A DNA stretch of 64,000 nucleotides from Vitrella brassicaformis CCMP3155 (Eukaryota; Protista; Chromerida): NCBI GenBank assembly GCA_001179505.1, contig CDMY01000407.1:21386-85385 (forward strand), read 5' to 3'. The position numbers and the translations under genes were made by a program. Under the pieces are notes generated by a model, which saw only the letters and a program-made list of their open reading frames with translations, had not been told where the DNA came from and did not search any database. The stretch's first letter is position 1; each line of letters starts with the position of its first letter. Below are positions 1 through 64,000 of the stretch, in pieces.

Positions 1-2792
1 TACGTCCACTATCCGCCAGAAGGACCGACACGCATCGGCTTCCACCCCAGCCATGCCCCATTTCCACGACGTTTCATCTCTCGCCTGTCGACCATCAGGG
101 CGCCAACCCGCCGCTACTCGAGCAAGGCCGGCAGTGCTCCAGATCTGGCGACGTTGATACGGCAGAAGAGTGCGGCCGAGAAGCTGAGTCGGCTGCGTGA
201 GCTGATGAAGGAGAGGGGCGTGAATGTGTATGTGGTCGGCACGAGGGACGCCCACAACAGCGAGTACACGGCTGACAGGGACGCCAGGAGGGCTTACGTT
301 AGTGGATTTGACGGGTCGGCCGGGACGGCTCTCGTCACAATGGACAAGGCCCTGCTGTGGACAGATGGCAGGTGAGTGAACAAAAAGTCAGTGCACTGGG
401 TGCCCTAATGGTCCTCTTCTCTCCCTTTGTGTGTTGTTTCGTTGCAGGTATTTTCTGCAGGCTGAGCAGCAGCTGGATGGCGACCACTGGGCGCTCATGA
501 AGACAGGCCTCCCCGACACACCCACACTCGAGAAATGGATAGACGAAAACGTCCCTGGTAACTAACGCACAACAGGCCGACCACCGCTCGAATCTGCTCT
601 CCATCCTCTATCCTCCTTTGCAGACGCCGTGGTCGGTATTGACCCCTACACCACGTCGATCAGCGGTCTGAAGCAGCTGAAGAAGCAGCTCAAGCGCAAA
701 GAGGTCAAGCCCATCAACGGCAACCTGGTTGACGAGATGTGGGGCGCCGACCAGCCGCCGATGCCGTGCGAGCCGGTGTTTGTGCACGCTGAGGAGCTTG
801 CTGGCAGGAACACGACCGAGAAGCTGGCAGGCATTCGGAAGAAGATGAAGGAGAAGAAATGCGACCTGATGGTCGTCACGGTGAGAACTGCACTCGGGAG
901 GGGGGAATGAGCGATGCAGCCCCCATCGGACTGTCTGTTTGTGATTGACTGTGTAGGCGTTGGATCAAGTGGCGTGGCTGCTGAATCTTCGCGGGTCCGA
1001 CGTGGCCTTCAACCCTGTCTTCTTCGCATACGTCACCATCACACCAGACGATGTCACGTACGCCCACCCGCCCCCCCACACACAGAGGAGGGGCAACCGC
1101 AAATCACACTCTCATCTCCCTTCCTGCCAGGATTTACTGCAACTCTGAGCGCCTCACCGCCGAAGCGCGCACACAGCTGCAGACACACGATGTCAGCATC
1201 CAGCCTTATGAGTCACTCACGGCCGACCTGACAGCAATGTCAGCAAAGCTATCGCCCGAGGGCAGGGTGTGGGTGGAGCAGGCGTGCAATCTCGCCGTCA
1301 AGACCGCGCTCGAGGCGGGGCTGGACGAGGAGAGGCGGAAAGGTGGCGACGACGACGACTGGCTGATGCTGCAGGATACCCCACTGGCGTTGGCTAAGGC
1401 CAAGAAGAACGATGCGGAGCTGGCGGGTGTGCGGGAGGCTCACGAGAAGGATGCGGTGGCTCTTGCCAACTTCTTTGCGTGGCTCGACAAGGCAGTCGAG
1501 ACCGGGGATGTCTGGAAGGAGGATGAGTGCACTCTGGCTGAGAGAGTGGAGGCATTCAGGGCACAACAGGTGGGCGAGAGAGATGCCGAGTGGGAGGGCC
1601 CGCGCATATCTCTTCCTCTCCGCCCGTTCAGGCTGGTTTTCGCGGTCCCTCGTTTCCCACCATCTCGTCAGTTGGGCCCAGTGGCGCCATCATACACTAC
1701 AGGTGAGTGCAGTCGAGACCAGCATGAGAGACCCATTGCGATGCGATGTCCCCTCTCCTCTCTGTGTCCATCCTGTCATTGCGCTGCAGGCCTGAGGAGG
1801 GCAATTGCCTGACGGCCCAGCCCGTCATGTATCTGCTGGACTCGGGAGGCCAGTATGAGGAGGGCACCACTGACGTCACGAGGACTGTCCACCTGGGAGA
1901 CCCTAGTGACTTTGAGAGACAATGCTGGACACGAGTACTCAAGGTGAGAACGACGTAAGGGATGGAATACACAGCCTTGGTCCACCCATCCATCGATCTC
2001 TCCGTGTGTGGTGGTTGCATTCAGGGTCACATAGCTCTAAGCCAGTGTGTCTTTCCGCCCAACACCAAGGGCCCCCAACTGGATGCCCTCGCGAGGACGT
2101 CACTGTGGGCCTACGGCCTGGACTACCGACACGGCACCGGCCATGGGGTGGGCGCATTCCTGCACGTACATGAAGGGCCGCAAGGCATCTCGCCCAACCT
2201 CAAAGTGAGACCATGAGCAGAAACAAACTTCACAGAATGAGTTAATCCCGTGTGTGTGTGTGTGTGTGTATATGTGTGTGCGGCACAGGGCAGCTCGGCT
2301 GAGACGCCGCTTGATGTGGGCATGATCGTGTCCAACGAGCCCGGCTACTACCACGACGGCCACTTCGGCATCAGAATCGAGAATCTCATCACCGTCAGGG
2401 AGGTCGACACAGCGCACTCATTCGGGGGCAAGAAGTACCTCGCCTTCGAGCCTCTCACTCTGGTACGTGCCTTGCCTAGCCACCAATGACACAAACGAAA
2501 CGACCACCTGCGGTCAGTATTTCTCTGTTCACAGGTGCCATTTCAGCGCAAGATGATCGACCTGTCACTGCTGAGCGATGATGAGATCAAGTGGGTCAAC
2601 GCCTATCACGAGAGGGTGCGCGAGACGGTCGAGAGGCGGCTAAGGGAAGAGGAGCAACGCTCCAGTGGGTCCCCGACAGTCGATAACAGCGATGTGATTG
2701 CATGGCTGAGGGAGGCCACCGCCCCACTGACGCGGCCGTCAGCGGCAGGAATGACCGAGAGAAGGGAAATGGAGACTGTGGCAGCTGCGTGA
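1..2792 (+). CDS. Xaa-Pro aminopeptidase (aminopeptidase P, M24B), multi-exon, 5' end outside the window
   Basis: Frame is open from base 1. Spliced exons give DAHNSEY...[64 protein letters not shown] and [18 protein letters not shown] (M24 metal ligands). GT-AG introns (e.g. 372-447); TGA at 2790-2792. Confidence 0.95.
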
Positions 2793-3361
2793 GCTCTTGT
2801 ACATTGCTTGATGCGTTCTCGCGGCTGTGAGTTTTTGTCCCTTTTGGCCTTTCATGTCTTTGTGTGCGTGGGTGGAGTGGATGTGAGACCCGCTGGCAGA
2901 TAGGGCGTGTTGTGTTGTGTGGACTCGCAACAGACAGCATGGTGAGTGACATGACGATCGATTAATACCAAACTGGTCCGACGACAGACAAACAGCAGCT
3001 GTCAGCAACGAAAGAAACCGAAGAACACCCCCCAGCCCTACACGAATGAATNNNNNNNNNNNNNNNNNNNNNNNNNNNNNNNNNNNNNNNNNNNNNNNNN
3101 NNNNNNNNNNNNNNNNNNNNNNNNNNNNNNNNNNNNNNNNNNNNNNNNNNNNNNNNNNNNNNNNNNNNNNNNNNNNNNNNNNNNNNNNNNNNNNNNNNNN
3201 NNNNNNNNNNNNNNNNNNNNNNNNNNNNNNNNNNNNNNNNNNNNNNNNNNNNNNNNNNNNNNNNNNNNNNNNNNNNNNNNNNNNNNNNNNNNNNNNNNNN
3301 NNNNNNNNNNNNNNNNNNNNNNNNNNNNNNNNNNNNNNNNNNNNNNNNNNNGGTTCTGCAC

Positions 3362-4750
3362 TCAAACAGGCTGGTCGTCATCTTCTTTGTTGGTCTTGGT
3401 GTTCTGTCTCTCAGGTGGAATCTCAGACGTCTGCCACTCGAACGAGACAAACGACGGCCGATTCTCCATGTTGTTGGTCCCCCCTCCCTCCTCATCCCCC
3501 CTCTGATCCCCCTGCCCCTCCCCAAGTTGCTGCTGGGGCTGCTCGAATGGCGCGAAGGCTCCGCTGCTCGACAAGAGGACATTGCTGCTTCGCGACTGGC
3601 TCCGGTGGGACTGGCGAGAGACGCGCCTGCTGCCCCGTCGTGAGGAGGGGAGGAACTTCTTGTTGTCCTTTATGAACCGCTTGGCGCCGCACTCGGGTGA
3701 GAAGTAGAGTGTGGATGTGAGCAGCCGGATGCAGACGGTGTCGGAGGGGTTGGTCACGCCGCCGCTGTTCCAGGTCAGGAAGAAGAACCACGTGCAGGAG
3801 GGCTGAACCTCACCCTCAGCCACTGCAGCATACACAACGGAGCGGTGTCGTCCTCGGTGTCTCGTCTCTCTCTCACTCTCTTTCTCTCTCTTTCTTTGTG
3901 TCGACCTGTCTGGCTGTACTTCTCGATGGTGATGATTTCATTGAAGGGGACCATTCTCGTCTTGGCGACGAATCTGAGGATGTACTTTCGCTTCTCGACG
4001 TCCCTCGTCAGTGTGAGGGGTATGCGGATAACGAACCACACCCAGAAGGGGACGAATGGGATGATGCACACCATGGCAAGGGGGTTGTCCGTCACCATCC
4101 ACAGCGACACTATCAGGCCGATTGCTATGATCAAAGTACCTGAGACAAGAGAGGGAGGGAGGAAGGCAATGCCAGAAAGATCTTTCCTTGCTGTCGTTTC
4201 GTGGGTCTTTCTTCTCACCGACGAGGGGATTGATGTATGATGCAATGAACTCGGGGTAGTACACTTTGGTGTCTGTCTGGGTCAGGGCCTCCCCATTCAG
4301 CACCTTTTTCATCATCTCGGGCGGCAGACTGATCTCCACGCTCTTGCGCCGCTGCTCGACGCTCCGCCCCTTCTCACCCTCCACCACTTTGACCCTGAAC
4401 GACGACCTCAGCGGGATATTTCGCGCCACAGGAGTCTTGCTCACAATGCTGCCCCGGTTCGCAGGCGACGTGAGAGGGCTGAGGGCGTCAGCATAGATGT
4501 TGTCGTCACTGAGGAGCTGCTTCGGCGGCACTCGGCTGCTCTGGACAGGAGGGGGCCTCGGGACGAAGCTGCTCCTCGCGGCTTCTCCGGCTTGGGGTGA
4601 GGTGGGGGGACTGTGTCCGTGGTGGGGCTCGTCCTGTTGTGCTGGGGTGCCTACCGGCATTGGGGTCTCTGTCATGATGAAGTCCTGCACGGCGTCGTCA
4701 ATGCTGTTCAAACGGTCAGCAAACTCGGTCTGAAGGATGTGCACCGCCAT
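3362..4750 (-). CDS. Hypothetical membrane protein: disordered N-terminus, two TM helices, small beta-rich (PH-like?) domain; 3 exons
   Basis: ATG at 4750 (MAVHILQTEF...). Exons from ORFs 3938-4774, 3775-4245 and 3362-3835 join via GT-AG introns. Hydrophobic LIIAIGLIVSLWMV and LAMVCIIPFVPFWVWFVI segments. Confidence 0.6.
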
Positions 4751-4949
4751 ATGTCGCTTCGACAGAGGCCCCAAAAGATCGAGGCCCCCAAAACCAACCG
4801 CGGCGTCTCAGCTCGTTCACTCGCTCGCCCTTCGGCCGCCTTGATCAAGCCCCGATTGTACCGTCAGGCGTCGAAGGAGCCTCTGCCCTTCCCCCGTCCC
4901 ATCTTCCGTCGCCACCTTCTCTCCCCCCGGCACAGAGACTGCGCTCGAC

Positions 4950-5261
4950 ATGTCAGCAGCGGCCCCTCCAAAGGATCCCGAGGTGCCTCTGGCCGTCACG
5001 AAGGAGGTCCACATGCACGCCGAGGAGATCGACTTCGCCATAGCCGCCGCTAAGAAGAGCTTCCAGTCTCTCATCCGCAATGACATCCGTCTCTGGCAGG
5101 AGGTGGCCGAGGCGATAAAGAAGGAGTTTGATGCGCACTATAAGGGGACGTGGCACGTGATTGTGGGGCAGCACTTTGGCGCTTTCGTGACGCACGAGAC
5201 GCACCACATGATCTGCTTCAAGATGGGCGGCGTCAACTTCCTTATCTTTCGACACGGCTGA
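4950..5261 (+). CDS. Dynein light chain type 1 (LC8 family), single exon
   Basis: 103 aa containing the LC8 signature VAEAIKKEFDAHYKGTWHVIVGQHFGAFVTHE...FLIFRHG. Confidence 0.92.
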   Translation: MSAAAPPKDPEVPLAVTKEVHMHAEEIDFAIAAAKKSFQSLIRNDIRLWQEVAEAIKKEFDAHYKGTWHVIVGQHFGAFVTHETHHMICFKMGGVNFLIFRHG

Positions 5262-6188
5262 CTCTGCGTACCATGCATGAACAAACACACGTACACGTAC
5301 GTGCAGTGCATGGCGTCAATGACTTGCCAATGCAATGCACTCAATGGTTGCTCTGCTCTCGCCCCGTCCCATACATACACAATTCTTCACTGACATACGT
5401 GTTCGGAGGTCATGCGCGCACATACATACATACATGCATACAGACAGACAGACAGCCACACACGCTGTCTGTCGCACTCACACGCTTCTCGCACTCCATC
5501 TTGGCCTCACGCAACCTGAATGCGATGAAGCCCCAAGAGGGAAATGGATGGCCAGTCGCAAATGCCGTGGGCATCGCTCCGTGTGCTGCTCACCTCTCCG
5601 CATCAGCCGCCCTGTGCTCGGCGGCGATATCGCGCTGCATCAACCTGCACAAGACAACGCAACACAACACAGACACTGAGAGCTTTCACTTGCCATTGTT
5701 GCGCCGTACGTGCCATCGTGTGCCCAGAGCTCGCCAGCAACGCTGCAGACGTACACGAATTCATGCATTCAGACGGCATGTGCGACCGTCAAAATGCATG
5801 CATATGCCAGACAGACAGACAAGAAGGCACACAGAGAAACAGACGGAAGAAGAAACAGGAGAGAGATTTTGGCTGCCTGATGTGATGCCCCTCTGCATGT
5901 ATACATGTGGGGCTGTCCAGATTGATTGGTGGACGGATGCGTGCTGCCTGACTCATATCGATGGTCCATATGGTATGGAGGGGTTCACATGTTGACTTAC
6001 TGACCCATTCACCTCAACCGAACACGCACGAATTCTCCCATAGTACTCACAACCACACACGCAGCACAGCACCCACCCACACAAACTGACTGACACAAAG
6101 AAAGGGCCCCTCCCCATGGTCACGTCACACAAGCCAAGTCACGTCAGCCACGTATGTCTGCCGTGTCAGTCAACACAGAAATGACTTA

Positions 6189-6861
6189 ATTACTTGCCGT
6201 TCACAAACTGCTGCTATTCTATTCGGTGCCGATCACTCGTTGGCAAACAAACACTCACGAATGAATGCCACACGTACCGAAAAAGGCAGCAGCCCTCTGC
6301 CCCTCACCGCCCTCATCGCCCTTACCGTCCTCCTGGTGCCTGGCGTCCCTGGGCACCAGCATGATGAGCGTCTTCTGTGTCGACGGGCTTGGGCGGAAAG
6401 GCCGCTGATCCTGATGGTCACACACGCACACACGTGAGTGTCGATGTCACCTCCTTCGTGTGCAGCGTACGCGGAGGCAGTGGCTGCAGCAGCTTCACGA
6501 TGATCGGATTCTCCTCACTCTTGCCCCTACGCACACACACAAGCCAGCCACACACTCAGTAAGTATGTCGACTGTGGGGTGCGGGCGGTGCGCCGTGGTC
6601 AAGCGCGTACTGTTCGCCGAACACCTCCTCGATGGTGTCATTGTCCTGAGCGTCGAGATGGCCGATGAACTTCACGTCGTCTGGGCCGGTGGCGCCCGGG
6701 AGGAGACTCTTCAGAGACCACTTTAGGTGCCGCACGGTCCTGAAGTTGCCCTCGTCGATGAGGGAAGTGCAATCGAAGGTGAGGACCGAGGTGGCGTGGT
6801 TCTCATCATAACGGCACTGGAAGAAGCGGAAGTTCGGCGGAATCTCCATTCCCGACCACAT
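6189..6861 (-). CDS. Hypothetical protein with possible ubiquitin-like domain, multi-exon
   Basis: ORF 6556-6882 (TVRHLKWSL...DAQDNDTIEEV resembles the ubiquitin-fold pattern TVxxLKxxI...DxxTL). Further spliceable exons near 6440-6525 and 6265-6410. Boundaries approximate. Confidence 0.4.
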
Positions 6862-7479
6862 TTCGTTGCCTCGTGATCGCAACGAACCAAATCAATAATG
6901 TGTAACAGTATTATTATTGTGTTAGCATTTGGCCATGCATCGCTCGAGCACCCGCCCTCCACCCCGCACGCAATCGACCATGGCATTCTGGCACTGTCCC
7001 AAAACGACACGTACGCAGGGCACCACTTCCTTGTCTCCACGTTGCACGGCCATTCATTCTGGAAGGCCTCATCGCCCCTTCAACAGCTGAGAGGACCATG
7101 AGAGGACCAGGACACGCAGCCCACAGAGCAGCGCAGAGATATGTACATGAAGAAAAGCCGTGCCCGCAACCACATAAAACGAATGCGGTTGTCAGTCCAT
7201 CAGACGTCAGCCACACTTGGTAGACATACCACCTTCTTTGCTAGGTAAGGACGCAACCGCACGCGAGAAAGCTGTCATCCCCTCAGCTAGCAAAAAGACA
7301 CACACACGGCTGCAGACGAGCTGAGCCGCTGGTCCTGACGCAAGTCATCCGTCTCTGATCGACACGACGGACAGGCTACTGTACACCCATCATATCATCC
7401 ATCGCACATACGTACAAAAACAACCACCCCTCCCTCCCTCCCTCCCTACTACCCAGGCAGCCAGTGGCCACACGACAGT

Positions 7480-8410
7480 CTAGCTGTCACTCACAACCAA
7501 CAGAGTGATGACCCTCTTCATCCACTGGGATGGGAAGGCGTCGATTCGGTCCAGGAAGAAGTCGAGGAAATCCCGCGCGACCCCCGTATAGGGAGCCCCC
7601 AGCAGCCGTCTGCGCTTGCCGGCGTCTCTCAGCGCCCGGATGATGTTGTTCTCGCACTGCGGCGGCACAGCCACGTGTGGGGACAGCTTCAGCAGCTCTG
7701 TCAGGATCAGCAGCTGCAACGAGAAGGACGAGACGGAGCGAAAGACGCAAGAAGCATATGCACGGAGCTGATTTCTCTCTCCTGTCCTATGCTTACATTG
7801 TCATAGTGTTCGCATTGGTCTGGTCGCGGGGACGTGTAGGGCCAGGACAGCACGAATGCCTGCATCCGTGACCTCAGTACCTCCATCTTAACACACACAC
7901 ACACACACACGCACACAGAGGGGAGAGGCACAGAGGTCAGTGATGAGAGCAGATCGTCGCTTATTCTCGTGAGCTACCTGGTAGTGGTCGGCAAGCTGGA
8001 GGATCTCCACCACCATCGAGGAAGGCAGCTTGCGCAGCTCACTCGGCGACAAGATGGTCTCCAACCAATCCTGATACGGCGAGACCAAACCAAACACGCC
8101 ATACGAACACTCCACATGAGCTCTTCCCTTTGTTGTTTGCGTCCCGCCTCACCTTTCTGTTGAAGATCTTGAGGACGTCGAGCAGCCACTCAATCGCCTC
8201 CCCACTCACACGAGACAGCGAGTCCCTGCTGCCGCCCAGCTGCCCGATGGTGATGGTTTTGGTCTCACTCTCATGCATCGACCCTTCCAGCTCCGCACGC
8301 AGGACTTCAGAGGCGTTGGTCAGCTGACTGGCAGGGACGATCACCTCTCTCTGACCCTCCTTGGCCTCGTAGCGCACATGCACAAAGTAATCCTCTCCCG
8401 AGACAGCCAT
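7480..8410 (-). CDS. BTB/POZ domain protein, 3 exons
   Basis: VIVPASQLTNASEVLRAELEGSMHESETKTITI (BTB N-half) splices to ...VVEILQLADHYQV (BTB C-terminal helix, ADxYxV) and a terminal exon LLILTELLKLSP... Confidence 0.75.
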
Positions 8411-8829
8411 CTTCGCTCCGTATCATGTGAGCGGTCACAAGCACGTCATCTCACAGATCTCAGAAGCCTTCCTTGGGAACGAGGCCGTTGGGTCGTCAAA
8501 TGCGGGTTTGCGGAATAGGGCGCTCCTTGAAACCGCTGATGATGTCCAGAGGCGGGGGATAGCGCGAGGCCGACCAACGGCGCATGGGTGTCGTCGTAGG
8601 TTGCTCGAGGCCCACATCCTTCTCGAGGGTCAACAGACTGTGGTATGAGTTCGGTCGTTTCTGGTGCGCGATGCGGCGGCGAGGAGTGCTGGATCTGGTC
8701 ATCTGGAGCTGGTCAGCTGCTTACAAATACAGCAGTGAGTACATTGATTGATGATATGATTGATGAGAGCCATCCATCATCTTGGTGGTCTGTGTGTGCA
8801 TGTGTTTGCCACTTGTTTGCCTGCAGGTA

Positions 8830-9500
8830 CAGCTGGTGTCGCCAGGTATGGAGTCTCACACATCCACACGTTCCCGGCTCCCTCGCGTCGAGGCGTGTCC
8901 AAGGCATGACACGGCCTCGACGTCACAGAGCATCTCATCTGCCCTGTGGGAGCCACACTGGCGGCCCTCTCTTTAGGCTGACGGCGCAAAGGCCTCGCTG
9001 TCAGTATAGGCGGAGGGCCACACTCGCTCACACACAGCAGAAAGGCCATGATGAGATGTGTCGTCCGTGTATTGTGCTGCTTGTTCAGGTTGAGTGCGAG
9101 GAGCGTGAAGCTGTCTTTATTGTGCATTGGTTGGACACACACGGGCCGCGGGAACATAACATTCGTCGGCTGGCGGCCCTTTGCACAATTTCGATGAGGC
9201 TCATGACGGCCTGGACTGAAAGGTGAGTGAGCCAGCGCCCCACAAAGCTCAACCACCTGTGCAAGAACACTCATGTGTCGTGTGTTGTGTGTCCTGGGGG
9301 TGTGGGTCTGGGCAGCCCGTGATCCTTTCCAGCTCTTGCGCGGTGAGATGCGGGACGCTGTAAGGCCCTAAGCAACTATGCCAGGGCGCCCGAGAGCGAG
9401 GAGGGTAATTTCAGAGGGCAGTCATGATTCGCTGCCATGTCAAGCCTGCTGGCAAGTACAAGAACCTGGCTGTGCAGCTGGCGCTATCCTGCTCTACGCA
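8830..9500 (+). pseudogene. Degenerate histone deacetylase (HDAC11-like) fragments
   Basis: One frame reads PVGATLAALSLG*RRKGLAVSIGGGPH (cf. recalled HDAC11 GGTILAGKLAVERGWAINVGGGFHH). Later pieces FIVHWLDTH (cf. IIDLDAH) and PAGKYKNLAVQLALS (cf. SGGYQKRTARIIADS). In-frame TGA at 8907 and 8979, plus further stops. Confidence 0.4.
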
Positions 9501-9519
9501 GGTTAGTCGAAAGAGACAC

Positions 9520-10045
9520 TCTGACGAATGCAGCTGCCATCCATCCACCCACCTCCTTCCCTGTTGCATCATGTATGTGTGCAGCGGCTATGCGGCTTCT
9601 CTGCTGCTCGACTGCGTCGAAATCGCCCTCTCCTCTCCCTGGTTTGCTCTCGCGAGGCAGCCAAGGCTGTTTGTTTACGAGCGGCAGCCGAGTGCAACTC
9701 ACGACGAGCCCCCAATTCAACAGAGCGGGACAGGCCCGCTCTATTTTTGTTTTTTACATACCCTTGACGTGCGCGACGCGACTCTCGGGGTGGGTGCGTT
9801 ATCGTTTAGGGTTTAGATGAGATGGGATGTGCAAGTGCACAACGCGGCCACATGTGTGAGACGACTCTCATGGGAAGACTGACTCATCATGTCTCTTGTA
9901 AATGGCAACTCGGAAGACGTCTGTCGCTCGGACATGGCATTCATTTACACCATTCATCGCCATCCCATTCATGTGTCTGCCTGCCTGCCTCTCTGCCTGC
10001 CCTCTAGCCGTCACTGGATGGATGGATAGATAGAATTGCTGCAGC
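9520..10045 (+). repeat. Diverged duplicated non-coding block, copy A (copy B at ~15640-16180)
   Basis: Shared core CCTTGACGT..GCGACGCG.CTCTCGGGGTGGGTGCGTTATCGTTTAGGGTT...ACTCTCATGGGAAGACTGACTCATC...TTGTAAATGGCAA. Confidence 0.9.
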
Positions 10046-10689
10046 CGAGACTCACAATGGCATACTGATTCAAGGCACTGGTTCAAGGCGACATGTCTCA
10101 CATCGCCCTGATAAAAAATCTACCCAGACAGGCTGAATAGGCACCTCACAATCATATTTGAAAAGTGGATCGAGATCGAAAGGCTTCGACAGGGATGGAG
10201 GATGATAGTAAGAGATCGATCTAATCGAAAGGCTCACAAACATATCGTTGACCAAAGAAAAGACACAAACACGCAACCGGACAAGCAGGCAAAAAAAGCT
10301 GTGGTGTCGTTTCCAACCGCACGTGTAATTTTTTGATACGACCGTAATGCGTTAAGGGCGCGGTGCGATGCCGTGTAGGCAGGAGTGGGAATTAACTCAT
10401 GCAGAAGGTCCGAGTGGGTCAAGTGCATACATGGTCCAGACAGACAAGGAAGAAAATATGCACAAAGACACCTCTATGGGGCGTCCAACCTGACAGAGTC
10501 CCATGCTTATGAGAATGAAATCAGCCAGCCCGTCCCACGCGTACATACGCACGCGCACTCAAACGCACACGCACACACCGGCATTCAATAAAAGAGAATT
10601 GCATGGATGCACCCTTGTCGGAGCCACGCAGGCAGGCTTGGTCACTGCACGACGCCGCCCGTACTCCCTTCGTCAGTGCACATCATCCA

Positions 10690-11400
10690 TTACTTGAACG
10701 CGGTCAGCACAAACGACCGCTTCGCCCAGTTGATGACCGGGGACCAGCGCAGCTGCTGCAGCGCCATCATTCCCAGCACGTTGACGCCCGCGAAGTGTCC
10801 GTGCGACCGCGAAAACTGCACATCGGCACCCTCTTCAATTCGCACCAACATGCTTCGCAGCATGCTGCCGTCGGGGTACTTGCCCGCGCCAAGCGCCTTC
10901 ATGGTCTTCTCGCTGAGGAAGCTGTGCGCCGTTTATGTGCTCACCACGAAGACCACGTTGAGCGACTTGCCCGGCTCCAAGCTGGTGCCGTCAGCTGCGT
11001 TGAGTGGCGGTGACTTCCGACACACCAAGGGGAGCATGAGGCGCAGGTAAGGACCCACCACCTTGCCCGCCTTGGAGTCGAGTTTCTTCGAGGCGGGAGC
11101 CGCCTCCGAGAGGTACCCAACACCGAAGTTGGGCGTGCAAGTCGCTTGAATGTCATCCTCGTTCAGCTCAGTCAGGCACAGGTCCTCCTCGTGAGGCACA
11201 GGCCCAACGCCTTCCACCGGCATCGCTACAGGAAGCCCTGAACACGCAAAAACACACACCCACACACCAATTGCCACGCACACACACAGTCAAGAAGCCG
11301 ACGCTTCTCTCTGTTGCTGATCTACCTAGGAGCTCGTCCCCTCACCACAAGGTCGTCGTACGTATTGCCGACGACGAGGTGCGCCCGAGGCGGCGGCTTA
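10690..11400 (-). pseudogene. Retropepsin-like (clan AA) protease-fold gene with an in-frame stop, paralog of 16297-16803
   Basis: LNVVFVVST*TAHSFLSEKTMKAL...SHGHFAGVNVLGM. TAA at 10933-10935 falls in the position of the D-T-G motif. The 5' limit is approximate. Confidence 0.6.
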
Positions 11401-11659
11401 CCCAATAATACAACTCGGGGATAGTTCAATCGCGAGCTGGAAACAGTAGTTAGTAGAAAGTAGAAACCCTAAAAACCCGAGGGATCGACCTGCAGCTCGC
11501 ACAGAAGAAGTCCCGACGCGTTTTCGCGCGAAGAGAGTTCTGTCTGACCAACATCCAACAGCGGAGCGTTCCCACCGCCAAACAGCTTGTATGCACGTGT
11601 GTGGGTCATCAGGGAGCTTGGAGTTTGGTAATTGAGAGCGGGAAACCATGGCAGACAAC

Positions 11660-11890
11660 GAAAGAAGGCCACATCTGAAGGTGTCAAAGTCATGGAAGAC
11701 AGGCAGACAGGAAAAGGCCACATCTGGAGGTATTCACGCGGAGGAAGTCGGACACAGATGCTGCTGCAGATGAGGAGGCTGTCCGTTTCGTGCACATGAG
11801 AAGGTTGTCTGTGTCCAAGCCACATCTGGAGGTGAATTTCACACAGAGAAAGTCGGACACAGATGAGGGGGCTGTGCGTTTCGCGCGATG
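11660..11890 (+). repeat. Imperfect local tandem repeat
   Basis: GCCACATCTG(G/A)AGGT occurs three times and AAGTCGGACACAGATG twice. GCGATGTGTTGTCGT(G/T)CGTGTGGAAGACGGT recurs at ~11885 and ~12063. Confidence 0.75.
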
Positions 11891-12466
11891 TGTTGTCGTG
11901 CGTGTGGAAGACGGTTATGTTGTGTATGTACAGGCACCTGCTCCTAGCAGCGTTGCTTCTGGCGAGGAGACGTGTCCATCCATCGGCCGACGCGTATTCA
12001 TTGCGGTGCTGTGCGTGTGTGGTGCAGGTGGCGTTGAGTTATGTGCTGCTGTGTGTGTCCAGGCGATGTGTTGTCGTTCGTGTGGAAGACGGTGCAGGTG
12101 TGTCGAGTTGGTCTGTGGTGTGATTGCGGTGGTATGCGTGTGTGGTGCAGGTGGGGGAGATATACATGCAGGTGAAAAGCACAGGGCACAGAGAAGCACG
12201 TCTGTGCATGCATTTGTGTGTGTATGTGTGTGTGTGTGTGTGTGCGCGCGTAGGCTACTCAGTGATGGTGGCGAGTGCATTGCTGGAAGCACTGCTGGAC
12301 GCTGAAGGCGCACTTGGCACTGAATTGCTGTGAGTGAACAAGGTAGGAATGAAGGAAGGAAGGAAATGGGATGGATGTGTGATTGTGCTCGTGTGCGTGA
12401 CTGTATGTATATGTACAGCTTACGCCTTAATGATTTTGTATTTGACGATGTGTGGTTCGTTGCAGG

Positions 12467-13900
12467 TGACGTACGGGCAGTGAGTGTGGTACACCTGGGC
12501 ATCTGCTGGGACCTTTTCGCCGTCCTGATACACGTAGAGTGTCTCGTCGCTGGGGGCTGGGGAGAAAAGGATAGAGTAAGAAGAGGAATACAGAAGGAGA
12601 CCAACGCCCGCCGGTGTTTAAGCCAACCAGCTCGCCGGCGTCGCGATACGGGCCCGCCTGCCTGCGTACCGGCAGCTGATTGACAACCAGCAATTCCCCA
12701 TTGTCGACCGGGTGCAGAACAAGCGGTATGATGCCGTCACAGTCTTCGACGTGCGCCCTCCAAAGCTTCACTTCATCGACAGCATTGAGGAATACGTCAA
12801 GTGGGCTCTGCTGTACTGTCGCAGGATGGCGAGCCCGTCACGGCATTCTTTGAATGTTTGCGGCGTCTGCAGGTGGTGCGCAGTCATTTCGTCGACCAGA
12901 ACACAAATCAACCAAGGCCTCGAAGAGGACGTTGCGGCTTCCCCCGTGCTGGATGGCGCACTGAATGTGGTGAAAAGTCGTCGACGCTACCTGCAGCACG
13001 TGGCCACCACCGCCCACCAACGGCTCCCAGCGCAGATTATCCAGGATGGGGTGCATCTGCTGCATCCCGTCCTTCACGAGCTCATCGAGCCCCTGGCAGC
13101 ACTGGACGTGCAGTACAGTGACGCCCTTCCTGAAGCCACCAAGAATCCTGCCACTGACTCGGCGTTCTTCCACCGTTTCGTCGAGTGCGGCAAGCGGTCT
13201 TTCAGCAAGTTCGGCCAGCGGCTGGATACGATTGTCGTCATGTCGCATGTGGCACCCATTACTACGGGGCGCTTCCTCAACTATGTCCTTCTCATGCTGG
13301 GCCTGTTCTTTGACGGCAACCTGCAGGAGGCCTTCTACCGTGCCTGGCTCATCACGAACCGAGCCCCGACCCAGGCAGACGCCCTCGCTATCGCTCGCCG
13401 GTACGTACGATGGAGGTCCTGCGCTTCGAGCCTGCCAGCACCAAGTGAGTCGACTGGACAGCTGCGAGGACCACACAAGCCCTGTGTGTGTCTGTGTGTG
13501 CGGATGTCTCTCTCCTCTGTCCTTACAGCATGTTCTTTTGCTACCTGGAGTCTGCCACCGCCGCCATCAGTGATGTCCTTTTGCGCAACACCATCGCCTA
13601 CCCCGGTACGCCACTGGTACGGCATAGGACACAACTGCAATAGTCCCAGCCGGCCCCACACCCCCCGATGACCAGAGGGGGCTGTGGCGGCCGGCTGGCT
13701 GGCTGGCTGCGTAATGCACGAGAGTGCGTCGTACCCTCCTTGTTCTTCTCGCATGTGTCCCGCCCTCAGATCGACACGACTACGCTGACCTTGGCGAGGA
13801 CCGAGGCGGTGCAAGCCGCCATGGATGCGCGACGCAATGGCCTTCTCGACTTCCTCGAGACACATTTTATACGGCGGCCTTGCTCGCTACGCACGACACA
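12467..13900 (+). pseudogene. Helical hypothetical protein (likely lineage-expanded family), multi-exon, possible pseudogene
   Basis: Long coding-like frame ANQLAGVAIRARLPAYRQLIDNQ...RFLNYVLLMLGLFF... with an in-frame TAA at 12619-12621 just upstream. Later exon IDTTTLTLARTEAVQAAMDARR. Confidence 0.45.
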
Positions 13901-14012
13901 CGAGAACGGGCTGGTGTTCTGTTCTCTCGCTCTCTCTTTTTCGTTCTCTTTCTCTCTCTCTCGGCTTGTCACTAACAGTTGTGTCGCGTGCTCGTGCCTG
14001 TCCTCTGTGTTA

Positions 14013-14480
14013 CAGTCCGGACCGCGTAAGTGGGTCAGCACAGGGCTGACCCACTTACGCGTTTGACCCGCTTATACGTACTACAGAGCTGACCCACTTG
14101 TTTTCCAGCGACTTTTGGAGTGATATCTCGCTGTGAATGAATCACAGGAGCCTCTCAGAAGCCCATTGACTCTTTTTCTCGCTCGAAGTCACTCAAATTT
14201 ACGAAATCCGTCGATCATCTCAGAAGATGACAATCAAAATGGCTGTATTTCTCGATGGGATCACACTTTCATCGGTCCGCTCTTTCACAGAGAGATTCTT
14301 CATCGTCTTGCGGTCATTTTGAGCCATGAATGGTCGGTTTGGATGGCTGATTTGAGTCTCTTTGGCAGGTGACCCGGTTATCCGGTCCGTTTTTGACTGT
14401 GTACGGAGTGATCGGGATGGGCTGACCCACATACGCAACTGACCCGCTTATGCGGTGACCCACTTACGCGGTCCGGACTG
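14013..14480. mobile_element. MITE, Tc1/mariner (pogo-like) superfamily, 468 bp
   Basis: Perfect 25-bp TIRs (CAGTCCGGACCGCGTAAGTGGGTCA at 14013-14037; reverse complement at 14456-14480). TA on both sides (14011-14012, 14481-14482). Subterminal TGACCC(A/G)CTTA repeats; no transposase ORF. Confidence 0.95.
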
Positions 14481-14804
14481 TAGCGGGCGACTGTATGTGC
14501 CACGGCAATAAATGTCAATGGGGTGTACGGCATTTTTTATTGACCTCCGTTAACTGATGATTTGCGTACCCGGCCTGGCCCAACGGGCACAAAGCACAAA
14601 ATTCAATCCCTTTCTTCCTCGTGGAACGCACCCCAAACCCAACACCTCGAGATTCCCTTCCTCGTTGTGTCGTCGTGTCGTCGTCGGACTTTGTTCGCGC
14701 CCTCTCCCACCAAGCCTGCCAGCCTGTCTACTCCTTCAGCGTTTCAGGGAATGCCCTTGGAACTTTGCATAAGCTCGCGCACTCCCTTTTTCCTCTTGCC
14801 CCTC

Positions 14805-14835
14805 GGGGTTACAGACACGAGTCTCGTTAAACACA
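14805..14835 (+). promoter_or_regulatory. 31-nt module identical to 46986-47016 (minus strand), followed by (AACC)n
   Basis: GGGGTTACAGACACGAGTCTCGTTAAACACA in both places, containing the inverted repeat ACGAG-T-CTCGT. Regulatory role is inferred. Confidence 0.5.
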
Positions 14836-15558
14836 ATAACCAACCAACCAACCAACCAACCTTGCCAGCCGCCAGGGGAGAAACGTGGCAGTGAAGATGA
14901 CGAGCACAGATCGACCGGCAAACAGCAGCCGGGTGAGGCCATCTCCACGCAAAGCACTCTCTCAGATCAGTCACGAGCACACACCAAAGGAATGGCCAGA
15001 GTGACTGACCGGTGCTGTTGTGTTGTGTGTGTAGGTTTGCTGCCTCTTCGGAGGTCACTTACGAGCCCCCAAGTAGTGGAAGCGGCGAGCAGCCCACGGG
15101 GGGATTTACGGCTATGAGTTGCAACGACGTAAGTACTATGGTACTGATGTGATGCTACAGATGAGTTGATACATGAGTTCACTTTGACTATGTTCATTTG
15201 CAGTGAGGCTGTGGCTCGCAATGTGCGCGTGCGACAATCACGGCGGAGCGGATCTGAGACGAGCATGCGGTGCCGACTCAGCTGCATGTCAGTAGCATGA
15301 AATGGTGACAGTCGTGGACTCTTTGAATGCATGATCGAAGCTACATTGCATTCGTCACGGTGACACAGATGCTGGCCACACGCACATGCCCACACCACAG
15401 AGACGGGAGATAGATAGGCGAACAGCAAGGGAGGGGGATATCGGTCGGTCGGTCGATGTGTGTGAGTGTGGGTCGAGTGGGCCGTACCATGCAGCCAGCT
15501 GGAGTACACACGTTTGTGTGCATGTCATGTCATTGTTATTATTACACCCATTTCAGTA

Positions 15559-15590
<32 letters not shown>

Positions 15591-15639
15591 TTCTCTTCGA
15601 GTCAATTCATATGTGTTCGCACTGCAAACATATGTAGCT

Positions 15640-16180
15640 GTCTGTCAAATTCGTGCCTTCATGCTCCCATCCATCCATTGCCTCCATCCTTTCCCTTTGT
15701 GTGTGTGCAGCGTGGCCGGCTGTCAATTTCACCATGTCAATGTGCCTTTACCGGTCCGTGTACGCGTCCATGCATCCCATGACCAACGTGACTAAGGATT
15801 GTTGGCCGCCCGGAATGCAATGGGTGTTCTTGATTCGTGTCTGTCCGCCGTACGGGCAGGCCCGCTCTTTTTTTTCCCCTAGCCTTGACGTCTGCGACGC
15901 GCCTCTCGGGGTGGGTGCGTTATCGTTTAGGGTTGACATGAGATGGGATGCGGAAGTGCACAACAATGCGGCTGCATATGTGAGATGGACTCTCATGGGA
16001 AGACTGACTCATCGTGTCTTTGTAAATGGCAAGTCGCAAGACGTCTCTCGCTGGTCGGCTGAGCTCGGCTGCTTGACTGAAAACCATACATCGCTTCTTC
16101 ATTCATTCATTCATTCGTGTGTCTGTCTGTCTGCCCACTGTCTGCCTAACTAGAGGGATGGATACTCTCCCTGCAGCCAG
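15640..16180 (+). repeat. Diverged duplicated non-coding block, copy B
   Basis: Aligns by eye with ~9520-10045. Both copies lie 3' of a minus-strand retropepsin-like gene. Confidence 0.9.
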
Positions 16181-16296
16181 ACAGCATGTAGGCACCAATC
16201 AATCCCGTTCCTTGTCTGTCTGTCAGAGTATCTTTACCACTCACCTGTAATCGATCGTCCATCACTCGTTCTGGCGGCGGTGGTGGTCGTAGCGGA

Positions 16297-16803
16297 CTAG
16301 CACGAACGATTCGTCCTGGTAGTTGGGCAAGGCATTCGCTCGGAGGCCCTGAAGCCCGCTATACCCAACACGTTGACGGGCGCAAAGCTGTCGTGAGATC
16401 GGTGGCAGTCAATTACATCATCGCCTATCCGCACCCTCATCGAGTTGGGCACATCTCGGCCGCCCAAGAGCGCACCCATGGCCCTCTCGGAGAGGAATGA
16501 AGACGGCGGCCCCGTGACCACCAGAAACAGTACGTTGACGGGCTTGGCAGCTGGGCGAGACTCGTCGCGGCACACGAGATTGATGAGCATCCGTGATGAG
16601 TCTCCCCAGATCGTGCCCGCCCTCCACCAGCCAGAGGTCGAAGTAGAAGGGGCCTCCGACAGATACTCGACGCCCAGCTTGTCCATCGACACATGCTCAA
16701 GGTCCGCTTCCCTCAACTCGCTCGGCGGGAGCAGCGGGCCCGGTGCCTCCAGGCGAGTGACCACAAGCCCGGGCTGAGCCTGGCGTGACGTACTGGCTCC
16801 CAT
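16297..16803 (-). CDS. Retropepsin-like protease-fold protein lacking the catalytic Asp
   Basis: 168 aa ORF: VNVLFLVVTGPPSSFLSERAMGALLG...VRIGDDVIDCHRSHDSFAPVNVLGI. VTG replaces DTG; starts MGASTS. Confidence 0.6.
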   Translation of the reverse strand: MGASTSRQAQPGLVVTRLEAPGPLLPPSELREADLEHVSMDKLGVEYLSEAPSTSTSGWWRAGTIWGDSSRMLINLVCRDESRPAAKPVNVLFLVVTGPPSSFLSERAMGALLGGRDVPNSMRVRIGDDVIDCHRSHDSFAPVNVLGIAGFRASERMPCPTTRTNRSC

Positions 16804-18086
16804 CTGGCGGCCTGGGATGCTCGAAGGATGCGATTCTGGGAAGACGACGAAGGAAGGGCTTGTCAGCGACCGCCAAGGGGGCCTTTCCTCCTCTCAAATA
16901 CGCCAGAGATAGACGAAGAGGGTGACGCTGCTCAGAGCACACCAGCGAGAGTAAGGCACGTCAGAATGTGCTCTGCGTGGTATCAGAGTGTATTCTGCAC
17001 TCGTGTGCATGTGCGTCGTGCGTAATTCTTACCTTGGAAGCGTCAAAATCCGTGAGCCACAACGAAGATGCGAGCTTGGCTCAGGAAAGATCTGCCTGAG
17101 ATGAGATTGGGCTTTCTGCCAACTTTCTGATTCATCATCTCTTCTCGCGTGCTGGGGCAGATGATACCAGATGATGACGATGAATGGGCTCTGGGAAGAT
17201 GCTTCGATGAAGCGGCTGATGGACTCAGTATCGTCTGCCTCTTCGCCGCACAGGCAGGCAACCAAGATCGTGCACACTGCACACGCCATCCATCCATCCG
17301 TCCATCCGTCCATTGATTCATTCCCAGTTCATTCATGCGCCACAGATGACTGACTTTGCACGTGTGTGTGTGTGTGATTTGGCGCCCAGCCACCCACGCA
17401 TGCAAAAGACTACAGGTGGGTGGCTGGCGTGGGTGGCTAGGGGCGGTCACGTCACATGCATTGCAATGGATAGATGGTCGTGTGGGGTGTTTGTTGGGAC
17501 TTCTTTGCTCCGTGTGGTGTATAATGTAATTAAGGTTGGGACTTCTTTGCTCCGTGTGCGAGTTGCTGCCCGAGGTGGAGGAGGACAACATCTGCATCAA
17601 CTTCCTCGTGCGGCGTCTGAGCATCAACCTGCACTACGACCCCAACTCAGACGTACTTTGGACACTGCTGTCCACCGATCGCAGGATGCCGCCCAACGTC
17701 GCAGCCCACCGTGTAGGAAGCACCAAGAGCTACCCAGCTGGTCACTGGTTGCATCTGGTTGCTCAAGTGGTTAGGTAGAGCTCTAATTGAGACAGCACCG
17801 GTCTGTCAGCCAATCGTTTGCCTGACATGGACTTGTCCCATGCATGCATGGCCGATGCACTCACATGAATTCAAGACGTACGCAACCGAAACTATCAACA
17901 AAGAATCGACGACGCACGCAGCGCAGACAGGGCCATACGCACTCAGACAGGGCCATATGCACTCAGACAGGAGCATCACATCACACTACATAAGATCACA
18001 TGACATAAGGTCTCTCCGTGAGTGACGGCCTCCGTTTGACAGCGAAGAAATCCCACACACCCATAAACGTCCCATCCATCGGCTGA

Positions 18087-21020
18087 TCAGCCCATGGTGC
18101 CATGCGAGTCGACACTGTACACAACATAGAATGCCACACCCCCCAGCAGCACGACTGTCAGGCCCACAGACAGCACCCTTTTCTCCCATGCCGTCTGCTC
18201 GAGCCGCCGGATGCGCTCCATTCGCCGCTGCAGCTCCTCTGACGCCCTCTCCACCTCCCTCTTGTCGTCCACACCGCAGAACCACCGCGCAAACGCACCC
18301 AACACACCCACAACGCCCCCCCGGCTCCTGTGGCGACGCTCCTCTGTCTGCTCCTGCTGCTCAGACGTGGGCGCGGGTGGTTGCTGGTGCTCATCTGGCT
18401 GGTCTTGCCCGTCAGGAGGGTCCGCTTGGCTGCCATCGGGCGGTGTCTCGCTCTCGTTGGCAACGCCCTCCATTGTGGTGGTGTATGATGCACGGTTGGG
18501 GTCATCTGCACCGTCACCGTTCTCCTCATCTGCCTTGCGTTGGTCATCCCTGGCTGGCTGGATGTATCGCGTCCAGAAGGTGACGGCCGGCAGGGACTCT
18601 GGCTTGGGGGGCGGGGTGAGAAAGGACACCGTAAGGCCCACGATGATCGTCACAAGCCCCTCGAAAAGAGCCATGTACCTGAGTGAGCGTAGAGCGTAGA
18701 TACACCACAGAGACAGAGGTCAGGTGCCCAGGTACGGCGTGTGTTCCTTGCCCAGCTCACATGTAGTGCATCCTGACGAAGAGCCACCGGCTGTCGGGCA
18801 CACCGCAGGGCAGCGGCGGATCGGAGAACTGGAAGATCAGTCTGACGATGCCGACAGCTGTGCCGGCGACGAGGCCCCAGAATGCGCCCGCCTCGTTGTA
18901 GCGCGGGATAAGCATCGACGCCAGGTACAGCACACAGACTGCGACGAAGGGCAAAAGAGACACGCATGAAGGTGCTCTGCTCGTATTGTGTTGGGTATGT
19001 GTTGTGTTGACTGACTGGGCGGTGCGAAGAACGACGTGACAATCTGGATATAGTAGAAGACCACCCCGCCGTTGATCGCCTGGATGAGCGGCATCCACAG
19101 GACGCTCAGCGCCACAACAATACCCGCACCAACCTTGCCCACCTATATCACCACCAACCACACAAAGGAAGGGGGAGAGCAAGTGCACGCCCGCCGACAC
19201 ACAAAGTGCCAGCATGTACATGTGTATGGATCACATCACATCCACTCACGATCAAGAGTTCCTTGGTGGATGCCTTTCCCCTCCTGATGGGCTGCCAGAC
19301 ATCGAGGGTGAAGAGGGTGCTGGTGCTGCTGATGATCGAGTCCATGCTGCTCATGATGGCGGCCAGGAAGACAGCGACCATCAGCCCCCGCACTCCCTCT
19401 GGCAGCAGCCGCATCACCAGCAGAGGGAAGGCAACGTCACTGCACCCAGATCTCTCGCCACACGCCTTTTCACACGCCTCTTCGCTGGCACACGCTATGA
19501 TGTCAGGATACAGCACTCTCGCAATCATACCTGAAGAGACAGAGGGAGTCACACAGAGAGGCAATTGATGGGCGGTGGGTGCATCTGTGTCGTGGCCTTT
19601 CCCTCACCAGGCATCACGAAAACGTACAGCAGAGTCGACTTGACCACTGACGCGAGAAGGCATCCCCCCTGGGCGTGTGAAAGGCTGCGTGCAGCCATGG
19701 TTCGCTGTACCATCATCTGGTCGGCACACCAATGCCAAATTGACGACAGTGACTGGCCGAACACGAAGCCGGCCATTGGAATGTCCTGCACACAAGAGCA
19801 CACACACCCAGCTGGTCAAAGGGGGAGTCGGGAGCCTCACCGTGCGATAGGTGTGTGCCTTACAGAGCCCCAGGAGTCGCGAAGGAGAATCCAGTAGTCG
19901 TCTCTCGGCTGACCGCAGTCACCCACCGCACTCTCAGTGTCAGACGCAATGGCCATCGGGTACTGATCAACACACACCACAGACGACACCAGCAGCTGTG
20001 GAGCATTCTCCTGGCTGATCTCTCTCTCTGTCAGAGATACAACACACCTTTTCGATGAGTCCCCAGTACCCCCCGACTCTGTCCCACGCAATGCAGGCCA
20101 GCGTGACGGCGCCCACGACCATGCAGAGGGCCTGCAGGGTGTCGGTGTAGATGACGGCTGCCAGGCCGCCACCGATGGTGCAGACGGCCGTCAGGGCGAG
20201 CAGACTCAGCAGCGCCGCATACATATCCCAGCCCAGCACGACTCGAAGCAGAAGTGCAGCTGATGGACGGACGGATGCACCAACCACACCACACCACGCA
20301 GCCAGATAGGCATTGTTCAGTGGCGTGGGTGTGTCGTTGGCTCACCAGTGTAGAGGTCCACGCTAGTCTTGACGAGCACGTAGAGAACGAGCGACAGAAA
20401 GGTCAGGTACCCCCGCAATCGGTATCCCCCATATCGCTTCGTCATGTACTCAGGCAACGTCGACACACCCGACGACAACAACACCTGCACACAGCCACAC
20501 ACAGCCAGCATCGCATCAGAGCACATTCCCTCCTCGTGTGGTCTCCCCCCGTCTCACGCACCGGCAAGACGACCCATCCGAGCAGTGACAGGCAGAAGAT
20601 TGCGTCCAGCTCAAATGCACCCACAGATATCCCGAACTTAGCGGCAGTGCCTGGCAGGCCTATCCAGTGCTCAGACCCTTTGATTGCAATGAAACAACCA
20701 CACATGCGAGAGCAGTCAGCCAACACGTCCTTGCCTGAGCTGTAGCTTCCTGGCCGTACCGATGTTTGACGCAAAGATGGAGGCCCCCACCATGTAGAAG
20801 GGCATCGCTCTGCCGCCGAGAAAGTACCCCTGGATGACAGACCGCTTCGTACGACACATTGACAGAGCCGTGGCGGCGAGCGTCTGTAAGTGAACAAACA
20901 GCGCGAGCACAAGCACATGGCGTTCTTGTTCGTCTTGTGTGCGTCTTTTTGCCTCACCAGCGCAATGTACACCCCAATGGAAACATAGTCGCCGGTTGCC
21001 AGAGTGGCGGCGGATATCAT
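18087..21020 (-). CDS. Sodium:solute symporter (SSS/SLC5, SGLT-like), many exons
   Basis: [93 protein letters not shown] at 21020. Confidence 0.95.
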
Positions 21021-21179
21021 ATTCGGCAGACTTGCAAAAAACAGACACAAAAAGCATCAGATCTCGTTGCAGTCAACATAAGGCCCTGGTGTTCTTTTTC
21101 TTCTCTCCTGGAGCTAAGCTCGCAGCATTTGCGAGCTCAAAAGAAACGCATAGCCGAGAAAAGGAGTGATTGCATATAT

Positions 21180-23572
21180 ATGCCAGGGGGAGACTGTCCA
21201 CCTCGCACGCCACAACCATCATCATCCCTGACTGTCGTGCTGCCGCCGCCATCTCGTGCATCGCCATTATCCCACCATCCGCCCCGCGCCCACTCTCCCG
21301 GCCCTTCACCAGCACCAGCACTGGCGCGAGGCGGCGGCCCAGCGCCGGCTATCTACGGCCGCGTCGACAGCAGTGACAGCTCCGACGCACTCATGACGGC
21401 CAAGGGCGACCGCCACCACAGCAGCAGCTCCGGCAGCGCATCATGTGTGGTCGAGCTCGAGATACTCCCGGAGATACGAGTGTCACCGCCCAGCAAGGGC
21501 GGCGCTGATACTGTTGGTGCGGTGCCGGCGATAGGGCCCATTTTGATCTCTGGGGCGGGGTTCCTGGCGGACGCGTATGACCTGTTTGTCATCGACCTGG
21601 TGCTGGATATCCTGGCGCACGAGGGGAGGGGTCCACGCCCACAGACGGCGGCAGACAAGGGGGTGGTCGCGTCGGCCACACTGGCGGGGGCCGTCATCGG
21701 CCAAATAGGTGAGTGAGGAGGGACGAGAGAGGGAGAAAGAGAGAGATAGGAGGATAGAGAGAGAGGCCGCGTCTGACTGGACTGCCCGCTGTCCCTCGTC
21801 TCTCTCTCTTATGCAGGTTTTGGTTTCTTTGCCGACTGGGTGGGTCGGCGTGTTATGTTCATCACAACTGCCATCTTGATTGTTCTGGGGGCCGTGCTGT
21901 CGAGCGTCGTGCAGTGGGGCAGCATCGCGGGGATGGGACTTTACGGGCAGCTGGCCCTCTGCCGCTTCCTACTGGGGCTGGGCATCGGGGGCGAGTACCC
22001 GCTCTCAGCCACTGTCAGCTCTGAGAGTGCGGCCACGAGACGGAGGGGCCGCACCGTCGCCATGGTGTTCTCCATGCAGGTGTGAGCGAGGGATGAGAAG
22101 AGAGGCAATCAGATATTGTCTGTATGCCGAGTGATATGTGGATGTGTGCAGGGTGTGGGGATGTTGTTGTCGCCTGTGTTGGTGTGGATCTTCCTTAGTG
22201 CCAATATGAGCCTCGAGAGGACATGGCGGACTGTCCTGGCGCTGGGAGCACTCCCCAGTGCCCTTGTGCTCTACTTCAGGTCCAGCAAATGGCCCACAAC
22301 GACACCAAACCACACCCTGATGTCACTTCATTCTCCTTCTAATGTCACGCCATGCAGGTGGCGAATGGAAGAAACGAAGCTCTTCCGGCAGGCCGCCTCG
22401 CGAGCGGCCCCCCGCCCCCACCACAGCACCATCTCGCCCATAACAAGACAGTGGTCGCGACTGCGCAGCCGCGGGGAGGCCTTTGCGGCGCACTTGAGGA
22501 GGTCTTGTCGGATAGTCGGCACCTACTGGCGGCCCCTGCTGGGGACGACCCTCTCCTGGCTCCTCCTTGATGTGACCTTCTATGGAAACGGGTCGTTCAA
22601 GAGCAGCGTTGCGGAAGCTTTCAGGCCGGGAGACGAACAGACGAGTGAGTGACTGAGGAGCAGGGGAGAAGAGGCACACCACTATGTATGTGTGCGTCCT
22701 TGTGCAGAGCGTCATGCGATAATGGCTGACGCGTCGTTTGGCGTGCTGGTGGCCCTGATAGCCATCCCGGGGTACCTCTTGAGTGTGTGCTTCATCGACC
22801 AGATCGGCAGGCGGCGGCTGCAGCTGTGGGGCTTTGTCGCCATGGGGGTGTTCTTCGCCCTCCTGGGCATCGAGCAGATTGCAGGCGGTGGAATCCTGTC
22901 CCTCGAGCTGATTCTGTTTGGCGGCACTTTCCTGTTCAGCAACTTCGGCCCCAACACCACCACTTTCATCATCCCCGCAGAGGTGTACCCCACTCTCATT
23001 CGTGCCACCTGCCATGGTGAGAGAGGGAGGGAGGGAGGGAGGGAGGGAGGGACCACGTGACCACACACCAGACACAGGGGATGAACGGGTCATGTATCAT
23101 TCTTGGTGCAGGTCTGTCCGCGGCGTCGGGCAAGATGGGTGCCGTGATCGGCACCGTGGCCTTCACCCCCCTGCAGCAGGCCCTGGGCCTCGGCCCCCTA
23201 CTCATCATATGTGCCAGTGTGGCCGTCATCGGCGCCGTTGTCACCCTCCTCTTCACCGACGACCAGGAGGTCGACCTCACCCTGCTCGACAGAGACGTGC
23301 CCATCAACGACGAGAGCGACAAGGACGGCAACGGCCTCGGCAGCCCATCGGATGGGCGGCCGCTCCGTGCTGAGATGGATCTGAGTCTGTCTGACGATGA
23401 GGAGGACAGCAGCATCCAGCAGGCCATGGGGGGGACAGCCATGGCGGCGTATGAGGGTGGTGAGTCCCCGCGGAGCCCTCAGCGTTTCGGGCGGGGGGAC
23501 AGCTCAGATCTGGACAGCAGCCCTGCCAGCGGGAGGCTGGCAAGGGATGACAGGCCTTTCCGAGGGGCATAA
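21180..23572 (+). CDS. MFS phosphate:H+ symporter (Pho84/PHT1 family), multi-exon
   Basis: SGAGFLADAYDLF, RFLLGLGIGGEYPLSATVSSE, WLLLDVTFYG, FSNFGPNTTTFIIPAEVYPT and GLSAASGKMGA. Long disordered N-terminus; TAA at 23570-23572. Confidence 0.93.
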
Positions 23573-23927
23573 GTGTAGTGGTTGGTCTGTGTATTCGATG
23601 GATGAATCCTTTTGTGCCCAAGTGCGTGTGTGAGTTGAGTCGAATGCCTCTGTGAGTCAGTGCCTTCTTCATGTCGATTTTGGCGAGTTCGTGCGAGTTA
23701 GTGTGTGTCTTTGTACATGTTCATAGGACACGCTTTGGCCGACAATGTAATTCGTCAAAAGCGTTCGATTCAGCCCCTTCCCTCCAGCGATCCGACAGCA
23801 GCGGTTTCAGGGAGCACCCTGCGATCCGACAGGACTGCGAGCTTAGACCTGTCTGCAGAAGGAAAGAGAAACGCACGCACGACCGCTCTACAGCCCCGCC
23901 CCAGCGCTTTCAGCAGTCAGTCACGCA

Positions 23928-24450
23928 ATGGTACGCATGAATGCATTTTCGACACACCTACGGCTGCCGATGGCGAAGAGGCAGATGTGCGTTCCGCATG
24001 GCCAAGTGTGATTTTGCTGCTCTGTGGCTGCTGCTGCTTCAGAGTGGTGCGGCCAAGAGGTTCCTCCCGCTGCTGGATCGTGTGCTGGTGCAGAAGCTCA
24101 AGGCTGAAACGCAGACCAAAGCAGGGATCTTCCTCCCCGACACCGCTAAGGGACCGTCAAACCTTGCCAAGGTCACAGCGAAGCGAACACCGTACTGATG
24201 TGGCAGATGATGAGAGCAAGGGCATGTGTGGCTGTGTGGCTGTGTGGCTGTGTGGCTGTGTGTGTCTTGATGATAGGTGTTGGCAGTGGGGACAGGGAAG
24301 ATCACCAAGGAGGGCGCGACGGTGCCGTGCAGCGTCAAGGAGGGCGACACGGTGGTGATCCCCGAGTACGGCGGCATGACCATCAAGATCGAGGGCGAAG
24401 AGTTCCACGTTTTCCACAACGAAGACCTCATCGGGGTCATGAAGGACTGA
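23928..24450 (+). CDS. HSP10: 10 kDa chaperonin (Cpn10/Hsp10, GroES family), probably mitochondrial; 3 exons
   Basis: ATG (23928-23930), intron 23931-24042, then SGAAKRFLPLLDRVLVQK...GIFLP...VLAVGTG...VKEGDTVVIPEYGG...EDLIGVMKD; TGA at 24448-24450. Confidence 0.93.
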
Positions 24451-24998
24451 CCGACTTGATGTGATGACCCTCACTGGTCGGTTGATATGGGTCAGTGCAT
24501 GCATTTCCGTTGTCGTGAGACCGTGGCCGTGCTGCTGCGTTCTGCCTTCCTCCTTCCTCTTTTTAATGATGACTAACTGACTGACTGACTGAACGACTGA
24601 CTGTCTGATTGACTGACGGAGGCGGTGGTCACCGACCCCGCTGCTGCGTGTGCCTGTTGTGGTCGGGTAGCTCTGCTGCACACAGCACAGCACAGCACGA
24701 CGGATGGGCAGACGGACAATACATACGAACGTGCCATGCGTAGCCACCCATCTATCTGTCCATGAGGAGTTTTTGCCATACGTGGAGTCGTGTGTCGGCC
24801 GTGCGTGCGTGAAGGACCTGCATCGCATTGATGACCCGACTATCGATCGCCCATGCCTGGGTGACTGAGCGATGACCTTCATCCCCCATCCATCCATGAG
24901 TGAGTGAATCTATTTGTGCGTTCGTTTACCCATCCACCCACCGCACGGACGAAGCCAGCCAATGAATGTCACAGCAGCAGGCAATCGGTCTCTCTACA

Positions 24999-27062
24999 CT
25001 ACGCGTCGATCTGCTTGGCCTCGTCGTGCATCTCGCCGTGCATGGTGGTGGCGAGGTGTGCCTTGAGCTGTTTGATGAGCGGGAGAGGGCTCCGGTTGGA
25101 CTTCTTCATGTCGGTGATGGTCTCGATGGCCGTCCGGGCGAAGTCGGCGTCCTCGTGAGCTATCCTGTCCAGTCTCCTGTTGCGCATGAGACACAGACAC
25201 CATGTTAGTGTCAATCCATGTGTGTACGAGCCTTGCAGATCAGATAGACTCCACTCCCACTCACTTCTGCATGCTGGCACGCTCATCGTCTTTCGCTTTC
25301 TGAACAGCGGCACAACACAAACAAGACAGACAACTGCCCTTCCTGCTGTGCTGACGGGCGACACACGGCAATCAGTCAATACAAGCGAGACCCACCTTAC
25401 CTGGACTTCCCAGGCCTTCAGCTCTGCCAGCTGTCGGTTGAATGCGGCGAGGTCCTGCAGCTCCTTGAACCGCCGTCTCCGGTCCTCGTCGTCCCGCTCG
25501 CACATGGCACTGAACGACGAGTGCCAGTGCTGCAACATCCGCTGATCCTCCGCTCTCCGCGCCTCCTCGTTCGCCTGGGCAAAGGACAAGGAAGAGAAGA
25601 GCAAGTCTCTTCCCTGGTTTGTTACAGGCACACTGTGTGTGTGTGTGTGTGTGTCTGTGTGTCTGTGTGTCTGTGTGTCTGTGTGTCTGTGTGTGTGTGT
25701 GTGTGTGTTGGCTGCCTTTTTCATGGCGAGTTGCTGTGCTCTGTGCTCTTCGATCATCTGTCTCTGCAGGCGGGCCTGCTCCTCTTTGGCCATGAATTTG
25801 GCGTCCTCCTTGGCCTTGAACTCTGCTGCCTGATCGTTTGATGAATGAGAGAAAGAGGGGATGTTTTGGCTTGTTAGTTTCGTCCTCACCTCCCTCTCAG
25901 CTCTTGTCTCGTCAGCCTCATGAATGGCCTGCAGCAGTCTGGCCTGTTCGTCGATCATCCTCTGCCTGGTGGCCAGCTTGGCGTTGAAGATCTCCTCGGA
26001 CCTCTTCTGCATCTTCTCCTGCATCTCCTCCTTCCGCTTGGCCCAGCCGGAGATGGCGGCGTCCTGCTCGGCCTCCACCTGACGCTCGCGCTGCTTGAGC
26101 TCCTCAAAGTACTTGTTGGACTTGACCGTCTCTTCCAAGGTTTTCTGCGCCATCTCGCGGCGCTTGACCTCGGCGGTGCGCTCGGCGATGATGTCCTCCT
26201 CGGCCTTCTTCTTGAGCATCTCGCCCTGGAGGATCTCATCCTGGATCTCTTGCAGACGCCTGCGCTTCATTTCTTCCAGCTGCTCGGCGCGCTCCTTCTG
26301 TGTCTCGGACACCTTCTTCTCCCGCTCTAGGGACTCGGCAACCTCCCTCTCAAGCGCTCGGCGATACGCCTGCAGCGCATACACAACAAATTGATGGTCA
26401 TGTGTGTTGCCTGCATGCCGTCTGTCATCGACCTGCTGTTCTTGCTCGAGGTGGAAGGCCTCCCTTTGTTTCTCGAGCGCACCGAGCTCCTCCTTGAGCG
26501 TTCGCTCCTCCTCCCAGTCAGTGTGGATGTCTGTGAGCATGGCGTTGCCCTGGAAAGCCCTGAAGTGCTCGCCGTGCTGCCGAGACAGCTCCAGGGCCCG
26601 GCCGATGGCCTTCTTCTTGAGCTCCTTCTGGTAGGCAGCCTCCTCGTTGTCCACCGCCTTTGCAAACCAACCCATTACAGACAGACAGACACCGTGCTGC
26701 TCGTGCTCCCTGGGCATGATTGGCTCGTAACACGTGTGTGCTGAGTGTGCTGACCTGCTTGGCTGCCTCCTCGTCTGCCAGGCGCTTCTTTCGCATCTCT
26801 ATCTTCAGTCTTCGCGCACCTGAAAATAGAGGAAGGAACGAAGGCATATTGAAGGGCCCCTGGCCATTTGGCGATGGTTCGGCTCACCCTGCAGCGTGTT
26901 TGACCACCGCGAGGCCCTCTCCTGCGACTTTTTGTGGAGTGCGAGGCGGTCTTCGGTGCCGTCGTCCTTGCTGTCCTCAGCAAGGGACGAACGGGCCCTC
27001 ATTTTCTCCAGCTCACTGGCGCATATCACCATCTGTGTGTTTGCAGCTTTGAGCTCCGCCAT
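24999..27062 (-). CDS. CFAP210: Cilia/flagella coiled-coil protein, CFAP210/CCDC173-like
   Basis: LHKKSQERASRWSNTLQGARRLK (cf. recalled CCDC173 LHEMSQEVVKHWTNTYAG), KELKKKAIGRA...FRAFQGNAML, long E/K/R/Q coiled coil. Multi-exon. Confidence 0.75.
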
Positions 27063-27353
27063 TTCACGACGCGGGACGGCTGCCCCCGCGAGCTTAGCCG
27101 CGAGATGTGGGGGTGCCCCCTTCGTGGTGCACGTCCGGAGACGGAGGTGTCGGCCATTGCTCCGCCGTCGGTCGGTGCCTTGCCCAGATCTGAGGCTGGG
27201 AGAAGAGGAGGGAAGTTTACGTCCTCAGGAGATCATTCGCCGTGAAACCGTTACTCGTCGAGATCTGTGCATTTTCAAGGCAGGGAGGTCAAGGACGCAC
27301 AGACTGTCGACTGGTCGCCTCGCAGCTCAGCGGTGACTTTCTGAGGTCTGGAA

Positions 27354-28556
27354 ATGAAGGCAGTCTGTGCGGTGCTGGCGTGCCTTTTGTCCGCCGCCGT
27401 GGCGGACCGATCTGCTTTCGTCCCTGCACTCAATGTCAGAAGGTAGGTAACGCATGAATCAGAGGCGGTATCCATCTGTGTGTCCAGTCAATAATCACAT
27501 TCGTGATGGCATGGTTTGTCACGGGTGCTGCAGGTCGACGAGTGTCCCACGGCCCTCTGAGCAGCTCAGAATGTCCGCCAGCGACAGCGAGGGGTCCAAT
27601 GCGCTCCTCGAGAGAGCCGGCAAGGTGCTGGGACCCGCCCTTGCTGCAGGAGCGCTCGGTGGCCTGATGGCCACGCAGCCAGCCGAGGCAGCTCCTGAGC
27701 GCCTTGTGCCATGCGCCGAGAGCAAGAAATTCGCCGCCAAGATGAAGGCGCAGGCAAGCAGACCACCACACTCGGCATTTGGTTGTGGCGTTGTTCACTG
27801 CAATGTGTGTCATCGTGATTCAGGAGAAGGGTCTTGAGGCTCGTCTGAAGAAGTACACGCCCGAGTCGCAGGGCGCGGCGCTGCTCAACGGCAGGCTGGA
27901 GGAGACCAAGACGCGCGCAGAGCGGTACAAGGCATCAAACCTCCTCTGCGGAAAGGTGGGTGGCTGTTGATTGACAATAATGAATGTGCTGTGTGTGGTT
28001 TTCAATCACTCGTCGGCTTCTATGTGTATCACGACGTGTGTGGTTCATTCAGGACGGTCTGCCCCATTTGATTGTGGACGTGAGGGGTCAGCATGCGGGT
28101 GAGTTCGCCGCCCCGGGTCTGCTCTTCCTTTACATTGCCGGCTGGATCGGCTGGGCGGGCCGCTCATACCTCAACGGTGTGCAGCTCGCCAGCAGCAACC
28201 CTGAGAGCAAGGAAATCGTCCTCGACCTGCCTTTCGCTCTCCAGGTGCGATGCATTACCAACACAAACAGCATCACACGCGAAAGCGCCTATGTGTCTGT
28301 GTGACTGCACTGTGTATGGTGTGGTGTGCAGGTGATGACTCGTTCGGCCACATGGCCATTCCAGGCTTTCGACGAGGCGTTCGGCAAGGGCGAGACGCCC
28401 GTGCCTTCGACGAACTTCGACAACGCGCCCAACTACATCAGGTTCCTCGGTGTGTCGTCAGTGGCACTGACCATCTGGATGTCCCTCACCGCCGCCATGC
28501 TCATCCTCCTCAACAAGGCCTACCCAGGACTGCTCTTCTTCCCTGACCGTAAGTGA
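27354..28556 (+). CDS. psaF: Nucleus-encoded photosystem I subunit PsaF with C-terminal fused PsaJ-like peptide; 5 exons
   Basis: Signal peptide [21 protein letters not shown] transit start and thylakoid peptide ending AEA. PsaF motifs [59 protein letters not shown]. Then [37 protein letters not shown] (PsaJ pattern). Confidence 0.95.
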
Positions 28557-30603
28557 CCATCGACCCATGCATCCATCAGTGATTCGATTGATGTGTGCAC
28601 ACCCAATGACGGTTTTGCTGTCGCCTTGTGTGTCTCTGGTGTGTGCAGTGAGCACCGACCTCTTCTCCCCTTTCTCTGGGAAGTAATCAAGCAAGCCGGC
28701 ACTACTGGGTGGGTGGGGCAGGCAGCATCTGAGGCGGCGCCGTTAGAGTGTGTGCTGACTCTCGATCTGGCAGCCAGTGCACTCCCTGACGGCTACGCAG
28801 CTGAGGCTGTCTTTCTCGCCCGTCCTTGGCCACAAGTGTTGCTTGCCGTCTTAGCGCCGTGTCATTTGACGTGTAGAGAGGAGGACAAGACGCGGCCTGG
28901 GGCGTGATCGATGTCATGTGATGTGACGTTGGATGGATGAGTGAGTAGTTTGGGCTTTCTTGGTTGGTGTGGTGCATGCATGCTTGGATGCATCGGCTGA
29001 CCGACAGACAGACACCCATGTGCAATACCATCTCTGTCGAATTTTTGTCTGTGGTGTCTGTGGCTGGCCTTACAGCCAAACGGTCGGTCACCGCAGGAAT
29101 GCAGCCACTCATCGACAGTACACACGGACGCATTGGGCTTCCGTTTGTGGGCTTTGAGCCTATTCTGCAAGCGGTGCTCAATGCTCCTTCTGACGGAAGA
29201 CTCGAATCACTACTCAGCACCGAAGGTGGTCCAAACAACGGTCTCTCTACCAGCCATCATCTGGCTCTTACACAACAAAGTGCAGCCCGCGATTGATTGT
29301 CCACCAGACATCGATCGCCACACACAGATACCCAGCTGCAGCCAGAGACACGGACTGCAGCCATACACATGCCAAGCAAAGAATCGACAGACGAGACGAG
29401 GCTTTTGCTGCTGCTGCATCATGTTCTGACCTGCACACCCACCACAGACAGCAGAGCAGTCACACATGTCTGTCTGTCTGTCTGTCTGTCTGTCGGGTGT
29501 TGCATGCCTTTCCCGCCTCCCTCGCTGACCATAGGCACCATAACGGAGGGAGAGCGTGACAGATCTGTAGGCAGAACAACAGACGTACGTATGATGCGTC
29601 GACACATCCTGCATGCCTTTCTTCTCTCTCGCCAGCCAGGCAGGCGAAGCTGGCGTGGCCTGCGCCAGCTCCTGGCCACCACATGTGCATGCGCGTCTGT
29701 CTGCATATATCAGGCATGCTACAAACACATTCTTCTGCACGGTGTGTGCACATACTATCCCCCGTACGGTACGCCCTCTGCATGTCGTGGGGGGACTTCT
29801 CCAGCCACTGCGCATCAGCGGATGAATCTCATTCCGATTCAAAGGCCGACGCCACCGACACCTCCACCGTCTCTCGATAGCACCAAAAACGACCGCGCAA
29901 TGGCTGATGCCATCTGGATGTGCGTGTGGTGCTTGGGGCGGACACGTGTGCTGAGGGGCAGCCCCGCAGGCAGCCAGACAGGTCGACCTGAGCGAGGGTC
30001 GATGGGAGACAGAGAGAGAGTGCTGTGGGTGTGGCTGTGGGTGTCATGGCTGTGTTGTGAGTGTTTTGTGTGTCGCGTACCTGAGGTATGTCGTCCTCAT
30101 GGACCCATCTGATGCCCCATCCTCACTCGGCAACCCGATAGATCGCCAGACACTCACCACGACCAGCATGCTTCCACCACCCTACATACACACACACACG
30201 CACACACACACACACACACAGGGACCGATGAACCAATCAATGACCACAGCAATGGCTGCTGTGTGCTGACCAGCTGGCGGCAGTTTGCGACGAGAAGACA
30301 GGCGGTGAAGGCAGCAGAAGACAAAACACACAAGGCCTGCCTGCCTTTATGTATGCGGCAGTGGACGCGAGAAACACAGGCACATTGATTGCAGACAGTC
30401 AGACACACATGGGCAGGTAGGGTACACGCTCCCATGCATCGCATCGCATCGCATCGCATCGCATCGATTGTCAATCCATCACATCGATCGCACCGGAACT
30501 CACATAGCTATGTTTTCCCAACTCATGATACATGGATGCATGGAGTGCAGTGTAAAGTCACACCACCGATAGATACAACTGAATAAACCCCGCCGGCCAG
30601 ACC

Positions 30604-31499
30604 TTAGCGGTCGGACCTACCGTCCTGTTGGTGCGTCTGCACCAAGGGCATGTAGATATCGTCCGCTCCAACGTTCGCCCCATCCTGCCTCTCCTGTGCT
30701 CCTTCTGGCAGGGGCTCCTCAGACGATGGAAGTTGCCACACGGGATTCCATGGGCAAAGGAAACGCATCAGACGGCCGAAAACACTCCTGTACCAACACC
30801 GCACACCCTCACAAACGACCGAACGAACCAGACGATGCATGCAATTGCAGAACGCACCTGCGAAGTCTGTCATGGGCTTCTTCTTTTGCTTTGATGTACT
30901 CGTCGAGTTTCTTGGTGTGCGCCTATAGCATGCATTGCCACAAACACACAGCACTTGAACCATCCACTGAGGCGACGGATTGATTCACATACATCGATTG
31001 CGTCGCATTGCACTTTGGTCCGTCTCTTCCTCTCCGCAATCTCGAATTGCTTCCAATCGTCCGTCCCCTCCTGGTGAGGGTCTGGGTGAGCAAACCACAC
31101 ATGGCGGCCACAAACGATCAAAGACGGACACGTACGGCGGCCTGCCAGTGTCATAGTGTGTCTGTGTGTGTTTGTTGGAGGGTTACGCACGGCCTCTTGC
31201 TTACTCGGTCTGCGAGCAAACTCCCTCATCCATGGATCCTCCTCCTCCTGGGCAGGGCACACCATCGAACAATACAGGCAGGCACCGCGCCGTGGTGTGT
31301 GAGTCTTGCCTACCTCAGCGACATCCGCTGTCCGTCTAGATCTTCCTGCACCACGAGGAGGGACATACAGAGCCGGAATCAGTCCTGCGGGCCACAAACA
31401 TAACCACAGCACCACACGTGGTCCACCATTGCGCTGGTTCGCTTCTCTGTTTCGTCGCTTACCATGCACATCCAGGCGAGGACCCTGACTGATTGCCAT
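30604..31499 (-). CDS. Small hypothetical protein, 6 exons
   Basis: Spliceable GT-AG chain MAISQGPRLDVHG|LIPALYVPP...|EEDPWMREFARRPSK...|DDWKQFEIAERKRRTK|AHTKKLDEYIKAKEEAHDRLR|SVFGRLMRFLCPWNPVWQLP... Confidence 0.6.
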
Positions 31500-32129
31500 T
31501 TTGTTCGTTCACTCTCCCTCGAGCTTCTCTGTCGCAGCGCTGCTCACCATGAATGCCTGCAGCTTGGCCAGCCCTGGATGGGAGGACGGGAAGAGGATAG
31601 AGCCAATCATCCGCGTGGACAGTCGGGTGGCGCAATCGACTGTTGCAATCGTTTACACGAAGCATGGCAATTGACTTGAGCAAGCATCCGCGTGAGTGCG
31701 CGTGCGCGTGCGCGTGCGCGAGTGCGTGTGTGTGCAGCCAAAGAAGTGCGTTTCGGAAACATTCGAATAACATGCCCTACATTCTACAGCTGTGTCCACG
31801 CATGCAGACAAGGAAAGTGAACATGTAAGGACACACCTTGTAAGTGAGTAAGTAATGGTGGGCGCATGACTCTTCCCCCGCTACGGCCACCATTATGCAA
31901 AATGCCATGGGTGAATGCGTATCTAATAGATAACGTCAATGAATTATCGGCTTGGCATACATCGCGGGTGTCTGGCAAAGGGACGCCATCGTGACTGACG
32001 GAAAAACACCCAAAAACACGCACGTACACGCGCGCATTGCCCGTCCCCTCTTCACAAATAGTGCAACAGCGACACGGCACCCGTCCCACCCTGCCCCGCC
32101 CCGTCGGCTGGTCGTGTGTGCATCAATCA

Positions 32130-33021
32130 CTATGCCCCTCTCTCCTCCGACTGCAAACATCACGCACACAGAGCCGTGAGGGCGAGGCCACCCACGGTGC
32201 TTCATGTGGATCCTGATATGCTCACGTACCTGGCCGGCCCCTCTGATTTGATCAGGTACGTTGAGCTGTCCGCCGTCCTTGCCCAAGGCGGCGAGCACAA
32301 TCATGATGACGATAGTGAGGCAGATGAGCCCGCACAGCATCTGGATGCACCGGTCCGACACGGCGTTGCGGGCGATGGTCCGCATGGTGGCCTTGGCGCG
32401 TGTCAGGTTGTTCTCGATGTCGTGCATCTGGTCGTGGATGCGCGCCATCTGGTCCGTCTGCTGATCCAGCCGCTGGACCACCTGCTGACCCACCTGCTCA
32501 GCGTCACCTGAACCAAACCAAACCGGACATTTAAATGAGTGTTGTGAGTGCTGTGTGCTATCTATCTGCCTCGTGTGCTGTGCAAATCAATCCGCACCGA
32601 TCATCCGCTTCGTGCGGTCGAGTGACTGCTGTGTCTTGTCCTGCACCCTGTCGCCCGTGTCGATGATCTGCTGGGCGTTCATCTGGTCCACGTCTATGAC
32701 CTCCTCCCCCACATCCACAGCGCCGCCCGTGAGCTGCTCCCGGTCCAGCTCGTTCTTCTTCCACTCCAACTGGTTGAGCAGCATCTTGAAGTCCCGCATC
32801 CGCTCGTCCAGGTTGGCCTTGTGCTGCCGGGCGTCCTCTGGTGCCAGGCTGCGCATCTCCAGCTGGTAGGCCTCGCGCGCCGTGCGGACCTGCTGGGCGA
32901 TGAAGTCGCAGTCCTGGATGCGGGACCGACGCTGGCTCTTGTCCGCCTGCGATACGCTCTCGATGGCATCACGCAGCTCGTCCAGGAGCTTCAACAGCTC
33001 CCGGGACTGGCCTTCCGCCAT
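32130..33021 (-). CDS. Qb-SNARE (Vti1/NPSN-like), 3 exons
   Basis: N-terminal Habc-like helices, SNARE heptads (AEQVGQQVVQRLDQQTDQMARIHDQMHDIENNLTRA) and C-terminal TM CIQMLCGLICLTIVIMIVLAAL. Confidence 0.88.
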
Positions 33022-33197
33022 CCAACAGTCAAATTAGCGAGCTGTGGGAGCAATCACACTTCTCGTAAGCGCCCTGAAGCACAGCAGACGTTCTGAAACG
33101 TTGAAGCCACTGCCAAACCACTGCGAGCTATTCGTTTTCACTTGCGAGCTTAGCTTGGAGACCGTGGGGTTTTTCCGCATGTTTCTGCTTGCCACTG

Positions 33198-35918
33198 ATG
33201 CATAGTCATGTGCTGCATCTTGCCGTCTTGACGCTTTGGTTCGCTATTGTCCCAGCGCTAAGATCGTCAGAGCATTCATCTTTCCTGGCTCCTCTGTGGC
33301 CGTCGAGGCGGTATGGGACCAGCAGAAGGCACAGGAGCAGGCTGCACGTGGCGGCGGCGGAAAGTGAGAGGTCTTCTTCTTCAGATCTGGCGATTCCATT
33401 CATTGATCTGTGTGTTTCCCCTGTCTGCAGGAGCCGAGCATGAAGCAACCGAGATAGCAGAGGCAGAGTGAGCGCCTGACACGATCTGCACGATGAGTCA
33501 ACCGTCGTGCGTGCCACTGGCTCTGCGTGTGTATTCACCACAGGCCGTCAGATCTGATGGAGACTGACCTCGGTGCTGTCTACGGCCGCAAAAGTCAGGT
33601 CCTCCGCGACATTGTGACGGAGCAGCTGCGTGAGGAGCTGGGGGAGGCCGACCCGTTCGACAACATGACCAAGGAACAGAGGGAGGCTCTCATTGAAGTG
33701 TAGGGGACTGATGAACGCACACACACACGTTCATTCTGTGTGCGTGTCGTGTGTGCATGTCAGTCAGATGGATGCTTACCTTGAGAAGAGGTCGAAGGAG
33801 TTCGAATCGACGCGGCAACAGAGACTGCGAACGTGAGCCACCAACATTGCCGAGAGAGAATGGCAACGTCAATGCGTCACTCACTGGTCGGTGTGTGGCA
33901 GTATGCCCGCCACGATCCCCCGGGAGCGCCAAACGTCCCTCCCCCTCGTAGCCATCATCGGCCGACCAAACGTCGGCAAAAGCACTGTCTTCAATCGGCT
34001 CACCGGTGGCTAAACCAACGCCCAAACAATGCGTCTACTGCACGTCGATCGCTATCTATGTGTGTCCGTATGCGTCCGTATGCGTCTGTATGTGTGTGTG
34101 GTTCATTCAGGTCGTTACAAGGGTGGTGCGATAGTGGATGACGAGCCGGGCATCACGCGGGACAGGAGCTATGGCCGCGGCAGCTGGAATGGGTACAACT
34201 TCCGGGTCGTCGACACCGGGGGCCTGCTGCTCGACGACCTGGAAGGGGTGAGGGGAGGGAGCGTCAAGCCATTTAATGTGATACTTATGGCGTTGGTTGT
34301 GTTGTCTTGTGTGTTGTGGCTCCTTTGCAGGACCCGTTCAGGTCTTTGATTCGAGATCAGTGTGTGCAGGCCATGAGTGAGGCGGATGTCATTCTGCTGG
34401 TCACCGACGGACAGGCGGGACTACACCCACAGGATGTCGCTCTTGCAGGTCAGCAAGCAATGAATCCACTGGCTGGGTGCGGCTCAAGCAGCGCTGTGTA
34501 TTGGTGCTCGTGTTGCGTCTGTGTGTCAGAGTACCTCCGGAAGGCCCTGCCACGGCGGCCAACGCCGGCCAGATCTAACGAGACGAAGCCTATCCCCCTC
34601 TACGTGTGTGTCAACAAGTGCGAGAGCCCTACCAAGGGCATCACACAGGTAGAGAACAACCGAACACGACAAGACAATCCGTCACTCAGTGCACTTTCCG
34701 TGGTATGTGTTGGATGTCTGTCTACAGGCGCAGGAGTTCTGGAGTCTGGGGTTCGGCGAGCCCCACCCTGTGAGTGGCATCCAGGGCACTGGGGTGGGCG
34801 ACGTGCTCGACAAGGTCGTCACACACATCCCTTGGGTGCCTGACGTAGAGGTCAGTCCACACAGCAGACAGACAAACAGACAGCTGGACGAGAGGCAGGC
34901 CGTGCCGTGTGTGATGTCAGGTTGAGGACGACGAAGAGGTCAACATCGCCATCATCGGCCGCCCAAACGTCGGCAAGAGCAGCCTACTCAACAGGCTACT
35001 GGGCGAGCAGCGCGTCATCGTCTCTGACGTCCCCGGCACCACTCGTGACGCCATCGACGTGGAGCTCGAGCGCCAAGGCCGCGTGTACAGGCTGGTCGAC
35101 ACGGCGGGCATCAGGCGACGGTCCCGTGTGCTTGCGGGCCAGGACAGTGAGTTCTACATGGTCAACCGGGCGGAGCGGGCCATCGAACGGAGCGACGTGT
35201 GTCTGCTGCTGATCGACGTGGTGCAGGGCATCGCCGACCAGGACCTCAAGCTGGCCGAGAAGATCGTCGAGGCCGGTAAGGCTTGCCTAGTGCTCTGCAA
35301 CAAGTGGGACGCCGTCGACAAGGACGACAAGACCTATGACAAAGCCGTCGACTACATCCGCACCGTCCTCTACCCACTGAGATGGAGCGCTATTGAGTTC
35401 ATCTCGGCCAAGACGGGCCAGAGGGTGGCGCGTATTCTCGACATGGTGGACGAGGCCGTCGAGCAGCACCGGCGTCGCATCCCGACCAGCCTGCTGAACG
35501 AGGTGCTGAGGGAGACAGTGGGCATCAATCCGCCGCCAGTGGTGGGCGGGAGGCAGGCCAAGCTCTACTACATCCACCAGGCGTCCACACGGCCTCCCAC
35601 ATTCATCGTCTTCTGCAACCAGCTATCGTCCGGCCAGGCCCTCTTGTCCGACAGCTACAAGCGGTACCTCGACAGGAAATTCCGCGAGGCGCTGGGCTTC
35701 AAGGGCACGTAAGCCAACCACTACACTAACAGCCTTTTCTTCTCCCTGTCCCTCTCTGAGAGCGTGGGGGTGTGTCGACACGTGTGTATGTGTGTGTTTG
35801 TGTGCTGTGTGCTGTATTTGGTGTCTGCAGGCCCATCCGTTGGATCTTTCGTGAGAAGAGATTGCGTCAGATGGTGCAGCAAGGCAGGAAACGAAGGCGG
35901 GCCGTCGTGAGGCGCTGA
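33198..35918 (+). CDS. der: Ribosome biogenesis GTPase Der/EngA, probably plastid-targeted, multi-exon
   Basis: Two G domains: [12 protein letters not shown]...GITRDR...DTGG...NKCE and [12 protein letters not shown]...GTTRDAID...DTAG...NKWD, plus KH-like PPTF tail. Hydrophobic leader [20 protein letters not shown] followed by an S/R-rich transit-like stretch with SSFLAP. Confidence 0.95.
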
Positions 35919-36357
35919 TGGATTCATAGGATGGATGGATGGATGGATGGCGTTCTCCTAGTACTCTCTCTAGGACCGACAGCTGTGTTCGTATGTTCGT
36001 GTTATCGTGATGTAGATCAAACAAACCGGCCAGTCTGACCAGTGTCGGTCATTGTCACTCAATCCGCACAACCAGAACGGTCAAAAACCATACATACACA
36101 CAGACACACATACGTTCAGTCGTCCAGACATTCAGCCAGGCAGCCATCCCCCCTCCCCCCTCCCTCTCCCACCACCGACCCACCCACTTACTCAGTCACT
36201 CCCTACTGCACTCCACCCGATCCTTCAAACTTGGCACATCCATCGCATGAAGCACCGGGTGCCTGTCTGTCTGTATGCAGTAGGGATGCTTGTGTGTGTA
36301 TGGATGTGTGTGTGTGTGTGTGTATTCCTGGAGTGCATGCACGTGTGAGTGCGTCTA

Positions 36358-37176
36358 TCACCACTCAGATTCTGATGAGGCGGCGCCCGTATCATTGTCT
36401 CGCCTCCCCCGGCGCATAGGCACCGGTGTGTGGCCAGCGTCCTGCAGCCGACGGTCGCCAGGTCGCTCCGACGGCCGACGGTCCCAATCGCCCGCGTGGC
36501 GATTGCCCCAACCGTCGAGTCGGCCCGCCTGGCGATGGCCGACGCGTTCGCCAGGCGGGGCGACGCGTCGCCCCGGCCGGCGGTCCACCTCATCCTCGGG
36601 GAAGAGGTCCCTCTCCCTCCTGTTGTCGCGTCGCCTGTCGTCCATGCCCCGTGTTGATGGCCGCCTCTCCTCCATGCGTGTGGGTGGCCTCTGGCGGGGT
36701 GGTGGGGAGGGAGGGCTGCCCCAATCATCCTCGTCATCGTCATCGCCCCACCCAGGGGGAGAGGGACGGCGACGCTCAACGGGAGGGACAACGGCGGGGG
36801 AGTAGGCGCGCGGGACGTCGGGCGGGCCCCAGTCGTCGTCATCATCATCATCATGGCGGGGAGGCGGGCCTCTGTGATGAATGGAAGAGGGGTTCGGTCG
36901 GTCGCCAACCTCATGCCACTGGAAGAGGCGGCTGTCGCGGGTGTCACGGGTGTCACGGGTCTCTTGCTGGCCACGCAGACGGGTGATGTAGAGCATGTGC
37001 CGGCGCTGCAGGCCGTGGCGCCGGTCGGCTTGGCCGTCCCTGCGAGCGGACTGGCGTCGCGATCGGCGCTGGGCACGGCGCTCAATCACGGCCTCTAAGT
37101 GAGCCGGGTCGAAGTTGGGATGGTCTGAGAGACACAATACACGAGCTGTGTGGTGGACGGATACATCTCTCTTTCG

Positions 37177-37213
<37 letters not shown>

Positions 37214-40200
37214 TGATGGTGACCTACCTGGGTCTATGTCAGATGGGTCAGGTCCTGAGACGACGCCGTCCGCGTCATCCTCCTCCTCCTCATAGTCGTA
37301 GGCTTCCACATTCAGCCCCAGCCGACGCATCAACGACTCCGAAGGGAACTGCACACCACACGGGCATCCATCGATTGCACATTGCGCCAATGGACGGACG
37401 TGCATATGATCCTTCCCTCACTCACCCCTTCCAGTAGGTCGCGGAAGTTGGCCATGTCGTTCGCTGGCATAAAGATCTCTTCCTGCTGCATCATGCGACG
37501 ACGGGCCAGACGGTTGGCATGCTCCACAACTGACCGATGCCGACACACCCAACACACCACACCCCACACCCCACACACACATTGACACGCGGAGCGAACG
37601 AGAGAGGGCAGTCGTCCTGTGTGTGTGTTGTGAGTGAATATTGTGCGTGCGTCAGCTGACTGACTGACCTGGGTCGATCTGCTCCTCTGGCGGGACCTCT
37701 CTGCCGTTCCGTTCGTGCCGGTATACGCACCGCCGGCCGTATCGACAGGTGCCGGTGCGCTTGAAGTCGGGGCAGAGGATCTTCTTCTTGGACGCCAGGT
37801 GCTTCTCAACCAAACGCCGCTTACGATCCTCACCCCTGACAACATATAATGTGAGTGACAACACGCCGGGTGCTGTGCTGTGTTGTCCGCTGGATTGTGT
37901 GAAAGCTTACACGATGCATCGCGTCACCGGTACGATGAAGCCGTTGTGCGTCCTGCAGACGGGGCAGGAGAACGCCAGTGGGGCCTCGCCCTCCTCATCG
38001 ACGTGAGCGGAGTCGACGTCACTCTTACGACGCCACTGACACGACAACCGACACACCACACCACACCGACACATGAGCAGAAGAATGAGTGAAAGTGGGT
38101 GGAGGGGGTTGTGCTGCGTACGGTGAAGATGCAGTCCATGCAGAAGAAGTGTCCACAAATGGGCAGGAGGGCCAGCCGCGGCTCAAAGGTCGCCAGCTTC
38201 TCCATGCAAATCACACAAGTCATCTCGCCACTCAACGCTTTGTCCGCCTCCAGCATCTGCAGCCCACAGAATGAAGACAATCCTGTCTGTCGATATGCCG
38301 CTTCCTCGTTCTCTCCCTCTAACTAAAGCCACCCACCTGGTATTCCCGGCATTGTTGCAGGTGCTTCATGACCGCCTCGTTCACTGCGCCATCCGGCGGT
38401 GATCCATCGTCCGAGTCCACCGACATCACCTCATCGCCACACAACGGACACTTGCCCTCGGCCGTCACGTGGCTGTCGGGACACTCAACACCTGCACCAC
38501 ACACACAACCACAACCAGCCACCGGTCGCGAGCAAGCAACCAAGCAAGCATTTCTACGTACCTTTGGAGCAAGTGCCGGCCTGGAAGAAGCGGCACACAC
38601 GCTCATCGTCCGGCCCCCCTGGCGGCGATGCAGCAGACGAAGGGCTAGGGTCAGCAGACGAAGTCGATGGCTCGTCGTGGCGGCCCGATAGCCGCTGGCG
38701 GCCCTCCAGCGGGTCGAACAGCATGAGGGGGTGGATGTCGGACGACACGGTAGGCGCCGGGACACTCGGTGGCTGGGGCTGGGGTGGGTCACGGCGGTCG
38801 ACGAAGGCCATGGCCAGTTCCTGCAGCCCGCTCCTGAACCCTTCGTGAAGCCCTCTGAGTGCTGCTGCTGCCGGAACCGGGTTCCGGCGACGCTCGTGGT
38901 GGGCCGGTGTGTGTTGGCGGCGGTAGGGTGGTGAGCCATCACTATCATAGTCACCATCCCAATCCCCGCCCCTTCCCGGACGACCGCCCCGGGCCCTCCC
39001 GCGATTTCGCCCGAAGACCTCCATCCCCCCCGCCACAAGGTCCATTCGCCTTTGCGGCGGGTCGGGCCTCGCCCTTCCCCGGGGTGGTGTGGGTGGCCGA
39101 GGCGCACCCCACCCACTGGGCTCCGGTGACCAGTCCTCCTCCTGCCTCGAGATGTCTGGATAGGGACTGTCTGCACGCGGACGGCGCGCTCCCGTCGATG
39201 GACGCGAATGCCGCCCTCTTACATCCCCCCCCACGTCGGCATCCCGAACAGACGTGGGACCGGTCCTCGGCACAGAGGGGGCCCGCCAGTCGTCTCGGTC
39301 GGCCGATGCACGCGACTGCTGGTGCCGCCTAAGGTTCCTCTGGTAGCTTGGCTGCGGGCGCCTGGAGGAGCTCGAGCCCGAGTCGTCCCAGTCATGGCGG
39401 CCCCTCACCGTGCGATGCGGGTCGTCAAAATAAGGCCCTCTGGGACCCATGTACGGGTCGTCATTGCGGGGGCGAGGATGGGGTGTCATCGCACGGTAGT
39501 ACTGGCGCTGAGGGAGCGGGGGCTCGTGTGCGGCGGTGCCCCTGTCGCGTCGATCATAGAAACGAGGGTCACCGTCTGGCCTTCGCACGGCGGACCTGCC
39601 CAGACCGTCGCCCTCTCCCCTCCCACCGTCTCCCCCCACCGACTGGCCCGGGTGATCTCGTCGCCAGTGCCTCTCCTCGCCATCTGTGCGACGATCGCTG
39701 CCCGCAGATTGCACCGACTGATGGACTGGGGGAGCGGGTGGGGGAGGTGGGGGTGGGGGCGGGGCTGAGGGTGTTGGTGTTGGCCTCTCCTGCATCGGTG
39801 CGACGCTGCGCTCCCCAGGCCGGGGCAAGATGACAGGCGGAGGGAAGGCCGAATCGGGGAAGGTCGAATCGCCCACAGGCCGAAGCCTGACAGGGCTCTC
39901 GTTGACAGGCCGAAGCCTGACAGGGCTCTCGTTGATGCCGCTGCCGCTGGCCCCGACACCTCCAGGCGCTGCTGTGGCCGGACGCTCCTGCTGAGGCACT
40001 CCACTGCCTTGTGTGTGATGGGCGAGGGGAGGGGGAGGGGGGCCGTGACGGACAGGAGGGCGACGCGCGTGCGAGTGGCCGTGATGAGGTACAGGCCAGT
40101 ACTCACGCCGGTCGTTGTGGCGACGGCCACCGCCCCTGCCGCCCCGCCCACCGCCTCTGCCGTGTCGTGAACCACCGTGGCGACGGTTTTGCCGCTGGTG

Positions 40201-40559
40201 CTGGTCCTGGTCCTGATGGTGTGGAGGTGGCTCCAAAGGTCGGCCATGCGGCTCCCCTGGTCCATTCACGGGAGCGTCCTGGTTGTTGGTGGGCGAGGGC
40301 TGTGCCGGACGGCTCGATGAGTCTCGAACATCCCAGACATCCGACCCCCGCGGGCCGGGATGTCTGAACGGGCACTCATGTCCACGCCTGACAGAAAGAC
40401 CAACACAACAGACAGCGACACCACCGCCAGCATTCTCTCTCATGCCGCTGGCTCACGTTCCTCTCTCTGTTCCTGTCTGTCTGTGTCGACTTGCCTGCAG
40501 CCGAGGCCAGTGGCTGGTTTGAAGTAATAACACACCCTGTCTTCCTTCCAACGAGACAT
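36358..40559 (-). CDS. Makorin-like CCCH zinc finger / RING E3 ligase with large disordered insertions
   Basis: CCCH at the start (CYYFKPATGLGCRRGHECPFRH), second CRFFQAGTC, RING CVICMEK...CGHFFCMDC...CPVCR, post-RING CPDFKRTGTCRYGRRCVYRH. ATG at 40559. Confidence 0.85.
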
Positions 40560-40991
40560 GGGGGTACGATGGGAGGCGTCTCGGCGCACTTATGCCATCT
40601 GCTGCCCCGCTGCACCACAGAAACGATGAGAGGGTCGCCCTGCACGCCGTACTCCTGCTCCTGCTGCTTGCGGGCGACCTGAACCGACGCACGCACAAAC
40701 GGACGGAATGGCCTCTTTTCAGTTGTCGAGTGGTCGTGCTGCCCTCCCTGGCACCCCTACCTGCTGCTCACGTATCTCCTCCTATCTTCTGCTGCGCGCA
40801 ACAGCGGCTGAAGGACCGAGCGATTGTTGCCGGTCTGCTAACCAACCACAGCACCCACCGTGGGTGGTGAATTCACTCCAACAACAGCCCAGAGGAAAAA
40901 GGCGCAGTCAGCTCTTCTCCCCAAGCTCGCAATGGGAATCGCGACTCTGTCTTCCCTAAACCCCCCAAAGCGTAGGTGCCTCCTAACGCAG

Positions 40992-41024
40992 CTCCCACGC
41001 CTGTCAAGCAGCTTGGAACGTCAG
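40992..41024 (+). promoter_or_regulatory. 33-nt 5' leader module identical to 46936-46968 (minus strand)
   Basis: CTCCCACGCCTGTCAAGCAGCTTGGAACGTCAG ends 9 nt before the Alba ATG; the other copy ends 33 nt before the quinone reductase ATG. Confidence 0.55.
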
Positions 41025-41033
41025 TCGCGCAAC

Positions 41034-41972
41034 ATGACGCAAAACGCCGAGGCTGATTTCGCCGATGGAAACGCCCGGATGCAGGTACGTGACGCACACA
41101 GCAGAGGAGGCACACAGGGCACGCCAGCGGTGCGATGGAAGCCACAGGAAGGCAGAGAGCTGCAGGGGAGGGAGGCAGAGTGGGGGGAAGGGGTGCGATC
41201 GACTGGCTGCATGTGGGAGAGAGATGGCTGCTGCGGCAGATCTAGCGCAGCGAGGAGGCTGTGTGTGTGCACATGGGGCGTGTCTGAGCAGCCGGATACG
41301 ACAGGACAGATTGTGTGTGGCGCGGCGCAGACTTGTTCGCAGAGACACGTGTTCCCTTTCTGCCTGTCTGTCTGTCTGGACAGATATCGGGTTCCAAGAG
41401 TCGCAATTTCTACCTGCGTGTGGCCCGTCGCTTCTTCGGCGGCTCCAAGGAGCGGCCTGCGGTGGACGAGCTGCTCGTGACGGCGCTGGGAACCGCCATG
41501 AACAGCGCAGTCGCCATCTCAGACTCGCTCGTCAAAAACCAGGTGAGCAACAAAGACGCACAGGCCAACCAGCAGACCAGCAGGGAGGCAGGCGTGCCGC
41601 GGCTGACGTGTGTGGTTTGTCTGCTGTGCGTATTGGGTACGGTGCGTATATATGTCAGGTTGCGACGGTGGTCAACATCGAGACCTCCTACTACAAGAGC
41701 GAAGACGAGAGCCGCGGTAAGTAAGAGAGCAACCAACCAACCACAAAGCACAGCACACAACAGCTGGCCAGTGGTGGCTGACGTGCCTGACGTGTGTCGT
41801 TCGTGTGTGTGTGTTGTTTGTAGGCACTTCTCGTTCCATTCCGAAGCTGAGCATCAAGATGAAGAAGAACCCCGACTGGAAGTACGAGCCGGAGGACGAG
41901 AAGGAGGGCGAGCACGACGACACACACGAGGAACACGACGAAGCCGAAGAGGCACACGAGGAGGAGGAATAA
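41034..41972 (+). CDS. Alba nucleic-acid-binding protein (apicomplexan Alba3-like), 4 exons
   Basis: MQISGSKSRNFYLRVARRFF...VDELLVTALGTAMNSAV...VVNIETSYY...RSIPKLSIKMKKNPD, then an acidic/His tail; TAA at 41970-41972. Confidence 0.9.
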
Positions 41973-43637
41973 ATGAATGCATCGACCCATCGACCACACA
42001 ACACACATCACACGACCGACCGACCGACCGACACACATCGGCAGGGCGGACGGGCGGGCGGGCGGGAGAATGGGGGCGGGCAACGGGAGGGAGTGGTGTA
42101 GTCCTATCAATATATAACTAAATGGCCGGCCGACCGAGTGGCCGGCAGCCGCAACACGCAGCACAGCTGACCTGTGCTGCGTGTGTAAGTGGGTGCCTGG
42201 CTGGCTGGCTGGCTGGTTGGTTGGGTCGTGGGTATGATATGTACTTGTGTTGTATGTACTTGCCTGACTGCCTTGCCTAGGTACCATTATAACCCTGACT
42301 GACTCACTGACTGACTGCCTGTCTGATTGTGTGTGTGTGTGTGAATCTCTGTAAACCCTTTCATTCATGATGTAGCACTCACGGAGAGGGAGGGAGGGAG
42401 GGCAAAAAGACAGACAGACAGATCCCTCACACCATGTTTGGCTGGGCCGGCCACGCCACGTCATGCAGTCACGCACACACGCGCGCGAGGGACAGCACGA
42501 TTGGGCAGTCGACAGAGCAGATGCGGAGGTGTGTTTTCACTTTCTGTGCCTGCTTTGTCCACCAACCGGTCGATGTGTCCTTCGCTCGTTCTTTTTGCCC
42601 ATTTGCTGGATCATTTCCTTCGTCACCGACTAAGGAAGACAGACACGTACGCAGGCAGCCGGTCCGGCCATTGTGGGGTGGGCTGAATGGGGTAGGGCGC
42701 GGTGTTGGTGTTTGTTTGTAATGTGTATCCTCTCCTGGCTGATGCATGGTGTACAGCAACACTTACTTCTCCCCGGCTGACAGACAGACAGACACATCGA
42801 CCATCACAGCACTCGCTCTCGGGCCACGTTCGTTTGATTTGTCGCGCGTGTGCATCTGTGTGTGTTGTGTGTGTGTGGTGGCCGGCGGTTTGGTGGATGT
42901 TGCTCGCAACAGACAAGTACCATGATGCGTGTGTGTGTGTATGTAAGTTGTCATTTATTAGTCGTTCTATAAAGGGCTGCTAATGGATATAAGGGGAGGG
43001 AGGGAGGGAGGGAGGGAGGGAGGGAGCCGGATGGGGGGGTGGGTGGGTGGGGAGGGCACGGAGGCACACTCTTATGTACTCATGGCACCTAAGACCATCG
43101 GACCATCGCATTCGCACTCGCCCTGACCACACCACACCACTCACTGGGGTGGCATTTAATTCACGCGGGGACCTCTCGTCTGCCTGCCTGCCTGCCTGCC
43201 TGCCTGCCCCTCTCTCTCTCTCTCTCTGTCGCGCTTCCACTCCTGTCTGTCTGCCGCCACGCTCTGTCGTCCTCCCTGTCTACTCACACACCACTCGCCA
43301 GACAGCCAGACAGATGGATGGGTGTACGTGTTTGCTATGGCCGCTGTATTTCCTTAGTTCATGCTTGGTGCGGTGTGCGTCGTGTGTGGCGTGTGTGGTG
43401 CCGGGCAAGCTGGACAGCCCCGGTGTAATCAAATCATGTGGAATGGATGGATGGATGGATTGCTGCTTAGACAGATGGACAGACAGTTATAGATGGATGG
43501 ATGGAGTGAGGCTTGACGACTCTATCACACGCGTGCGTGTCTGCATGACTGCTTAAACAAAGGTGCGTTTGTTGACTTGACAACACCGACGGCCTCCCCG
43601 TCCCGAACTGCCAATTTACAAAAGACGAGAGGACCAA

Positions 43638-44815
43638 ATGCTTTCGCAGCCAGCCGCTGCTGCTGCTGCTGCGGCCGCAGCGTCGCCATCGCCATCTGTG
43701 GGTAGTGCCGAGGAGCCCCTGCAGCAGCGTGACGCCCCTCTGGGCGTGAGCAACGAGGCGAAGGCCATCCACGATTCGGTTGACAAGTTGATGAAGCACA
43801 TGGGCCAGAAGGTAGATCTGGCGGCGCAGCGGCGGATGCTGGGGAGGCTGGACATGCAGGAGAGCAAGACGGTCCTCACAGCCTTCAGCAGCATCAAGAA
43901 ACACTTCATCAACAGAGGAAAGGTGGATCAGATGGATGGGTGGATGGATGGATGTGCTGTGTTCTGTCGTGTGTGGTATGTGTGTCAGAATAGCGTGGAT
44001 GCGCTGTTGGTTGAGAGCAAGTTGGACGAGAAGCTGACCACCGCCCACATGGCGCTCAAGAGCTACCAGGAGCAAGAGCACCTGAACGACCACGAGGGCG
44101 TGCCCATGTAAGCTTATGGCCAGGCAAGCACGAGGGAGGCCTCTGTGTGTACCCATCTTCAATGGACGGATGGATGGATGGATGGATGGTCCACCATGCA
44201 GTTCGATGCAGGTTGACGAGGAGTGTGTGTTGCGGTCGGCTGACTCGAGCGACCCTCGTGAGTTGCTCAAGCTGGTGGAGCTGCAGGCCTACGTCACGCA
44301 GCTCAACACACTCAAGCAACAAAACAAACAGGTGGGTGGGCTTAGGTGGCACAACGTACGTGTCAGCTCTCTGGGCAATGCACAGGCGCACACGAGTCTA
44401 TATGGTGTGTGTGTGTTGTGGTGTATGTGTGTCAGTTGTCGGATCAGGTAGCCGAGGCCACGGCGGCCCTCGACGTCTGCACCAAAGAGGCACAGTGAGC
44501 TAGGGATCACAGGACCGAATGACACACACACATCCATCCATCCATCCGCTGCAAGAGTATCCATCCCTTGGCACCGCACCTGTGTGTGTGTCCAGAGACG
44601 TAGCCAACATGTACGCGCAGGCGGAACAGAAGATCCTGCAGGTAGGCCAACACAACACATCAAAGCAATCAATACGCATGCGCCAAACATGCCTCTGCCC
44701 ATTCTCTCTCTCCATGTGTGTGTTGTGGTCGCAGGAGTTGTCATCGAGTTGTATGAGCGACGTGCTGGCCACTCCGGCCGCGGCCGCACAAGACATTAGC
44801 GACCGCCAGCAGTGA
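43638..44815 (+). CDS. Coiled-coil hypothetical protein, possibly Nnf1/PMF1-like; 6 exons
   Basis: Spliced product ...IKKHFINRGK|NSVDALLVESKLDEKLTTAHMAL...|LQAYVTQLNTLKQQNKQ|VAEATAALD... The gene structure is solid; the homology is tentative. Confidence 0.65.
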
Positions 44816-45570
44816 CGCGGATGTGATCGTGTAGCTAGTGGACAGAGAGGGGGAAGAGGGGCTTGTCTGTCTGGCGTGTGGACGGTGGGGTGGTTTGACT
44901 CTGAATGGTCCGAGGAGGGGTGTGTGGGTGTGGGTGTGTACGTGAATGTGCGTGTGGGCGTAGAGGAATGAACGAAGGACACACAGTGCAAAGAGAGAGT
45001 GAAGGCGCACATGACACCGATTTTGTCTGAACCGAACCAGCCAAGAGTCCCGTAACAATAGTCCACCACGCATCCCCCACCCACATGCATATGCAGCCAC
45101 CCCTCCCTCACCTCACTCACCCGCCCTGCAGAAGAGACCACTGAAAAAGACCACGTCCGTCAACCAGCCACTTGGATATCAATCATATCGCCCCTCCATG
45201 CTTTCCCTTTCCCTCACTCCCTCCCTCCCTCCCTCCCTCGCCGTGCCAGAGCAGAAAAGTCTCTTTGAGACCGCCATCTCCTTTCCCTCTCCCACTCCTT
45301 CCCGCCCTCCGCTCTGCCTGCCTGTCTGTCTGTCTGTACAAAAGTCAAATCTTCCAAATTACAACATTCATTGTATTAGCATTACATCAGCTCAGACAAA
45401 ACCCACCCGGATACACACACACACACGAACACACACACGACACGGACAGGCAGATAGACACGCAAAACCCTTGTTTGTTGCGTGGCGTGGATGCCTGGAT
45501 GGATGGCTGGATGCATCTACTGTTACCCCTGTACACCCGGCTGCCCGCCCTCGGTGGCTACCTTCTTTCC

Positions 45571-46902
45571 CTACCCACCAGAAAGTGCGCCATCTCCCTT
45601 CACGGACGCCTCTCGCTCGGCAATCCGCTTCATCCGTCTGACGTAGCGCTCGATCCTCTTGTCGTATCTTGCCAGCCGGGCGTCAACCCGTCGCTGCGCG
45701 GCGACAGCTGATGGCCTCCGTGTGGGCGAGAGGGATGGTGAAGTGGGCACGTTGACGGTGGATGCGGCGGGCGACTGGTCTTGTGTGGGTGTGCAGGTGG
45801 GGGAGCGGGTGGACATGGAGGAGAGGGAGTCCTTGGGGGCCATCTCCATCTTGATGCCCTCCACCTTGGCCATCTTGCTCTTGAGGAAGTCGCCGGTGTC
45901 CGCCATGTCAAGGGTCTCGATGCCCAGGACCTTCGCCCCACAGAACCGAAAAGCCGACGCCACGACAGTTTCATTGTGCCCATACACCTGCACACCAGAC
46001 GCCGCCATGTCAACCAGCGGTGGATGGTGTGTTCCTGGCCTGCTCTCACTCACCCTCATGCCAGCTTTTGGTCCGCCCGTGGTGCGGCAGATGACGACTT
46101 TCTTGTCCCTGAGCAGGCCCTGCGAGCCGTACGCCCTGAGGAAGCCGCGTAGGCCGGGGATGAACTGGCAGATGTTGAGGGTGAAGACGAGGATGGGGTG
46201 CAGGGGGAGGTTCTTGTAGGCAAACCCCGCCGTCATGACCTGGTCCAGGAACGCCTTGAGCGTCGCTGGCACGTCGTACCAAAACACGGGATGCACCAAG
46301 ATCTGACACACACAAGACGGACGGGTCAAGAGGGTAGGCTGGTTGGGCAACCAAGGTTCCAGTGTTCTAGTGTGTGGTTGCCCACCCACGCACCACGAAT
46401 CTGGCCTTGTGGAGCTCCTCCTGCAGCCACTTGATCTCGCCCGAAGGCTCCCCCTTGCCGTATTTCGAGTAGCGGTACATCCACTCGTCCCTGAGGCCCG
46501 TCAGGCCCATCCTGCTGAGGTCCACCCGGGTGAATGGTATGCCCTGCGCCGCCAGCAGCTCCTCCCACTTGGCTGCCGTGCGGCTCGACAGCGATGTGAC
46601 ATTGGGCGCCGGGTGCGCCACCACAATCAGGGCGTTGTCTGGCGTACCAGACTCACGATAAAGCGGGTACCTGCTCAAGCAAGACACCCACGTCAATCAA
46701 TGGGAGAGATGCAATGCCATCGATTCGATGGCGGATGTGGCCCAGTGTGTGCAGACAGACAGGTTGCCAACCTCCGTTTTGCGTTGAGGTTCTGCAGCCA
46801 TTGTTTGTGCCATGTCGGGAAGAGCGTCGCCAGAAGGTCACTGAGGAGCAGGGTCAGGACGAGCCAAAGGGACTCGAAGAGTAGTTCCAGAGACCAAAAC
46901 AT
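45571..46902 (-). CDS. Flavodoxin-fold NAD(P)H:quinone oxidoreductase (Flavodoxin_2/NQO/MdaB family) with hydrophobic N-terminus
   Basis: ALIVVAHPAP, LVHPVFWYDVPATLKAFLDQVMTAGFAY, GLLRDKKVVICRTTGG, AFRFCG. ATG at 46902. Confidence 0.88.
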
Positions 46903-47399
46903 GATCGGCCGTGATGTCGGTGCGGGAGGCAGCGGCTGACGTTCCAAGCTGCTTGACAGGCGTGGGAGGTTGGTTGGTTGGTTAGTGTGTTTAACGAGAC
47001 TCGTGTCTGTAACCCCGGAGGGATCCTCTTGTCTCACGCACTAAACTAGCAGCATGTACATGCAAAGCATGCACACGGCCTGTCTACCCCTCCCTGCACT
47101 GGCACCGGCGGACAAACAGATGGCAGCAGAGAGCACTGGCTGCCTTGTAGAACGTTGACAAACACCGATTCCGGCTACATGCACAAGAACGGGCGCTGTC
47201 GCCCAGCAAGAGCCATGGCAAGTGTACAGAAGCCAGAAGGGGGAAGTGGAAAAATGAGCGCTCTCTGAGCCACCAAAGCAACGATCAGCCAATCACATGA
47301 ATACACCACCATATACACACGGGACCCATACGGAAGGAAGACAGCAAGATAGCAGAGGGAGAGAGAAGGAAATAGCTAGGCAGGCCATGAGGCCCTGCA

Positions 47400-47760
47400 A
47401 CATATGATAGACGATACCTAAGGTGCACTCCATCCCTTCACACAGCACTGAGTATGATGCCACAGTGGCGCCTGTCTACTTGTACGGTAGTGAGCTGTGG
47501 GCGGGCACTAACTGTGATGCAGTACGGTGTGATCTAAGTCGATAGGCACTTGGCAGACACATGCACAGGAAGTCCTGGCTAGGCTGGCAGAGGAAGACAG
47601 AAGGCAGCTAAAGGGGAGAGCCCCGCCGCGGTAATGAGCAAACAGACAGACATGCGGCACTGGCTGAAATGGCATGAGTATGGTCGCAACAGAGAGGCAC
47701 GCCGAAGTCTAACCACACGTGCAACCATGCACACGCAAAAGAAAAGACATCATGGCGGGC
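47400..47760 (+). mobile_element. Degenerate non-LTR retrotransposon (RTE-like) RT C-terminal relic
   Basis: YDATVAPVYLYGSELW from 47453 (RTE/L2 YxxxVxPxLLYGxExW motif) and later RHWLKWHEYGR. Stops present. Confidence 0.45.
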
Positions 47761-48030
47761 AACGACACGTGATAGGCTACCGCATAGAAGAGACCACACC
47801 AATGACAAGACATCACCAGCCGCTTCACCCCTACCACCAAGCACTTAAACGAAGAGAACATGAAAGGCAGGGGGAAGGCAGGGGAAGCAAGCTAGACAGA
47901 CAGAGGCAAGAAGGGTCCCACAGACGGACAGAGGCAGCACCATGAATGACAGGAGTCTGGTCTCAATGCATAGAGGCACGCCGAAGTATAACCACACGCG
48001 TAATCATATGCACGCAAAAGAAAAGACATG
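47692..48030 (+). repeat. ~60-bp imperfect direct repeat pair
   Basis: AGAGGCACGCCGAAGT.TAACCACACG.G.AA.CAT..CACGCAAAAGAAAAGACAT at ~47692 and ~47970. Confidence 0.85.
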
Positions 48031-48054
48031 GCGGCGTGCGACCTCACGTGATAG

Positions 48055-48361
48055 TGTGGCGACGCTCGTGGCCTGTATGATCACAGACCACTGGGCCGCT
48101 CACAGAATGCCTGACAGCAGCAGAGACACATCTAGAGAGACGTATCAGATTGGTCTGTATGCGTGCCCTCACTGTGTGTCGAGACGTTGATGTGTATGTA
48201 TGTGTCGGACACATGCATGCTGATTGATGAACGGTTCGTCGTTTGTGATGGACAAGTTGATGGTTGCGCATGAAGCAGTCATCGATTGATCGATCCGTTC
48301 ATTGCAAGTTCGCATTGCATACACACACGCGTCTACGTTTGTGTGTGTGTCTGTTGGTTAC
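48055..48361 (+). mobile_element. LTR copy (solo or displaced 5' LTR), ~94% identical to 63628-63935
   Basis: Begins TGTGGCGACGCTCGTGG. About 19 mismatches in ~298 aligned nt by hand count. No canonical PBS or matching TSD directly adjacent. Confidence 0.92.
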
Positions 48362-48780
48362 TCATCCGCTACTCAGTGACAAGAAGCTATGCATGGAGCG
48401 CTACAAGTTGCTCTATTGCTGGTGCTTAGCTGGCTGGCTGGAAGAAAAATCGCCAGCATCGATCGATGTGGTTAGTGGTAAGCTCTCTTTGTGACCCACC
48501 CACCCACACGAACACGAAAATCAACATGTAACTGCGATGACGGCATTCAAACGCCGATTCAAAGCACAGACAGCTGAGGCTGGTCGCCTCGCATGCGTAC
48601 GTATATGTATGTATGTACGTATATGTATGCAGACGTATGCAAGTGTGCAAATAGGTATGCAAGCATGTATGTGGCGACATGCATTCATGCATCCCTCTTC
48701 CCGCGTGTGTACGCATACCATGACCAGGACCTTGCCTGGGGGATGGTGTGTTGATGAGCTCAGTGAGTCGATGAAGAGAA

Positions 48781-51700
48781 CTAGTAGCTGCGGGGAAAGC
48801 CGTCGAAGTCGTCACTGAATAGAGACGTAACGATGAATGATAGATCAGTGATCGCCAATGTGTCGTGCATGCAAGGATTGACCTGCGTGGGGGTGCGCTG
48901 CGTTCGCGTCCGCCATCGTAAGGTCGGCTGTATGAGTAGCCGCGGGCTCGGAAGCCGCCGCGGCCGCGGAACGGGCCTGACGGGAAGTGGCTGGGCATGG
49001 GGGGAGGCAGCACCGTCTGGAGCGAGTGTGGGGCGGTCTCGCGCTGCGCCTGTTTGGTGTCGGTGGTCTTGTTGCCACCGTTCTTGCCGTCCTTGCCCTC
49101 GCCCTTGCCCTTGTTAGCACCCGACTCTGACAGTCATACGGCAGAGCACGAGAAGAATGATTCATGCATACACGGATGTGTGTGTGTGAGTGCCTTACCG
49201 AGCTTCTCGATGGTCGATTTCATGAGGTTGACCATCCGCTTTTTAATGTTATTGTTAAACAGACCTTTCTGCATGCCCACGTTGATGCTGCTGAGCACGT
49301 GCAGGAAGCGCCAGGCGTGCTTCTCTTCGAAGGCGACGCGAATGGGATCGGTCGGCTTGCGCAGCAGCAGCTCGCCGTAGCTGTTGATGCTCTTGTGGGC
49401 GTCAAGGGCGATGCTGTAGACGTGGCTGCCGAGGATGCTTGTAAGGTCGCCCATGTGCTCGACTGGCATGTTGGCCGACTCTGAAACAGACACACACAGT
49501 GAGTGTGTCTGTGTCATGCTCTTGTGTGAGTGATGGAGCCTCGTCCGTGTTGTTCCCCTGCTCACCTAAGTCATTGACCATTCTGAACCAACAGCCAGGC
49601 TGCCCAATGTGGATGGCCTTTTCCACTGCAAACACATACAGATCAAAGAGGAATGACTTGATGTACATCCATCCATGCAGATGTGCGTGGGTGGGTGGGA
49701 TGCTTACGATCTGGGTGCTCGATAAGGATGGACTTGAACTCCTTCTCGATCCACTCGTTGGGCAGTGGCGTGAAGGCGGCGAACCTGTTGCTCCTCTGCT
49801 TGGATGGGATGAGCCCCGGGTAGCGGCTGCTCACCTGAGCGAGGTACTCGCTCGCCAGCGTCAGCTGCGTCTTGCTCGTGATGTGGTGTTGGCTTTTGAA
49901 GAACGAAACTGCATACACACGTGCAAGCAGACGGACACGACAATAATGACAGTGTGCGTATGCGCGTGCTGTGTATTGGTGCGTACTGGAGTCCTTGATG
50001 GTGCGATGGTAGGCCGCACTGAGAGGGTCCTAGTCGGCGTGGAAAATCTCGTTCTTGAAGTCCACCACGAATGCGTCGCTGTGGAAGACGAGCTGTTCTC
50101 CGGTTGACAAACCTGACCAACACACACAGCAGCCATCACAGTGTGCGTGTGGTGGTGGTGCTGCTGGTGGTGTATGTATGTGTGCGCGTTGTACCTCAGT
50201 CCGTCTTGAGGTACGCTGCCGATCGGCAGAGCCCTAAGGGTGAGCATGAAAGCCCATCCCACACAAGCACGCGGTAGGCCGGATAAGCTTGATTCGCTCT
50301 GAGCTGGCTGGCGCCGGCCATCTGGTAGTGATATCTCTGGTAGCTCTTGAACTTGTTGTCGAGCAGGACCGCGAACCAGCGGCAGAAGGCCTCCTTTCCT
50401 TCCCACTGCTCGTGGCCATTGAGTCGCTCGTCGAGGATCACCACGTTGCACGCGTAGTTGCCCTTGATGGGTTGCTCGACGCCCCACTGATAGGCACCGA
50501 TCCACAAGCGGTTGAAGGTGTGCTCGTCGAAGACAGTGGCTGAATGGCTGCGGATGGCGTGGTAAGCCGCGGCCGTCTGTTTCTCAATGTTGAGCTTGTA
50601 AAGCTTCACAAACTCTTGGATGCGAGAAGCCGATGGATTGACCGTCTCCATGAAATCCACGAACTTCACGTATACCTCTGACGAACACACAACACAGGCA
50701 GAGAATGAGTTGTGTGTTGTTGATCTGTGTGCCGTGATGCGTCGCATACCAGCAGCGGGCATGGCGCTTTCCATGAGCGTCTCGAGGTTGCTCTTGTCTT
50801 GAGCACTCGATGACGCCGATGCGAGTGCAGTTTCTGATGCACACACAGCATCAGAATGAGAGAGAGATGTGTGAATGTCTTCGCGTGTGTGCGAGGATGC
50901 TCACCAATCTGCATGCCGCTGGATGAGTTGCCGTCTTTCAACGCACCTGCTACAGCCGCAGCGCCTTGAATGTTGCCGCTCGGGGGCGAGTCAGCAGCCA
51001 CACCACCCGCGCGGATACATATCCATGGGTGATGTATGCGCATGGTATGAGTGCCATGTGCCTGACCTAGTCCGCCTTGTCGTTCGGTGGGGACAGCAGA
51101 TTGATCGGCGCAGGAGGCGCCGGCAAAGGCGATTTCATGCCGCCATTGTCATCGTCAACAACCTCGATGTCCATAGCACCTGAGGTGATAAAACACACAC
51201 ACAGAGGACGGGAGTGCTTTGTGTCTGTCATGAAAGAGTGCGTGCACATATTGCTGACGCATCCTTGATGGTGGATAGGGCATTGATCTTGTCGCTGTCC
51301 ATCTTGGTATCTTTGGCCTGGCCGAAGAGAGCACTCATTTTGCCTGATCAGACAGAGCAAACACACAGAGTGGTGAAAGTCACACGATCAATCGATGCTC
51401 GCGGGATGCAAGTAATCGTTGCTGACGAGGATGATCTCACCTTTGGAGAGCTTGTCCTTGCCCTTGTCGTTCTTGCGCTCCTTGCATTTGATAGGCGGGA
51501 TGCGAGGGCGACGCTGATTCTCGGGTGACGACGGATTTCCTGCCTCACTCAGAGACTGCATGTAATGGGGGATGGGAATTGGCGTTCTTTTGGCTGTGTG
51601 GCGCACGCTGTTTGCTTACGTAATGGGTGGATGTGAGCCCTTGATTCGTTCTCCTGCCAATGAGAGCCCATGCTTGTAAAGACAGAGCCAGCCATCTGAC

Positions 51701-53120
51701 TTGGGGCTCGGGGAGACGTCGATTTTTACAGTGCAGAAACGTACTGACTGATGTGGGTTGATGGAAGGCAGTGAGATCCACATGTTGATGGATTTTGTTT
51801 CGGTCGATTGCACCTGCACGAAGAGAAAGAGGCTCAGAGAGAGAACATCCACAGAGGAAAGAATGAGGGAGAATGACGGAGTGGGGTGGCGAAGTGATGT
51901 GATTCGTGGATGTATGTGATGTCCGTAGTAGCCCTGAGCCTCCTGAGTGCGTTTCTTCTCTTCTTGCAGTGTATTTCATGTGCAAGCTTTTACGAGCCGG
52001 TGTGAGCTAAGCTTGCAAAACCAGCACCGAACGGACAACTAACGACGTGCGTGCGCAGACTCGAAACAGCCTCCGTTTGAAAGGATACGTGTCGGCAGTG
52101 AAGATCTTTGATCAACGTGAGTGTTCGTAAGTCCCTCCTCCCCTCTCTGACGAAGTCGCAGATCTGCAGCCTTGCCCCTTCTCGCCAGCAGCCTCGACGT
52201 TCCAGGTATGAAGACACCGGTGCGTGCGTGTGTTGCGTGGTGATCAGGGGGTGGGGAGGGTGCTTGTCATGGAAGCGGGCAGCTCTGGCAGCACGGGAGA
52301 CAGGCGAGTACTTCTCTCAGCGATGTGTCGTGCATCCACCTCCCCTCGTACGAGTCTTTCTTCCGGAAGAGCGAGCGCCCAGGCCGACGCCCATCGGCTG
52401 TTCCCTTGCCAACGCCGGGCGGCGGGCAGCTGCCTTGAGCGGGCCGGGACGAACTGGGTTTATGGCAGGCGGGCAGCCTGCAGCGAACTCGGATGGAAGA
52501 GAGTCCTCGGACGGGACTGATGGACTGTGATGGAGAGAGAGAGAGGGAGGGAGCGAGGAAGTGAGTGAGTGAGACGAGTCAGGTACGAGCAAGCCAGTGA
52601 CACGTTTGATGGGTACATAGCTGTCAGTACAGAGAGAAAGCGAGGCAGCAAGACAGACAGATAGATAGACAGGCGCATGTAGACAGACAGGCAGGAAGGA
52701 GGCATTTCCTCACCATTTGGCTGAGGGCTTATACGGACCTTGTGCAGTTGATCGTCGACTAGACACAGGGCATGATGGATGGATGGTGTGTGTGGGCGAG
52801 AGGCCATGCACACTGATTTACGGATGAGAGTCGTTTTGTCATGGTGACCGACCGACTGACTGACGGGACCGGCCGCTGGGTGCGTGGCGTGCATGTGTGG
52901 ATGGTCAGTGTGACTGTCTTCTCTTGTCGCCGTGCTTCTTGCGTGCGCCCGTCGACTGCCGTCCTGTGGGGGCCTTGCCGCGATCTGTGTCCCTTCCGCA
53001 TGTCTGCGTGCTTCGATTGTCATGCCTGGCTCATGGTTGTCCTTGTGTTGTGTGTGTGGTGTGTTTCAGGTTGTCGAGTTCTCTCGTCAGCTTGGGCTCA
53101 CCGGCCACATCGAGGCATCC
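48781..53120 (-). pseudogene. Multi-exon hypothetical gene with RGG-rich C-terminus and a premature stop ('gene X')
   Basis: Coding-quality exons (EVYVKFVDFMETVNP...WIGAYQWGVEQPIKGNY, SEYLAQVSSRYPGLIP, AWRFLHVLSSINVG, PFRGRGGFRARG). In-frame TAG at 50030-50032 (EIFHAD*DPLSAAY). Exons above ~51560 are uncertain. Confidence 0.6.
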
Positions 53121-53367
53121 ATCAGGTGGGGCGGTCGCTCGTTTTTGTCTGTCTGTTGGTGTCAGGTTGCTCGTTTTGAGTGCCCGAGACCGATTGACTG
53201 ATAGCAAGACTGTGTGGGCTTGTGCTCACCCAGTGTGATTGATTGACAAAGGCTCGTCGCGCCAGCGGCCTGCCATATTGTGATTGAGACCAACGAGGGC
53301 TCTTTGAGCTTATCGTTTATTGCGTGTCGGACTTATTCGTTCGTGCATGTTGGGCTGAAGGCCTTGC

Positions 53368-54393
53368 ATGCTACCAGTCTTTGATCCACACGTCCATCGT
53401 TACCGTTTGCACGGTCAGTTCATTGCAGCAGCAGAAGCTGAGCAGCTCATAGCCGCTGCCCAGCAAGCACAACAGCAACAGCAGCAGCAACCACAGCCGC
53501 CTGCTGGTCCTGCTCCCGTAGCTGACGATCAGCCGATCGATCAGGATCAACCTGTCCAACAAGCACAAGCCGAGCAATTCTTCATCGGTGACTTGGGTGA
53601 CGAGGCAGCCGAAGCCGACGTACCGTGGTTCGGAGAGATGAATCAACAGCAAGTTCAGGGTTTGGTCGATGCTGCCGTGCAGCAGTTGATTCACCAGCCT
53701 CAGGAGGAGGAGAGGCGCATCAAGAGACTTGTTGACATCACCGGCAAGTACAGTCCTGTCCAGGGGCGGGGCGCCACGATGGACAACTGGCAGAAGAAGT
53801 GGCAACAAGGTGTGTTGGCGGTCCAGGGGTTGCAGCCCCGCGACAAGTACTTTGCGTTGATGCGTGCGTTGGAAGGAGACGCGAACGGCGTGTTCTTCCA
53901 AGAGCAGGCCCGCATCCCCATCCCGGGGAACGCTCCCAACATTCAGAACTTGGCAGCGAACAACCCCTACTTCGACAATGTTGTCGATCGCGTCCTTGAG
54001 AAACTCATCGAGCAGTATGGCATCAGTGACTCGTTCGCTCTGGCTCAGGAGGCCATTGTGAAGGAGCCGAGACAGCTGCTGGAGAAGCACCCGAATGCCA
54101 GCATGCAGGAGTTGGTGTCGCTCCTCAAGAAGAGCATCGCAGCGGCTGAGCACCTGAACCAATACACAGAGAGACAGAAGGCTGATATGATTATCGGCCT
54201 ACTGCCCGAGACCATGCAGCACATGGCAAAGCACTCATTGCAGGAGAGTCTTCGCCAGGCCCAGGGCTATGCCAGGGCTCAGAACCACAATGTGCCCAAT
54301 CCTGACCAATTCTACAACATGGAAGCGGCTGAAAGGATGGTCGTTGACATGGAGCGTACTCATGGTGTCGTACCGGCCACCAGCGCCTCGTTG
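53368..54393 (+). CDS. gag: Gag N-terminal part (copy 1, runs into the gap)
   Basis: ATG at 53368. 53685-54393 is near-identical to 54694-55402. Confidence 0.8.
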
Positions 54394-54693
54394 NNNNNNN
54401 NNNNNNNNNNNNNNNNNNNNNNNNNNNNNNNNNNNNNNNNNNNNNNNNNNNNNNNNNNNNNNNNNNNNNNNNNNNNNNNNNNNNNNNNNNNNNNNNNNNN
54501 NNNNNNNNNNNNNNNNNNNNNNNNNNNNNNNNNNNNNNNNNNNNNNNNNNNNNNNNNNNNNNNNNNNNNNNNNNNNNNNNNNNNNNNNNNNNNNNNNNNN
54601 NNNNNNNNNNNNNNNNNNNNNNNNNNNNNNNNNNNNNNNNNNNNNNNNNNNNNNNNNNNNNNNNNNNNNNNNNNNNNNNNNNNNNNNNNNNNN

Positions 54694-56281
54694 GTTGATT
54701 CACCAGCCTCAGGAGGAGGAGAGGCGCATCAAGAGACTTGTTGACATCACCGGCAAGTACAGTCCTGTCCAGGGGCGTGGCGCCACGATGGACAACTGGC
54801 AAAAGAAGTGGCACCAGGGTGTGTTGGCGGTCCAGGGGTTGCAGCCCCGCGACAAGTACTATGCGTTGATGCGTGCGTTGGAAGGAGACGCGAACGGCGT
54901 GTTCTTCCAAGAGCAGGCCCGCATCCCCATCCCGGGGAACGCTCCCAACATTCAGAACTTGGCAGCGAACGACCCCTATTTCGACAATGTTGTCGATCGC
55001 GACCTCGAGAAACTCATCGAGCAGTATGGCATCAGTGACTCGTTCGCTCTGGCTCAGGAGGCCGTTGTGAAGGAGCCGAGACAGCTGCTGGAGAAGCACC
55101 CGAATGCCAGCATGCAGGAGTTGGTGTCGCTCCTCAAGAAGAGCATCGCAGCGGCTGAGCACCTGAACCAATACACAGAGAGACAGAAGGCTGATATGAT
55201 TATCGGCCTACTGCCCGAGAACATGCAGCACATGGCAAAGCACTCATTGCAGGAGAGTCTTCGCCTGGCTCAGGGCTATGCCAGGGCTCAGAACCAGAAT
55301 GTGCCCAATGCTGACCAATTCTACAACATGGAAGCGGCTGAGAGGATGGTCGTTGACATGGAGCGTACTCATGGTGTCGTACCGGCCACCAGCGCCTCGT
55401 TGAGTGTGGGGCCGAGCTATCCAAGTGATCTGCTGGCTCTGCGCAACTCGACAGCTCAGTTGTTTCCCCAGGTGCCCGGCATGCAGACGTCAGGCATGTC
55501 GGTGTCTCGCACTCAAACGCGTGAGCCTCCTCGGTCGCTCAATGAGGTAGCTCTCGCGAGGCAAGTGGACTCCACGCCGACTCGTACCGAGAGGAAGGAC
55601 GAGAAGGCTTCGGCCGAGGTCATGACAGACCTGGTGAAGGCTGTAGGGTCGAGTTTCAGCACCGCTCTCGCACCGTTGAATGAGACCATGCAGCGCGTCC
55701 AGAAGGAGCTGCAACGTGGCAGTGCAGACACGCGTCGCCCGACGGGTGGTCGTGTCTCAGCTCTGGCTGACGTCGATCATGGTGTTGAGGAGTCGGGCGG
55801 GTATCCGACGTATCCTGCCGACGACACGATAGACCAGGAAACGTTCCACTCGGTGTTCAATGCGTTGTCGAGCACGTTGCCGGCCGATCAGGCTGCCAAG
55901 TTCGCTGTGGAAACGGCACGGTCGACTCGGATGCCTGAGCGCATGCGCAACAACACGGCAACTTCACAGAGCAATCAGTGGTACTCGAACCGACGTGACC
56001 GTGACCTGGGCGGCCAGCGCTCGGGATCGCGCGGCTTTACCGGATGTCATTGCTGTGGTGGCGATCACTTCCAGCGTGATTGCCCGGTTGTCTGCCCGTG
56101 GTGCAATGTCAAAGGTGACCATTTGCCTGCCAGGTGTGAGTCGCCTGCCAAGAGACAGTTTGACCAGTTCATGGCTCACGTGAATTCGCAGAGTCGTCAG
56201 TCCTCCGCGTCTCAGGGGTCGATGAACCACCCGAACCAACCTAACTCACACACCAATACTCAGACCAACCAGGGAAACTGA
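54694..56281 (+). CDS. gag: Gag (copy 2, 5' end in the gap) with two Cys/His knuckles
   Basis: CHCCGGDHFQRDC and CPWCNVKGDHLPARC; TGA at 56279-56281. Confidence 0.85.
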
Positions 56282-59200
56282 TTGGCCCCAGGGAGCGGGA
56301 TCATCCTGCTCTGCCTGGGGCTCGTCGGCTTCCTTTGCATACGACTTTGATTTCGTCGCCGTCTGGTCGTGTTTTGGCGACCGATGGTACCGATGTTTAT
56401 GAAGTGCGTGGGGTCATTCCGACGATTCCGAATGACTCTGAGAGAGAAGTGGTTGTTCCGTTCATCGTACCGTCGACTCGTGCAGACGGTGCTTGCACAG
56501 TGAGTGCCTCTGCGGGTCCTCGAGTTCGTTATCAGGCTCATGATGCGATGGCGCCAACAGACTTGATGACGAAAGTGCAAGAGAATGTGACGTATCGTGA
56601 TGTGCTGACCGGAGGTCGTGATTCTCCTCCTGTCCGCATGCCTGTGATGCAAGCGCTGCATCATGTCCTCACTCCACCAGGAGGGCAGGTCGTGATGATG
56701 CGTCGTGTCCTGCGTTCTACGTACCAGCTGAATTTTTCTCCATGTGGTCATCCGTACTATCGGGTGAACAATGACTCCATACCTGAGGGCATGGTGTCTC
56801 GAGAGGTTCGTCATGATGGGTCGATGATTCAATACGACTGTGCCGAGGGCTCGCTGAAGGCGGTGCCTGGGCGTCGTCCGACTCGTCAACTGGACCGGTC
56901 TTTTCTGCCGACGAGAGGATTGACTGGTTTGCGTTCGCACGTCTCTGACACAGAGGGCGGCGAGTGGGACAACTCACGTGACTCAACTCCTGATGGTCGC
57001 CTTGAGTGGATGTCGGAGGGGGACGCGCGAGTGTGTGCTCGTCCGGCCTTGTTTACACATCGTCAGCGTCAGATGGCGCGTGACAAGAGAGCGAAACGTC
57101 TCCGTAAGCAGTTGGGTATGGGAGAGCTGAGTGTCGAGCAAGTCGAGTCGGGTGTGGCTCGTCTTGAGTTGATGGAGACGGCATTTGTATCGCGTGTCAA
57201 TCCGGTTGCTGAGTTGAAGGCTATTGCGTTGCCGACTTGGTCGTACACGTACCATCCGAGTGTCCAGGCTCGTTGTCGTGTGCGCCATCGTAAGATCCCT
57301 GCGTCGATCCGTTGGCCTGGTTGTCAGCCACCCAGGTCGAAGCAGGATTCTGTCGAGTTTCATGATCCGAGGGAGGATGAGACACAGCCTCTGCCTCCGT
57401 CATCGAAGATCAAGAGGCCACGTAAGTGGCATGGGCGTAAGAAGCAGGAGGAGAGAGTGACTTCTGTTGCCGGCGGGGAGTCTCCCTCTTCGTTTTCTTC
57501 CGTGCGTCCTGTACCAAAGAAACAGTCATATAGGCAGACACCGCAGGAATCGTGGTGGTCTTCATCGCTCACCATGCTTCTCGAGGTGTCGCCTTGGGAA
57601 GAGCTCCATCTTCCACCGAATGGATTGGAAGACAGAGCAACTTCGATTCCTTAAGCGACTTCAAGGGTGGAAGGGTCGGCGGCCGAAAGAGAAGAAGGCT
57701 GATGCCGATCGACTCAAACCTCCTTCGTATAGTAGCCTTGACGAAGGGCGTCTCATTGATGAGTTCGTTCGTCGGGGCTATGAAGACTTCAAGGAAGAAT
57801 CGGTTGGTGTTATGCGTACAGGATTCATCCTGACCACTCTTTTTGCGGTCTTGATGGTGTCTTTGTGGGCAGCCAGCTGGTCGAGTTTCGCGTACGTGTT
57901 GGACTCATGGCTTTGGTGGGTTCATCCATTGTTAGCAGTGGTGGCGTACTTCGGTACGCGGCGCCAAGGGTGGATGAGCGAGTGTCTTTCTCCTCGAATA
58001 AAGGCAGGAGCTGAGGCGACATTTCGTGTCTCCTCCACCTTGCTTTTCATCCCGACGCTCCTCAGACCGTTGTTGCACGTGTTGTGGACTCCAGTCTTCG
58101 CTGCGGCGGTGCTGGGGCTGATCTTCTTTTCGTTGATGGCCTTTGTTGGCTGGATGCGAGTGATGATCCTGAATGCAGCCTTAGTAAGAGCGATACAAGG
58201 CGTGCCGTCTAATAGGCCTGCCTGGCTTGTTGCGCTTACTGGAGGAAACTATCGATTCATGTTGCCCATCCGAGTTGTGGGAGGCAAACAGATGCGCTCC
58301 GTGTTGGCTCATTCGTTGGTCGACACGGGGGCTGACAACATTTACATATCGGCATCGCTGTATCGAGCGCTGCGTCGTGCTGGTGCAGTCGGACCGATGG
58401 TACCTGTGCGTAAGCGTTTGAGGGCCGAGGGAGGCCAGGACCTTCGTGTCGAAGGGGGAGCTCAATTTCGATTGCGCCCTCCTCAAAAGCCTCGACCGGG
58501 AGAGTCCACGGTCCCTTCTATCACCTTTGACCTTACGGTCGTGTCGAACATGACCACTGACATGATCTTGGGTGGTGACTTCTTGTATTGTTAGGGGCAG
58601 TCGATGCACTTTCCAACGATGCAGCTGGACTTGATTGACTGGCCGCCGTTGAAGATGTATTTCGCCAAGGAACGAGCGCCGGACACTCATGGTTCTGCTG
58701 CTCATTCCGTCCTTCGTGGGTTGTCCAAGAGACAGAGTGGTTCTCGAGTCCATGTCTCCTCTGCTGCGAGTCCTGAGCAGGGCGAGACCGAAAGCCACGT
58801 TGCGTCTGTCGAAATGGACGACGGGAAGCCGGTTGCTGCACGGACGAGAGCGAAAGCCAAGTCCTCACCAGCCCGCAAACCCGACAAGCAAGATGATAGG
58901 GTCGAGGATGCAACAGCCGCACAAGGTGAGCAGGATCTCGACGAAGATGAGATCGATCGAGCCTTTCGTGAGCTCGATGAAGACGAGCAGAAGCGGAAAG
59001 CCAAAGCGTCGTCTGATGGTCAGAAGAAGAGGCGCGGGAAGCCGAAACCCAAGCCTCGTGTGCGATTGAAGAGGACTGACCCTGTCTTTGCGACAGTGGC
59101 CAAGTCGACAATCCCGGCATGGAGCTTGATGGTTGTTGAGCTTTGCCTTGATGATTCAGAGCATGATGACGGGCAGGAGGGCATGTTGAGTCCCCTGCCT

Positions 59201-62200
59201 GGTCTTCCACATCGTTTGGGTCTTCCTCATTGCTTGGTGAAGACTCGCCGAGCGACTGATAAGGAGACAGGCAAGGAGTACACGTCAGTGTCTCTTCCTG
59301 TCGCCAACTTCTCTCGCGCGCCGTATACCTTGGTAAAGGGTCTGCGTGTGGCACGTTTCTCTCCTGGAAAACTCCAGGTGGGTGAGAATGTAGCACCGAT
59401 GATGGACGAAGTGACGTTTCGAGTGAGGGATGCTGCCTTATTGAGGGGCGCGGACCTCCCGTCGAACGCCACGATTCAAGTCGATCCATCGATCGCTCCT
59501 GATGAACAAGGGAACGATGTCGTCCGTGTTGAGTACACCACACTCTCTCACATGCGCTTGATGTGCGGTCAGGAAGGTGTGCCAGCGCCAAGTCATGTGG
59601 TGGCTGCAGTGTCTCAACGTCAACACGAAGAGACAGAGAGGAAAGAGTGGGTTGGCTCAGTGCACATGAGCTTCCCCGCCAAAGGTGATCCTGATGAGGA
59701 TGATGACATGGCTGTTTCAAGGTAAATGGCTGGCAGTGACCATCTATTAGCTCCTGATCCAAAGGAGATCGACGAAGATGCGCCGATCATTGAGGATGAC
59801 GATGAGTTTGACTCACCAGATGAGATCCCTGAAGAGTATCAGAGGAATGAGGAAGGGCTGTATATCCATCCTGGGCCTGACCCGAAGGAGACACCGCCTG
59901 ATCCTCCATCTAATGAGACATACACAGATGCGCGTGATTGTCCCCACTTCTCCGAGAAAGGGGCGAAGCGATACCAAGAAGAGGATCTGTCTCACGTGGA
60001 CAGAATTCAAATCCCCGTGTATCCTGACGATCCATACGGACAGACCAAAGCATAGGCTGAGGTCATGCACAGTATCGTGTGTGAATACGCTGGGTGCTTC
60101 TCTAGCGATACTGACCCGTATGGGCGTGGCAACCTTGCGTATCATTACATCGATGTGACAGGCCCTCCGCCTCGAGAGCCTGCTCGCGTTCGACGTGATC
60201 CAGAGAAGGCTGACTTTGAGAAGTGGCAAGTCAAAGAGTTCCTTGACTTGGGTTTGGTGCGACCGTCCAGCTTTCCGTATTGCGCTCCAGTAGTGCTTGC
60301 GAAGAAGAAGGATGAGTCGTGGCGATTCTGTTTAGATTATCGTCCGCTGAACGAGATCACAGTGGCCGATAAGTATCCGTTGCCTCGCATTGATGACACT
60401 CTCGATGCATTGGCGGGCAACGTGCATTTCTGTTGCTTGGACCTGGTCAAGGGTTTCCATCAGATTCCTATGGCAGAGAGAGACATACCAAAGACAGCCT
60501 TTGCAGTGGCTGGCATGGGCCAGTTCGAGTATCTGTACCTGCTTATGGGTTTGAAGAACTCGGTGGCTACTTGTCAGCGCTTCATGGAGGTGTGTCTCGC
60601 TGGTCTTCAATGGCAGACATGCCTGGTATACCTTGATGACGTGTGTGTGATAGCACGCACGCATGATGAGTTGTGCACCCGTCTGCGTGAGGTCCTGGAT
60701 CGTGTCAAGTTAGCTGGGATTAAGTTCCAGCCAAAGAAGTGCATTCTGGGCACGCGACGGATGGAATATCTTAGACACATGCTCAGTGCGAAAGGTCTTG
60801 AGCCTGTCGCATCAAAGATACAGGCAGTCAAGGACTGGAAGCTGCCGAAGACACAGAAGGAGCTTCATACCTTCTATGGTCTTTGCTCGTATTACCGCCG
60901 CTTTGTGCCGAATTTTGCAACAATCGCTGCTCCCTTGAGCGCGGCACTCAGCACTAAAGCGCCAAAGACATTCGAATGGACTCCTGAGATGAAGGAGGCG
61001 TTCTGAAAGCTCAAGAAGGCATTGTGTGCCCTCCGATCCTCGCTATGTCTGACTTCAGTCGTACCTTTATCGTGAAGTGCGATGCAAGTGGTGTCGGCGT
61101 TGGAGCTGTCCTCGTGCAGGAAGACGACGACGGCCATGAGCATCCAATTGGATACATCTCAGAGAAGCTTGACGCAACGCGTCAAGCTACGCGTCAAGCT
61201 TGGTGGCCTACACACAAGAGGCCTATGCGTTGTATTGGTCTTGCAAAACGTTCCGTCCGTACCTGGAGGGACGTCACTTCATCGTCAAGACGGATCACTC
61301 TGCACTTCAGTGGATCCGCTCACAACGAGACAGAAACCGGATGATCCAGAATTGAAGCTTGTTGCTTCAAGACATGGATTTCTCTGTGAGACATAAGCAA
61401 GGGTCGATGCACCGTGATGCTGACGCGCTCTCGCGCAAGCATCATGGTCGCTTCGCCAATATCAGTGCACTCATTGGTGCGTCTTTTTGGGATGCATACA
61501 GTGCAGTGGCTGGCCTTGATGAAAATGATCCTTTTCCAGATCCGGTTGATGAGTCAGCGGATGTGGCTGACCCGTTGGAAGGCGAGCCGACAATGTTGTG
61601 GCCGTCGGATGAGGAGGTCTCTCGCATGCAGCAGGAGGACCCCTTCATCGGGCAGATTTATCGATTCTTGGTGCATGATGAAGAGCCGACTGATGCAGCT
61701 GTGTCTCGCATGGTGCACTCGAAAACGAACGAGTTCCTCGTTGATAAAGGGAAGGTATATAGAGTCTTCCATGAGCCGACGCAGTCGTTGGTTCCGTGCT
61801 TGATCGTGCCTCCTCCCCTCGTCGATAAGGTGCTCTATGAGTGCCATGGACACTGCTTTGCCGGTCATCTTGGTTACGAGAGGACGAAGCGCCGTCTCGC
61901 CAATCGGTACTGGTGGCCGAATATGTTGAAGACTGTGCACGAGTGGATTCGCGATTGTCCCGTGTGCCGTGCTGCGAAGCAGCGCAAGACCACACACTGG
62001 CCGATGCGACCCATCCGTGTCAGCAGAGCCTTTGAGTTGGTTGGAATGGATGTCGAAGGACCTGTGACGACGTCACACAAGGGGAATACGTATCTTGTCG
62101 TCTTGGTCGACTACTTGACCAGATGGCCAGAGGTTTACCCAGTGAGCGACACCACTGCGTCCACCATCTCGGAATGCGTGGCGAAGTTCATTGCTGACCA

Positions 62201-63584
62201 CGGTGTCCCAGACGCCATTCTGACAGACAGAGGACCGAATATGATGTCGAGTGAGTTCCAACGTGTGTGTGGTATCTTCCACGCGCATCGGATATTCACC
62301 TCATCATATCATCCGCAGACTGATGGCCTTGTTGAGCGTTTCAATCAGACCATCATTAGGCAGCTGAAACGTATGATTGCGCGGAAAGGAAGGAGTTGGG
62401 AGAAATTTCTTCCTTACGCCTTGTTTGCTTACCGTGTCACTGCTCATCAAGTGACGGGAAAGACACCATTTGAGATGCTGTACCAGCAAGCGCCAAGGCT
62501 CCCTGGTGAGTCTGCGTTAGTTGGTTTGAGCATGGGTCCTGGTGTCGAACCAGAAAAGTATCTCGAAGTGCTGAGACAGGGCTTGGAGGTCATCCAGGAT
62601 GACGCGCGTGCAGCGATGGATAAGCGCCGTGCGAAGTTCGAGGCTGACCAGGAAGCCAAGAAAGCAGGTTTGCCGAAGTATGAGGAAGGGCAGCTTGTCC
62701 GTCTTCATGTCGCCAATCCACCGAAAGGCACGAGTTCCAAGTGGCATTTGCCGTGGCGCTCGATGTTTCGTGTCATTGAATCGTTCAACGACGGCCTGAA
62801 TTACCGAATTCAGCCACTCGGAGGTCGTGGTGCGATGACTGTTCATGTCACTCGATTGGAGCCTGCCTTTCGCAGTCGTTGGTTGATTGAGATGAAGGAT
62901 CGCTCAGGTCGCTTCAGAACAGAGACAGTGACCGACAAGCCTGAGCCACGAACAAACATCGTTGCTGAGGATGAGGAATCAGAACCTTGGGAGGTGCAGT
63001 ACATACTTGATGTGCGAAAGCGCGGAAAGGAGCTCACCGCCAAGTTCGATTTCCTCGTCAAGTGGAATCTATTGCCTGAAAGCCAAGCAGAATGGATTCC
63101 AGAGGAACAACTCGATTGTCCACACTTGGTCAATGAGTTCATGATGAAGAAGCGTACCGTTGATGCCAACAGGGCGTCGAAGAAGTATGAGAAAGTGAAG
63201 AGAGCTGGTGTGCAGCCGAAGGACCATATGGATTGGGTGCCTGACTCAATCCCATTGCCTCGGACAGTGACGGGCCAAAAGCAAGACAGTGTGCCTGCCT
63301 GGCTTGACATCAAAGAGGGTCAAATCCTTCATCTGTATTACCTGCCAAGCAAAGGGCTTCGTTATTGGGTGTCAATTGAGAAGAAGACACCTGAGAAGAT
63401 AGAAGTGCTCTTCTTGCCGAAGAGCTCCAAGGTAGAAGTGGCTGATGGTGTCTATCAGAGCCCTGTGAACAAAGTAGCCGAGTTCTCACGAAAGGAACTT
63501 GAGAATTTCTACTCGTGGGACCTCGTGCCATCTACCTTTCGTAAACCAGAGTCGAGTCGTCAGCCGCGCAGACGGACTGGATAA
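56245..63584 (+). pseudogene. pol: pol polyprotein (unknown region, TM segment, PR, RT, RNase H, IN, chromodomain), interrupted
   Basis: In-frame stops at 58592, 59723, 60053 and 61004. Frame changes near 57600, 61020 and 61350. Catalytic motifs are still readable. Confidence 0.92.
56272..56321 (+). promoter_or_regulatory. -1 programmed ribosomal frameshift signal (gag-pol)
   Basis: G GGA AAC at 56272-56278 in gag phase, 6-nt spacer, 16-bp hairpin at 56285-56321. The -1 frame is open from 56245 to 57654. Confidence 0.85.
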
Positions 63585-63616
63585 GTTTGTTGGCAGCGGG
63601 GACGTGCCAGCTTATT

Positions 63617-63626
63617 GAGGGGCGAG
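63617..63626 (+). other. Polypurine tract
   Basis: GAGGGGCGAG one base before the TG start of the 3' LTR. Confidence 0.7.
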
Positions 63627-63627
63627 C

Positions 63628-63935
63628 TGTGGCGACGCTCGTGGCTTGTATGAACACAGACCACTTGGCCGCTCACAGAATGCCTGACAGCAGCAGAGAC
63701 ACAAGGAGAGAGACGTATCAGATTGGTCTGTATGCGTGCCCTCACTGTGTGTCGTCACGTTGATTTGTATGTATGTGTCGGACACATGCATGCTGATTGA
63801 TGAATGGTTCGTCGTTTGTGATGGGCGACTTGATGGTTGCGCATGATGCGGTCATCGATTGATGGATCCATTCATTGCAAGTTCGCATCGCATACACACA
63901 CGTGTCTACGTTTGTGTGTGTGTCTATCGGGTACA
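63628..63935 (+). repeat. 3' LTR (308 bp, TG...CA)
   Basis: TGTGGCG...GGGTACA, follows the PPT and matches 48055-48361. Confidence 0.88.
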
Positions 63936-64000
63936 ACGTCTGACGCACAGAAAGGATCAGAATGAGAGAGATGTGTGAATGTCTTCGCGTATGTGCGAGG
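63936..64000 (-). other. Fragment of a paralog of gene X (intron plus exon edge)
   Basis: ATCAGAATGAGAGAGATGTGTGAATGTCTTCGCGTATGTGCGAGG matches 50850-50896, which is a minus-strand intron of gene X. Confidence 0.7.

Follow-up and report, generated by a model that had tools for sequence, protein, structure and literature searches.

In cyanobacteria and in red-lineage plastids, the photosystem I (PSI) subunits PsaF and PsaJ are encoded by the canonical psaF-psaJ pair, with the first gene closed by its own stop codon and the second opened by its own start. Both subunits are found in one PSI polypeptide in the cyanophage-type PsaJF (PDB 4L6V chain F, 125 aa, designated 'Fusion protein of Photosystem I subunit III and subunit IX'), a fusion of viral/cyanobacterial origin in which J occupies positions 6-41 and F positions 44-91, with the join on the lumenal side. 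In Symbiodinium, a dinoflagellate of a related alveolate line whose plastid is of red origin, PsaJ bears extra N-terminal sequence and is a separate PSI subunit (PMC12830998). In Chromera velia PSI, an extension at the PsaF C-terminus occupies the place of PsaJ and was read as a psaF-psaJ gene fusion with reference to the adjacency of psaF and psaJ in cyanobacteria and a red alga (PMC12830998, Nat Commun 2025), and a preprint describes an extended Chromera velia PsaF that spans the membrane from stroma to lumen in place of canonical PsaJ (bioRxiv 10.1101/2025.07.05.663305); in both of these independent cryo-EM studies, the extension was modelled as part of PsaF. Previously, psaJ had been scored as absent in Chromera and Vitrella (Sobotka et al., 2017; PMC5643376), and the absence of a separate psaJ from the plastid genome is taken here from that study; the suspicion raised in the initial annotation, that PsaJ could be mis-scored as lost in this lineage, is borne out by this scoring. 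As far as can be seen, the correction of the psaJ 'loss' is published for Chromera alone: Vitrella is not mentioned in the preprint, and in the searchable text of the literature, where two papers name Vitrella together with PsaF, the passages seen to link Vitrella with psaJ score it as absent and no Vitrella fusion is mentioned.

The gene of Vitrella brassicaformis has the two domains of the canonical pair in the same order, but in one frame of a spliced nuclear gene. Like PsaJF, it brings both subunits together in one polypeptide, but PsaF comes first, i.e. the reverse of the phage-type order as the initial annotation rightly had it, the join is predicted on the stromal instead of the lumenal side, and the gene is nuclear with introns and targeting signals. 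Its PsaJ is fused to PsaF, unlike that of Symbiodinium, whose PSI (8JJR) contributed no chain to the PDB matches of this tail up to E 1. With Chromera velia (PDB 9HYU chain F), it has in common a nuclear PsaF, the F-to-J order and a single polypeptide; the Chromera fusion is known from a cryo-EM structure, whereas that of Vitrella is known from sequence and transcripts. The tail, which the initial annotation proposed to look for in relatives, has a counterpart in Chromera velia; Symbiodinium keeps a separate PsaJ. The best PDB matches to the Vitrella protein are ordinary PsaF and PsaJ chains. The reading put forward here, with a probability of about 90%, is that Vitrella psaF-psaJ is a real, expressed nuclear fusion gene, the product of which most likely gives PSI both subunits as one chain. 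The idea of such a fusion is not new, the same kind having been described in Chromera velia in 2025, and the gain is modest since the phenomenon is published and both domain labels are already on the public Vitrella protein.

Gene structure, transcription and 3' end

The window is the whole stretch of DNA that was analysed, i.e. 64,000 nucleotides from V. brassicaformis CCMP3155 (contig CDMY01000407.1, positions 21,386 to 85,385 of the forward strand), and coordinates are counted from its first letter. From three-frame reading, splice signals and RNA contigs, psaF-psaJ is a six-exon nuclear gene on the + strand, with a CDS at 27354-28686 and introns of 91, 70, 97, 87 and 100 nt. When public runs were searched by sampled words, two RNA data sets from one study contained 59% of these words, approximately the exonic share, and DNA runs contained all of them; several environmental metatranscriptomes also matched. 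Four runs were compared with 27100-29300, namely the culture RNA runs X1 and X2, the sediment metatranscriptome X3 and the DNA run X8. The features are as follows:

27279-27353, + strand: 5' UTR of the psaF-psaJ transcript; RNA contigs start at 27285 (X1) and 27279 (X2)
27354-27442, + strand: exon 1, aa 1-30, with the start codon, the hydrophobic signal peptide and the start of the transit region; joint 27442/27534 in X1 and X2, hydropathy peak at aa 1-26
27443-27533, + strand: intron 1, 91 nt, GT..AG, spliced out in the X1 and X2 RNA contigs
27534-27753, + strand: exon 2, aa 30-103, with the remaining presequence, the hydrophobic lumen-targeting stretch ending AEA and the putative start of mature PsaF; RNA contigs X1, X2 and X3, Pfam PsaF match from aa 74
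27754-27823, + strand: intron 2, 70 nt, GC..AG with a non-canonical donor; 70-nt skip in X1, X2 and X3
27824-27955, + strand: exon 3, aa 104-147, PsaF lumenal domain; PF02507 33.2 bits, model 42-84, RNA contigs
27956-28052, + strand: intron 3, 97 nt, GT..AG, from RNA contigs
28053-28244, + strand: exon 4, aa 148-211, PsaF core and transmembrane helix; PF02507 91 bits, model 85-146, hydropathy peak at aa 165-183
28245-28331, + strand: intron 4, 87 nt, GT..AG, from RNA contigs
28332-28548, + strand: exon 5, aa 212-284, PsaF C-terminal helix, linker and PsaJ helix together; unbroken in RNA contigs X1, X2 and X3
28431-28547, + strand: PsaJ domain within exon 5, aa 245-283; Pfam match at aa 248-279 (28440-28535), hydropathy peak at aa 247-281
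28549-28648, + strand: intron 5, 100 nt, GTAAGT..CAG; skipped in X1, X2 and the metatranscriptome X3, present in the DNA run X8
28649-28686, + strand: coding part of exon 6, aa 284-295, LSTDLFSPFSGK; codons 28649-28683, stop TAA 28684-28686, RNA contigs
28687-29053, + strand: 3' UTR; RNA contigs end at 29005 (X2) and 29053 (X1)

No ATG occurs in the 5' UTR stretch upstream of 27354. At intron 2, the RNA joint has a positional ambiguity of 4 nt within which no GT..AG placement is possible, and the intron is read as GC..AG because this is the sole accepted splice-site pair in that range. Besides the fifth intron, the four further ones, implied without being listed in the initial annotation, are confirmed by RNA.

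The core of that annotation stands. The residues it quoted are present at their places, the PsaF end (from 28332) passes through the linker into PsaJ without any stop or intron, and the continuity of the transcript over the F-J junction, for which RNA reads were wanted, is seen in the contigs of X1, X2 and X3, all unbroken through exon 5. An artefact of assembly or of gene calling, by which two neighbouring genes would have been read as one, has nothing in its favour and is refuted as an explanation: beyond the uninterrupted DNA, in each of the culture runs X1 and X2 one RNA contig (1324 and 1283 nt) reaches from the start codon into the 3' UTR (roughly 27280 to 29005-29053) and lacks all five introns, the second and fifth joints are found independently in the unrelated environmental RNA run X3, and the whole unspliced stretch lies within one contig of the DNA run X8.

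The end of the gene had to be moved. It had been placed at the stop codon 28554-28556 (ending in RK, CDS 27354-28556), but the fifth joint (28548/28649, GT..AG) has zero positional ambiguity in X1, X2 and X3, and since it is used in all three RNA runs, this stop is intronic and does not end the gene. The protein C-terminus is ...FFPD|LSTDLFSPFSGK and not ...FFPDRK, the full ending being ...FFPDLSTDLFSPFSGK and the total length 295 aa. A minor form retaining intron 5 may exist, as contigs hide rare variants, and the PsaJ domain is complete with either ending. In a HMMER search of the whole library, the spliced 295-aa model was letter-for-letter identical to the public protein P0001 of V. brassicaformis CCMP3155, to which the precomputed labels PF01701 and PF02507 are already attached; in other words, public databases already have the fused model with its exon 6, as an unnamed or automatically named product. 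What is available now is a gene model corrected for its final exon and, for proteomics, a specific junction peptide. In PMC5643376, Vitrella PsaF had been undetected by mass spectrometry.

Near-identical spliced transcripts were also present in sediment and marine metatranscriptomes (X3, and also X4-X7), which indicates that a Vitrella-like alga was transcriptionally active in those samples. The X3 transcript covers 27560-27861 and 28347-28674, with a single difference from the window, C>T at 27672.

The PsaF and PsaJ domains

With curated Pfam gathering cut-offs of 22.4 bits for PF01701 (PSI_PsaJ) and 27 bits for PF02507 (PSI_PsaF), both families are recovered above threshold in the Vitrella protein. 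The whole protein scores 181.5 bits against PF02507 (aa 74-228, model 11-163 of 172) and 30.9 bits against PF01701 (aa 248-279, model 6-37 of 37), and the 41 residues from 28431 taken alone (28431-28553) reach 36.7 bits against the latter (E 5.9e-9, model 5-37 of 37), so that the profile searches proposed in the initial annotation uphold its identification of the C-terminal stretch as PsaJ. Regarding PsaF, the invariant columns C8, C63, D66-L71 and the helix residues Y92/G95/I97/G98 are all present in alignment A1, and the Vitrella protein keeps the Cys pair and the GWIGW helix that characterise PsaF. Exon 4 matched PsaF chains of the PDB down to E 6.7e-23, and Foldseek with the AlphaFold model retrieved PsaF chains at E 2e-13.

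For the tail, a phmmer search against all PDB chains returned dozens of PsaJ chains (best E 6e-7), with 38-43% identity to those of cryptophytes and cyanobacteria. Hydropathy and AlphaFold give one transmembrane helix in the PsaJ part, after which comes the lumenal motif typical of PsaJ, and this non-helical motif, N-[KR]-x-[FY]-P-x-L-L-F-x-P, is kept in the tail, where it aligns with NRFFPDLLFHP and NRFFPDMLYFP of PsaJ chains. These data bear on the possibility that the tail is merely a hydrophobic extension of PsaF resembling PsaJ by convergence, without descent from psaJ. Transmembrane helices can indeed score against each other by composition alone, and the Chromera tail reaches just 18.3 bits, below the Pfam cut-off. 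The Vitrella tail, however, lies 8-14 bits over the curated cut-off along nearly the whole model, the motif it has in common with PsaJ chains (NKxYPxLLFxP) lies outside the helix, and in ancestral genomes psaJ is precisely the gene directly after psaF, all of which makes convergence very improbable and argues for descent of the tail from psaJ.

Two positions depart from the PsaJ chains, namely a Leu where these carry Glu (IEFNR) and a Phe where they carry His (LFHP). The Glu and His are chlorophyll ligands in the Thermosynechococcus structure, though they may not be a defining feature of PsaJ; with both replaced, pigment binding or content at the PsaJ site may differ in Vitrella.

Searches for further fused proteins gave little. 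With exon 5 as the query of HMMER against the whole library, the gene's own protein was the only match besides P0002 and P0003, which were rejected as PsaJ relatives, their matches being of composition or short motifs in repeat-rich proteins. P0002 (1025 aa) and P0003 (636 aa) matched via short repeats (LAVTIWLGTW, and a second motif in at least 7 copies), and P0003, its units flanked by KR, resembles a secreted repeat protein. In a full-length search, the best 120 of 1243 matches were PsaF-only proteins, the query itself aside. A word-index search recovered only the protein itself when the tail was taken as a region of the whole protein, and nothing with the tail alone; this search needs shared 5-residue words and says little on distant fusions, the Chromera chain itself being missed by it.

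Relation to Chromera velia and origin of the fusion

Residues 200-284 of the Vitrella protein align collinearly with residues 217-299 of the Chromera chain (9hyu_F), from the end of PsaF over the linker into the helix (E 5.5e-11, 44.9 bits, identity about 40%). Both chains have the linker motif VPxxxFDxxP and FFPD, the latter at the exon 5/6 boundary in Vitrella. They differ in that the linker is 4 residues shorter in Vitrella, in that Chromera has a 6-residue deletion where Vitrella keeps the LNKAYP turn, and in that about 12 residues follow FFPD in Vitrella vs. about 27 in Chromera (326-aa chain). Judged from these alignments and from the PF01701 scores, above the 22.4-bit cut-off in Vitrella and under it in Chromera, the PsaJ domain of Vitrella is much better conserved than that of Chromera, and nearly canonical. 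With this better-preserved copy, the gene-fusion reading stands on much firmer ground than with the similarity of roughly 30% quoted for Chromera, and Vitrella offers the clearest sequence evidence for the psaJ descent of the Chromera PsaF extension, as it passes the family threshold when Chromera does not.

The ancestral gene order was surveyed in metagenome contigs scanned with aa 150-295 and ranked by tblastn score, from which 80 psaF loci were fetched. In 79 of them, the psaF stop is followed on the same strand, after a spacer of 9-105 nt (mostly 30-39 nt), by a psaJ-like ORF, and in the remaining one (L074) psaJ also lies directly after psaF but in another frame; psaJ is thus directly downstream in 80/80 loci, in keeping with the statement of the initial annotation that F-to-J follows the cyanobacterial psaF-psaJ order. 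The sharing of one frame by psaF and psaJ in 79/80 loci was discarded as an artefact of locus ranking, because tblastn ranking favours in-frame pairs, a bias which the out-of-frame L074 reveals. Given this adjacency, one lost stop or a small deletion would be enough for a fusion, and the presence of both parts in the single exon 5 of Vitrella fits a fusion of adjacent genes.

With regard to PsaL, a PsaL-like frame follows psaJ in the cyanobacterium-like L074 (1280-2600, 43% GC), and psaL lies next to psaF in Chromera (Cvel_23764/23765) according to PMC5643376. Among the long ORFs scanned around Vitrella psaF-psaJ, a scan which small exons could escape, there was no PsaL match.

As to the route taken, neighbouring psaF and psaJ genes of the plastid would most likely have been joined into one frame a single time, ahead of the split between Chromera and Vitrella. 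The linker motif common to both algae argues for one fusion before their split and, within the chromerids, for an event that is old and happened once; the aligned chains likewise suggest a single ancestral fusion. Once joined to PsaF, PsaJ would have had no need of targeting signals of its own, and its entry into the nucleus by means of those of PsaF is plausible. Vitrella may thereby provide an example of a tiny, very hydrophobic plastid-encoded subunit that turned nuclear as the passenger of a neighbour equipped with import signals. More specifically, we lean somewhat, though with little more than even confidence, towards one fusion in the Chromera/Vitrella ancestor having been the exit route of psaJ from the plastid, in which case Vitrella would be near-ancestral, its PsaJ canonical and hardly any linker added, and Chromera degraded. 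Should this single origin be true, no better evidence than Vitrella would exist for the chromerid PsaF extension being psaJ. The ancestor that both algae share would stand close to where the line leading to apicomplexans begins. More speculatively, the long N-terminal extension of dinoflagellate PsaJ could be a remnant of the same fusion.

Predicted topology of the fused chain and neighbouring features

The first 26 residues of the protein are hydrophobic and signal-peptide-like, and are followed by a Ser/Arg/Pro-rich stretch and then by a hydrophobic stretch ending AEA, after which the segment aligns with the mature PsaF start in 30 homologues. From this alignment (A1), the start of mature PsaF would be placed in exon 2, directly after AEA, and the presequence would be three-part, as is to be expected of a protein that faces the lumen in a complex plastid. 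The 295-aa precursor, with its putative ER signal peptide, transit region and lumen-targeting stretch, would be imported and cleaved to a mature protein of about 23 kDa (predicted: 213 aa, 23.3 kDa). The N-terminal domain of PsaF would then reside in the lumen and the PsaF helix (aa 165-183) would cross to the stroma; some 12-18 stromal residues would come next, possibly just PsaF's own C-terminal tail, and the PsaJ helix (about aa 247-275 from hydropathy and AlphaFold) would lead back across to the lumen, ending in a lumenal tail of 12 residues encoded by exon 6.

In alignment A1, the 18 residues of the 'linker' lie opposite the ordinary C-terminal tail of PsaF homologues (...GxLxxxxxxITVSPR), and, although the similarity in that tail is weak, there may be practically no extra spacer before PsaJ residue 3-4. 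Such a small spacer agrees with the Pfam coordinates, the PsaF model reaching position 163 of 172 at aa 228 and the PsaJ model starting at position 6 at aa 248.

The AlphaFold monomer of the mature protein (mean pLDDT 76.7) has the PsaF fold and a helical tail at aa 249-274, with pLDDT 62-76 in the tail helix and below 50 in the linker. Among PDB chains, only 9hyu_F of Chromera gives a structural alignment with this model of about 203 columns, at an rmsd of 8.8 A and with a TM-score no better than those of PsaF-only chains, and the tail helix of the monomer is not placed as in 9HYU, so that the packing of the tail is not supported by this modelling, in which the linker has pLDDT below 50. By homology with the Chromera velia PSI chain, the tail would be expected in the canonical PsaJ site beside PsaF, covalently attached to it.

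A low pLDDT in the linker, predicted as disordered, would also be compatible, without being direct evidence, with a precursor cut in the linker after import, i.e. with a fused gene that delivers separate PsaF and PsaJ to PSI in the manner of a polyprotein. Dinoflagellates and Euglena do have plastid polyproteins encoded in the nucleus. Such a cleavage nevertheless appears unlikely in Vitrella, given that the homologous Chromera extension was modelled within PsaF by two independent cryo-EM studies, that the linker is short and partly conserved between both algae, and that it may equal the normal C-terminal tail of PsaF. Incorporation of both subunits as one stable chain is what we infer. In either case the gene itself is fused, and the subunit catalogue of Vitrella is to be corrected: psaJ is hidden inside psaF and not lost.

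Around the gene, two further features can be mentioned. A 572-aa open frame lies directly upstream of psaF-psaJ on the minus strand (24999-26717), with no Pfam match at E up to 0.01. At 31936-33018, also on the minus strand, two ORF pieces come near the v-SNARE families (V-SNARE_C 24.2 bits, V-SNARE N-terminus 22.7 bits, both just under the Pfam cut-offs) and are probably parts of a Vti1-like SNARE gene split by an intron.
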